A DNA stretch of 64,000 nucleotides from Squalus acanthias (taxonomy: Eukaryota), in assembly GCA_030390025.1 (NCBI GenBank), contig CM059446.1, positions 56,296,001 to 56,360,000 of the forward strand, written 5' to 3'. Under the pieces are notes generated by a model. The model did no database searches. It was not told the origin of the DNA and worked only from the letters and a program-made list of their open reading frames with translations. Position numbers and translations under genes: made by a program. Shown here one piece after another: positions 1 to 64,000 of this stretch; position 1 is the stretch's first letter; each line of letters starts with the position of its first letter.

Positions 1-287
1 AAAAAAATACTTAATTCACTACTTACCTTCTTAAAAGTGGGTCTTACTCCTCCTTTTTACATTTCTAAAATCTTCAGTACTTACCTGAGCGTCCAAAGCA
101 TGAAGTGCACAGCGTGCGCGCAGCCTGTAGCGCGCACGCGATGCACCGAGGAACCGCCCCCTTTTCAAAAGAGCAATTGCCGGTTTTCAGCGCATGCGCA
201 GGGCATGCAGAAAACCGGCAATTGGAGTGGGAATACGCGAGAGTACGCAGTGCGTACTCTCGCGTCGCGGGATCAATTTCTGGGCCA
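1..287. mobile_element. Right end of a GC/CpG-rich PIF/Harbinger-type MITE
   Basis: Terminal AATTTCTGGGCC resembles the TIRs of other MITEs here; internal palindromes 174-224 and 235-265; abuts a Deu-SINE half. Confidence 0.6.
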
Positions 288-292
288 TAATT

Positions 293-485
293 TCCAGGAC
301 ACTGGGGAGAACTCCACTGCTCTTCTTTGAATAATGTCATGGGATCTTTTACATCCACCTGAGAGGGTAGATATGGGCCTTGGTTTAACATCGTATCCAA
401 AAGACGGCACCTCAGACAGTGCAGCAACTCCCTCAGTACTGCACTGTAGTGTCAGTCTAGATTGTGTTCAAGTCTCTGGAGTGGG
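293..485 (-). mobile_element. Deu-domain SINE (SacSINE1-like) partial copy
   Basis: Colinear with the full copy at 17121-17586. Confidence 0.8.
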
Positions 486-514
486 TTATGCCCCCCATGT
501 TAAACAGTGTGCTG

Positions 515-630
515 ATGTTCACTGTCTAGGCTCACACATGAAGCTGGCCGCTTGGCGTGGAACCGTATACCAAGAAGAGTCAGCACTTTCAGGAGAGGAG
601 GGGAGAGAAAAGGAAGAAATTTGGAAAAAA
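515..630 (+). mobile_element. AmnSINE2-like SINE 3' fragment
   Basis: cactgtctaggctcacacatgaag...ttcaggagaggagggg is shared with many copies in the window. Confidence 0.6.
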
Positions 631-724
631 ATTAAGAACTTTAATAGTTTTGATCTGTGCCTATCAAGCAGTTGCTGCTTCATGTGAGAGTTGGAGGAAA
701 TGCTGGGAAAACATTTTTTTACTG

Positions 725-1028
725 CAATGGTTTTCAAACTTTTCTATGTGGGGAGACCCTCTGCAAATATTGACACACTCTCAGGAACCCTTGTCCTAAC
801 TTCTGAAAGACAGTGGCAGCTACTCGAAGGAAAGCAGTAGTATCAATTTAGAAAATAATTTTAATTAGTGCACAGCAACAGAAATAAGTCATCAAATACA
901 TAAGAGAATTCTCAAGACACTATTCTCATAGCGTGCGGTATGCTCGGTCTCAGATAGACAGAAATCTGATGACCCCCAGACTCTCTGGGATTTCATGGGG
1001 TCTGGAGATCCCAGTTTGAAAATCTATG
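725..1028. mobile_element. Degenerate hAT-like MITE
   Basis: Imperfect TIRs CAATGGTTTTCAAACT / AGTTTGAAAATCTATG; no clear TSD. Confidence 0.45.
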
Positions 1029-2224
1029 CTGTACAATCGATTGGTTAGAAAACACTTGAACTGCACAGAGACAGGAACATATTAATGACCCCAATTTTAA
1101 CCTAAACTTCAATTCGGTTGGGATATAAATCCAAACCCATCCTGTCCCCCCACGCGGGTTAGCTTTAAATCGGGCCTGTTGTATTCCATCAAACACTTAT
1201 TTCTAGTTTATAATTACATTCAAAACTAACTAAACACAGATGTAAAGTTGATGATTAAGTTAATATAGTACTTAGATCTTCGTAGACTTATTTGCTTTGA
1301 AATGAAGAGTTGAAAGTTCCACATACCAGTTAGTTGCAGAGGCTGGAAAATGAGTAACACTTGAACATTTATCCTCCCCTCTCCAAACCCTCGTGGTTCT
1401 TCTCCGTTTTTATTTTGGCTGAACCTTTGTGGTGTGTCTCACCAACCAGCGGTTTGTCTACACCAAAGGTGGACTGTGCCCAAATCAAGCCACTCATTTC
1501 TGGATATTCATTTGTCTCACTGACAGACCTTTCTACTTGGAAAAAACTCTTACCCAGGTGAAAACCTGGGTTTCAGAGGCTGCTTTAGGCTTCCAGAAGC
1601 TTTGGAATTCCAGATAACTGCAGATGCAATCTGAGGTATATCAGGGACTTGAAGGCACCCCCCCTTTCCTTTTCTCTCTTTGCTTTCATTGGGCAGTGCC
1701 ATCCATGCTCCAGGGCACCTTCACCAGCTAAACTCATCCACCCGCCTCAGTCTTTCTTTGGTTGATTGACTCCGTGTCCTAGCTCTTGATTGTGACTGGC
1801 AAAATCTGCTCTGCTGATCTCAGCAAGCTGCTGCCTTTCCTAGGTTGGATGGTTGATAACATAGACATAGAAGTGGGGGCCCAGGCTCAGATAGTTTTTG
1901 GAACGAGTAAGAGAATCTTGCAATTTGGTTAGACATGGAGACTCCACTTGTCAATGTCACACAGTAAGTGGTATTAATCTTGTAGGTCTGCCCTTGGACA
2001 AATCCTGGAATTGTCAACATCCAGAGTGTATGACAAAGCATACAGGGCGTTTTGTTGCTACAAACACTGTCATTGATAGAAATACGAGGTGGGAGAAGGT
2101 TTTTTTTAATTTTTATTAACGTAACTTTTTTTTGGGTGAGGTGAAAGGAATTTTTCAAGCAATAGATAAGACAATCCAATCCAATGGCTCAAATCAACAG
2201 CAGCAGAGTGAGGCTTACTGTTTT

Positions 2225-2530
2225 CGAGTGGCAGGTGGGTCTATAATCAAAGGACACAAATTTAAGGTAATTGGCAAAAGAGCCAGGAGGGAGAGGAAGA
2301 GAATTTTTTTTAATGCAACGAGTTGTGATGATCTGGAATGCGCAGCCTGCAAGGGTGGAGGAAGCAGATTCAATAGTAACGTTCAAAAGGGAATTGGATA
2401 TATACTTGAAAAGGAAAAATTTGCAGGGCTATGGGGAAAGAGCGGGGGAGTGGGACTAATTGGAGAGCTCTTTCAAAGGCATGACGGGCCGAATGGCTTC
2501 CTTCTATGCTGTAAGGTTTTATGATTCCAA
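2225..2530 (+). mobile_element. CR1/HER1 LINE 3' fragment
   Basis: KGHKFKV...FF.QRVV.IWN...FKRELD ORF2 C-terminal motifs plus 3' tail. Confidence 0.85.
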
Positions 2531-2706
2531 GAACAAGGTCCAGAGCGAGAAAAGGCTAATCAGGCCTTCCAGCCCGGTCCATCCATTTGGCATTCTACAT
2601 CCAAGGATTCCTGTGGTAGAGCCAACCAGAGAGAGGGCACAGCCTTGAAATGCAAAAGTGAGAAGTCGCACAACACCAGGTTATAGTCCAACAGTTTTAT
2701 TTGAAA

Positions 2707-2744
2707 TCACAAGCTTTCGGAGCGGCTGCTCCTTCGTCAGGTGA
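2707..2744 (-). ncRNA. Minimal type I hammerhead ribozyme motif (mirror copy)
   Basis: Exact reverse complement of 3145-3182. Confidence 0.75.
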
Positions 2745-3144
2745 AGTGAAGGAATACAAAATCGACAAAGAATATATAGATAGAGAACAATGCATGTGTA
2801 ACTTACAATGGCAGACGACTACATTTAATCCTCCTGACTGTTTATCTGCCGAGGCGTGACAAAAGGCAATCAGGTCAGCCAGGAAGGCACCACATCAAAG
2901 ACATAGCAAGATACAACTGAGACAATGAGGTGGGGTTACAGGGGGTCCTGTAACCCCACCTCATTGTCTCAGTTGTATCTTGCTATGTCTTTGATGTGGT
3001 GCCTTCCTGGCTGACCTGATTGCCTTTTGTCACACCTCGGCAGATAAACAGTCAGGAGGATTAAATGTAGTCGTCTGCCATTGTAAGTTACACATGCATT
3101 GTTCTCTATCTATATATGCTTTGTCAATTTTGTATTCCTTCACT

Positions 3145-3182
3145 TCACCTGACGAAGGAGCAGCCGCTCCGAAAGCTTGTGA
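3145..3182 (+). ncRNA. Minimal type I hammerhead ribozyme motif
   Basis: UCAC-CUGACGA-A-GGAGC(AGCC)GCUCC-GAA-AGCU-U-GUGA: stem I UCAC/GUGA, core CUGANGA and GAAA, 5-bp stem II, palindromic AGCU stem III. Confidence 0.75.
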
Positions 3183-3529
3183 TTTCAAATAAAACTGTTG
3201 GACTATAACCTGGTGTTGTGCGACTTCTCACTTTTGTCCACCCCAGTCCAACACCGGCATCTCCGCATCATGACCACTATTGAAATGCAAAGCATGACTC
3301 AAGTAAGTTAAAGCTAAAGTCAGGCTGGATCTACATGCAGCCCCATTTCTAACAATGTATAATATTGAACAATTACATTTATAAAATGTTCAGCCTAGTT
3401 TTACTACTTATGTAGCTAGAAAGAGAGACAAAAAAACAATCTTAGTAAAAGGGAGTGTCAAGAAACACTTCAATAGATGTTTAATGATGAAGAGTTCTTG
3501 CATATTTTGGAGTATGTTTGTGCTTACAT

Positions 3530-4170
3530 AGTATTTACAGCACAGAAACAGGCCATTTGGCCCAACAGGTCTATGCCGGTGTTTATGCTCCACTCGAGCC
3601 TCCTCCCACCCCTCTTCATCCATCCCAATTAACATATTCTTCTATTCCTTTTCCCCCCCTCATGTGTTTATCTAGCTTCTCCTTAAATGCATCTATGTTA
3701 TTCAGCTCAACTACTCCTTGATGGAGAGTTCCACCTTCTAACCACTGTCTGGATAAAGAAGTTTCTCCTGAATTCCCTATTGGATTTATTAGTGGCTATC
3801 TTATATTTATGCCCCTTAGTTCTGGTCTCCTCTGCAAGTGGAAACATCTTCTTTACGTCTACCCAATCATAATCTTGAAACCCTCCAGGTCACCCCTCAG
3901 TCTTCTCTTTTCTAGAGAAGAGAAGGAGCCCCAGCCTGTTCAATCTTTCTTGTTAAGTATAATCTCTCAGTTCTGGTATCATCCTAGGAAATGTTTTTTG
4001 CACCTTCTCCAGTGTCTTTATATCCTTTTTATAAATATGGAGACCAGAACTGCTCACAGTGCTCCCAAGTGTGGTCTAACCAAGGTTCTATATAAGTTTA
4101 ACAATTTCTCTGCTTTTCAATTCTATCCCTCTAGAAATGAACCCCAGTGCTTTGTTTTTTTTATGGCTTT
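3530..4170 (-). mobile_element. CR1/HER1 LINE 3' fragment
   Basis: Reverse-strand CR1 tail (ggccatttggcccaac) and LVRPHLE.C.QFWSP remnant. Confidence 0.85.
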
Positions 4171-5302
4171 ATCTAGTTAAGCCAGTGACATGTGGTTCGT
4201 TTGCTTTCTTTCTTTCTCTTTACCCATTGGGGTCTTGTGGCAGACACTGAGTATTTTGGTTGTCTGGAAGTATATTCTTGCATCACTGAAGCCTGCCTCA
4301 CGCAGAGCTGACTATGGAACGTCAGTGGCAGGATCTGTGGAGATGTCTGCAGGACGGATCATTCCACCCTCTCGACCAGAGAGAGGACCACCGCCATTGT
4401 ACAGGAGACCAACATGTTGAGGGATGTAAAAAAAATAAACAGGGAAAAAAAGAGGTGGGAGAAAAAAAATTGTTTAGAGAGCAAACCATAAACAGAGAAT
4501 ATAAACCAAACTCTTGTTAAAGGATCAGCCTCCACTCATATCGAAGCACCAGCTATAAATTTCACCCCAAAAAGATCTATAAAAACCGACACTTTCTCTT
4601 GGGCGGTAGCTACGCAGCTACACAGAACTACATCTGTCAGAACTCACAAGAAATGGTAAAATGATAAATATAAACGGATAAAAACTCCGCCTAAAGTGTC
4701 TCCTTCCTTCAAGGAAATAAATTTGTCACACTTTAGTCTAGTTCTGTAAGGCAATAGCTCAGTGATCTCATTCATCGTACTGTTAGCTGCCAACAGGCTG
4801 TGACACATGGTGCGATTAAGACAAAGTTAAGTCTATAACTTCTAGTCTGCAACCTTTGTGCTTCCAGTCATGACTGATAGTATTTGCAGTGTGATTTCAG
4901 CTGTTGTATCCCTGTGGCTGGCCCCCTCATGGCCTGCATTCTAAAATGACCAGAAACGGATCTACACAACGTCTGTATTAACAAGCAGCAGTCATTCTGT
5001 CAAACTGCATTTTCCAAACGGTTTCTATATTTTTCTTCTGCTGTGACTACAGGGAAAGGCAACCCATTACTTACAGCAAAGTCCCTTTCTCTGGAGCACT
5101 GGAGCTGGTCATTCTATAGTTTACCACAATGCAATAATTGTCCAATCTGGTATTTGTGTGCGTGTGTATAAAATATCTGCATTACTTTATGACTTTGACA
5201 ACCCAAAACATACATATATAATTTAAAAAAAAGTTTCTCACCTTTTCTCCTAAAGGCTGAATTATAGTCCTAAGGGGCTATTCTTCATATATGAATCATT
5301 AC

Positions 5303-5445
5303 TGTTGTGGGATCTTGCTGTGCGAACATTGGCTGCCGCATTTTCCTGCATTACAACAGTTGACTACAATGTGAAAGTACTTCATTGGCTGTGCAGCGCT
5401 TTGGGACGTCCTGAAATTGTGAAAGGCGCTGCAAGTTCTTTCTTT
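5303..5445 (+). mobile_element. Deu-SINE 3' part
   Basis: cttcattggctgt...gtgaaaggcgct...caagttctttc tail. Confidence 0.7.
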
Positions 5446-5760
5446 AGACGGTGAGTGTTGGCAGGCTATTCAACAACAGGGAGAGGGAGTGATATTGGAC
5501 AAAACTCGATCCTGACCTGATCCAGCATCTGCATTTTCCAGCAGGGCAGGAGTTACTGGACCGTGATTAGGAGCATTGACTGATTTAAAAAAAAACTTTC
5601 CCCTCTCTAGCTAAAGACCAACTGTGGTAGCGAAAAATGTTGCCCTGCCTAAGATCAAATGACTGGTTATAGACAGGGAATTAAACCAGGGAACTTTGGA
5701 TCTGTATGGGCTAGTGGGAGTGCCTTTATTCATTAAGCGATTAGGAGCTCAGCAGCCCAC
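5446..5760 (-). mobile_element. AmnSINE2-like SINE, diverged
   Basis: Colinear with the copies at 17590-18030 and 30555-30890. Confidence 0.55.
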
Positions 5761-5875
5761 TGTTTATATGCTCTTAGTTCCCTCAATTTTCTGTACTAGA
5801 GCTGGAAAGCAATCCACCTATTCTGTAGCTATCTGTGAATCATGTGACTATTATTCTTCGATGATGACGTGTAAT

Positions 5876-6030
5876 AACAACTTGCATTTATATCGCGCGA
5901 TTTTAACATAGTAAAACATCCCAAGGTGCTTTATAGGAGTGTAATCAGACAAAAATTGACAGAGCCAAAGAAGGAGCCATTCGGAGAGGTGGCCAGAGGC
6001 TTGGTCAAAGAGGTAGGTTTTAAGGAGCCT
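5876..6030 (-). mobile_element. L2 LINE 3' end
   Basis: caacttgcatttatat...gtaaaacatcccaagg...ttggtcaaagaggtaggtttt L2-type tail. Confidence 0.65.
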
Positions 6031-6189
6031 AGAAATTACTGTGGGTAATATTAGCTGATGAACATTTAGCGTATTTGCATTCATGATATTCCTCTGCTAT
6101 TTTAACACGTTGGCCTGCCCCTGATCCTGCATGCGAAATGTAGATCCCATGATACAAAACAGGTTATCTGGTTATTTATATAGCAGAGT

Positions 6190-6810
6190 CAACATAGTAA
6201 AACTTCCCAAGGCGCTGTCACAGGAATGCAATCAGACAAAAATTGACACTAAGCCAAAGAAGGAGACATTAGGACAGGTGACAAGAGAGATTGGGTCGAT
6301 TAGGCTTATTTGCTAGAGTTTAGAAGAATGAGAGGGGATCTCATTGAAACTTATAAAATTCTAACAGGACTAGACAGACTAGATGCAGGAAGGCTGTTCC
6401 CGATGGCGGGGAAGTCCAGAACCAGGGGTCACAGTCTAAGGATAAGGGGTAAGCCATTTAGGACTGAGATGAGGAGGAATTTCTTCACCCAGAGAGTGGT
6501 GAACCTGTGGAATTCTCTACCACAGAAGGCAGTTGAGGCCAATTCATTAAATATATTCAAGAAGGAGTTAGATATATTTCATAAGGCTAAGGGGATCAAG
6601 GGATATGGGGAGAAAGCAGGGACAGGGTACTGAATTTGGATGATTAGCCATGATCTCATTAAATGGCGGAGCAGGCTCGAGGGGCCGAATGGCCTACTCC
6701 TGCTCCTATGTTTGACCAAAGAGGGAGGTTTTAAGCAGCATCTTAAAAGAGGAGAGGTGGAGAGACAGAGAGGTTAGGGGTTGGGAATTCCAGAGCTTAG
6801 GGCCCAGACG
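6190..6810 (-). mobile_element. L2 LINE 3' fragment split by a nested CR1 insertion
   Basis: 6190-6283 and 6713-6810 are colinear with the 5876-6030 copy once the CR1 is removed. Confidence 0.6.
6290..6712 (+). mobile_element. CR1/HER1 LINE 3' fragment, well preserved
   Basis: ORF 6310-6633 LEFRRMRGDLIETYKIL...TRGHSLRI...FFTQRVVNLWNSLP is the CR1 ORF2 C-terminus. Confidence 0.92.
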
Positions 6811-8649
6811 TAATCTTTAAGGTCTCCCTCTACACTTAACTCAGTCACATCTGATAAATGCACAGGCACTGTCTTATGGCCCAACCGTGTTGGCTTAAAA
6901 CAGCCGGGGGCTTTGCTCACCTCGCACCTATTACCATGTGTAAAGGTTGATGATCCTGTAGTGTAACAGTATACTCTGTTGCCCTGATAGGCAACCTTAG
7001 TTTTCCTCCATTTTGATGTTACTTGAACCTCACAGTCGGGTGATTCCTCAAATTCGTTGGTTATTAAGTACTGTGGGACATTTGTGAGGACCCGATAAAG
7101 GTGCCATGTAAGTGGCAAAGTTTTTCTACAAGTGTGGTTTAAACCCAAAATTTGGTCATGTTTTACCAGTTCTTGGTGAGCACTTTGGCGCTGCAATTGT
7201 AGAGGAAGGGTTGAGTCTGGCTTAGCTCATCTGGCCAGCCACCGGCATAGCTTCTGGCAAATCATTGCTGCGTCATGGTGCCAGGACTCTCTAAGCCACA
7301 AAGAGAGACACAAGGAAGTTGAGGCTCCAAGATGTTGAAGAAAACAGCAGGGAGCTGCCATCTTCATCCAGGGCTTTACAATTATCAGCTGGCACAATCC
7401 TTTGGCCATTGAGAGTTATCCGGAACACATCCCTGTGAAGGCAGACTGGTGGAAGGCTGGACGAAGATGAGATGATGTGGGGGACAGGCGGAACAGAAAC
7501 AAAAATGAAAACACACTGTGTGTATATCTGCTCGAGTGTGTGTGTGTGCATACGCTGCACGCAAGACTTTTAACAGCCCTAGTTAGGTTCCCTTCCTTAC
7601 TCAACAGGGACCAGGATTTGTTGCTTTAATAATAGCTGGCCTTTCCTAACAAGCCACAAGCTGAGTGTGAAGTCATCATAAATTTGACAGCAAGACATAA
7701 AAGAAGCATTAGAGTTTCCCGAAGAATTGTACTCTGACATTTGGTTACTGTGCCACCAAACTTGGAAAAAAAACAAACCTATGTATATTTCCACAACTGC
7801 GGTTCTCTATTTGAGGCCATTCAGACTTGCATTCGAAGCAATTTTGTACACAGCCAAGTTATAATCTCACCCAATCTTCCTAGGTTATAGAACTGTGGTG
7901 AGGAATGACACAGCAATTAAAATAACAGATCAAGGCAAGAAAATAGCATTAAAATGATATAATACGAGGACACATTGAAAGAGCTCCACTGTATTGTGAC
8001 AGCATCTGATCTAGTTCACATATTACAATAGAAATTAATGGTTAGGAAATGATGATTATCAGTCGCGGAGTGCTTCAGATGGAATTTAATGCATGTATAC
8101 CGTGATTGCAGAATGTTTAATTAAATGTGAAATAATGAAGCTTTCCTCCCAGATAAGCAGATAATGTGACTTAAAACACAAGACAATGTTGTGGGTGGAT
8201 GATATAGCGGCAGTGTGGTCATTCAAAAGGAAAATATAATGAGCATAAAGTGCTTCATAAACACTTATCATACATTGAGTGATTTACATATTGATTTATT
8301 CATTTAGAGAAAAAAAATGGGTTTATTTTGATCTTACCTCACACTGGTAATTAAGAAGTTTATTAAAAATAAGGGTTCAGAAACAAAAAAACTGAAATAA
8401 ACACAATTCCACTGTTCAAACGTTACATAATTGGCATTGGCCAAATGGAGGTGCTTTTGCAAAATTGCCCTAGAAATAATTTAAACTTAAACATACAATC
8501 AGGAAGCCAATTTAAATATAATTTTTTTTAAATTGCTTTTTTGGAGCTGCTCTAAAACATGGGTTTAATAAGTACCAACTTAAAAGCAGTTTCGTATAGG
8601 CATTTTAAAAACTGGAAATTCAGGCTGCCCTGAAGGCTCATGGAAAGAA

Positions 8650-8983
8650 TTACATGGATGGAATTTACAGCACAGAAACAGGCCATTCGGCCCAACCAGT
8701 CCATGCTGGAGTTTATGCTGCACATGAGCCTCCTCCCACCCTACTTGATCTCACCCTATCCTTCTATTCCTTTCTCCCACATGTACTTATCTAGCTTCCC
8801 CTTAAATGCATCTAAGCTAGTCCCCTCAACCACTCCCTGTGGTAGCGAGTTCCACATTCTCACCACTCTCTGGGTAAAGAAGTTTCTGCTGAATTCCCTT
8901 TTGGATTAATTAGTGGCTATCTTATATTTATAGCACATAGTTTTGGACTGCCTCACAAGTGGAAACATCTCTATGTCTACCCT
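8650..8983 (-). mobile_element. CR1/HER1 LINE 3' fragment
   Basis: Same family as 3530-4170 and 16355-16875. Confidence 0.85.
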
Positions 8984-10004
8984 AAGGCTCACCCATGAAG
9001 TATGAGTGCTTGGGTGAGGTACCAGAGTTTAATTGACACTACTGGAACCTTATCCCATTGAGGGAGTCTGTGCCTACAGGAGATGGGCAAAAAAGTGGAA
9101 ATTCTTTAGTATTTGGATCTGTAAAACCCAAACCTTTTGTACCGACTGCTAAATGTCTGTTTAATAATTTATTGGCTCCAGTATAATGATATATACACAC
9201 ATTCAGACCCAAGGCATAGACAGTTACCAGTTACTGTTCTAAAATAACTGAAAACCGGTATACAATTCTAAAGTGATCGGATAAACATGCCGACATATTT
9301 TTCCATTGGAAAGAGATGGCATATAATTTGGATTTACAAAAGCATTATGTTAAACAAATGGCTATGGATTCAAACAATCGATAGCGCTGGCTATACATAG
9401 GGTTTTCCAAGGGTCAGTAAAGTTAGGTGTAAGACTGGAGTGCCCATGCGTGTTTTCTTTGCGAACTGCTAAGGCGTCACATATAAAGTTTAAATCAACG
9501 CTTCGCTCAATGGGTATATATTTCAAGCTCGGAATGCCAAAAAAAAATGTAAATCTTTTGATTTAGCATTTACTCACCAAGGATGTCATAACCCGAATAA
9601 TATCCTTTGCATACCTCCTGGCCCATGAAATTAAAACAGGACAAACTAGCGAGAAAGAACGTGAGTGTAAATAGAACTGATCTGTCTGGGCTTCTTGGGT
9701 TGGGTTGGGTTGCCAAGGCCTATGGCCACACATGGCACACAGGTTGTAGTTTGGAAACCACCGGTCCCAAGTCTGTATTTATTCAGGGTGGAATATGGCG
9801 AAGGAGAGAAGATCAGATCCCAGGACATTACCTGGCATCTTTTACATCCGGTTGCGAACTGGGTAATTAAAGGGATGGGCGGGGCAGAATATTTGATCAG
9901 GATCTTTCTCATTTTGCCAAATAGCACAGATCAAGCTCAGACACCCGAAGGGGGTAATCAGAAGAATACTTGTATATTTGAGATGCGGGGTTGGGGTGGG
10001 CAGG

Positions 10005-10572
10005 TGGTGCGATTTTAACCCTACATGCCTGGAACTAACCGGTTGCAATTATAACCGGCTCTCCTGAGCAGGCGACAAGAACACCTGCCCAAAGCCGGTG
10101 GGGTCTTTTTTTTTTAAAAACATATGCATGTCGGGTCCCGTTGACATTATTGGGGCCCAGCTGCAATTTTAACTCGACGGCCTGAGCGGGAATTGGCAGA
10201 GAGTTTTCCGCCAGGTCAATGCAGCAGTGAAGCTGATCAGGGCCTCAGAGGCCCGAAAGTTAAGTTTTATATTTAAAAAAAAACGTTCCTTGTGGGGCCG
10301 AGAGGAGCAGGAGTGCTGTGGACTTCAAACCCCCTCGCCGCACCCCCACCCCACCAATCGCGGGACCCACCAGGACCTCATTTATCTGCTGCTGGCGGGC
10401 GGCCTCTGGGCTGCGCGATATTTCTACCACTTCCTACCCGGAACGCCAGGCAGGATTTAAAAGAGGCCTGAGAGTTAAAGTATCCTGGGCCTCATTTCTG
10501 GAGCAGCGGGTGAAATTCTAACTCACACCACTCCTCACCCACCAAAAACTGGCCCGGAGTTAAAATCGAGCT
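10005..10572. mobile_element. PIF/Harbinger-type MITE
   Basis: Imperfect TIRs GGTGCGATTTTAAC / GTTAAAATCGAGC around a GC-rich non-coding interior. Confidence 0.55.
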
Positions 10573-10904
10573 GATGATGTCCTGATGTACAATACATGGG
10601 CATTGGTCAACGCGGTCGGCGTATATGCTGTTCACAACAGCAAGGGAGGTCTTATACTTTGTAATGTATAAGGTCACTGATTTACAGTGATTGAATGTGT
10701 CAAATTCCCTTTTTATTACACAATATACTGGGATATTTACCACTTTTTTTAAGGATCAACTTCAACAATTCTGTCCATTTTTGCATGCAAACTATAAATG
10801 GTGTGCCTCTGACATTATTACATGTCCCTTTATCTACATATTTAATTTTTATCTGTTCCTTCTTTCAAAGCCTTGAATACACAAGAAGATGGCAAGCAAC
10901 ATGA

Positions 10905-11760
10905 TTGGAGGTAGGTGCTTATGATTTAGTAGGAGTGAGGAGTGGAGGTGGATGAGCAGCAGTTATGGGGAGGGGGGGGCAGTGTTGTATTTTAGTATCA
11001 TTAGGGAGTGATTCTGGTTTATGCCAGTACTACAGAGGGTAAGTAACCTGGCTTTTGGTTACAGTGGGGGATGGACTTTGAGTTTTGGCTTGCTGGGTAA
11101 TTCTAGGTCTGGCAGTAGTGGAACAGGTGCCAGGGATTGGCTGCATTAGGAAGAGGTGTGACAAGGTCTGGGAGAAGACATTGGGGTCTGTCAGCACTAG
11201 GGGTGGAGCGTCCCAGGATGTAGCAATACCGAGCAGGTTGCTAGGGTCTGGAGTACTGAAGGAAATCTGAAAGTATGTCAAAACTGAGAGATACACCAAG
11301 GTTTGGTAGCAGTGGATTTTGGGGGGCGGGGGCGGGGGCGGGGGCGGGGAGGTTGGAGACTGGGTATTCAGGGGTGTGGCTTAGTTTGGGAGAACTAGGT
11401 AGAGATACTGTCAGTAATGAGGGTACTGTCAGCGTTAGGGTGTGGCAGCACTGCAGGGGTCCTGCGATCTTGGGAGTGCTGGCGGAATCTGCAGTGTGAG
11501 GAGGTCTTAGGGTCTGCATGTACTGCCAGTGGGGGAGGAGGTTGCGGGGAGTCTGGTAGTACTGGAGAATGCAGGGTTTAGAATAGTGGGGTCCCTGGAT
11601 CTAGCAGGCCTGGGAAGTGGTCTCAGGATCTGAGAGTATGGGGAGAGGGGTCCCATTATCTGGAAGCACTGGGAGAGGGTCCCAGAGAACAAAGTGGGGA
11701 GCCAGGTCGCTTATCATAGAGGTTGCAGGCAAACCTGAGAATATGACCTAACCCACCCAG
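10905..11760 (+). repeat. Decayed G-rich tandem repeat with (GGGGGC)n core
   Basis: Recurrent GGTCTGGCAGTACTGG-like units, strong G skew, G-runs at 11321-11349. Confidence 0.6.
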
Positions 11761-11972
11761 ACGCCTATTCTTGCTCATTATGTGCCTAGGCTGCAGCCAG
11801 TTTAAGTGCACTTCATGCTACTAATGTTGTTGCTAATTGTATCAGCACACAGAGGTGGCAAATCCATTATTAAAGCATTGATAGTGCTAAAACCCATCTG
11901 TTTCTAGCACAACTCTCACCAGTTAGACGGTTTGCATTTTCTATTAACAAGACACAGCTGATGGGAATCATA

Positions 11973-12710
11973 GGGGGAAAAAATAGGGTTGCGCCCCCTT
12001 TGGGGCGCTAACTTCACCAGGGCGCTACTTTTAGCGCCCCCACGCCCGAAATTCACTGGTAGCGCCGCAAGAGGGAGGTGGGGCCCTACTGGAAGCGCCC
12101 CGCCTCCCCCTCTTGGGGCGCTGCGAGTGAATATCACGGCGCTACGGCCACAGCGCCACGTCACGCCGCGGTACTGCAGGGCTTCCTCCCCTTATTAAAG
12201 GGGAGGGGCCTAGCACAGCACGACCCGGGGCCCAGCTGGGCCACCAGGGATCGGAGTGCCGGCAAAAGAGCTCGGCACTCAAGAGAAGTGCCAGGCTCAT
12301 GGAGCGCAGTCGGCACCCCGCCGGGGGTGGGGGGGTGGGGCGGGGCTGCACAGAAGGCCGGGGACAGGTGCTGGCAGGCGGCCAGCAACAAAAATGGCCG
12401 CCCAGCACCCCTTCTTTAATTTGCGCCGCCCCGGCCTCAGGTAGGCCCCCCTGACCCTGTTGGACATAGCGTCTGGCGGTAAGTCAAGGGGCGCTACCGA
12501 AGATCGCAGCTGGGGTGCTGTGCATGGCGATGATGTCATCGCCGGAGGCGCAGTGCCATGGGGCACTAACAGTTATCGCCGCCGCTAACCTTCCGCTGAA
12601 TTTCGCAGGAGGCGTTGGCGGCGCCGCACCCAGGCGCGTGTTGCTTTGCGCCCCGTTAGCGCCCTCTTAGGGCGCTAACGGGAGGCGCAAATCAACCGAA
12701 TTTTCCCCCC
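11973..12710. mobile_element. CpG-rich PIF/Harbinger-type MITE
   Basis: Ends GGGGGAAAA / TTTTCCCCC, 3-bp ATA on both flanks, many subterminal TTAGCGCCC/GGGCGCTAA motifs. Confidence 0.7.
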
Positions 12711-12904
12711 ATAGACTTTCTGTTATTGGAGAGTGTTCGAAATCCAATTTATTCGTCTTTTGCTTTGGAGAAAAAAAACAACAGAAATTAGCACTGTCCT
12801 CAGCTAGTCAGTTGCCCTCTGATTAATGCTACCTCTCAGATAAAATTCAACAGTTGATAAAATAATAAACTTTATATTGGCCTTTGAAGGAGTAAATCGT
12901 AGAT

Positions 12905-13262
12905 TCACCAGAATGACAGGGTTAAATTATATGAGGACAGGTAGCATAAACTTAGTTTGTATTTCCTTGAGTTTAGAAGGTTGAAGGGTGATCTAATTGA
13001 GGTCTTTAAAATGATTAAGGGATTCGATAGGGTAGATACAGAGAAACTATTTCCTCGAGTGGGGGAATCCAGAACAAGGGGTGTAATCTTAACACTACAG
13101 CTAGGCCATTTAGGAGTGAAATCAGGAAACACTTTTTCCACACACAGGGTAGTGGAAATCTGGAACACTTTCCCCCCAAAATAGTCTGCAGAATGATTTC
13201 AGATGAACACAGAAACAATGATCCTGCGTCAATTGAAATTTTCAAGACTGAGATTGATTGAT
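12905..13262 (+). mobile_element. CR1 LINE ORF2 C-terminal fragment
   Basis: LEFRRLKGDLIEVFKMIKGFDRVD.EKLFP...RVVEIWN. Confidence 0.85.
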
Positions 13263-13406
13263 TTGTGCCAATGGAAATGAGAAGTGGGAGAGATGTAGAA
13301 CAGGCAGCTGATCAGATATCACCTGTTTTACACTATTGCACAAAGTCAAAATCTCCTTTGATTTCTCCTTTTGGATATTTTTTTCTTTTGCTGTGATATG
13401 TAGAGC

Positions 13407-15370
13407 ATAAGAACATAAGAAATAGGAACAGGAGTCGGCCATTTGGCCCCTGGAGCCTGCTCCGCCATTCAATAAGATCATGGCTGATCTTCTACCTCAT
13501 CTCCACTTTCCTGCACTATCCCCATATCCCTTGATTCCCTTAATATTCGCAAATCTATTGATCTGTCTTGAATATACTCAACGACTCAGCCTCCACAGTC
13601 CCCTGGGATAGAGAATTCCAAAGATTCACCACCCTCTGAGTGAAGAAATTTCTCCTCAGCTCAGTCCTAAATGGCCGATCTCTTATTCTGAGACTGTGAC
13701 CCCTGGTTCTAGACCCCCCCAGCCAGGGGAAACATCCTCCCTGCATCTACCCTGTCAAGCCTTGTAAGAATTTGGTATGTTTCAATGAGATCACCTCTCA
13801 TTCTTCTAAACTCTCAAGAATATAGGCCTAGTCTACTCAATCTCTCCTCATAGGACAACCCCGCCATCCCAGGAACCAGTCTGGTGAACCTTTGTTGCAC
13901 TCCCTCTTAAGTATATCCTTCCTTAGGTAAGGGGACCAAAACTGTACACAATACTCCAGGTGTGGTTTCACCAGGGCCCTATATAGTTGCTGTAAGACGT
14001 CTTTACTCTTATACTCAAATCCTCTTGTAATAAAGGCCAACGTACCATTTGCTTTCCTAATTACTTGCTGTACCTGCATGTTAACTTTCAGTGATTCGTG
14101 TACAAGGACACCCAGGTCCCTCTGAACACCAACATTTCCCAATCTCTCACCATTTAAAAAATACTCTGCTTTTCTATTTTTCCTACCGAAGTGGATAACT
14201 TCACATTTCTCCACATTATATTCCATTTGCCATATTCTTGCCCATTCACTTAGCCTGTCTATATCCCCTTGAAGCCTCCTTGCATTCCCACCCAGCTTTG
14301 TATCATCACCAAACTTGGATATATTACATTTCGTCCCCTCATCCAAATCATTGATGTAGATTGTGAATAGCTGAGGCCCAAGCACTGATCCTTGCAGTAC
14401 CCCACTAGTTACAGCCTGCCAACCCGAAATGACCCATTTATTCCTTCTCTCTGTTTTCTGTCCATTAACCAATCCTCTATCCATGCTAGTATATTATCCC
14501 CAATCCCATGAGCCCTAATGCTGTTTAATAACCTCTTGTGTGGCACCTTATCGAATGCATTCTGAAAATCCAAATACACCACATCCACTGGTTCCCCCTT
14601 ATCTATTCTGCTAGTTACAACCTCAAAAAATTCTAACAGATTTGTCATACACGATTTCCCTTTCATAAATCCGTGTTGACTCTGCCCAATCCTATTATTA
14701 TTTTCTAAGTGCCCTGTTACCACGTCCTTAATAATAGATTCTAGCATTTTCCCTACTACTGATGTCAGGCTAACTGGTCTGTTGTTCCCCATTTTCTCTC
14801 TCCCTCCTTAAATAGTGGGATTACATTTGCTACCTTCCAATCCACGGGAACCATTCTAGAATCTATGGAATTTTGGAAAATGACAACCAATGCATCCACT
14901 ATCTCTATAGCCACCTCTTTCAAAACCCTAGGATGTAGGCCATCAGCTCCAAGGGATTTATCGGCTTTCAGTCCCATTAATTTCTCTAGTACAATTTTTT
15001 TTACTAATACTAATTTCTTTCAGTTCTTCATTCTCGCTAGACCCTTGGTTCTCCACTATTTCCAGGAAGATTTTTGCGTCTTCTTCCGTGAAGACAGACA
15101 CAAAGTATTTGTTTAATTTCTCTGCCATTTCCTTATTCCTCATTATAATTTCTCCTGTCTCAGCCTGTAAGGGACCCACATTTACTTTTGCTAATTTTTT
15201 CCTTTTTACATACCTATAGAAGCTTTTACAGTCTGTTTATATGTCTCTCGCTAGTTTACTCTCGTATTCTATTTTCCCTTTCTTTATCAATTTCTTGGTC
15301 CTCCTTTGCTGAATTCTAAAATCCTCCCAATCCTCAGGCTTACTACTCTTTTTGGCAACATTATAAGCCC
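13407..15370 (-). mobile_element. 5'-truncated CR1/HER1 LINE with frameshifted reverse transcriptase
   Basis: Consecutive ORF pieces: GADGLHPRVLKE, RPVSLTSVVGKMLE, QHGF.KGKSC.TNL, VYLDFQNAFDKVPH, GVLQGSVLGP, SKFGDDTKL; 3' tail of TTCTTATG repeats. Confidence 0.96.
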
Positions 15371-16094
15371 CTTATCATTTTGGGAGATCTGTTTACAGAA
15401 TTCTAACAGTGATGAGAGGCTACAGTAAAGTCACTGTACATTCTGGAAACCATGATGGCACATTGGAAGTCAACAAGTTAATATTAGGATGTTTTATAAT
15501 GTGGTTTGCTGCCAAAAATATCAATTATTTATTTATTATCAAGTTTTGTATTTTACCAGTTTAACATTCACAGTACAGTTCTGCACAACTAAAATGCAAT
15601 AGGTCTATAAGCACAAATTTATTCTAATACAGGAAAACTGCATTGTGGTTTTAGCTTTTATGTATATCAAGGTACACAGGTGAACAAAGTATAACTTGGA
15701 ATAGAAGTAAAAGGGCAGGGGACAGTATCTTGCTTCCTTCTAAATTGCTGATTTGTTTTAACATCTAAATAATGAAAAGTACTGTAAATCTTTTGTAAGA
15801 TTTCTACCAATTTTCTTCACCAACTTGCTCTGCTGTAATTTTGTGTTCTGATATTGCTGTAATTTTCTTCAATTTAAAAAAAAAAATCAACATTCCTTTT
15901 AGAATCGTGCATTCGCAGGTTGTCCTATTGGAAAAAGTCAGTTCGAAATTAGGGAAAAACAACTGAGAAGATCATTTAGGCCATTGAGACAGCTGTCAAA
16001 TCACAGTCCATATAGGCCTTCAGAAATGGGCGTCATTTATTTAACCTGTAGAGAGTAACTTGTCATTACAAAATTAATATAGATGGTGTTATTG

Positions 16095-16210
16095 TTCCCA
16101 CATTACAACAGTGACTCCACTTCAAAAGTACTTCATTGGCTGTAAAGCGCTTTGAGACGTCCGGTGGTCGTGAAAGGCGCTATATAAATGCAAGTCTTTC
16201 TTTCTTTTTT
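16095..16210 (+). mobile_element. Deu-SINE/L2-type 3' tail fragment
   Basis: ggctgtaaagcgctttgagacgtcc...gcgctatataaatgcaagtctttctttc. Confidence 0.8.
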
Positions 16211-16354
16211 TTACCACTGCACTCCCTTGAAAGGTGCTACAAGGCACTGGTACTGGATCTGTGCTGGACAGGATGTTGGCTTTAGCAGATGACATAACAA
16301 TGGTAGCATGTGGTGAACTAAAGGACCAAAGAAACTGAATAGTTTATATGGATT

Positions 16355-16875
16355 GTATGGAATGTGCAGCACAGAATCGGCCCAACTGGTCTCTGCCGGT
16401 GTTTAATCTCCACACGAACCTCCCCCAACTCTAATTACCTCTTCGCACCCTGCCCCCGTATCGCGCTATTCCCTTCTATCTCATGTATGCATCAAGCTTC
16501 CCCTTAAATGCACCAATGCTGTCTGCTTCAACCACTCCAGGTGGCAGTGAGTTCCACAGCTCCCCACTCTCTGTAAAGAAATTCCTCCAAAATTCTTTAT
16601 TTGATCTGTTAGTGGCTATTTTAGATTTATGCCCCTTGTTCTGAACTCACCCACAAGTGGAAACAGTTTCTCCATGTCCACCCTATTGAACCCCTTCATA
16701 ATTGTAAAAACTTTTCTTTTCTAGATAAAAGCCTGCTCAATCTTTCCTGCATCCTCTATATTCTGGTATTAATTTATTTTGCACTTTCAATCTTTTCTGC
16801 ACTTTCTCCAGTGCTTCAATATTCTTTTTGCAGCATGGAGACCAGAACTGTGCACAGTACTCTAAGTGTTGTCCA
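16355..16875 (-). mobile_element. CR1/HER1 LINE 3' fragment, diverged
   Basis: Colinear with 3530-4170. Confidence 0.8.
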
Positions 16876-17120
16876 ATAGAAATACTTACTAGCAGTCTGC
16901 TGCAGAAGAAACAATATACTCTAAAAACTCATAATACTGTGTGGTACCTGCCCTCTGATAATATAAAACCTTCAGCTCCTGCATCACCATCAGATTCCTT
17001 ATTCTTTCAGTATTATTCAGTGCCCCTACCATTGAAGCGATAAGAAAATGTCAACATTGAAATGCTATTTAGAAAAAACGAATCAATATATATATATATA
17101 TATATATGCTTGTGAGCGTT

Positions 17121-17586
17121 AAAAAAGAAAGACTTGCATTTATATAGCACCTTTCATGACCACCGGACATCCCAAAGTGCTTTACAGCCAATTAAGTACT
17201 TTGTGAAGTGTAGTCACTGTTGCAATGTAGAAAACGCAGCAGCCATTTTACGCACAGCAAGCTCCCACAAACAGCAATGAGATAATGACCAGATAATCTG
17301 CTTTAGTGATGTTGGTTAAGGGATAAATATTGGCCAGGACACCAGGAATAACTCCCCTGCTCTTCTTCAAAATAGTGCCATGGCATCTTTTACATCCACC
17401 TGATAGAGCAGACAGGGCCTCGGTTTAACGTCTCATCCGAAAGACGGCATCTCCGATACTGCAGCACTCCCCCGGTACTACACTGGCAGTGTCAGCCTAG
17501 ATTTTTGCACTCAACTCCTGGAATGGGACTTGAACTGACAACCTTCTGACTCAGAGGCGAGGGTGCTACCAACTGAGCCACTGGCT
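17121..17586 (-). mobile_element. Full-length tRNA-derived Deu-domain SINE (SacSINE1-like)
   Basis: Minus strand has box A TGGCTCAGTTGG and a box B-like GTTCAAGTCC, a central Deu-like core and an L2-type tail. Confidence 0.85.
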
Positions 17587-17589
17587 GGT

Positions 17590-18030
17590 TAGGTTGTTTT
17601 TAATTTGAAAATCCTCTCTAATTTTTTCCTATCCTCTCCTGAATGTGCCAACTCCTGCTGGGCTATGGCTCTATGAACTGGTGCCCTGTAGTACTTCACC
17701 CAAGTGGCCTGCCTTTCTTCAGGTGCGAGCCTGATCAACATGCTGGCAAGGTATTTTACAAGGAAACCGGTCATCACAGCCAAACCTGATCTTGTCCACA
17801 CGACTACACTTCCCAGCAAGAGTCATGAGCAGGAATGGGAATCCTAGCTGTCCCTCCCCTCCTCCTCCTCCCCCACCCCCAGCTCAGGGTGCTGAGGCTA
17901 ATTGCAATGCCCCTATTTGCACCCCAGATGAGATTAGCTAACTCAGCACAGACCGGGGATTAAAATTGGGGCAATTCTGGTTGGAATAGTACAATTTTAC
18001 ACCAGGCAGTCAATTTACCAATTAAGCCAT
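17590..18030 (-). mobile_element. AmnSINE2-like SINE
   Basis: Minus strand TCTGTGCTGAGTTAGCTAATCTC hallmark; multiple related copies. Confidence 0.65.
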
Positions 18031-20536
18031 CATTTATAACCCAATCTCAGCATATCACTGACGTTTTTCCCCAAAATGCAGGAAGTTGAGGGTAGAAAAT
18101 GCACGCAAACTTTGCCGTTGCAATTTATAATCCCCATCAGAAATTTAACTGAATTCCAGCCTTGTATCTCACTGCCAGCTATCTATAACCTATATATAAT
18201 GTAGGTTTCCTGCAGTTTTATTACACACTAGCCTTAGTAAGTAATACTTCTATACCTCAGTGCAACGCATTAACGATTTCACGTCATTCAACACAACTGT
18301 CTCATTTTAAAAAACCCAGTATAAGTCGGGCCCCAGTTCCCTATGCCACTTACATTCTACATACACTGCCTCGCAGAATGTGTGCACCAGGTGCAAAGCT
18401 CCTCCCCCAGTGGTTACATTTTAAATGTTTTGACTCTTTAAACTTTTTAATTAATTGCAGGTGGGTCTAAAGTGTTCAGGAGGTTCAAGGGACCTCCCCA
18501 AGGCACTTTTTACACCTGGTTTCACACTGCATTGGATTTAAACTCCACGTGGTGTCAGGCGCTGACTCTGGATTTACATTACAAATTTAGCGTTGGTGAG
18601 AAGCAGAAACTGTTTTGCATCAATGCCAAAGTTAAAGTGTAAATGCACTTAGTTACAGCTGCAAAGAAAGCAGATCCCTACAGCACAATGCAATCAAACA
18701 AAGTGGATGGTAGTTAATTTCTTCTTTTAAACTTAGAATTTTCTTTTGCTTAAAGGACCTTTTCCACTGCAGCGTAGAAAAGATTTAAAGAGGCACCCGT
18801 CTTCTTGAAAAAGTGTCTGTCAAAAGCGCTCTTATTTGCGTACAAATACACAATGCAGTGATGTAAATGCCAATGAGAGGCAACATCCTGTCACTCATAT
18901 ATCATTGTTAGTGTGACAAAAATGCTAAGTGGCTCTTCCCCCCCTGCCCAAACTGAAGAAAAGTGTGCCTCCTTTCATAAAGCACTGCTCTCTGAAAGAT
19001 AACTTCAGTGTAGAATTAAGAATGACAAGTGGCACTGGGACCTGTTCTATATTTTTTTTAGTAGTTCCATTTACAGGTTTCTTAGCTGCTAAAGACTGGA
19101 GCAGCTGCATTAACTGTCACATAAACCAAAGGGCTCACTCTGCAGTGCGTCAGTTCAGAAAACGTCTGTTAATATGATCAGGTCGAACACATTAACAAAT
19201 CAGTAAGGATCCAAATTAAAAAAGGAAATAAACTGCAAAAGCTAGAAATACACAACAGTTCAGTCAGCATCTGCACAGCAATATCAGAATGCACCAGAAC
19301 GGAGAGGATCCTCTTGACTTAGAACCCCGCAGGATGCTAAAATGGAGGAAAGCAGGGCGTCACAGAGAAACCTTCAAAATGGGATTATTCAAAAAAACTA
19401 ATTGGTTTCTTCCACCGCCCCCCAAACTGAAATTAATCTACTTCCCAATCGCAGTATTTAACTTTACACTAAAGTTCCTCTTCTTTAAAGGGATATACAT
19501 TTTGAGATCCAAAAATCCCTAAATACTCTGCTTCAAAAGTCCATAACACCAAAAATAATCTCTTCTCCCCCCCCCACCACCATAAATGAAGAATTTGAAG
19601 TGTTGTGTTCTCAATTATTCAATTTTCATCAGTTCCTCTTTTCACACTGAAGTTATCTAATATCACATATAATGAAAGATCGCATATTAATCCCAATTAG
19701 ATCCGACACCGGGGTCAATCATAGTCACAAGGGGGCTTGCTACTGATCTGGGTCAGAGCAGATACCCCCTGGCCAAGGCACGTGAAGACACCAATGGAGG
19801 ATGCTTCTCAATAATTCTCACTTGGGGTGAAATTGTGCTGTGGGATACAATCATGTTAATATGAAATTCCTTTGCTCATTATTTCAAGAGAGGTTTCAAA
19901 TTAAAGAGTTAGTACCTCTGTTAAAATCAGGCGTGCAGATTAGCATATGAAGTGTTGATGCAGGAATGTCCTATTTGTGACTCTGGAGCACTGGCAAATT
20001 CGACCCTTGAAGTCCAAGCAACTGAGTCTTGTGTAGCTTTTTTTTTTTACTGTCTGGTTTGTCCTGTTCAAATTTTGTGGGCCTGGATGTTTGGAAAGTT
20101 CTTAGCACTGTTGTCTTATTTGTGGATAGATCCTAATCAGAACACCAAGATCAGGTAGTGTAAGCAACTTAGCATATATGTGAATTAACAAAAACATGGA
20201 TTTAAGCTTCATATGTAGCCCTGAAACTCCATGGTAAACACCTGGGAAGCTGAGGAAGACAAAAGATTGGACAAATTCTATTAATATGTTCTAATGCTAA
20301 AGCACAATATGATTTCATCCCCACAATTTTTTCTTTCAATGGAAATGAGAATTAAATTGTACCGTAAAATCTGTTGTCAAGACATACCTGTTTCTGTGCT
20401 TCTATCCTGTTGGTATAAATACCACGTAAGCTCTTGCTCTATGATGGCTGACATAAAGAACTCAAATAGTTATTTACTAGATTTCATTTGGATCCCAATA
20501 TAAAAAGTGGCACAGACACAGCTGCCAAGATCACTT

Positions 20537-20739
20537 TGATGTGGAGATGCCGGTGTTGGACTGGGGTGGACAAAAGTGAGAAGTCGCACAACACCAGGTT
20601 ATAGTCCAACAGTTTTATTTGAAATCACAAGCTTTCGGAGCGCTGCTCCTTCGTCAGGTGAAGTATGACGAAGGAGCAGCCGCTCCGAAAGCTTGTGATT
20701 TCAAATAAAGCTGTTGGACTATAACCTGGTGTTGTGCGA
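20537..20739 (-). mobile_element. Second, shorter fold-back copy of the same Penelope-like element
   Basis: Near identical to the 2653-3283 terminal sequence. Arms 20584-20656 and 20666-20739, 9-nt spacer, direct repeat AAGATCACTTTG at 20527-20538 and 20739-20750. Confidence 0.85.
20625..20661 (-). ncRNA. Minimal type I hammerhead ribozyme motif
   Basis: Minus strand UCAC-CUGACGA-A-GGAGC(AGC)GCUCC-GAAAGCUU-GUGA. The plus-strand copy is truncated at the first C of the core. Confidence 0.7.
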
Positions 20740-21544
20740 AGATCACTTTGGACACCAGTCATAATAGCAATGAGCATCAGAGAATCCATTTCGAGTGACG
20801 CAATGTGGGAAGATGTAGGTTTGATCTTCATCCCAGCTCAGTTCCTGATCTCGAGCCAAGCCAGGCAGAGGCCCTAGCTGGAGCACTTCCTGAAGGGGGT
20901 AGGGAAAACCAAAAGTGGTGGAGGGGGGGGGAGTGATTTGGTTATAATTATTTGGAAGCAGGCTGACCACCTGATTTTTCAGCAGCAGGGGCGCAGGACC
21001 TAGGCAGGACCAAAAAACACCAGGGAGAACGCTGAGGATGCCTGCCCTTCATCGGAAGGTAAATTCCCTCAGCAAGAACATTTTAGAAGTAAAGCGTGAC
21101 AAATGTAGAGTAAAACTCCATCTACTCAATCCCAACAATCTGCCTTAACTCTAATCTCAAAATTAAATCCTAAACTTGCATGCCAGCCATTGCTTGCAGC
21201 ATTGATGAGGCTGCCGATGAAGTGCGAATCATAGCTAGCTGTGCTATCAACTTACTTACTAGGATGAAACTGCCCAAATTCATTTTACATAGCATCCTTA
21301 CAGCAAGTGGAGATATTAGACCTTGATTGCATAAGTGTGGGCTGGATTCAAAATTGGTTCCCTGAAGTGAAGAAGATTGTGCTAATCCACTGTGTCGCTA
21401 GTCTCTTAAATTTCATCTTTAGTAAGAAAAGTATGATCACGCTTAGAGATTTTAATTTTTTTTTAATCTTGCCCTATTCACAGCAAATGTTCCCTGTTGC
21501 CATTATAATGGAAACAGAAGTAGTTTCACTAGTAGCGAGCTAGG

Positions 21545-21930
21545 TTTGGGGTTCAAGCCCCAATCCAGGAATTGAGGACATAACCTATGCTGACACTTTA
21601 GTGTAGTACTGAAGGAGTGCTGCATTATCGGAGATGTTATCTTTTAAATGAGACATTAAGCCAATGCCCTGTCTGCCTGTTCAGGTGGATGGAAAAGATC
21701 CCTTGCTACTAATTGAAGAAGCGTGTCTCAGCCAACATTCATCCCTCAACCACCTGCATCAAAACAGATTAACTGGTCATTTATCTTATGTTATTTGTTG
21801 GATGTTGGTATGTGCAAATTGGCTGTCATGTTTGCCTACGCAACAACGACTACAATTCAGAAGTAATTCATTGGCTGTTACATCTGGAGGACATCAAAGG
21901 TGCTATATAAATGCAAGTTCATTCTTTCTT
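21545..21930 (+). mobile_element. Deu-SINE, diverged
   Basis: Reverse-complement similarity to 17121-17586. Confidence 0.75.
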
Positions 21931-22244
21931 AGTCAGCATGGACCATGTGTAATGCACAGCACTGATATACAAAATCTTTGGTGCAATATACACTATTTCG
22001 CTGATCCAAAAACTGTGCACGTAAGGCAAACAGACACACTAAGATGAATACCACACAAAGTAAATGAACATACAGAACCTAGCTTTTTTCTTTTTTTTTT
22101 GATTTGCCATGCCTCATCCTGCTGACCCACAATCATGTCAGACGATGTACACATTTTTATAGAAGCACACGTTTTGCAGCTGGCTTGAGGAAATAGTAAC
22201 TTAAAACTCACTTTTGTTCAGGAATTTCATTTTTTGAGACCAAT

Positions 22245-23143
22245 ATTGGGCGTTTGCTAACAATTTTATTTAATGTAAAGTTTTGGAAAATCAGCAGAAA
22301 ATGGACACTACTGAACAAAATAAGCAACTTCTTTAAAAGGAACAACATTACTGTAATGCATGGCAGTTGTGTGGCTGCACAGACTAATCCAGTGATCAGT
22401 GCAATGCACAGTAGAGTGATGGCAACAAACTGGCTGATTTTATCAATACAAAGACTGTACATAATGTGCATATTTTATCCAAAACCCGTGTTTCAAAAAG
22501 TAAACACTGTAATTACATTTCATAGCTTTGGATTTTTGTTATAAATATTGCCAAATTATTTAAAATAAGTGACAAAAGAAAACAATAAATTTAAGGCCCA
22601 ATATTTGTTTGCATTCAAAATGCAGTAAAGCATTTACAGGAAAATAAGTAAAAATCCAAAATTCTAATTGTTTTCAAACAGTGAAGAATGGCAGATGCTT
22701 GTCTTGCTCTCCATACTTACCATACCTCCATGCCCAATGACAGGATCACTCTCTCTAATAGCAGCACTGCCAGCCTTACAGGAGAAGGGGAAAATGTGTC
22801 AGAATTCACACAGGACAAGCGGGCACACATGAACGGTGCAGCGAATTAGACGTGAAACTCCTGGACTCCGCTGCTTGAAATGTGATGACCCCCTGCGATC
22901 TAACCCCTCTCATAGACTGTCTATAGATCACGTCATGATGGCTGTAATTGAGACCACCTGCCAAGTCAGAGGACAGTTACAGATGTTGTCTACTCAAAGA
23001 GAGATAATGTAAGGCGTGCTGTGGTCACGGAACACTCTGCTACATTGATCTGGCAACACTGGAGGGGAAAAAACAATTGCTTGCTCTGCTGAGATTTTGT
23101 TGTCTTGATAATGTTCTTTGTCTACAGTCACTGGTGACGTTGG
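22245..23143 (-). other. MAP2K5: MAP2K5 3' UTR (end approximate)
   Basis: Repeat-free sequence after the stop codon, AU-rich in its distal half, ending at overlapping poly(A) hexamers. Confidence 0.6.
22265..22274 (-). terminator. Candidate polyadenylation signal (overlapping ATTAAA/AATAAA)
   Basis: Minus strand CATTAAATAAAATTG, about 870 nt downstream of the MAP2K5 stop. Confidence 0.55.
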
Positions 23144-23248
23144 TCACTGGATCCCCTGTTGAGAGCGCCTCTCTTCAAGCATCCTGCAAACCCACATGGA
23201 AACCACCTCTGCATTCCTGTCGTTGTACTGCACTACAAATGGGTGAAC
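23144..23248 (-). CDS. MAP2K5: MAP2K5 terminal coding exon, VHPFVVQYNDRNAEVVSMWVCRMLEERRSQQGIQ*
   Basis: Acceptor tttctttgcag|GTTCAC, TGA at 23146-23144. Matches recalled MEK5 C-terminus HPFIVQFNDGNAAVVSMWVCRALEERRSQQG. Last intron is 29,873 nt. Confidence 0.97.
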   Translation of the reverse strand, partial: VHPFVVQYNDRNAEVVSMWVCRMLEERRSQQGIQ

Positions 23249-23899
23249 CTGCAAAGAAAGGATACAAAAAAAATAAAAGGGAAGAACGTAACAGAGCTAA
23301 TGTTACTTTGCAAGTAGCCCAAGTAAAGGAAGGAAACATTTGTGGATTAAGCTAGTAACTATTAAGGCCACGTGAGGATGTACCTTTTCCCCCCAGGTTT
23401 CTCCATGTAGAAATTCCCCATCAGAACTGACCACAGAAGGAAACACACAAACATACATTCCCTGTAGTTTAATATCCTAATTCAGTGATGCTGCACTCTT
23501 GGTGTGAAGCCTCGCTCGACATGAGTGCGGGTCCCAGAACAGCCCTATAATATTAAGGGACCTATCTGCGACCTAGCTCCCATTAAATGAGGATCCACAG
23601 CAGGAGCACAGCATCGCTGAAATTACCTTCTATTACACACCACAGAAAATTTTATTTACATTTCCCGTCGCAAAGGATTCAAGTTTTACATACTGTTGTG
23701 TTGAATAGTCTTGTATTGAAAAGAAAACACTGATGCATGTCTCAGAACTACAACGTGCATTAATATAACGCTCCTTGTGTGTAGGAAGGTGGGCAAAGAG
23801 TAGCCACCTGGAAGGGGAAGAGATGTGTGTGTGAAAGCACAAAGAGAACAAGCATAAGGAGGCTTTTCAAAATAGGCAGCTGATGGGAACAGAGAATTG

Positions 23900-24620
23900 G
23901 AGGAGGTCTCTGAGGCAACATGCAGCAAGGCTTTATCAGAATTTGAAGGTGAGAACAAGGATCTTAAAATCAATTAGTTGGGGTGTGGGGAACCAGTTGA
24001 GGTGATGGGAGGTGTGGGCGAGGACATGGGCTGCAGTGTTTTGGAAGAATTGTATTTTGGAGGTCAGCAAGGAGAACATTGGAGAACTCCAGCTTTGAGG
24101 CAATAAAGGCGTGGATGAGCATTCGAGCAGTGGCGGGGGAGAAGTAGGCGATGTTTGAGGTGAAAGGAAAGAGTCATGCTAATGATTCAGATGATTTGGG
24201 AGGAGGGGGGGAGGGGGGAAAGGAGGAAACTGAGTTTGGAATTGAGCAGCAAACCAAGGTTCTGCAACTCTGGCCGAAACCTGAGATAGCAGCCAGCAAG
24301 TTTGATGGAGTTGAGGCCAAATGTGCATAGAGGTATGCAAGAACAGAAAAGAGGGTGGCTTTGGTTTTGCTCACATTTAGCTGGGGGAAGTTTTGTCTGA
24401 TGCAGGTCTTAATATTGGACAGGCAGTTGGAGAGTGGCGCCAGCCTTGGGGTCGATTAAGGGAGTGGAAGCACAGAGTGGCATAATGTATATGTGGAAGC
24501 TGAACTCATGCTTCTGGATAATGTAATCAAGAAGTAAAATATAAATGTAGAGTAGGGGCCAAAGATGGAACCCTGGGGTATACTCGAGGTGACTGTGTGA
24601 GCATGGGGGGTGGGGGGGGT
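23900..24620 (-). mobile_element. Old L2 LINE ORF2 fragment
   Basis: VTSSIPQGSIFGP and DYIIQKHEFSFHIY resemble L2 RT motifs GVPQGSILGP and SFHMYADD. Confidence 0.7.
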
Positions 24621-25269
24621 GTCTATCATGCAACAATGATTATAGTGGCATTTCACTTCCCACAGCAATTAGTGCCATATATACTGAACACATATTCTGT
24701 CACTTGCTGGCATGTCATGTGGTGAAAGGGACATATGGATTCCTTCCCTCCCACCTTGGGCTGAAACAAAAGCAAAGGAATTCGTCAAACTTAAAAAATA
24801 TATATATATATATGTTCTCCCCTTTTTCACTCCAATTTTCTCCCTTCCTCTCCTGAAAGCTTTTGCCTGGGAACATTTTTTTTCATGAACTAAGCGCCTT
24901 TTTAAGGGTAGCTTCAGGGAAGAAATAACTATTTAAATGGTGATTAAGCCCAGAGTAATTTAGGGGTAAAAAAAAATACATTCTATTTACTGAGTTTTCC
25001 CGTGGAGTACTGTATAATCTCCATTTTGTTGGTACTGGAGAAACGCCTTTAAGCACTTCACATACAACAAATTACTTTGCAGTGAAATAACTTCTTATGT
25101 AGGCAAAAGGATAATTTTCAGGGCCTGTCTGATTCTCATCATTTCTGTTAATATGATCAGGCTCACAAATCACTTAAGAAACAGATGTGAGGAACCTCTT
25201 GGCCTCATTCGCTGCTGGATGCTAAAAATGCATGAGATTAGGGTTCTATAAACAAATTATTCACGTGGG

Positions 25270-25580
25270 ATTTTTCAAAAAGTGCACTGTGCTCCATCCT
25301 CTTCCACTTCTTGACAATGAGTACCCACGGGCTATTCAATCACAGGAATCATCACAGCTGTGCTGGATCCTGTCCGCACCAGACGACCCTACGCACTTGT
25401 GGGTCTCTAGCTATCAGGAGCAGGCATGCTGGCTGATTTCCCCCCTCTAATATACCAGGGACACAGAGGATAATGGTGTTCTCCAACTGCTGCCACAGCT
25501 GAAATCTGATAACATCAAACCTGGGGCCTGCCTGGACTATATAGTCCAGCTCTACATCACATGGAACATTTATCCATTAA
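25270..25580 (-). mobile_element. AmnSINE2-like SINE, diverged
   Basis: Colinear with other copies. Confidence 0.5.
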
Positions 25581-26899
25581 GAGAATAGTTTGACTTTTCC
25601 AAATCACATCTCCTAAAACTCTCATATTGCTCAAACATGGCTTGCTGTTTCTTTTAGATCATAGTTAAAACCGTAATGTGACCACTGCTCTTCAGCAGCA
25701 GGCTGTAACTTGGTGCAGTTTATTAATGTTGCTCCCGTCCATGTGGGAAAGCTCCTAGTCTCTACTTTTCTTACTCTCCCCAACGGCCCACCCAATATTG
25801 GAAACTGCCCATGTGGAGAAATCATGATACACAGACCCTGTTCTAACCATGCGGTCCCATCCACCTTTTCATCAGATTGTTAAGACTTTACATTTTTAAT
25901 TATAAACTTTGATCCCCATTTTAATAACCTGAATGCTTATGGATCAATCACATTTCTAGTAGCAGTTTACCTGCATAACTGTCAATCCATTTTATAAGTA
26001 ATTAATTGTATGGAAAGCACTTTGAGATGTTTGAGACATGATAAAGTGCTACATAAATGTAAGTCTTTCTTTTAAATGCTCTGGTTTCAAGAATCTTGGC
26101 ACAGCACAGTAAGAGGAAACATATTTACAGGACTAGTTTTCACTATGGTCTGAACACTGTACAAAATTAGCAACAGAATTCTTGGTTTATAATGAGATTT
26201 GCTGTCTGATCTGGTCTCAAAGCTTCCATTATACCAGGCTTCCTCTTCTGCATAGAAATGCTGTGTGAAGGAAGATACTTGGGCAAGAGTATATAAAGTA
26301 ATGTCAAGGATGAATTGGCATTCTAGAGTTCTTATCGATTAAACCTTTGGGAGTGCAAGGATAAACTTTGCAGAACCTTTGCTTAGGAGTCTAAATGGGC
26401 CGGGTAGAATCTATGATGAGTGATTGTACATGGTATGCAGAAGGAATAAGCTTGATAACATGGTACAAGAAAAGGCCATTTGGCCTATGCGTTAAAGCTT
26501 TGCCTTTTAATTATTCGGATTTCAATTTCATTCTCCCAAACTAGTTTTCAAATATGGCAAATTAAACAAAGCTTGGATTCATACTGGGATAACACCAGCA
26601 CAGCATCTGCAAACTTGTAACAGGATGGATTCACAGTAATACATGTCCCTGGCAACCAATTCAAAATGTTTCATACTGAGCAATGTACACCAGATCTCAG
26701 CAAATGCCAGTTTAATTGAGGCATTAAACTACCAGTATATAAGGTGGTACAAATACTGCAGGGTTGGGTAAAATGGTACAGAATTACAGCTCGCTAGATA
26801 ACCTTTTCCATGCTCGTAGGATTCTGCTGGTGCCTGTTTTGGTATCCTACTGTGCAATGAGACTGTTGTTAGCTACATTGCCAGGCCATATGACTCTAC

Positions 26900-27721
26900 G
26901 GGCTGGATTTTCATTGACCCGTGGAGGCGGGTTTGGAGGCGTGTGGGGGGTTAAAGTTGCAGATTCGGGGGTCCCGACCCCATCCCGCCTCCATGCCAGT
27001 TTCGCTAGAGGCGGGTACCCAACCTGTGCTGGGACCCGCCTCCCCGAGGCGGGAAGGGGATTAGTGACAATTAACTGCCTGTTAACAGGCAGTTTTTTGC
27101 CTAATCCCCATTTTGAAAGCTGAAATGTGGGCTTCCTGACAGGTCCCAACCACGCCAAGTTAGTGAGGCGGACCGTGGGTCTGCAGGGGTTGGAGGGGTC
27201 GATATGTCCGGTGGGCAGGTGAGTGATGGGTGCATGTGTGCAGAGGTAAGTATGTAAGGTAAGTGCAAAGTGTGGGAAAAAGTTTTACTTACCTTAACTT
27301 CCTCCTGCAGGTGTCAGCCCTTCAGTTCTCGGGAGTCAGAAATCTCACCGGCACAGAAAGCAGAAAGGCCATGGTGCTGTCAAAAGTTTCAGCCTCTGTT
27401 TTCTGTGCTGGAATGATTTCTAACTCAGCCTGAGAGGAAGGACTCAAATTAGAAGACAAATTGTCAGTGTTTGACAGCTTCACAGAGCTATCAAACGCTG
27501 ATATTTCATCTGTCAAAAGCTCTTGACAGATGAAATGTCAATCTGTGACGTCACCTGTTGCCGGGTGGCCCTTAATTGGCCTGCTGAGCTCGCTGGGCGG
27601 GCTCAACAAGGTCAATCAAGTGAAAATACAGTGGGTTGGCCACAAGTCGATGGAGGCGGGACTACAACCCAAAAAGTGGGAGTCCCGACTCCATCACGTC
27701 CCCAGTATCAAAATCCAGCCC
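26900..27721. mobile_element. PIF/Harbinger-type MITE in the last MAP2K5 intron
   Basis: Perfect 12-bp TIR GGGCTGGATTTT / AAAATCCAGCCC, flanks TAC/TAT, internal 42-bp palindrome at 27499-27540. Confidence 0.75.
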
Positions 27722-30554
27722 TATGATTCTAAGATGACGTTACCTTTAGGACACCTGTCTATTAGAGATGATTCATTATCATCAGTAAGGACAAGGCCAT
27801 ATTGTGAGGAGGAGTAGAAACGTGACATTTTTAAAATCCCAGCATTTGGAGTGGACAGTGATAGTTTAATTACTGTGGTTAAAGCATTGTGTATTGGGTT
27901 TGGACCAGTAGGAAGACACTCTTTAGAAGCCCAAAGAACCACTTGATATACAGGCTGAGATTCACACTCAGAAAGCACAATTAATCTGACATTTTTAAAA
28001 TTTGCATTTGTGAATACAATTTATCAGTACTAAGCCGAATAAATGAAAGCAGAAAAAATTAAGAGATTACCTACAGAAAAAGCAAACAAAAGAAAATAAA
28101 TAAAAAACGTACAGAAAGCAGAGATTGCTGGGGGGCTGTCAGTGAGCAGCTCCACAGGAAATGAAACTGCTCAGCATTTGAGTCAGGAAACTTCCAGGAC
28201 TGCTGTGCACCCCAGGTGGTACTTAAGTTTCCTGACTTTGACACTTCTTGATTGGCATCCAGGTTAGAAAAGGACGATGACCATTACTCCCTATGAAGCT
28301 GCTCAGTAACAAGTTCGTTGGTTGAGTTCAGCTCAGCTACTTCCTACTGAGTGTACAAACTTGAAATGGCTACCCTCCATAGGGAAGGAAAATTAAAACT
28401 TTAAATGTCACCCAGCTAAGTCAGATTTTTGAAGCGACTGTTTTTAATCTTACCTCAATGGGGGTGGCAGGGCACACAGTACATAATGAAAGTAATTGTC
28501 CCTTAATTTACCTTCAATTTATACGGTAATGCAGACAGCCGCAAGAGAAAACAATTAGTACTTTCCTTGCAATTACAGTATCTGGACTGGGTAACTTTGA
28601 AATCAGGAACCGCAGCTTTCTACGCATAATGGCCCACACAGGGAACGCAGCCATTTGAGCACCTGCAGTAGTCAAGACTACAAATGTTATAATGCCTTTA
28701 GCAGCCAAGATAGCACCCTTCACCTCTGGAAATTTAAAGCCAGGTTTGAAAAAACAGTATGGGGTCACGTCTGCTGATTCCTATGAGGGATTTTGACTGT
28801 CTCACTCAAATCCTGGCGGAGTTGGTCTGTAGAAGAAATCTGCAAAAGGTCTCGGCTGAAGACTGTGGGAAAATGAGAATCAGTTGTTACAGTGAAGGCT
28901 GTGTACCTGACCTGAGAAACCTTAATACTGCCACTGGAAACAAAATTCAAATGCTTAATTCTCTCCAGTGTTGTAGAGCCTCACCCAGGAAAAGCAAACA
29001 CAATTAGGTATGTAATAAGTCCAACTAAATAACAGAAGTTGACCTTTTTTAAAACCTTAGTTTACTGAACATGCTTACAAACAAGTGGGGTTTGATAAGC
29101 CGACATTTCTCTTAATGTGAGGCCATTATAAAACAACACCGTAAAAGGTCATGAAGCAAACAGTAAAAGTGTGCTGGTCCATATGTTGAAGCTCAGGAAT
29201 AGTGGAAATTGAAACTGAACTTTGAACACTAATTCTAGTCAAGAAGCTGAACTAGTAATGCCTACCCCTGTGGGTTCTATTTTGCTCTCTCTCACCTCCC
29301 TGCCCCCCCCTCCCTTCACAGCTCTCTCCTTTCTTTTTTGTTTTCTGTTACTCCATTTCCACATGCTCATTTCTTCATCCAAACTATTTAAATTACTTGT
29401 GACCCTCACTACTCCAGTACCCCCCGTTATGTACCAAACAACAAACTGTATCTTATATGGAAGCAGGTCAAAAGGCACACAGGCATGAACTCAATTGCTG
29501 CTATTGCAATTTACATGCCACAGTTGCTGCTGTATCGCTGTAATTTAAACCTGTCACAAATGGTGAGAAGAACCAAAACCAGCCAGCAGAATTTTATTAA
29601 GCATTACTTACACAACAGTAAGTTTTCAAGGCAATCCTTTATTTAATTTGCAAGTTATTCAACACCAAACACAATTGCAGACACATTCAAACAGATGAAC
29701 AGGGAAAGCTTAGTAGTGAGTCTCTTCAGGCTTCAGTAACAATATAAAAATCAGGCGAATTCGGCAAGAAAATGCTATGACACTATATGGACATTCGCTA
29801 GCTGGAATGAGAAGAGGTCAGCAGGAAGGGGCCGAGTCAATGGACTGGAAAGCAGGCCAGAGTGAGTGCCAGCCAGACTAATTTTCTGTGTCAACTTTGA
29901 AAATTAGGTAAACAGTGACAAACCGGCCTCTTAAAATCAACTTGTCAGTTTTCATTTTCTTGAGAAAGGGTAATCTTCGGCTACTGGCAGCCCACAGTGT
30001 TTTCTAATAGAGGTTAAACTTCAAGGCTAACAGCACCCTACACAGGCCATTCAGACATTTAAAAAAAAAATGGGTCGGGTCCTACTTCTGGTCTAACAAA
30101 CCTACAAAAGATCTTCTAAAAACCGATGCAGAAGAATCTATGCCTGTTTTATACTGATTTTAATTATGTTTACCTGTTCTAACAAATTGTGAAATAAAAA
30201 TACCACTATAAACTGATGCACACATACATACTTGCAATCTACAGATTAGGAAGGCTTGCCCCTAAACTGAGTGTGTCACATTTCAAGACCACTTTACTGT
30301 CCAACCTCACAATTTTTCTGCAAACATTTTTACTCCTGAAAGCATACAAATAATGTGACGTACATTGAAATATCTGGGTCAGAACAAGGTTACACTCCAC
30401 AAATAAGAAAAAAAAGCAAGCATCGATTGCCATTATGTTCTGTGGACTGAGTGATCAAATGTTCCTCATAAATTTGATAGTGACCTCCAGTTTTCTTAGC
30501 CTCTATAAATCCCTCAAATTCTCTTGCTTCACAGTAACAAATACTTTCTTTTAT

Positions 30555-30890
30555 GACTTTTTCCCCCTCTTCTGAAGGCACTGACTCATGTTGGGTATAG
30601 TCCAAGTGGCTATTCTTCAAGTACGGGTTTAGTCAGTGTTGACAGGATATTCAACCACTGGGGGCTTCACAAGTGACTCCAATTCTCTTTTCAACTAAGC
30701 CCACACGCTTTGCAGAACAGAATTACTTTATAGGGACCAGGAGCAGGAACCCTTGATGATTTTTTCCCTCTCCCTAGCCTGGAGAGCTGAGGTTAATTGT
30801 AGTGCTCTGCACAGAGTGGGAATCAAACCTGAGATGGCTGTATGACTCAATGCAATACTTTACCCCACCATGCTACTGGTGGGGAGCTGC
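30555..30890 (-). mobile_element. AmnSINE2-like SINE
   Basis: Colinear with other copies. Confidence 0.6.
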
Positions 30891-32229
30891 AATGAAATGA
30901 ATCACTCCCCTCCCAAGTTTAATATTATTGAGTGAAATTACCAAATATATCACTTCAGCACTTTGAGTGGTATGTTTACATTAAGTTCACACACTACACA
31001 CTTATGGCAAAGGGACAGATGAATAGGATGCTTTACTAAAGAAAATAATTCTTACTATAAAAAAACTCTTGTTTTTTTTTAAAGAGACAGCATGTTTCTA
31101 GTTTCTTTTAAATACAGCATTCAAAATACTGATCATCAGAGTGTGATATGAAGAGAGTAGTACATGACATAATGCATTGGGACCTTGGGCACACTGTGGA
31201 AAGCCCTCACACACATAAGTGTAATGAACCCATGGTCCAAAAACATTACACTGTACATTAGCCTATCATTAATGGCACATTAGGACTGGGGGCATAGCAT
31301 GCTTCCTGGTCAGGGTTTCATCAGGACAACACAAAATCTCAGAAGCTCTTAAAGGAACTTTAAAGAGAATAACATTGGGACGTTTCCATTTTGAAGAGTC
31401 TGATTATACGGTCTTACAGCACTAGATGTGAAATTGGAATCAAATCCTCTTATGCGGTATTATATGGCAATTTAAGTCAGTCTGATCTGGGTGATATTCC
31501 ACATTTGTAAAGGCTTCCACAGCAGCAGAGTATTTTTTTTTAATTACAGAATTCACTGATAATGTTGCATTCTATTATTAGTACAAGTTCGGCAGACCCT
31601 GCTCATTCTCCCTCCAAATCAATTACATTTGTGAAGAGTCACAAGGTGTAGAGCTGCAAGTGTTGGGGTAATGGCTGGTAGAAAGAACAGAGTATAGTGG
31701 CGCAAAAATAATTTTTTGCTGAACATTTAAATGTCAGGGTGGATTCACCCCAACTCCATCCTACCCTGCAGCAATTTTCACAGAAACAGGGTTCCCAAAA
31801 ACAGTCCATATTTTACAGTTATACAAAATAAAATTCCTTTGAAAACACATTGTGGTTCTTCAAAACAATGGCAGTATACAGGCCTGTCTCCTAAATCCCA
31901 ATGAGTTCCTGATCTCAGCCATGATATCAGTGAACCCGGAGCTGCTCTGTTTTACCATTGGTGGCCTATTACTTATATCTTGAAATTATGCTAGAATATG
32001 GATGCTTAACACATTTGCATGAAATAAAGTGGTTAGCATAGGGGACAATGGAATTTCATATGACCCTGTTATGTGCTTGTATGCACATTTCCACAACACA
32101 ATTTCAAAGCCATGGGGAAAGTGACAGGGGTGATGGGGATAATTTTCCAACTGTGCACTCCTGGTGGGAAGCCTCTCCAGCAGGCTGCACATTACGGAAA
32201 TTCAGGTGTGTGTTGCGGATGCTTTTTCG

Positions 32230-32580
32230 ACTATGTGGAGTATCACAGCTGATCCTGTCCTCTCTTAGTGAACACACACGGGTTACAATTGGCCACAGCA
32301 TCCCTGGGCTAGAGAGGGTGACAGGAAAAAAAAAATAGGCAGGGCCCCTGCTGGAAATGCTCCGGTGAAGATCAGTGTTGAACAGGATTAGGATAAGGTT
32401 CAGGCTCAGCAGTAGCGCCCCATCCACTTCCAAGTTGAGCAGCTTGGTGGCACTCGCTGTTTATGGTTGTATAGGAAAAATTGGCATTTGGGTAAGGTAC
32501 CAAAGGTTGACTGGTGCCTGTGAAACTGTACCCTAGCTAAAGTCAGCAGCTTGAGGGGAGCAGGAGAGAAATATGGTGCA
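32230..32580 (+). mobile_element. AmnSINE2-like SINE
   Basis: tacaattggccacagcatccctgggctagagagg...cccctgctggaaa motifs. Confidence 0.6.
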
Positions 32581-33894
32581 GGAAATTAAAATTCATCTGT
32601 GACTTTAAAAATCGTTACCATAAGTTGCCATACTGAATTAAATTAAAACTGGCAATAAAAAGCAGAAATAAGTACATTGGATCGTTTTAAAAGACTGGTT
32701 TCTGATATGATATTCTGTTGGCAAGGGGAAACCCAAGATAATTATTGGGGCAGGGGTCCAGATTAAACAAGTTTACGTATCTGGGGTGGAAAGAGGAAGG
32801 AAAATAACATGAGTAGTATTCAACAATTATATCGCAATGATCCACTGGGATCTTTAAGGCTGTTATTTTATCTCCAACAAATCATATTTCAACAATCTTA
32901 CAGAAAATATTGACAGGAATGGACTGTGAAAAAGGAGGAGAGCTGCCAGTCTAGTCTAGTCTACTCCTGAAATGAATTCAGAAAGGAGGTGCCTATTTGG
33001 CAAATATTGGAACACTCAAAAATCTCTCAACCTCCATCAGATGACTGCTGAAACAGTAGCAATGCTGTGATTGGCTATCATGATGAGGTAAAACCTCAGG
33101 GACTGTTGTTACTAGGACTTCAGTAAAGTTTAATAGTGGGTCTGTGAAATTGTTGTACTCTTGCTTACTTGAACTGTGGAAACGCCTAGCAGTACAATGT
33201 TGCCTTTCCAAACTTGGGTTGTGTCTGAAGAAAGCATGTTGAGCTCTATAAATCTAGGGCGAAGTACTGTTAACAATAGGTTTGTTACCTGTGCTGGTTA
33301 AGTAGCAGAAGCAATTTAAGACAGCGAATTACCAGCATCAGCACAGCACGAAGTGTGATTTGTTTTTCTCTAGCATATTGATAAAAGTCTTGTATCCAGC
33401 ACATTATACTTCAAAGTGTCACACTTTTTTAAAAAACAGATGCAAAGTAATCTTAAAGGAAAAAAAGTTCCAGTCATTTCATGCTGGTTTTTCTGAAATG
33501 GATCCAGAAATTTACATTGCTCTCTAATTTAAAAGCTATTATAATTATCTGGATCTACCTGTTTAGTTCACTTCCCTACAGTACTGGAGCAGTGGTCTTA
33601 AAGGGCCAAGCCTGGTTAAACAATGTTCTATCCCAGCAGATAAACATTGCAATTGTGCTCCAGACTACCCATGAGCAATACCATGGGATTTCTAGTAATA
33701 TGTCAAATAAGCCTAGTGACCACGCTGCTAGGTATACTTATTCTGAAAATTAATTTCAACCATTCTCTCTGTGGACTTATTCCTGATGCAACTGCAACCA
33801 ATTCATTTTTAGGATTAATTTCAGTTTATTTACTTTATTTCAAAATGAAACCATTAAACAGAGCATATGTGAAAGACAACAACAACTTGCATTT

Positions 33895-34270
33895 AATTTT
33901 TTTATTCATTGGATGTGAATGTTGCCGGCAAGACCAGCATTTACTGCCCATCCCTAATTGACCTCAAGAAGGTAGTGCTGAGCCACCTTCTTGAATACAA
34001 CGGAGTGACTTGAATACAACTGAGCTAGGCCATTTCAGAGGGCAGTTAATAGTCAACCACATTGCTGTGGGTCTGGAGTCACATATAGGCCAGACCGGGT
34101 AAAGATGGCAGATTTCCTTCCCTAATAGTCACCATTACTGATACTAGCTTTTTATTCCAGATTTATATAACCTGGCTGCCGTGAAGGGATTTGAACTCAT
34201 GTCTCTGGATCATTAGTCCAGGCCTCTGGATTACTAGTCCAGTAACATAACCACTATACTACCGTACCCC
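33895..34270 (-). mobile_element. tRNA-derived shark SINE with a LINE-type tail
   Basis: Box B-like GAGTTCAAATCC at the head; tail CAATTAGGGATGGGCA.TAAATGCTGG also seen at 55270-55345 and 55870-55945; diverged copy at 46095-46450. Confidence 0.7.
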
Positions 34271-35409
34271 TTTAACTTAGTAAAATGTCCCAAGACCCAG
34301 GATAATCTACCAGCAAAAATGAATGACAAAGCATGCATCAAGGTCTTCTGCCCAAACTAGCATTTATGCCAAAAAAATCACTGGCAAAGGTAAAACCCGA
34401 ATATACACACGCCTCATCTTTCTTTTAATCATACTTCATTAACATGCTTAGATGGGAGACTTAATTTAGGTGATGAGAATTTAATAGCATATTCACACTG
34501 CTGGTACTGGTGTGACACCAGCAGTTTACAATCATGTATTTCTACTCTCCTTTCAATACACAGTGCCGTGAGGGATGAAGATTGCCAGTACCACAACTGC
34601 ACTCACGTTCACAGATGCAGGCAAGGTGGCTGGGGTCTGGTGCTTACAGGCTATATTCACACTGTAGCCATTGCACTGTGGCACTGGCGCGAGATTCAGG
34701 TGCTCTAACTACAAGAACAAATCCTGAGATTGCTGCTTATTTGTTGTGTTAATGCTACCTTTATAAGGGCACTCCCAAGAGATTTTTAGTTTAAAAATAC
34801 TCAGAAGTTTTACAAAAGGTGAAGGCAATGCAGCTTACTTATTGAAAAAATATTGCTATATTTATGAATGCCATTAAAAGATCACCTTTGTCTCAAGAGA
34901 TCTAAATCTTTATGTCTAGTTCACGGGGAAGAAAGCAAGGATACGTCTCTTTAGACCACTGCTGTGTACAAATAAAAGCTTAAATAAAAGTGACAAATAA
35001 CACCATTAGGCTTAGTTTTAGGTCATTATCTCATTTAATTTAATATTTAAATCAATGTTCTCATTTCATTTAATATACCCCATTGCATACAACAAGCATT
35101 AAAGTATATCAGCACCATGATACTCTCAAGTATAACAATAGAATTAGCTGGCTAGGGATATTACAGCTATTCTTAATTGGTCTCAGCCAGTAATAGTTTT
35201 CCACTCTAAAATTAATATAAGCAATTTTAAATAACTCTACTTATGATTAATAAGCTCGAAAATTAAAAAGAGTCTAAAGCAATTACAGAGTACTTTTGGT
35301 CAAGACCTCATTAGGAGAAGTAGCAAGGATATAGCATTAGAATATATAAAAGACAGATTTTAGGTTATTTTGCTGAAGACAAATATACATCCTCAAAAAC
35401 TGCACCGAC

Positions 35410-35626
35410 ATTTCAAGAATAGGTCATTGTTAAAGAGATGCCCACCTACATTTGCATGTTAATTATTTCATCCCAACGGTGATGAGGGTCAGAGGAAAAT
35501 TGCGCCAATATAAAAGCCGTCAGTCGAACGTTTGCTCTGGCTTCAACAAAGCACGCAAGTAACTTAAACCGTTAAAAAAAGGTGTTAAACAAGTTTATTG
35601 GTTCAACTACATCACAAATTAAGTAC
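35410..35626 (+). repeat. 217-bp unique segment, source copy of a local duplication
   Basis: Matches 36913-37128 except one substitution and one A in a homopolymer. Confidence 0.95.
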
Positions 35627-36877
35627 CTTGTTAATTAATCCCCTCTTCAATAGTAGGAGAGAAACTCATGTGCTAGGAGTTCATTGACACAGGCATGTAC
35701 GTGAATGAAAGACAGATTTCACAGTTGGCCTAATCCTTTTTTTATTGATTACATGCTTAGATTTTGTGCAGAAGTGCCTGAATGCCTTGGCTGGTGAGCG
35801 AGCACATTAGCACATTTATGAAGTCCATGTTGCAAAGGAAAAATTAATATTAGCAACTGGTGCAATCTGCCTGGGTCTAAGTTGATTGAAATGAATTGAA
35901 ATTCTTGTCAAACTCATTTGAACACAGGAGCACTACATGGACAATTAGTTCCTCCATATGAATACTGAACAAACACCGGCCTGGCGACTGCTTTAAGACA
36001 GTTTACCTACTGTGTCGAGTAGGAAAATAACCAAAAGCAGTCTCTATGAAATATTTAACTTCCCAGTTATCACAGGGGTTCGACCAACTAAACAAGACAA
36101 AAATCGATTCCTTGGGTCCCTTGAATCAATTCTTAAAATGATTAAAGCATCTGTTTCGGTATGAATTTGTTTACTCGATCAGCTTCCCCCCTAATTGCAG
36201 TTGTTTATCTCCTAGCATCCCCGAGGCCATAATCTCCATCTCACTAATACTTAACACTCAATTCACATCTAAAGCTCCTTCTAATTCTCAACAGGTTTTT
36301 TTGAGGGGGTGGGCTCTTAAAATTATTGAAGCCAAGAAACCAAATAGGCACAGTCCCTTTGTCAGAAATATTTTCTTATCTACTAGCAGCTGGGCACAAT
36401 CATCACTAGGGGATGGTGACAACAAAGGTGCTAAAAGGCTTTTTCACAATGATTACTGCTCCATTGGGGATTTAGGGGAGAAAAGACAGAAAAAGAGAGA
36501 GAGAATCAGACAGAAAGTGAAAGGTAAAACAAGAGAAAGCTTTGATGGAGGTAAATTTATACTATTGAGCTTGGGCAGCTGGCTAAGGCAAGTAACTGCA
36601 GGCACTTTTACATTATATGAATCCAGCCGGCCGCAGATATGCTATCTGTCAGCTGTGCTCATATTCTGTAAACGAGCCCAGCTCCCGTATCCCAATGGCA
36701 TCATAGCCCTATAAAAAGGCGGATGTACTATTCTGCTATTGGGTTAAGGGAGACACTTTTAGTGAGGGTGGAGGACTATCACTTCATGTGTTTGCCGATC
36801 TGTAAGGCTTTGTATAAAAATGGCCCCAGTGCTCTTATGGTGCTCGGTCCCTAGTCTGAGTGTAGAAGTGGGAGTGG

Positions 36878-36912
<35 letters not shown>

Positions 36913-36918
<6 letters not shown>

Positions 36919-37128
36919 AGAATAGGTCATTGTTAAAGAGATGCCCACCTACATTTGCATGTTAATTATTTCATCCCAACGGTGATGAGGGTCAGAGGAA
37001 AATTGCGCCAATATAAAAGCCGTCAGTCGAACGTTTGCTCTGGCTTCAACAAAGCAGGCAAGTAACTTAAACCGTTAAAAAAGGTGTTAAACAAGTTTAT
37101 TGGTTCAACTACATCACAAATTAAGTAC
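36913..37128 (+). repeat. Duplicate copy embedded in a (TA)n tract
   Basis: Preceded by (TA)n 36880-36912 and followed by AATATATAAATATGTATAATATA. Confidence 0.95.
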
Positions 37129-37222
37129 AATATATAAATATGTATAATATAAATGTGCCTTAGCACATTACGAGAAATTAAAATCAGGATCTCTCCAGGT
37201 TTTCAACAATTTTAATTTCAGG

Positions 37223-37320
37223 AATTCTGGATAAACATGCAAGAAAAGAAATATAATTTATTTACCTGAAAAATTCTGGATAAACATGCAATAAAAGAAA
37301 TATAATTTATTTACCTGAAA
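37223..37320 (+). repeat. 49-bp tandem duplication (2 copies)
   Basis: AATTCTGGATAAACATGCAA(G/T)AAAAGAAATATAATTTATTTACCTGAAA twice, one mismatch. Confidence 0.95.
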
Positions 37321-37809
37321 CCTAGAAGAAATTTAAAAAGCAACCCCCCCCCCCACCCAAGTGCAATACTTTTATATCCATATTTCTTAATTGTCGAATT
37401 CACCCTAAGCTAAAACAAATTACGTACCAAAAAGGGGGGGAAAAAATCAACTTTAGGAAGTTTTATCATTTTTAAATCACAAGGGGTAATGTGACACAAA
37501 ATAAGGCACGATAAGTTTTTAATAACTCAATTTTTTTTAAAAGATTGAAAACATATGCAAGAGAGAGTATTTAATAAAAATGACACCATATTTGAAAAAT
37601 GAAGTGTTGCCATATTTCTTAACAAATTCATCCCCAAATGATCGTCAAGTCTTAAAAGGTCACGGCCTCAAGCCTGCATGCTAGGCTTAGGAGGCAGTGA
37701 CTACTTGTTTAGTAACCACTCTGCCAAAAATGATAATGTGCAGATTACAATCCTCAATTACACAAAAGTTATAGTTTAAGGTTACTTTAATAAACCTAAG
37801 GTCTTTCTG

Positions 37810-38060
37810 TGGCTAATCCTGATCTTACAATCCACAATCATACTTTTCAGCAGAAGTCACTGGATTGCAATCAGAAGCAGAATCCTTGCCTAATTTTTCT
37901 AGCCTAGTCCAGAGATTGCAGAGGCCAACTGCTGCACCACGGCTGCTGCTCTACTGGGATCAGCTAACTGAGCACAGACCAGGAATCAAACCTGGGGAAT
38001 TCTGATCTGTATGGCTTAGTACTACATTGGGAAGTGCCTTTGCCTAGTAAGGCATTGGGG
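37810..38060 (-). mobile_element. AmnSINE2-like SINE 5' part
   Basis: gatcagctaactgagcacagaccaggaatcaaacc hallmark. Confidence 0.6.
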
Positions 38061-38567
38061 TAGTCTACCCTAAACTAGTTCGATACAGTGTTGTCATCTC
38101 AGTAAAAACAAATTCAATGATGTATTGGAGATTCAGTAAGTGGAACGATAGCACATTGGACTTTCTAATTCAAATCACACTCATCTAGAGACCCCAAGCT
38201 GGAATTCAAGCTTAGCACTAAGAGTTACTGCTATGGGATTCCTATCTCAGTTATACTAAACTTAGAGTACAAGTTGGAAATTCTTGTATAGTTATATTGG
38301 CTTTGCTGCAATATATGCAAATTGCATGGCACATGTTGATCAGGCAATGGTATAATGAAGTGCATGGGAATGCATAATGTATTCTGTGGCATGAAATTTG
38401 CAGTCCAAATTGACTTGCAGTTATACTGCAGATAATGGCCAAATCCCTGCTCTGGTCTTGACAATTATAGGAGCTGAAATGGTTCTACTGCAGTATGGGA
38501 AACAGATTTGAGAGACACTGTGGTTTCAAAAATGCTGTATAAACAAGGCAAAAGAAGGTTCTCTGAA

Positions 38568-39012
38568 CTTCAACTTGCAATTTTTTTGATAGCGTATTTC
38601 ACAACCTCAGGATGTTCCAAAGCGCTTCACAGCCAATTAAGTACCTTTGAAGTGTAACCAGTGTAAGGAAACATCAGCAGCCAATTTGCACACAGCAAGG
38701 TCCTGCAAACAGCAAGGAGATAAATGACGAGGCAATCTGTCTTTTTGTAATGTTGATTGAGGGATAAATATTGATCAGGACACTGGGAGAACTCCCCTGC
38801 TGGTCTTCAAATAGTATCATGGGATATTTTACATTCACCTGAGAGGGCAGACATCTCTTGGTTTAACATCTCTTCTGAAAGACAGCACCTTCAACTGTAC
38901 AGCTCTTCCGCAGTACTGCACCCAAATGTCAGCCCTAGATAATGTGCTTAAGTCCTGAAGTGGGCCTTGAACCCACAACCTTCTGACACAAGAGTGCTAC
39001 CATTGAGTCAAA
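38568..39012 (-). mobile_element. Deu-SINE near full length
   Basis: Colinear with 17121-17586. Confidence 0.8.
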
Positions 39013-39024
39013 AATGGTTATATC

Positions 39025-39385
39025 GAAGGAAGATCCCAGGTCTGATCACTGGTCTGTGCTGTATCAGTTAAAATCAGGTTGTGTAATAGTGGGGTTATTA
39101 CCATTGGTCTTAGCGTCATCAGGCTAAGGAGAAGGAGAGGGAGAGAAAAAGCAAAATCAGCCAGGGTTTATGTGCCTGATCCTTGTCCAGTGACCTCCTG
39201 CTGGTAAGTGTGCCTGTGGTTAGGACATGATCAGACTCAGCTGTGGTGGTTTCATGGTCCAACAGCCTGCCAAGACTCATTGTCTAGGTTGATCCATGAG
39301 GAAGTACTGCATCCTATGCCTGTGGAACATCACCTGAGCATGAACCATTACTTTCAGGAGAGGAAGGGGAGAAAACTGGGGAAAA
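39025..39385 (+). mobile_element. AmnSINE2-like SINE
   Basis: ggtctgtgctg...aatcagccagggtt...tccagtgacctcctgctgg motifs. Confidence 0.65.
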
Positions 39386-40734
39386 ACACACTGCTAAAGT
39401 TGAGCCAGGATCCTGAAAAGCTACAGTGGCATACAAGTGTACAAATGCACAATGTGTTCATCTGAAATTCCTCCAGTGAAGATGTCAATTAATAAATTAA
39501 TTAATTAATATTTCTGTTAAAATAGCAGAAAGAGTAATTTCAGATGACTCTGTTAAGCATGCATCCATTAAACCTCACTGTGCAATTTCCAACCTCACTA
39601 GAATAGTACTTATTATTGCACAGTCCAAGATGAGTTGTATGTGCAGACAAAAATTCAGAAATCATTATATAAACCTGTACTGTGACTGAATAGGATGTTC
39701 CCATTCATATATAACAGCACTATCTGCACAAAATCTTTATGTCTGGGGTTGTATTAATGCAAGGTAATCATTTTAAGATGTATAATCTCCTGCCATTTTA
39801 ATCCACTGGTTTATAATATGAAATAACGATCCAACCTCAAAGATTACATTTTCAAGAAACAATGCGTGTTTCTTGACAGGGATTGAGAATAAACAGAATG
39901 TTGGGCAGCTCTGATTTATAACGATCTTGAGAAACAGCCCCTGTAGGTTAAACACAAGGGATCCTGTCTCTTTTTAAAAAAGACAAAGTCCAGAGTTGTT
40001 TAAGCCTCAAGGCAATAAACTAATGCCAATTACTGGAGCCAAGGGATTATGGTTATGGTAAAGATTGGGTTTAGGCTTAAATCACCTATAGGGGGAAAAA
40101 ATGGTGCAAGATACTTGACAAAAATGAAGTGTCCAGACTGGGGCTAAGGGGAAGGGTACTTTGCTGCCTTTAGATTTAGATAAGTAGGCATCAAAAGCCA
40201 GTGTTGGATAAAGTTTTGAAGTTATTTGCTACTTGGCATACGGAACTGAACGGAAGATTGCTGGCATCACTTTCCAATGGTGCTCATCAACATATACTCA
40301 ATTGACATAAAATGCATGGGAAAATGACATTATCTGCTTGCATGTGAAGAAAATTTGATGCTCCTTCCTTCGGAGAGTATAACAATCACCATTTAAAAAA
40401 AAACTTTATAAATTTACTCCATTTATGAAAATCTGATTCTGTTGCCCAGGTATAGCATTCTAACATTATTCCAATGGTGATCTGAATGTTTGGAAGCAGA
40501 TGAACAACACTATAATAAACATTTCTCCCTCTTTTCCTTACCTAATCGGTTGTACAGTGCCCTTTCCACCTCCTGGACTTGGGTTCAAGTTCAGAAATCA
40601 GAATCCTGCTCCCACTGGGAGATGAGGTCACAGAACATAAACAGCTATCTGACTCATCACTAGCTGGGACTGAGACCATGAAAACAGATACAAACCATAC
40701 ACATAATATTGGGGTTTGGTGCTCTCAGTTCATG

Positions 40735-40875
40735 GAATCATAGAATTTTACAGCACAGGAGGCCATTCAGCTCCTCGCACCCATGTCAACTCCCTGAAAG
40801 AGCAAACCACTTGGTATCATTCCCCTGCCCTTTCCCCATACTGTTTAAATGTTTCCTTTTCAAATATTTATCGAC
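40735..40875 (-). mobile_element. CR1 3' tail fragment
   Basis: atcatagaattttacagcacaggaggccattcag tail. Confidence 0.7.
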
Positions 40876-40879
40876 CTCC

Positions 40880-41167
40880 CCATCGCCTAACTGTGATATT
40901 CTCCATTCCTCCTCAGCCCACTTATGCTGTCCATGAAGTCCACCACATGCTCCTTTGATCCCCTCCCTTGTCAGGTCCTTACCACCTAGCTTCACCTCCT
41001 CACCTGATGCTTGATGACGCATCAACCAGTCTTTCTCATCCGGTACTGTCTCCACTTCCATTAAAGGCACCGTTATCACTCCCATCCTCAAGAAACCCAT
41101 TCTACCCCTGCCTCTCTCCAACTACTGTCTTATATCAAATCATTCCCTTCTTCTCCAAATTCCTGGA
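40880..41167 (+). mobile_element. L2 LINE ORF2 internal fragment
   Basis: Translates to INQSFSSGTVSTSIKGTVITPILKKP...LSNY..IS..PFFSKFL, the pre-RT motif of L2. Confidence 0.7.
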
Positions 41168-41435
41168 TAAATCCAATAGGGAATTCAGGAGAAATTTCTT
41201 TACACAAAGAGAGGTAACCATGTGGAATTCGTTACAAGGAGTAGTTGAGGCGAATAGCTTAGATGCATTTAAGGGGAAGCTAGATAAGCACATGATGGAG
41301 AAAGGAATTGAAGAATATGCTGATAGGGTTAGAGGTAGAGGGGTGGGAGGAGGCTCGTGTGGAGCATAAACATCAGCATAGACCAGTTGGGCCGAATGGC
41401 CTGTTTCTGTGCTGTAGACTCTGTAATTCTATGTA
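41168..41435 (+). mobile_element. CR1/HER1 3' fragment
   Basis: REFRRNFFTQREVTMWNSL...AFKGKLD plus tail. Confidence 0.85.
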
Positions 41436-42739
41436 AGAGAATGCCACAGTATATATAAACATATGGTTGCTTCCTTGGCTACCACATGTTAGTGATATGG
41501 AACCTCACAGGATATCAGAGTCCAACATGGACCTTGCTGGATACCAGTTATTTTGTCCGATGAAAAACAAAAAAAACCATCCTCCATATCATGTTTACAG
41601 ATATTGAAAATAATAAAAGTAGATATCTATATAGTATTAAAAATAGTTTGTGGCCACAACATTGCAATGGCATTGTGCTTGTAGGTGATGCTGAGGATCA
41701 CATTAATGTGACCCATTAAGTAGTGAGGACTGACTAATGTTATGTGACTATGCACTGTATTTACCATGCACATCCCTTTTATTGCACTTCAGAGCTGTTT
41801 AGTCAAGCAAACTAAAGCAATGACCTCTTAATTGATGATTTTTACTGCTGCCCTGTAGCCATTCTGATAATCTTTGTAGTGAATTGCACTTTATATACCG
41901 TTTATGTTCTGGCCCTGTTCTTGATTCCAGTGCAAGGTGTGATCTTCCCTTTCTCAGCATATCAGAAACAACATCGCTGTTATCCATCCTGTCCTCAGGG
42001 TAAGTAATTCCATTCTGCTGAAACCTTCCCATCACAATCCCATGATCCCCTGACAAACAAACCCCTTTCCTGTATAGGTCAACTAGCCCGTATCTGCACG
42101 TGCCACTGAAGACCTCAAATGTAGCCACACCCCTTTCAGCAGCAAAATGGCCCTATCCCCGCATCCCTCACAAAAGAGCAAGAAAGCCACCCATTTCCCC
42201 CCATATAAAAACATAAACAGCCTGCACCTTCACCCACCACTGAAGACCTCATACCTTAAATAAACAAGTAACATTACAGTAACCACTTCTTTGTTTCGGT
42301 ATTGTTTTTGCTACTTCCATGGCTAGCTTTGAAAATTAATCACCTCAGTGCTCACTTTATGAAAGATGAAATACAATTTTACTAATAAATATGTTGATGT
42401 GTTTGTGTAATTTATGTTTGCAAATGGGTCCCTATCTTAGTGTTAGTATGATTAAAGCTAATCATTAGTGCTCTCAGCACACTAGGGATGAAGCCATTTC
42501 AGGTGTGCAAGAAGTAATTTTTAGTCATTTTATATATATAAAGAAAGAGAGCAGAGTGGAAGATTAAAATGTGAGCCTAAGGGAGGTTTGTTGAGACAAA
42601 AGTGTAATTTTTTCAAATTGAATTCAGTATTTCTGTACCCAGTCACCTAAAAATTAAATGATTACCAATTATTCACTTACAGCCAACAATGTTAAAACAC
42701 AATGACTCTTTTTCATTAAAAGTTTGTATGTTTGGGAGG

Positions 42740-43370
42740 AACTGGGTGGTGGAAGTAGGTTAGACACTGTCCTTTCAACTCTGGGACCTAGGTTCAAATC
42801 CAGCTTAGATTAGGGTTGTAAACTCTGGTTGACCGTATTCCAGCAGGTTTCATCACATGACGCCATGGCCCTGCTCTCGCCACTGATCACTTGATAATGC
42901 CGGCTCTTTGGTAGAGCTATCCAATTAGTCCCCCTGCTCTTTCCCCATAGCACTATTTTTTTTCCCCTTCAAGTATTTATCCAATTTCCTTTTGAAAGTA
43001 CTATTGAATCTTCTTCCACCGCCCTTTTAGGCAGTGCATTCCAGATCACAACTCGCTGTGTAAAAAAAAAGTTTCCTCATGTCGCCTCTGGATCTTCTGT
43101 CAATCACCTTAAATCTGTGTCCTCTAGTTACTGACCCTTCTGCCATTGGAAACAGTTTCTCCTTATTTACTCTATCAAAGCCGTTCATCATTTCGAACAC
43201 CTCTATCAAATCTCCCCTTAACCGTCTCTGCTCTTAGGCGAACAACTCCAGCTTTTCCACATAATTGAAGTCCCGCATCCCTGGTGCCATTCTAGTAGAG
43301 GGAGCTTTACTTTGCATCTGGTTGTGCTGTACCTGATTTGAGGTAGGAAGAGTTCCATTCCCCACAACCT
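42740..43370 (+). mobile_element. LF-SINE-like remnant interrupted by a CR1 fragment
   Basis: Head cctttcaactctgggacctaggttcaaatccagc and tail gtgctgtacctg resemble recalled LF-SINE; similar head at about 40545-40680. Confidence 0.45.
42895..43297 (-). mobile_element. CR1/HER1 3' fragment
   Basis: IEVFEMMNGFDRVNKEKLFP.AEGSVTRGHRFKV. Confidence 0.88.
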
Positions 43371-43734
43371 TCTATATATATATATTTGTAATTTATGTGA
43401 GTTGTGGGAAATGGAACATTTATTTCTTGTACATGGTGTTTATCCTAAATGAAAGTTACACTTAAAAAACAATGAGCAGAGACATTTTCCACTCAGCTTT
43501 TGAAGACTGATCAAATCCTGTATTCTGCTGCTCAATGTGTTTTGAAGCCAAACATCCTTAAGTCGCGCACTTCCTAAACTGTTTAATCACTACTGAATTT
43601 GCTGGGCTCGTGATTGTTTAAATTTAATAAAAATGGACTAACTCTTAATTGCAATAGTGAAAGGGAGTACAAACACAAAGCTGTTGTGAAAATAAAAAGG
43701 AATTATTGATCTGAACACGGGCTTTAAAATGTAC

Positions 43735-44100
43735 TGGACAGTTGGTATATGTCCTGCCTGGTGTGGTATGGAGCCACACAGACCAAGATGGACCCAGGTT
43801 TGATCCCTGGTCTCTGCTGAGTTAGCTGATAACATCCAGTTTGGCAGTGAGGTGTTGCAATTGTTCTGAGTGCCCTTACATACAGGGTTGGGTGGGGAAA
43901 GAACAAAAAAAAAGGTGCTCCCGTTCTGATCCATGGAAAGTTTGCAAAGGCAAGGAGCAGACCAGGCTTGAATCTGCCAATATTCACATGCAAATAGCCA
44001 CTTGAGCCACATTGCATGGGTGTCAGACACACTACAGTATCACCGCCTTTAAGAGAGGTGAGCAATTTTAGGCGGGGTGGGGTGGAGAGAGAAAGAGAAG
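43735..44100 (+). mobile_element. AmnSINE2-like SINE
   Basis: cccaggtttgatccctggtctctgctgagttagctga hallmark. Confidence 0.6.
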
Positions 44101-45554
44101 AAAAAAAAATCAGAAATGTTGTGGCTATGGTAGCGAGAGAGGTTCGGGTGGGATGACAGGTGGTTTCATCAAATGCATGTGTTTCATACTAACTCTTCAG
44201 CTTGTAACAATTGGAGTACTTTAGATGACGCATTGCAGAACTTAAGTGCGTCAGTGTACAGAAAAAAATATATATTCAAGATTCATCATTAAAAAGTACA
44301 TATTTACTTTATTACTTTAGCTATTTATTTAGGATAAGCAAATTAATATGTATTATTAGTAATCCAACCCACATAAAAATTTCCAGCTGTGGATTCTTAC
44401 ATTTACATACAGATAGATTGGGTCTATGTTTTTAATATGAATGCAGTGAGTATTCCGTTGCAGCACAACTGCACCCAACAGAATAGGAATTGAATCAGCA
44501 TGAGATAATCAAGTGTCTCTGATAAAGTATTAGCCGACACATTGATCCAAACATAAGATGCAGGCTTTCTTTGTGACCTAATTCTGTTCTATGCATAGAT
44601 TCCATTAAATGGCAGCCAGCTTTCGAGAGCTTCTGGAAAATACAATTAATACACCTCAGAGCGGTTGATGCACTGGGTTCAGAGCCGGCCTGAATATTTA
44701 TATGTAAGTCATCGTGTGTGCTAAAGATAGTTTAACTGAGCTTTTCTTCCAACAGTGGTGAAGCAATCCTCACAGATGTGAATACAATTCAAAATGGTAA
44801 ATGAAGAGAAGCTTGAAAATTACTAGTGGTCAGTAAGGTTTTGTAAACCTTAAACAGTGCTATTAAATAAAGGAACGGGTAACTGTACTGTCATGTATGA
44901 TTTTTAAACTACAGGACGAACCTAATCAATGAATCCCAGTCTGTGCTGAGGTATCTGATTTTAGCCAGGGCAGCAAAATAGTTCATACAATTGGTCTCAG
45001 CACCCATGGGCTCGTGGGGGAATAAAGAAAGACAACAGCACAGCAAGTTTGGACTCGCTTGCGATGCTCCATAGTTAAATAGTCTGAGAGTGCATGCAAA
45101 ATGGCGGCTTGGGTAAGGTGCTGCAAGGTTCCCAGCACGCTTGGAACTGTACCTGAACATAAGTAACCATCTTGACAAGGGGAAAAAAACTGGGGACGGT
45201 GTGGGAGAAGATAAAATTTTTGAAAGTGCTGCTAATGCAAAACTCCCTCTTTAATTGCAATGACTCAGATAGTGTGAAATCTATGTTCAATGTTCAGATG
45301 ACAACTCCTCTCAATACTGGGAAGTTACTGCTTCCTATTCATTCCAGAGGGAAGTGAATTACTGTTCAAAATCATCCGCTGGCAAATTTCAAATTGCTTC
45401 ATTTGATTTTCTGCTGCATGGGAGCAACACAGCAACAATTAAAAGGCCACAACAGCCAAGAGTGTAGTTACAAGATGCCATCACAGCCTGCTGAAGGCAT
45501 ACATCCAAGAAGCGAGAACAACTGTCTTTAAATGAAAATGTTTTGTATTCATTT

Positions 45555-45945
45555 TTTTCCTTTCTTAAATTTACTCTCCCTCTCTGCTGAGAATGTTGAC
45601 TCTTGCTGGTGTTTAGCCCCATGGGCACAAGCTGCCCCTAGTACTTCACTGAGTGACCATCCTTCACCTCTGAGCCCAAACACCGACTGTGGGAAGGATA
45701 TTTGATTGCAGAGAGCATCACAGCTGAGCCGGATATTGTCCAATTCTGAGGTGCCAGCAGAGATTACTAGATGGCAATCAGGAGTGTGAACTCTTTCTGA
45801 ACCCCTGCCTAGCTGAAAGGCACTGAGGCCAATCACAGCATCCTTACTGCCAGCCCAGCTGACAGCAGGTAACTCAATGCGAACCATTTGAAACCTTCTG
45901 GTCTGTATGGCTCAGTGAACCTACTTACTGAACCATTGGGAGAGC
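45555..45945 (-). mobile_element. AmnSINE2-like SINE, diverged
   Basis: Colinear with other copies. Confidence 0.55.
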
Positions 45946-48900
45946 AGTTTTGCATTAATTGTTTCCCCCCGTATTTTTCCAGCCCGCGACTTCATTAATA
46001 TTAAATCCTATTTGAACTGTTAAAATTCACTAGTCAATCACATGATCCTCATAACCTTTAGCACATGTTATCTTACATAATCTTATAACATTATAGCGAG
46101 TGGTTACGGTACTAGACTAGCAAACCAGAGGTCTTGCCATCCCGTCACAGGAAGTTGTGAAACTGAATTAAATGAATCTGTTCATTTATGGGCTGGCAAA
46201 CAAACAAAATGATCTAAATGTCGTCAAATCCAACTGGTTCACCAATACCACTGGAAGGGAACCTGCCACCCCTAGCCGGTCTGGCCCATATAAGACACTG
46301 GTTCACGCTATGTGGTTGATTCTTAATGCCCTCTGAAGTGGCCTAGCATGTCCTCAATTGTACAAACAATTACTACCCAAGAAGTCAGCCCACCACCTTC
46401 TTCGGACAATTAGAGGCAAGGTTACCCACATCCCAAGAACAAAAAAAAAAGTAAGCTTTTCAGCTGAGGTTCTTAACCGAGACTGGGCCTTGGCATTCTA
46501 ATGAAATTAAATACTGCACTATTAAATCATTTAAAAAAAAAGTTAGAGATAATTATTATGCACCCCCTTCCCCAGTTTTCGCCCCTCTTCTCTTGAAGGT
46601 GATCGCGGCTCATGTTGAGGTGCAGGCTGTTCTCTGGTACATTGTCCAAGTGTGTGAAGGGTCCCACCCGAAATGCCTTTCTCTTTCAAATGCTGATGGT
46701 CCTACTGTGCACTTCCAGCGTTTTCTGTTTTTATTTCGGATTTTCAGCATTCTCAGTTTCTTTTTATTATTTCATATATACACAACTGTAGTTTTATATC
46801 AAAGGCACATCGCATTCAAACTTGGTTTCTGTGCTATGGATGTACGTAGGTTGAACCCAAGCTTTGGTGCTACTCACTGAACTCGGGCACCACCCAGTAA
46901 AACCACACGTGCATTACTGTTATTTAAACCGGACCCATAAAAGTCGGCTTGAATTTAATCACCACAATGCATCTTTAGTGAAACATCACTCATTTCATGG
47001 TGAGCTTAGTGTTTTAAATTGCTTATTTAAGCCTGTGCAGTTTCCCCAATTTCACACTTTTATGATAAATTTTTCCCCTCGAGGTGAAAGGGTCCAGGTT
47101 CACGAACGGTGGATTAATCCCTGAATCCCATTGAACAAGAAGCACGCATGCAAACCAGCCTGAATTGAATGGCAATAAAGGGTTTATTTTGGATGGATTC
47201 GAACCATTTCAGAGGTGCAAAAATGCTCCCAAATTTCATCATTCTGCCGAGTGAATGAAATTGCATTGCACTTATAAGCTGTGATTTATATTTATGCTCC
47301 AGCTCCTCTTAGTAAAGACTGTCTCTTTGCTGAAAAGGGGCTTTACTGCAGAAATGTAATTAACAAACTCACAGAATGTTGCCACTTAAAATGGTCAGAA
47401 CTACTTGTATTTGAATTATAATGGCTGCCTGCCGCTTGATTAGAGAGAGTGACTTTAAGACAAAAGTGCTAAATACAACAGCAGTTTCAGCTGCTCCAGA
47501 GAAGAAACATTGCAAGCAGTATAGACGAGTGCAACAAAAATAACAACAGGAGATAAAGTGAGGAGAGGCACAGTATAATTATTATTTACTAGTTCTGCTG
47601 GATGCCACAGATATTCTTAACAGCTTGTTCATTGTCAAATCAACAAACAGTGCTGAATAAATGACCTATTGGGAATTATTCTCCGGCAGCATTCCTCCCC
47701 CTTGCTGGATGTCATTTACAATCAGTGAAGGCTGCCTCAAAGCTGACAGCAGCTCCCTGAAAGCCCTGCAGACTCCGGTTCTTTACCAGCGACTCCTGAG
47801 TCTATCTTCAAAATGAACATGATAAAATCTTGTGCAATTCTCTGATTCATAAAGATCTCCTTTTTTGGCTGGCAGAAACCCTATAGGATCCTAAATGGCA
47901 GATTATAAATCCTGTGTTTTATTTATATTTTACATGCAGATCATTTCTATAGTACTACTGCTTTAAAAAAAACAGTGGGCTCGATATGCTGCATTTGTAT
48001 GAAAAATGCTGCAAAAAAGTTTGATTTAAAAAAAATGTCTTGATGTTGCAGGTAGACTTGACAGTAAATCCCTACAATGGCTTTATACAAAAATTGTACT
48101 TATATGTTTTAAAAAGACAAACTATTATATAAATGGTTGACCTCTTGATCAAAACTGTCATCTTTGTTGGCACGGAAACACAATGACATAGATTGAGTGC
48201 AAAAAGGTTGGGCTGGATATTCTTGTTATCCCACTGAAAATTGGATGGGATAGTGGAGGAAAAGGGGACAAAATCAAGCAGCAAGGCTTACTGCGACATT
48301 TCCGCTTCAGGTAAATTTCCTCCCCCTGTTGAGACTTTCACTGGCCACCCCTTCCATGCCTGCTGTATGTAAATACAAGTGAGTTTTGTGGGGGGGGGGG
48401 GCGGAGAAAGAGTGTGAGGCTGGCCTCCCATCTTATTTCCCTCCTGCCTGCCCTTGTTACTGCGTGCTATGAAACATATCAAATGACCTATAGAGATATA
48501 TTTGTACTAGGTGGTATACAATAGGGTGTAGCCAGAGACAGCTTTAGCAAGGATATATCTTATGAATCTGAACCCAGATGTTGCTGAGAGCATAAATGGG
48601 CAAGTCAGATTTCCCATTTTGTTAACACACGTTCTAGCAACACTGGTTCCAGAAGTCATGCCCATGAACTTCTGCGTACGAGGGACAAGGCATCAGGTGA
48701 CGACTGCACCTGGGAAGGTGTTCTGCAAGCAGTTGAAGTAGTGCGTGAAGCTTTGTCGATGGTATTATGTGCAGACCTTTTTGGACTGAAATAAATAGCT
48801 GCAATAACGCTTGTATTCCAAAAACATCTTCCTCCTGTTGCAGAGGATGGATTCTGGCAGAGAAGACCAGCTTTATCAAGTTCCAATGGGCTACCTGCCT

Positions 48901-48954
48901 TTGGACTGTCTCGAGTCAAGAAGCAAAAGATGGGTTTTCTCTTTATTGTACAAA

Positions 48955-49130
48955 GAAACTGCAAATGCTGGAAATCTGAAGCAGAAACACAAAATGCAGG
49001 AAATACACAGCAGGTTAGTCAGCATCCATAAGAAGACGATGAGTTAAGCTTCTGGGTTCTACTTGAAACATTAACTTGTCTTTTCCCTCTAATGGTACTG
49101 ATTGACCTGCTGTTTCAGGAATTTCTCTGT
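48955..49130. mobile_element. Old degenerate palindromic repeat, probably a second Penelope-derived family
   Basis: aaatacacagcaggttagtcagcatc...gttaa faces ttaac...tactgattgacctgctgttt. Related single arms at about 46655-46770 and 19230-19275. Confidence 0.5.
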
Positions 49131-50254
49131 AGCTTGCCAAACAAAGCTCCAATATATCAGAAGGCAGATACAATCTTTGCAGAGCATGAAAACTACTGAC
49201 AGTAACAAACAGTGTCAAATTTTCTTGAGAGTTCCTATTGTTCGGTGAATTTTTGCAACAAACTCTGCCAATTGTCTGCAGATTTATTTCAGATAGGATT
49301 CCCAAAAAAAACAGCATAAATGTTTGTAGTTAGAGCGAGTAGTGATTGGTGGACAACCTTGTGGTTTAATTTTTGGCATCGTTTTTGCCTTGAAATGACA
49401 ATGCATTCTCTTGTAGTCACTAATTTAAGCATAACTTAAGCTTTTGATTTTAGGTTCAATCTCAAGCATCAACTGAAAGATAAACTCCAAAATTAGGATT
49501 AAACATGGTGGATCCTGGAAATGTCAACTTTGGCATTTTACAGTTCCGGTGTGATGCATGCAGCCACTTTTCCCGTTTGGCACAGGGAGCACTTCATATT
49601 CTCGCCATAACAATGGGCGGTATTACTGTAGAGCGCAACTTTAGTTGCCTATGCAACATACAGATGGTTAAATGAAGTTCAGGGAAGAGAAGGAAGGCAC
49701 TGAAGAGGTTGCTAATGAGATAAGGCATTCTACTTTTGAAGGCAGTTTTAGGTGCTTATTATCTATTTAAATTATTGTATTTGTTCCTTCCAAATTATTT
49801 TATTGAAAATTGTTAGTACTGAAGCTATTCTGCTGATTAAACCCAATTTTCTGATTACAAACATATTGCCTTATTTTTGACTTGAGGCAGCATGGATTTG
49901 CTTGCAGCTGATTTTTTGACCCAAGTTCAAAAAAAACCCAAATATCAGATGGCTTATTCATATTACAGTTGCTCCCACTGGCATATTACAATAAACAAAG
50001 TCTATTATGGGACTTTGGCCAGAAAACAAGTAAAACCAAGCATAAACAGAACAAAAAACAACCAATACTCATGAGTGCCCATGTGCTGCATTTAGACACT
50101 TAGTGGCACACTGATCACAAGTTTTTCCAAAATGTGCTGTGTACAGTATTCCAGAAGGGAAAAGGACACAGCCAGACAACTTTCCAGAGGAAGAGAAGAA
50201 GCAATGGAAGGATGACAGGTGCATCAGGCTGCACCAGACATAGACTACACCCAT

Positions 50255-50600
50255 CTGGCAGTACCCTCCATCCACATTTATAGATAGAGGCACAACTTCC
50301 TGGCAGTGACCTGCAGAATTAGCTACACAAACCCTGGGGCAGCAGACAGCCAGATGCAGAGCTGTGTGATCTGCTGCAAATACAGATCCAGCCAACATGA
50401 ACTATCAGTGGCAGGGACAGTCAGCTGCACCCTCAATTCTGATTCCTTCACCGCCTTTCAGATATGCTGCAATGTTGCCTATGGCGAGGGCTCCTTGGAG
50501 TGGCAAGGAGAGCTACACTCCTTGCTACCAGCTCATTCTGTGCCACCTTTATTCCACCAGCTATCAAACACAGGGTTGGAGTGCTGTGCAATCCATCGTT
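50255..50600 (+). pseudogene. Fossil PIF/Harbinger transposase fragment
   Basis: Across frameshifts: YPP.HIYR*RHNFL, AELCDLLQIQIQP, ELSVAGTVSCTLNSDSFTAFQ, HSVPPLF, QTQGW. These follow the order of recalled Harbinger motifs VYR.R.S.L, ELC.LL...L.P, ALPVAVKVT.ALNF.ASGSFQ, SSVP.LF, GWLLGD. Confidence 0.55.
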
Positions 50601-51411
50601 TGGACAGTCCGAGTTTCCTGCCTTCACAATTATTGTGCCAGACAGCCATTTTATTGACCCGAACAACCTTTGTAAAGGCTGAAATATACATTAAAATATT
50701 AGCATCATTTGTAAAGGTTACCAACATTTCTGTTCCCATATGTAGCCATTTACCTTTAAGTAGCTGCATCCCTTTAAATTTACCCATCACCTGGTATAAT
50801 CAGCTCTTTAAGGGCTACTTAACATGATTTTTCTGCTTCCTTCTGGCAAGCCCCCAATGCCAGGCCCAATATGCATTGAAAGCTTACCCACAAAATCAGG
50901 CAGGGTCATCACACTAAGGTCAGGCAGGGTGCTAATAACACACTGCTTGACTAACACTGGATTGGAAATTCTGCCCTGTATATGAAGCACTTCGAGATGT
51001 TTCTGAAGATGTAGTAAGGTGCGATGTAAATGCAAGTCATTCTGTGATCTCTTATTAAAAATACACAAGTAATAATTTTATTAAAATTATCATGTGCTGT
51101 TGTGCCTTGCCTGCCTTCTCCACTGTCCCCTCTACTCTTCAACTGAATTTGAAAAAATGGATTTAAAAGGTCAGTGAAAGTGAAAGAGAGAAAAAAAATT
51201 CTTAAACTGGCACAGTATTCAGATCCATGATGGTAACTGAACACAGGTTTCTGCTTAATCCTGATTAAAAACATTTCTGGTCATCCATACATCATGATAC
51301 TGAGCAAAAGCCTATGTCAAATGCTGTGAGGTACCCCCTATTGGAAATAAAACAGAGTATGTGGTTGTACACATCATCTGTAATGGGTCCTAAACCCACA
51401 AGAGATAATTC

Positions 51412-51720
51412 ACACAGAATCACAGAATCCCCACAGTGCAGATAGAGGCCATTTCGGCCCATCGAGCCTGCACTGACACATATCCCACCCTATCCCCGTA
51501 ACCCCACGTATTTAATCCCCCTAACACTAAGGGTCAATTTATCATAGCCAAATCAACCTAACCCGCACATCTTTGGACTGTGGGAGGAAACCGGAGCACC
51601 CGGAGGAAACCCACGCAGACACGGGGAGAATGTGCAAACTCCACACAGACAGTCACCCGAGGCCGGATTCGAACTCGGGTCTCTGGCGCTGTGAGGCAAC
51701 AGTGCTAACCACTACGCCAC
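51412..51720 (-). mobile_element. HE1-type V-SINE
   Basis: tRNA-like head (GTGGCGTAGTGGTTAGC, GAGTTCGAATCC), V-domain GTGGGTTTCCTCCGGGTGCTCCGGTTTCCTCCCACAGTCCAAAGA, HER1-like tail with ATTCTGTG repeats. Confidence 0.92.
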
Positions 51721-52039
51721 AATTCTGAGAAGAACCATGCCATTCTGATCACATGCTTTGCTCATGAGCTGAAAAGATCCAGAAACGTGCCACTGCTTTA
51801 CATTGCAGTGCCCAGAATTAGTCCCAACAAGAAATCTATCCAAGTGGTGGGTTTATTTTATGTCAGGACTACATCAAAATGCAGAACTTGTCTCATATAT
51901 GCTGAGTGCAACGAGGGGACAATTTTAGGCAGATATAGGATCTGCTCATTCATAAGTCACTTGGAGGTCAGAACACAGCAGATGCTTGTCTTAAAGCAAA
52001 CCATGTCCCCACTCTACAATAAGCAATAATAACTCATGG

Positions 52040-52196
52040 ACATAAGAACATAAAAATTAGAAGCAGCAGTAGGCCATACGGCCCCTCAAGCCTGTGCCGC
52101 CATTCAATAAGATCATGGCTGATCTTCTACCTCAACTCTGCTTTCCTTCCCGATCCCCACATCCCTCGATTCCCCTAGAGTCCAAAAATCTATCTA
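52040..52196 (-). mobile_element. CR1/HER1 3' tail
   Basis: Matches 13407-13560. Confidence 0.85.
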
Positions 52197-53121
52197 TGGA
52201 CTGATACTTCTTAGGTAACTGACAACCAAATAGGTAAATACAATCTATCCAAACATCATAAACTTCTGAAAGTGAAAGAGATGAATTTAAATACAAAGGG
52301 ACACAAGGCAAAAATTATGTTAGGAGCAAAGGAAGTAAGGTGTACTTTTTTACCCAAATGCTGGAATAAGACAAGTGGAAATTACCTATCAAAAAGGGAT
52401 AGATGTGTTGGGCATAATGGTCATTTCCTGCTCCTAGAAATTCTTAATGCTCTTATGAGATGACTGCTTACTTTGTCAACACATTGAAATGAAAATGAGC
52501 TCCTGAATGGCATGTGGAAACATAATTAAACATTTCAGGCCAGCCTGTCAACAGTACAACTGTACTAATTATTTGCTGTAAAAAGGCAAGTCTAATGACT
52601 AGACTAATTGGTGTGTCCCATGTGCAATGTAACATTCCTTTAAATATCTGACTAACCAGAATACCTTCTCCCACCTGAGCGTTTGTAGGTTTTAGACGTC
52701 AGCACATAATTTGCAACTAGCAAATAACATACCCAGAAGAACATGGAACAATCATCAAAAATTTGCTTTAAATGGATTGAGACATTTTGTTCTCTTGCAA
52801 AAGAAAGAACGTATATTTATATAACACCTTATCATTACCAATGAATTATTTTTGAAGCACAGTGAGTATTGTTGTGTAGGTAAATGTGGCAGCTAATTGC
52901 ACCAAATTAATTGAATGACCAATTGGTGGTGTTAGTTGCAGTTTTTATTGCATGCTAAAATGGGGTTAAACTCTTTCGTGAGCTATCCAATAAGGTTTAA
53001 AATCACAACAGTAGTGATATGTTGTCAGGACAACTTAGTACCAAGTCCTTTTAGGTCTCACTAAAATATGAGAATGTTACCTGAAAACCAAGTAAGTTTG
53101 CAAAGAAAGTGGATGACCTAC

Positions 53122-53167
53122 CATGAGCTCTTCAGGTGCTGGCCTTTCAGTTGGTAACTTTCGCATG
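53122..53167 (-). CDS. MAP2K5: MAP2K5 coding exon (about human exon 21), 46 nt, (C)MRKLPTERPAPEELM
   Basis: Minus strand reads tttaccacag|CATGCGAAAG...GAGCTCATG|gtaggt; contains the subdomain XI Arg (ERP). Confidence 0.97.
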
Positions 53168-54079
53168 CTGTGGTAAACAAACACAGTAATTATTTCATAA
53201 TCCTTATGAATTCTGAAGTATGATCACAGTTTTATAGAAGAGATTATTGATCAGCATAGTTTTTTGATCCATGCAATCGACAGCTCAGTAAAATCTCCTT
53301 TTATAACATCCTGTTGGTGTGCTTTTTCATTTTTTTTTTACCCAGAGTTAGCATTGAGTACTCTCAAGTCAGATGCAGAATTAAGGTTGTTGCTACCCCA
53401 TCTCTTCTTCAAAAGGGCCATCATCACAATAATTTCCCAGTAAAAATTTTCATTTCCCACACCAGCCATCCTTGTGGTCTCTGCATTTGGTGCACAATAA
53501 CCTGGAATGCTTGATGCTGCCTGAAATATTTCCTTTCCACAGAACTAATTTTCATTACCTTAGTGAGCAGAAAAGAATCACTAACAAAAATATAGATGTT
53601 GATTTATTAAAAAAAAACTGAAGACCACGTTTTGTGTCCAAGTTGATCTTAGTTATTTTTGTTCTCCTGTCTTTCTGAGGCCCTATCATGCTATGCACCA
53701 ATTCCTGTAGAGGGCAGACATGCAGACACTACTCGAGCGACTGCCAGTGCACCTCTGTAACTAGCTCCAGGAGGTGCACAACAGTGGCCTGAATTAGCTT
53801 GCCCTCCATTTTTTCTTTCCAGCCTTGCAATGAATCTGTTGTGACGGTGAACTCAAACGCCTGTCAAATTTTCTAAGTGATCTTGAACTTTTATTATTTT
53901 TGTTACACTATTTTTGTTTAATTATTTTCTCGAGTGAGCAAGGAAAGCATGACTCTCATTGGTCAACGTAGTGTCTGAATGATGGGTGCCATGGAAAAGA
54001 CCACATCCAGACTTTCTTATACAAAAAGGTAGCAAAAGGGGATTTTTTTTAAAGCTATCTAAAGGATTTAAAATGGTAG

Positions 54080-54490
54080 CATCCTTAATGGCTCAGCTGG
54101 CAACAGCACTGCCTTGTGGAAGGGCTCTACCTTATAGAAAGACCCAATTTTGATCCCTGCCTTGTGCTAAATTAGCTGACTTGAGCTGAGTTAGCAGTAG
54201 GAATGCTACAATTGGCTTCAATGCCCGTGGGCTAGGAATATAAGGAAAAGAAAAATCACTAAGGCCCCACTCTGATTGATAGTCAATAGCTCCTAAAATA
54301 TGTGTGTGTGCGCGCAGCGTTAGGACAGGAATGGGCTTGGCTGTCATGCCCTTCACAGAAGAGCAGTCTCTATTCAGGCTCACACACAAAAAAATGGCTA
54401 CTTGGGGGATGCACCAAAAAGCTGCTGCCACTTCAGGAGCTACCCCAGCAAGAGAGAAAATTTCAATTGGAAGGGAGGAGAAATTACAAA
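54080..54490 (+). mobile_element. AmnSINE2-like SINE, near full length
   Basis: Box A TGGCTCAGCTGG, then gtgctaaattagctga...ctacaattggc...ggctcacac. Confidence 0.65.
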
Positions 54491-54754
54491 ATTAAAATAA
54501 AAAGTTATAGGGCAGGGGTAACAGCAATTAGTACAATGAACCATTGAATTGGCTCAAAATTTAAAGAATTTTTTCAAATTTTATTGAGATTAAAGTTTTA
54601 CCTCAATCATGAGAATAAAGACGTTAGTGAGGAGTCTATGGCGGTGCAAGCTGTGCATAGTCTGCTAAATGTACTTGGCTTGATGGGCTGAAATGCCTTT
54701 CCTCATTCCGTACTTTATCTATTTATGTAAGAATCCAATATGATGTAAAAAGGC

Positions 54755-54900
54755 CTTGGTCAGAAGCTCCATCCACCCTCCCCCATCAATGCACCACTCT
54801 TGGTAAGTGGACAGACTCCTGCACACTGTCAGTGCTGCTCTTGAGCTGGCCTCTGGGAGGTTCCAAAGAGCAAGCTGCCATCTTGTATGCTCAGTTCTCA
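54755..54900 (+). pseudogene. Short fossil Harbinger transposase fragment
   Basis: HTVSAALELASGRFQRASCHL resembles VKVTAALNF.ASGSFQ...GDL. Confidence 0.4.
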
Positions 54901-55164
54901 CCCTCCCCCAACCACAAGACATGAAATTTACCATGAGCAAAATCACAGGTAAAGTCCTATATTCCACCCTCTCCAGCACAGTGCACCAAAATTCAAGAAA
55001 AAAATAAACCCATACGATGAGACCTTTCTCCATACTGAACTAGGAGGAAGAGGAGGAGAAAACATTTCTGCAGAGCAGTACTGATGGTAGTCAGGAATCA
55101 GTCTGCAGTTACAAACTACACTATAGTCCTGGTAAGAAGATTGTGGTGGCAAGCAGCGCCCATT

Positions 55165-55412
55165 TTCTTTCCTCAACGTCCCTCTCTTTAAGATGGGCTA
55201 TGGTTCCACAGATGCCAGCTGCACTCTGGAACATGCACTAAAGTGCCCATTCTTCACATGCAAGCCTGGACAGCAACTAGGGATGGGCAATAAATGCTGG
55301 CCTTGCCAACGACGCCCACATCCCAGGAACGAATAATTAAAAAAGTGTTGGTGGGCTAATTGACCATGAGGGAACATCTCCGATGAGCCTGATCCCATCC
55401 TCATCTGATGTT

Positions 55413-55443
<31 letters not shown>

Positions 55444-55650
55444 TAGAATGGAGGTCACTGTATAGCAATTAGGAGTGGGAACCCAAGCAGAATTTTTTCC
55501 CCTCCTTAGCCTGGGGACACAGGAACCAACTGTCTTGCCCTTACTGCTGCCTCTGCCGAGATCACCACAAAACTATCAAACCCGAGACCTCGGGTCTGTA
55601 TGGCTCAGTACCACACTATATGGAATATTTACCCACAGTGTCTTGGAGAG
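55165..55650 (-). mobile_element. AmnSINE2-like SINE carrying a nested tail fragment and a (CA)n expansion
   Basis: SINE motifs either side of 55270-55345; (CA)n at 55413-55439. Confidence 0.55.
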
Positions 55651-57084
55651 GAAACTTAAAAATGCTAAATGATGTTCTATGAAAACGTAACTGTGAAATA
55701 ACAGAACCGCATAGGAAGAGACACATATGAACCTTGCCTCTGCTTAGAACGCACTCGCAAGTAAATCAGCAATTTCAATACTGTATTGCATAATTTCTGG
55801 ACAGAATGGAAAAATGCTACACCAATCCTAAGAGAATTAAGGAAAATGCAACTCCATCTTTACAATTTCTCAAGGGCAATTAGGGATGGGCAATAAATGC
55901 TAGCCTTGCCAGCGACGCCCACATCCCATGAAGGAATATAAAAAAAATTCTTGAATCCTCACAACTTGCACTTCCAAACTTCCAAAATCAGATATGTAAA
56001 ATACAGGCATTTTTTCTAATCATTACAGAGGCAAAACTTTTTTAAAAACTAAATTAAAAATAATTTTCTTTTCACTTTAAAAAAATAACATTTCCTTAAA
56101 TTATACCCTTTTTTTTGGAGACATACAGACACAAAAGATGACAGCTGTGATATCACTATTACTACCATCTGCTTTAATTACATTTATTTCATGTACTTGC
56201 AGTTTACGAGAGGGCTGGGACATGTAAAAGAACAGACTATCTGGGTTGGTTTTTCAATACTGTATTTGTTTATTTTTTTTAAAATCTGAGATGGGAAAAG
56301 GATAATGTCTTCAGTCACTTAGCAGAAAATAGCTGTGAATGATTAAAACAAATTAAATTACAAACAAAACCCTTCAGCAAAATTGTACACTTTAAAAAAA
56401 AAAAATTCAATAAAAGGTATTTCTTTTTGCATCAAAACATCTTTTAATGCTTTTATAATACACGGGTTATTTTCTATGAAGTGCAACTGTCATTTGAGGC
56501 AATGTATTCCCATAACATCTTATGCTAATAAAGGATGACACTCGAAAAATTAACAGACTCGAGTACTAAACAAGAAGCATAGTTATAAACCATTAACTAT
56601 CGCAGAGGACAATTTGCTGTCTCCATAAACAAACATATGCACCTCTGGAATAATGCACCCATTAGCAAGCAATTCAAGCTGTCTAAAGACTTGTTTGGTA
56701 ACAGTCCTAATCTATGATTCCAAAGTAGCTGCTTCTCCAGGGAAAACAAAGCTATTACCCACCATCATTTAGGTTTCAGCTTGACATCTGTGAACATTTC
56801 ACACCAGTTACCCCTCCTTCCCCTTTGTAAAACTTTTATGTGACATCTGATAATTTCAGAAGCTGCTCCATGTTACGGTGTTGTATGACCTTCCATGTAA
56901 ATAACAGTCACAGAATTTAAGCAACAGTATTCTTTTCCTTCTTTGCTATCCATCTGCTCACGGCCCATAGTCCCTCCCTGTCTATGGAAAGACGTAGGAG
57001 AGCCATAAGGTCTCCCGGAGTCTGAGAGCTAATGGAATGTATCATTTACACTGAGGGGATGGCACGTTTGCAAACTGAGCTTAC

Positions 57085-57146
57085 CACTGAGTGATGAAAT
57101 GTACAAATGGCTCAGAAAACTCCCCAACCGGAAGGACTGGTGGATC
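57085..57146 (-). CDS. MAP2K5: MAP2K5 coding exon (about human exon 20), 62 nt, DPPVLPVGEFSEPFVHFITQ(C)
   Basis: Minus strand reads cttcccag|GATCCACCAGTC...ACTCAGTG|gtaagc; ends in phase 2, completed by the first C of the next exon. Confidence 0.97.
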
Positions 57147-60104
57147 CTGGGAAGCAGTAAGACAAAGAGTATGTGTGAGAGAGGGAGAGAGAGAGAGAGA
57201 GGGAGAAATCAAACAAAAAAATTGTGGTTATTTTAATTACATGCAATTTTTCTGACAAATTGAGTAATTCTATGTCAGTCTCTTTGACCCCAAACCTGAA
57301 CATTTGAGAAGGATATTGATCGATTTTTTTTTAAACTTAAATGTCTTTAGCTGGACTTTGGTCATCTAAGCTATTGTTAATATAAGATAATCAATTCTCA
57401 TTTCACATGGATAATTACCAGACTTCAATGTAAATACTGTACTACTTTGCTCAATATTTAGTTATTTTGATATCTAAACCTAGAATAATTTTCTTTAATT
57501 TTGTGCAAGTGGAATTGACTTCACAAAAAATTAAAATACACAGTAGATGGAAAGTCACGATAGCATCAATCAAAAATTTGCCCTAAAAGGAGGAAGGTTA
57601 TTGAAAACTTGTTTTTATATAACTTCAAACTTTAATGCTTCACTAGGACCAGTAACAATCATTAATTTACAAAAAAAAGTTATTCAGAAAAATATTAGAG
57701 ACATATCCCAAAAATAATCAATTTGCTGGCACAGAATTGGTTTACTAACTGCATAAATCCCAGTAAAACTATAAAAAAAATTACCATTACAATTATAAGC
57801 AAACAGTTATTGCAGCAGCCAATTTAAAGGCAGCAAGCTGATTGCACCTCCCAGTACATAGCAAAAACCCTCGGATGCAATTCGTTTGCAATTTCAACAA
57901 AAAAAGACTTCAAATCTTGCAGAATTATGCGCAGAAATTTCTTAAAATTAAGATCTGCGGGAGTTTAATGGTTGCCTCATCAAATTTGCAATTGCTGAAG
58001 AAGAGCAGAATATAAAAGGCAGCTGGAAGTGACTGCATTTTCATCTGTTCTCATTTTTCCATTAAAAATACCTTTTGGCTGCATTCTCCGTGACATCCCT
58101 GTTAAAACTACCCCGCAAAGTATGATACATGCACCTATTTAAATTAACAAAGAGATGACTTATTTTAATCTCACAGTGCTTTGGACTGCTTCAGCCATTT
58201 GGATGAGCAATATATCATTACATACAACCTTTCAATGCTTCAGGCAAAACTCAATGTGTGTAGCATTTGGTAGGAGCCAAACAATTTCTCTACTATATAA
58301 CTGTGTCAAATGCACGCGTGTATTCATTATGGCAAAAAAGAGAAAGAAAAAGAAAAAAAAAGTGTGTGTGTGTGTGGTGGGGGGGGCGGTGATTGAAGAA
58401 GCTTTGATGTGATGAAAAAAATAAGATGAAAAGCACCTCTGCAATTTGTGTGCTTCATTATCAATGGTAGCAAATAGATACAATCAGAGCTTCAAATGTG
58501 ATTAGTAAATATACATGTAATTGCCGTAGCCAATTACAACTTCAAATTATCAGAAAAATGAGATCAGTAATTACAAGGGAGAAAATTAAGTAGATCTCTC
58601 ATCTGAGCTTTGTCTCCCATTTATACAACAGGAGGCTGCTGGAAGAATACAATCAAATCAGAAAAGTAAATTAAGGGGAGACAGAGGTAGGGAAAGTCAG
58701 TGAATAAAAACCCATTTGGCAATGAGCATCACAATCCCAGTCTTTAACATCTATATAAGGTATAACATTACACTGAGATTTATGATCAGGCAGTGGGGGG
58801 GCGGGGACACCTCCAAGAGCACAACTGAGGTCATAATGCCGACAGACTTCCACTTCTATAGATGTATTTATAGTGCACCAATATATTTATTGATTTTTTT
58901 TTTTGTTGGTAAGTTATTTAAATTTTTCCTCCATTACTGCAGGCAAGCAGCCAAGGTCTCTGGCAGCCAGGTCAGAGCAGCTGCCAGCACGAGTCAAAGG
59001 AGTAAGAAAGTGGCCAATCACAAAATTTATTGTCTATTTTTTGACGTGTGTCTGTGTGTGTGTGTATATTTTTTTTAAAAATAGGTATGGATTTGGCCAG
59101 AATGGTTTTCTTTTAGGCAGGTGGGTCAGGACCTTTATTATTATATATGTGCAATAATCACATGGGTGAAGTATAGCACCAGTACCATCCTACAGCTATC
59201 TGTTCACTGGAGCGAAGACCAGTTATAATTTTGAAGTTTCTCTTCTCAAACAAAAATCCATTAGAACCGAGACAGAAGTGGGAAAACAGATTAAGAGCTT
59301 GCTTTTATTTAAAACCGAAACGGAAAATAAACTCCGGCTGATATTTACGGAAGAATTTAGTGGCAGATCACAGTTTAATTTAATTCAGGAAAATACCTAG
59401 TACATTAACCTTCCATTCAGTCAACCTTTTCGCTGCTTTTGCTCAGCTGGAAACACTGTGGAGGGGGCGATTGATTTATGCTGGAAACTTGGCCAGGGTA
59501 GTACTCGGGGTGAAGTTCTTCTATTCCTCCAGTACTTTCAGTTTCTGTATGATGCCTTATATCCTCTTGCAAGATATGCTTAGATTAATAGAGGCACTGT
59601 CATTGAGTCAAAGGGTGGTACCACAACTAAATGTTTCTTACAATAACAAACTTTAGCTGCTTTATGTTGGCTTTGTTTAAATTCAGATTCCAGGACAATG
59701 GTGTCTGTGAGCCACCAGCTCCCAGTGTTTATACTACTAAACCTGGCTCCCTTACCCCAGCAGCAGACTGGGTCTATAAGTTCGCTATTGGTATAAGGGA
59801 ACGATTCATAGTGTAAACACCAGGAACAGGCTCATGAACACTGATCCTCTTAAATCCCAATTAAATCAAGGGCAATATAAAAGCAGTTAGCACGAGTGAA
59901 GCTTGAGGAGTTAATGAATGGCAATGGACCCCACTGTTGAGGCATTAATTAAAATTCATCATTAGACATTTGTTATTTTATTTACATATATAGTTTGTTT
60001 AAAAAAAAACTTTTTAAAATGGGCACACGGCACTGACAATTCTACAGGCAAAAGGGCAACAATGAAGATAATAGCATAAGAGCTGAAAAGTGGCACTGTC
60101 GTAA

Positions 60105-60515
60105 TAGAAGAATGAATATGCATTTATTTAGCACCTCATCATTATCTCGCAGGATGCCCCAAAGTGCTTCACAGATAATGAATTGCTTTGAAGTGTAATC
60201 CACTGTCGTTATGTAGATACATATGGCAGCCATTTTGCAATGAGATGAATGACCAGTCAATGTGTTTTTGTTGGTTGAGGGAAGAATGTTGGCCAGGACA
60301 CTGGCTCTTATTTCCTTCTGAGTCACAGGAACAGGCAGACCAGGCCTTGGTTTAATGTCTCATCTGAAGGACAGCACTTCTGACAATGCAGTGCTCTCTC
60401 AGTACTTTACTAGAGTTTCAACCTAGCTTAATCTGCTCAAGTCCTGGAGTGGGACTTGAACCCATGACCTTCTAACTCAGAGGTGACAATGCGACCAACT
60501 GAGCCAATCTGACAC
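60105..60515 (-). mobile_element. Deu-SINE
   Basis: Colinear with 17121-17586. Confidence 0.8.
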
Positions 60516-60970
60516 TTATTCTTTATTAGTACAATTTCAAGAGGGAAAAAGAGAGATTATTGTAACACAGGAAAATATTGCCACCTTTAGAATATTAGTG
60601 TACGAACACTTAATATGTTTATCTGAAATTCCTTGCTCTGCTACTTATTTTAAATGGGTTAATGCTTCTGTTAAAATAGCAAGGAGGAAGGAATTTGAGA
60701 AGAACATGTTAACTGTACACTAGTTTCCCATGGTGTCAGTTCAAGGCCTATACATTTAAGTAGAGTTCATGTGTTGCTATTTTGCTGTACTTTAGCTTTA
60801 AAAAAAATGATAGGTGCAATCTTATTTTCTCCAATTTGATGATGGCACGCCAGGACTATCTTCAATTAATAACTCTTATTTACTCAGCATTGCTGGGGGT
60901 TTGAAATTTTTAAAAATTGAAATGATATCCTTTATTGAGAGGTAATTCTGAATGACAGAACTGGAGAGAC

Positions 60971-60992
60971 GGGGGGGGGGGGGGGGGGGGGG
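60971..60992 (+). repeat. Poly-G tract
   Basis: 22 consecutive G. Confidence 0.9.
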
Positions 60993-62584
60993 AGAGGGGA
61001 GATCAATAGACCTAGCATTTAAAAATAGCAGGTTAAAGAACAATTAGGCTATCTAATAGGGAAAATAGTTTATCTTCAAGCGTGGCTAAGCACAAGTGAG
61101 CCAAGTGCCAAAAAGCCACACTTGAATGAGGCCATAGATATGAATTGTCACACAATTAATAGCCTCAGTGTATTTTCCAATTTCTAAACAAAATGGCACA
61201 CAGAGGATGCAAATATTGTCCCCTCTTTCCCAAAGCACAATATTCACATTGTAGGAAGCTTTAATTTGCAGTGGTTTAAGCAAGTACTTGGTCAGCTTAA
61301 ATTTAGGTGGCCCACTGAATTCCACATATGCAGCTAGGGTACAGAGAAGGGCAATGAAAAAATACTTTGAGTGATGCCTTTGCCATGTGAGTAATGAACA
61401 GTTCATGGAGGTCAACCCATTACAACTGAAACAGTTTAATTATTAATTACCTGCAATCTATGAGCTAAAGGACAAGTTCAGTATGTTTAGTGTGTGGTAA
61501 CACCAACTGGACTCTCTCTTGGCATTTGGTTATTAGCACATGTCAGCAAAGTGCTCAGGCATAAAGAAAAAGGCACAGAGGCAGCAAACACACTTAATGT
61601 GTGTATTGAGAGAGACCGCCACAAAAGGGGTGGGGGGGGCGGGGGGGAGAGGGGGGTGGTAAAAAAATCTCCCTGATGATCTGTTATAGCCTGTGTGCAA
61701 ATTTTGTTATTTTACAGCGTAATCAATATTCTTTCGCCTCGGGGCGAGCACAGTTGCAGTTTGTGAAAAATCTGGATAAAAATAATCAAACAATCAAGAA
61801 TCTAGGGACTCAGTGGTCATAAAGTGGGCAAAGGAGGAGGGAGATGGGGCCGGCAGAAAAAAATTATCTTACCAAGTTTGTGAGTAAGCTCAACCTTACA
61901 GGGCAAAAAAAAAACCCACAGAAATTCATTAATACAAGCTATTTCTTAACACAAAATGTCAGTTTGAGAACAGTGGAGCTCCGTCACCGTTTAGGGGCTA
62001 TCTCTGGTCTCTTGTCAATTATAAGCTGAGGGAGCACAGCAGTACTCCTTCATAGTGCTGAAATAACTAAGGCAAGGCAGCATGAAACAGTCACAATACC
62101 TGTCACACCAAAGGGACCCGATTCAGAGAAAAAAAACCCCTGAAATTAGTCAACGTTTCTCTATTTTTTTCCTCAGTCTCAAGCTTTTTTATTGCTTTCA
62201 TAAAATACCACGGCAAATAATCAAGCATGACCACTGACATCCTCTAGATTGAGTTTTAGAGCCATTAAATGAGCTGGGCCTCTTGGGAAGGCTCCTGCTC
62301 AGGTTAGTCTAAAGGTAATTATTCAGCAATTCGAGGCATGGCTCTACCTAGTTCCTGTACAGTGCCTGAATGGTGTACATGGATAAGGTCAGGCTTGAGC
62401 TCTATATAAGTCTGGCGTGGCTAGGTTTGATGGCTAAGGGGTTGCACCGGGTGGCAGGGCTTAAGAGGTTGTTTTGAGCAAAGAGCTTCATTAAGAAAAA
62501 AAAAATGTGTATATTATATAAATAAAACTTTCCAGGCCATTAAGAATGACTTTAGAAGAGAAAGCACATAAGACGGTGACTCAC

Positions 62585-62617
62585 CTCATCAACGATGCAC
62601 TGCAATAACTGTAGTGG
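62585..62617 (-). CDS. MAP2K5: MAP2K5 coding micro-exon (about human exon 19), 33 nt, PLQLLQCIVDE
   Basis: Minus strand reads ttgcgattgcag|CCACTACAGTTATTGCAGTGCATCGTTGATGAG|gtgagt; in frame with both neighbours. Confidence 0.96.
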
Positions 62618-62936
62618 CTGCAATCGCAAGGGGGGGGGGGGCGGAATAGAGAGAAGTATTAGCTTATATGCAGTCTTTTACAGTAGACTGAGAAAATCAT
62701 TAATGCAGTAAAATGTTGCAAGATTAATCAACAGCGCGAAAGTCTTATAAAAACATTGACACCCTAGATGTTCTATTATTTCTAATGATACCTAATCTAC
62801 TACAGGCACTTTAGTGCTTGTTGTAACAAAAATGCAATTTGCTAAGTTTAAAGTAAAGCACTCAAGCATGCAAAAAGGCAGCCAGCAGGAAAAAAAAAAG
62901 TGAATTTTTTTTCTCCGCAAACTCATAAAACCTTAC

Positions 62937-62963
62937 CATTAAAGATCCCTGGTTTTTCTGAAT
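62937..62963 (-). CDS. MAP2K5: MAP2K5 coding micro-exon (about human exon 18), 27 nt, IQKNQGSLM
   Basis: Minus strand reads ttgcctttcag|ATTCAGAAAAACCAGGGATCTTTAATG|gtaagg. Peptide matches recalled MEK5 sequence between kinase subdomains IX and X; phase 0/0. Confidence 0.95.
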
Positions 62964-63037
62964 CTGAAAGGCAATATGTAATTAGCATGTCATAATCAAA
63001 ATGACTCACTTGGACACATTACGATCACTGAGAGAAA

Positions 63038-63202
63038 NNNNNNNNNNNNNNNNNNNNNNNNNNNNNNNNNNNNNNNNNNNNNNNNNNNNNNNNNNNNNNN
63101 NNNNNNNNNNNNNNNNNNNNNNNNNNNNNNNNNNNNNNNNNNNNNNNNNNNNNNNNNNNNNNNNNNNNNNNNNNNNNNNNNNNNNNNNNNNNNNNNNNNN
63201 NN
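63038..63202. other. Assembly gap (165 N), probably a collapsed (GAAA)n microsatellite
   Basis: N run flanked by GAGAAA and GAAAGAAAG. Confidence 0.9.
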
Positions 63203-64000
63203 GAAAGAAAGCATAATACAGTTACAGTGCTGTTTACACATCCGATATAAATAACATTCTCTGGCTCTGGTACAAATCCAAGATTAAATGCTGCATTTGT
63301 TCCCCGTGCATTCATATCCGCTGCCTTTCAAATTAAAAGATGATTCAAAACACAAAATGTAGTTATTTGATACCCGCTGAACACAAGCACAATTTACAAG
63401 TGATTTGACCAATCTTCTCCCTCCCCACATGAAGCGAGAATTTTCAAAGCAGCAATTTTTTTTTTAATTAGAATCTTCACTCATACATCCTTCCCCAGTG
63501 AATTAGCTGAAATTCAAACTATGTCAGTTCCCACTGAATATAAGGGAAATTACAATTTTGGGGGTGAATTTTTCTGCTTACCAAGGCAAGGGATGTTTGC
63601 ACTGGGGAATGGATATTTTCCCATTTCAGGTACATAGTGTTAGCATCAAGTACTCCCTGGCCAAGTATAACAAGGCTAGCTGCATGGTAAAGCCGGCTCT
63701 ACACTACCCCACAGCATGTCTTGGATCCATCTTCAGTAAAGCACCCCCGTAATTGCACCAGTGTGACATTTTTGCTTTTGGAGATATGGCAGGAGTGTGA
63801 TGCTAGACCTGGGAAACAGGCCAGCACCCGACATTAGGTCCTGGCTTCTGTGATTTGATTCCAGGGTCCGTGTTTTGGGACAAAACCGTGGTCCCTCATG
63901 TCAGAGGGGACAGGAAGTCTCAGGCCAGGTGTTTACTTGGCCCCACAGTCAGCCAGAAGCTGGCATTCAAAAGTGGCAACTGGTTCGCGCAACGAAAAGA

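Follow-up and report, generated by a model that had tools for sequence, protein, structure and literature searches.

How does a single insertion come to hold the same sequence twice, head to head, in arms that are almost perfect mirror images of each other? This question is raised by a near-perfect inverted repeat in the 64-kb window (the whole stretch of DNA that we analysed), whose arms at 2653-2942 (minus strand) and 2947-3236 (plus strand) are 290 nt each and 99% complementary. The arms are parted by a 4-nt spacer, GGGT, at 2943-2946 and mismatch at three pairs of positions (2855/3034, 2771/3118 and 2763/3126). On either side stands the 12-mer TTGAAATGCAAA, found at 2645-2656 and 3280-3291 (plus strand) and nowhere else in the window on either strand; the chance of such a flanking pair is around 1e-4. 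Recomputation bore out the palindrome described in a first-pass annotation, with its arms, loop, mismatches and 12-bp duplication. The same annotation had the 12-mers bracket the palindrome, and the duplication is indeed exact on both sides; the bracket is nonetheless asymmetric, an unmirrored 43 nt (3237-3279, plus strand) separating the right arm from the right 12-mer only.

The left target duplication shares its last 4 nt with the start of the left arm, a microhomology, and the arms proper are therefore 286 nt long. The mirror symmetry ends exactly at the target duplication and includes none of the flank. The duplication has an A/T content of 9/12, the insert carries no poly(A), and an open reading frame check of the insert found no reading frame within it.

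The insert likely belongs to a Penelope-like element (PLE) family, as had been proposed, because a ribozyme motif, a one-sided tail, an inverted copy and a target duplication are found together. Based on repeat comparison and the reading frame check, the direct arm is a 5′-truncated pLTR copy without reading frame and the inverted arm a 5′-truncated pLTR copy without tail. An adjacent inverted, 5′-truncated copy and a tail of 30-40 bp at one end are given as typical of PLEs in PMC8557442, where the formation of the inverted repeat is still called undefined. With the EN+ PLEs (Penelope/Poseidon, Neptune and Naiad) the insert shares the head-to-head inverted pLTR, the tail at one end, the short duplication, 5′ truncation, the junction palindrome and the lack of poly(A). 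Inverted pLTRs and palindromes at the inverted junction have also been described in Adineta, where self-priming was proposed and duplications measure 8-10 bp (PMC3846280) compared to 12 bp here; the tail is 43 nt here compared to 30-40 nt in EN+ PLEs. Unlike in those elements, both arms are truncated inside the pLTR at nearly one base, which leaves the whole insert as an ORF-less 584-bp hairpin.

The insert is a copy, truncated twice, from a high-copy family that is likely Penelope-like, and the locus is likely an ordinary, textbook PLE insertion product. The insert is a non-coding, dead insertion for which no host function is indicated. EN+ PLEs carry a single ORF for a telomerase-like reverse transcriptase and a GIY-YIG endonuclease. 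No reverse transcriptase or endonuclease gene of the insert's family was found, and two DNA patterns of the family found 0 loci among viral, prokaryote-genome and metagenome contigs. A MITE or foldback DNA transposon was considered and rejected: 43 nt part the right arm from the right duplication, and the family ends are scattered in clusters.

Each arm carries a minimal type-I hammerhead motif, at 3145-3182 on the plus strand in the direct arm (predicted cut after 3178) and at 2707-2744 on the minus strand in the inverted arm (core at 2740). Our own hammerhead descriptor matched three times in the window (3149, 2740 and 20657), always in this PLE family, and none of 20 shuffled versions of the window gave a hit. 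Among the Rfam models, no hammerhead matched. Thirteen Rfam matches to miRNA-precursor and sRNA models were rejected, all being under the gathering scores and expected of any perfect hairpin. The motif at 3145-3182 consists of a 4-bp helix I, an unpaired A and then a 5-bp helix II, with a palindromic AGCU replacing helix III. The short helix I, the unpaired base before helix II, a G-C closing pair and the palindromic substitute are all features of the minimal PLE hammerheads in PMC4209133; helix II is shorter here (7-8 bp in those ribozymes), and cleavage here is predicted only. The same source describes paired hammerhead motifs in Schistosoma, 100-700 bp apart on opposite strands.

Non-coding, hammerhead-bearing and pLTR-related, the insert also resembles the animal non-LTR retrozymes (bioRxiv 10.64898/2026.07.22.740005), with a unit of ~340 nt compared to a mean of 363 bp for retrozymes in one cartilaginous fish sampled in that study. 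Unlike retrozymes, it forms a single inverted pair with a PLE tail and no tandem array. There is no head-to-tail tandem in either copy in the window and no whole-unit tandem joint among the matches listed. Partial tandems are a trait of EN+ PLEs, as are retained introns, and a few go-back joints (3272>3142 and 3235>3141) suggest short tandems. A non-autonomous retrozyme source is possible.

The second copy lies at 20527-20750 on the opposite strand, is 98% identical to the first and has its own 12-bp duplication with an A/T content of 8/12. A duplication search places this duplication at 20527-20538 on the tail side and at 20739-20750 on the other side (both minus strand). The direct arm, with hammerhead and tail, occupies 20539-20664 (minus strand), and the tail-less inverted arm of 74 nt occupies 20666-20739 (plus strand), overlapping the duplication by 1 nt. 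The spacer is 9 nt long, made of the first 8 nt of the direct-arm sequence and one extra base. Both copies in the window thus carry an inverted 5′-truncated copy head to head at the 5′ end, a one-sided tail and a 12-bp duplication. The 43-nt right-side tail, the hammerhead motif of each arm and the second copy were all absent from the first-pass annotation.

The locus was compared with contigs of 4 of 24 sequencing runs, aligned to 2905-3540 at 86% likeness; the other 20 runs were unused, and half of the sampled words were present in only one of the 24 runs. Two of the runs, X1 and X2, come from two studies of the same organism (A), and one of them may be the source of the assembly. One contig each in X1 and X2 spans 3256/3257 to 3540 with 0 differences: the right junction of tail, duplication and flank is real and unbranched in both runs. 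Independent contig confirmation covers this right junction only, the aligned stretch beginning at 2905. The centre junction of the first copy is absent among the contig pieces listed for 2905-3540 (32 of 56,481), an absence that is uninformative for contigs; symmetric fold-backs are under-represented in them.

Two related species (organisms I and K) each have a contig whose match to the right flank begins at 3282; to the left of it, these contigs go on for 213 and 219 letters, respectively, that do not fit the element. Extrapolated by these lengths, they would end at 2434 and 2428, a little within the repeat bounding the left flank (2478). Both species appear to be without the insert, and an empty-site check in relatives, as proposed earlier, gave contigs consistent with an empty site; the single 12-mer expected there we infer rather than read, the contig letters not being shown and the match beginning 2 nt inside the duplication. 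Entry of the hairpin in a single event, as had been suggested, is supported by the one target duplication and by the relatives, which appear empty.

Contigs aligned to the family number 12,800 in X1 and 20,027 in X2, with depth peaking over the 3′ core, and organisms I and K share only this core, from ~3134. Among the 24 of 667 loose-end rows listed, 3′ loose ends fall behind 3235 (41 contigs), 3240 (22), 3271 (69) and 3272 (55) in X1 and behind 3271 (80) and 3280 (48) in X2, with the clusters at 3235 and 3271/3272 lying 36-37 nt apart. Both ends of the first copy are found at such family 3′-end clusters. The left end, which is the outer end of the inverted arm, maps by mirror to 3232-3236, at the inner cluster, and the right end, where the tail terminates, to 3279/3280, at the outer cluster (behind 3271, 3272 and 3280). 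All six opposite-strand joints listed for other copies show an asymmetry of 39-92 nt, their polarity not being stated. Two joints of other copies, 3142/3232 and 3142/3234, are possibly of the adjacent (L1) type, joint polarity again not being given. As a separate observation, many family copies begin at 3138-3144, the 5′ edge of the hammerhead, where the matches of the relatives also start; a strong stop, a transcript end or a splice boundary is possible at this place.

Next, we asked which family alleles the arms carry, allele shares being summed contig depths that differ widely between runs (for example 16% versus 54% for 3088 T>G). In the first copy, the two arms carry the same letter at 12 of the 13 family-variable positions and match at all three family indel sites (X1 and X2, among the rows listed), with minority alleles in common at 3001 and 3130. 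Because of this agreement at variable positions and indel sites, the arms probably began identical or nearly so, which upholds an earlier claim that they had started identical.

The arms of the second copy differ at 2 of 74 nt. One C is missing at the 3164 site in the direct arm and present in the inverted arm, which also has G at the 3194 site (A>G). Both differences are family variants: the deletion makes up 14% and 7% of depth and the A>G change 33% and 22% in X1 and X2, respectively. If mutation were uniform, the chance that both differences hit family variants would be ~7e-4 (variants account for 8 of 296 possible changes). Because both differences are common family variants, the two arms probably had different templates. 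Nonetheless, the second copy is a single case, its arm divergence is not significantly above that of the first copy (Fisher p = 0.27), and later conversion or recurrent mutation could explain its discordant arms.

For the origin of the first copy we favour a course of events which we regard as an even call: the two arms were written separately from both ends of one cut and then joined head to head. The element endonuclease would nick both strands, 12 nt apart. The bottom-strand end would prime at the outer start site (3279/3280) and copy the tail and the pLTR, and the top-strand end, aided by the 4-nt pairing, would prime at the inner start site (3232-3236) and copy the pLTR without the tail. 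Both cDNAs would halt at or near a shared stop, located at ~2942-2947 in the first copy and, in the second, close to where the hammerhead has its 5′ edge. Second-strand synthesis and end joining would then fuse them, and the few bases by which one cDNA is longer would remain as the spacer. The templates would often be one sequence, as in the first copy, but may differ, as in the second. We infer these priming steps from what is observed, namely the anatomy, the ribozyme motif, the tail, the duplication and the position of the ends relative to the family.

Priming from both ends would place the two ends of the insert on family-wide 3′-end clusters, where they lie. It would also allow the different family alleles in the arms of the second copy, which self-copying cannot yield without later change. 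The spacers point the same way. Two contigs of X1 continue from the left arm into the spacer or past it (joints 2947>3138 and 2943>3200), and a sense contig begins matching exactly at 2947 with 21 letters left over. Because of these three contigs from other copies, the spacer of the first copy likely belongs to the inverted arm (minus strand, continuing through 2947) and is antisense, whereas that of the second belongs to the direct arm. This difference in spacer polarity between the two copies argues for two-ended priming, as does the offset of 39-92 nt in every opposite-strand joint listed.

Known systems offer parallels for the separate steps. For the anole Poseidon protein, a predicted dimer, nicking and extension of both strands have been observed in vitro, with reverse transcription beginning at two sites that flank the tail (PMC11167929); these start sites and the two-strand extension match the two ends of the insert and the two end clusters of the family. 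Its template carries an upstream, uncleaved hammerhead, which we liken to the layout of the first copy. The main text of PMC11167929 leaves inverted products undiscussed, the word "inverted" occurring once, in a method. An intact target duplication together with microhomology at the inverted 5′ junction is the signature of L1 twin priming (PMC11702581), and by analogy the intact duplications and the overlaps at the inverted ends (4 nt in the first copy, 1 nt in the second) would favour two-ended priming here. The closing of the L1 inversion junction by end joining is a further likeness. The two parts of an L1 inversion, one inverted and one direct, derive from neighbouring stretches of a single RNA (PMC11702581). 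Here the same 286 nt are duplicated, which calls for another template, another pass or a fold-back.

Several points weigh against two-ended priming. Initiation by the Poseidon protein in vitro required no target homology (PMC11167929), compared to the overlaps found here. The shared stop at 2942-2947 is drawn from two contigs of one run at 86% likeness, and the reference sequence itself changes there. Inverted-arm ends of other copies may make up part of the 3235 cluster, and the end-cluster argument would then be partly circular. Finally, a snap-back of the top-strand cDNA fits the first copy alone equally well, given the 12/13 concordance, the common minority alleles and stops within 5 nt.

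This snap-back is the strongest of the alternatives, although we consider it unlikely. Both ends would again prime. The top-strand cDNA, started at the inner site, would fold on its own 3′ end with the GGGT loop and write the direct arm itself, while the bottom-strand cDNA would provide the tail and anneal to the folded top-strand cDNA. Such a course accounts for the tight centre without a shared stop and for the minority alleles common to both arms, and the loop of the first copy appears to continue the inverted arm itself, without extra bases; self-priming has also been proposed for PLE palindromes (PMC3846280). The fold would nevertheless be primed by only 1-2 bp, the listed opposite-strand joints are offset by 39-92 nt, and the second copy has a spacer of direct-arm sequence with one extra base and arms with different family alleles.

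It is improbable that the hairpin was copied whole from a palindromic source, or that it arose after insertion by replication fold-back or arm-to-arm conversion. In X1, another contig has an inverted arm that ends at 2947 like that of the first copy, joined to another partner (3138), at a depth of 144 compared to 19.6 for single-copy flank. That the two inverted arms end at one place speaks for two-ended priming with a shared stop. As to the depth of this head-to-head junction, ~7x single-copy, either hot spots gave rise to it repeatedly or a palindromic source passed it on. Some junctions may accordingly propagate, and Adineta has derivative copies with the same inverted layout (PMC3846280). 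Against copying or remodelling, the mirror of the first copy stops exactly at the target duplication and takes in no flank, the outer ends match family end clusters, and the junctions differ between the two copies.

Slightly less probable again is the snap-back of the first-pass annotation, in which a single tail-primed cDNA folds, copies itself as far as the edge of the tail and pairs by 4 nt with the overhang of the target. The 4-nt overlap between left arm and duplication and the near-identity of the arms would follow from it, and the spacer polarity of the second copy is compatible with it. It predicts a sense loop, whereas three contigs indicate an antisense loop in the first copy; the discordant family alleles of the second copy and the stop at the inner end cluster of the family are left unexplained. 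As a general rule, snap-back is not supported, given the antisense loop and the discordant arms, and the idea as a whole has partial support. An assembly or library artefact (fold-back chimera) is very improbable: the centre and left junctions are indeed absent among the 32 contig pieces listed, the left flank being outside the aligned stretch, but the exact 12-bp duplication, the one-sided tail, the three arm differences, the unmirrored flanks, a second copy of the same anatomy and a right junction identical in two studies all speak against it.

Whether inverted pLTRs of PLEs generally result from two-template, double-ended target-primed reverse transcription from both tail-flanking start sites, and not from self-priming, is a wider claim to which we give a little less than even weight. 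If true, allele discordance between arms and spacer polarity would report the mechanism directly in this genome, given its very many short palindromic copies and its segregating family variants.

The differences between the arms bear on the age of the insertion. The first copy differs between arms at 3 of 286 nt, which corresponds to 0.5% per arm (95% interval 0.1-1.5%), compared to a flank divergence, per lineage, of 2.0% (organism I) and 3.0% (organism K). These values fit an insertion younger than both splits and match the apparent empty sites. The locus has persisted long enough to acquire three differences and is present in both the X1 and X2 samples. Two of the mismatches had been read as CpG transitions. 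Their CpG context is correct; judged by family alleles, only 3126, where G makes up 95-99% of depth in the family, is a CpG loss, and it lies on the right arm. No variant reaching 3% was counted for the family at 3034 or 3118 in X1 and X2; therefore the left arm has the derived letter at both positions, and 3034 is a CpG gain. The insertion had also been proposed to be datable in the way of LTR pairs. Arm divergence does serve as a rough, approximate clock, though not as a clean LTR-style one, because snap-back is unsupported as a general rule and the arms may have separate templates. The two copies in the window stand as a warning against such dating.

A transcript of the first copy has a predicted fold of -566.7 kcal/mol (z = -65 versus 20 shuffles). 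A read-through transcript would form a single 290-bp duplex, with double-stranded RNA, editing and cruciforms as predictions, and would lock both hammerhead motifs in a long hairpin, unlike the ribozymes of PMC4209133. In lizard, Penelope is the main hyper-edited LINE-class repeat (PMC5625713). Should the density of two in 64 kb be typical, such hairpins would be a major source of long double-stranded RNA.

The structure and the idea of self-priming are already published, and the allele test of mechanism is a modest addition. Our literature search, which covered few subscription papers and had the older Penelope structure papers outside its scope, found no twin-priming account of PLE inversions and no report of this repeat in sharks; the available text of PMC12910113 holds nothing on inverted copies. 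The two copies in the window are opposite in spacer polarity, and one of them has discordant arms; this points to a cheap genome-wide test of self-priming versus two-ended priming.

Elsewhere in the window, 3 of the 150 longest of 175 stop-to-stop frames (at least 70 aa) matched Pfam. No host gene was found among these frames, and there is no evidence that the first copy lies within a transcript. A LINE remnant at 13406-14807 (minus strand) holds two reverse-transcriptase fragments at 13.8-14.8 kb (Pfam RVT_1), and we take it to be CR1-like. The frame at 59384-59653 (plus strand) has a weak match to the TMEM70/TMEM186/TMEM223 family (E 2.7e-4, 21.4 bits compared to a cut-off of 22) and is possibly an exon or a chance match. 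A gap in the assembly, 165 N at 63038-63202, is distant from the palindrome.

Two further kinds of repeat are found. A direct repeat of 217 bp with 99% identity has its copies at 35410-35626 and 36913-37128, with 1,286 bp between them. AT-rich simple sequence borders the second copy on both sides, and the pair appears to be a local duplication of recent date. Finally, four short imperfect palindromes (42-59 nt, 82-90%) lie at 174-224, 12640-12696, 27056-27109 and 27499-27540 and are unrelated to the PLE family.
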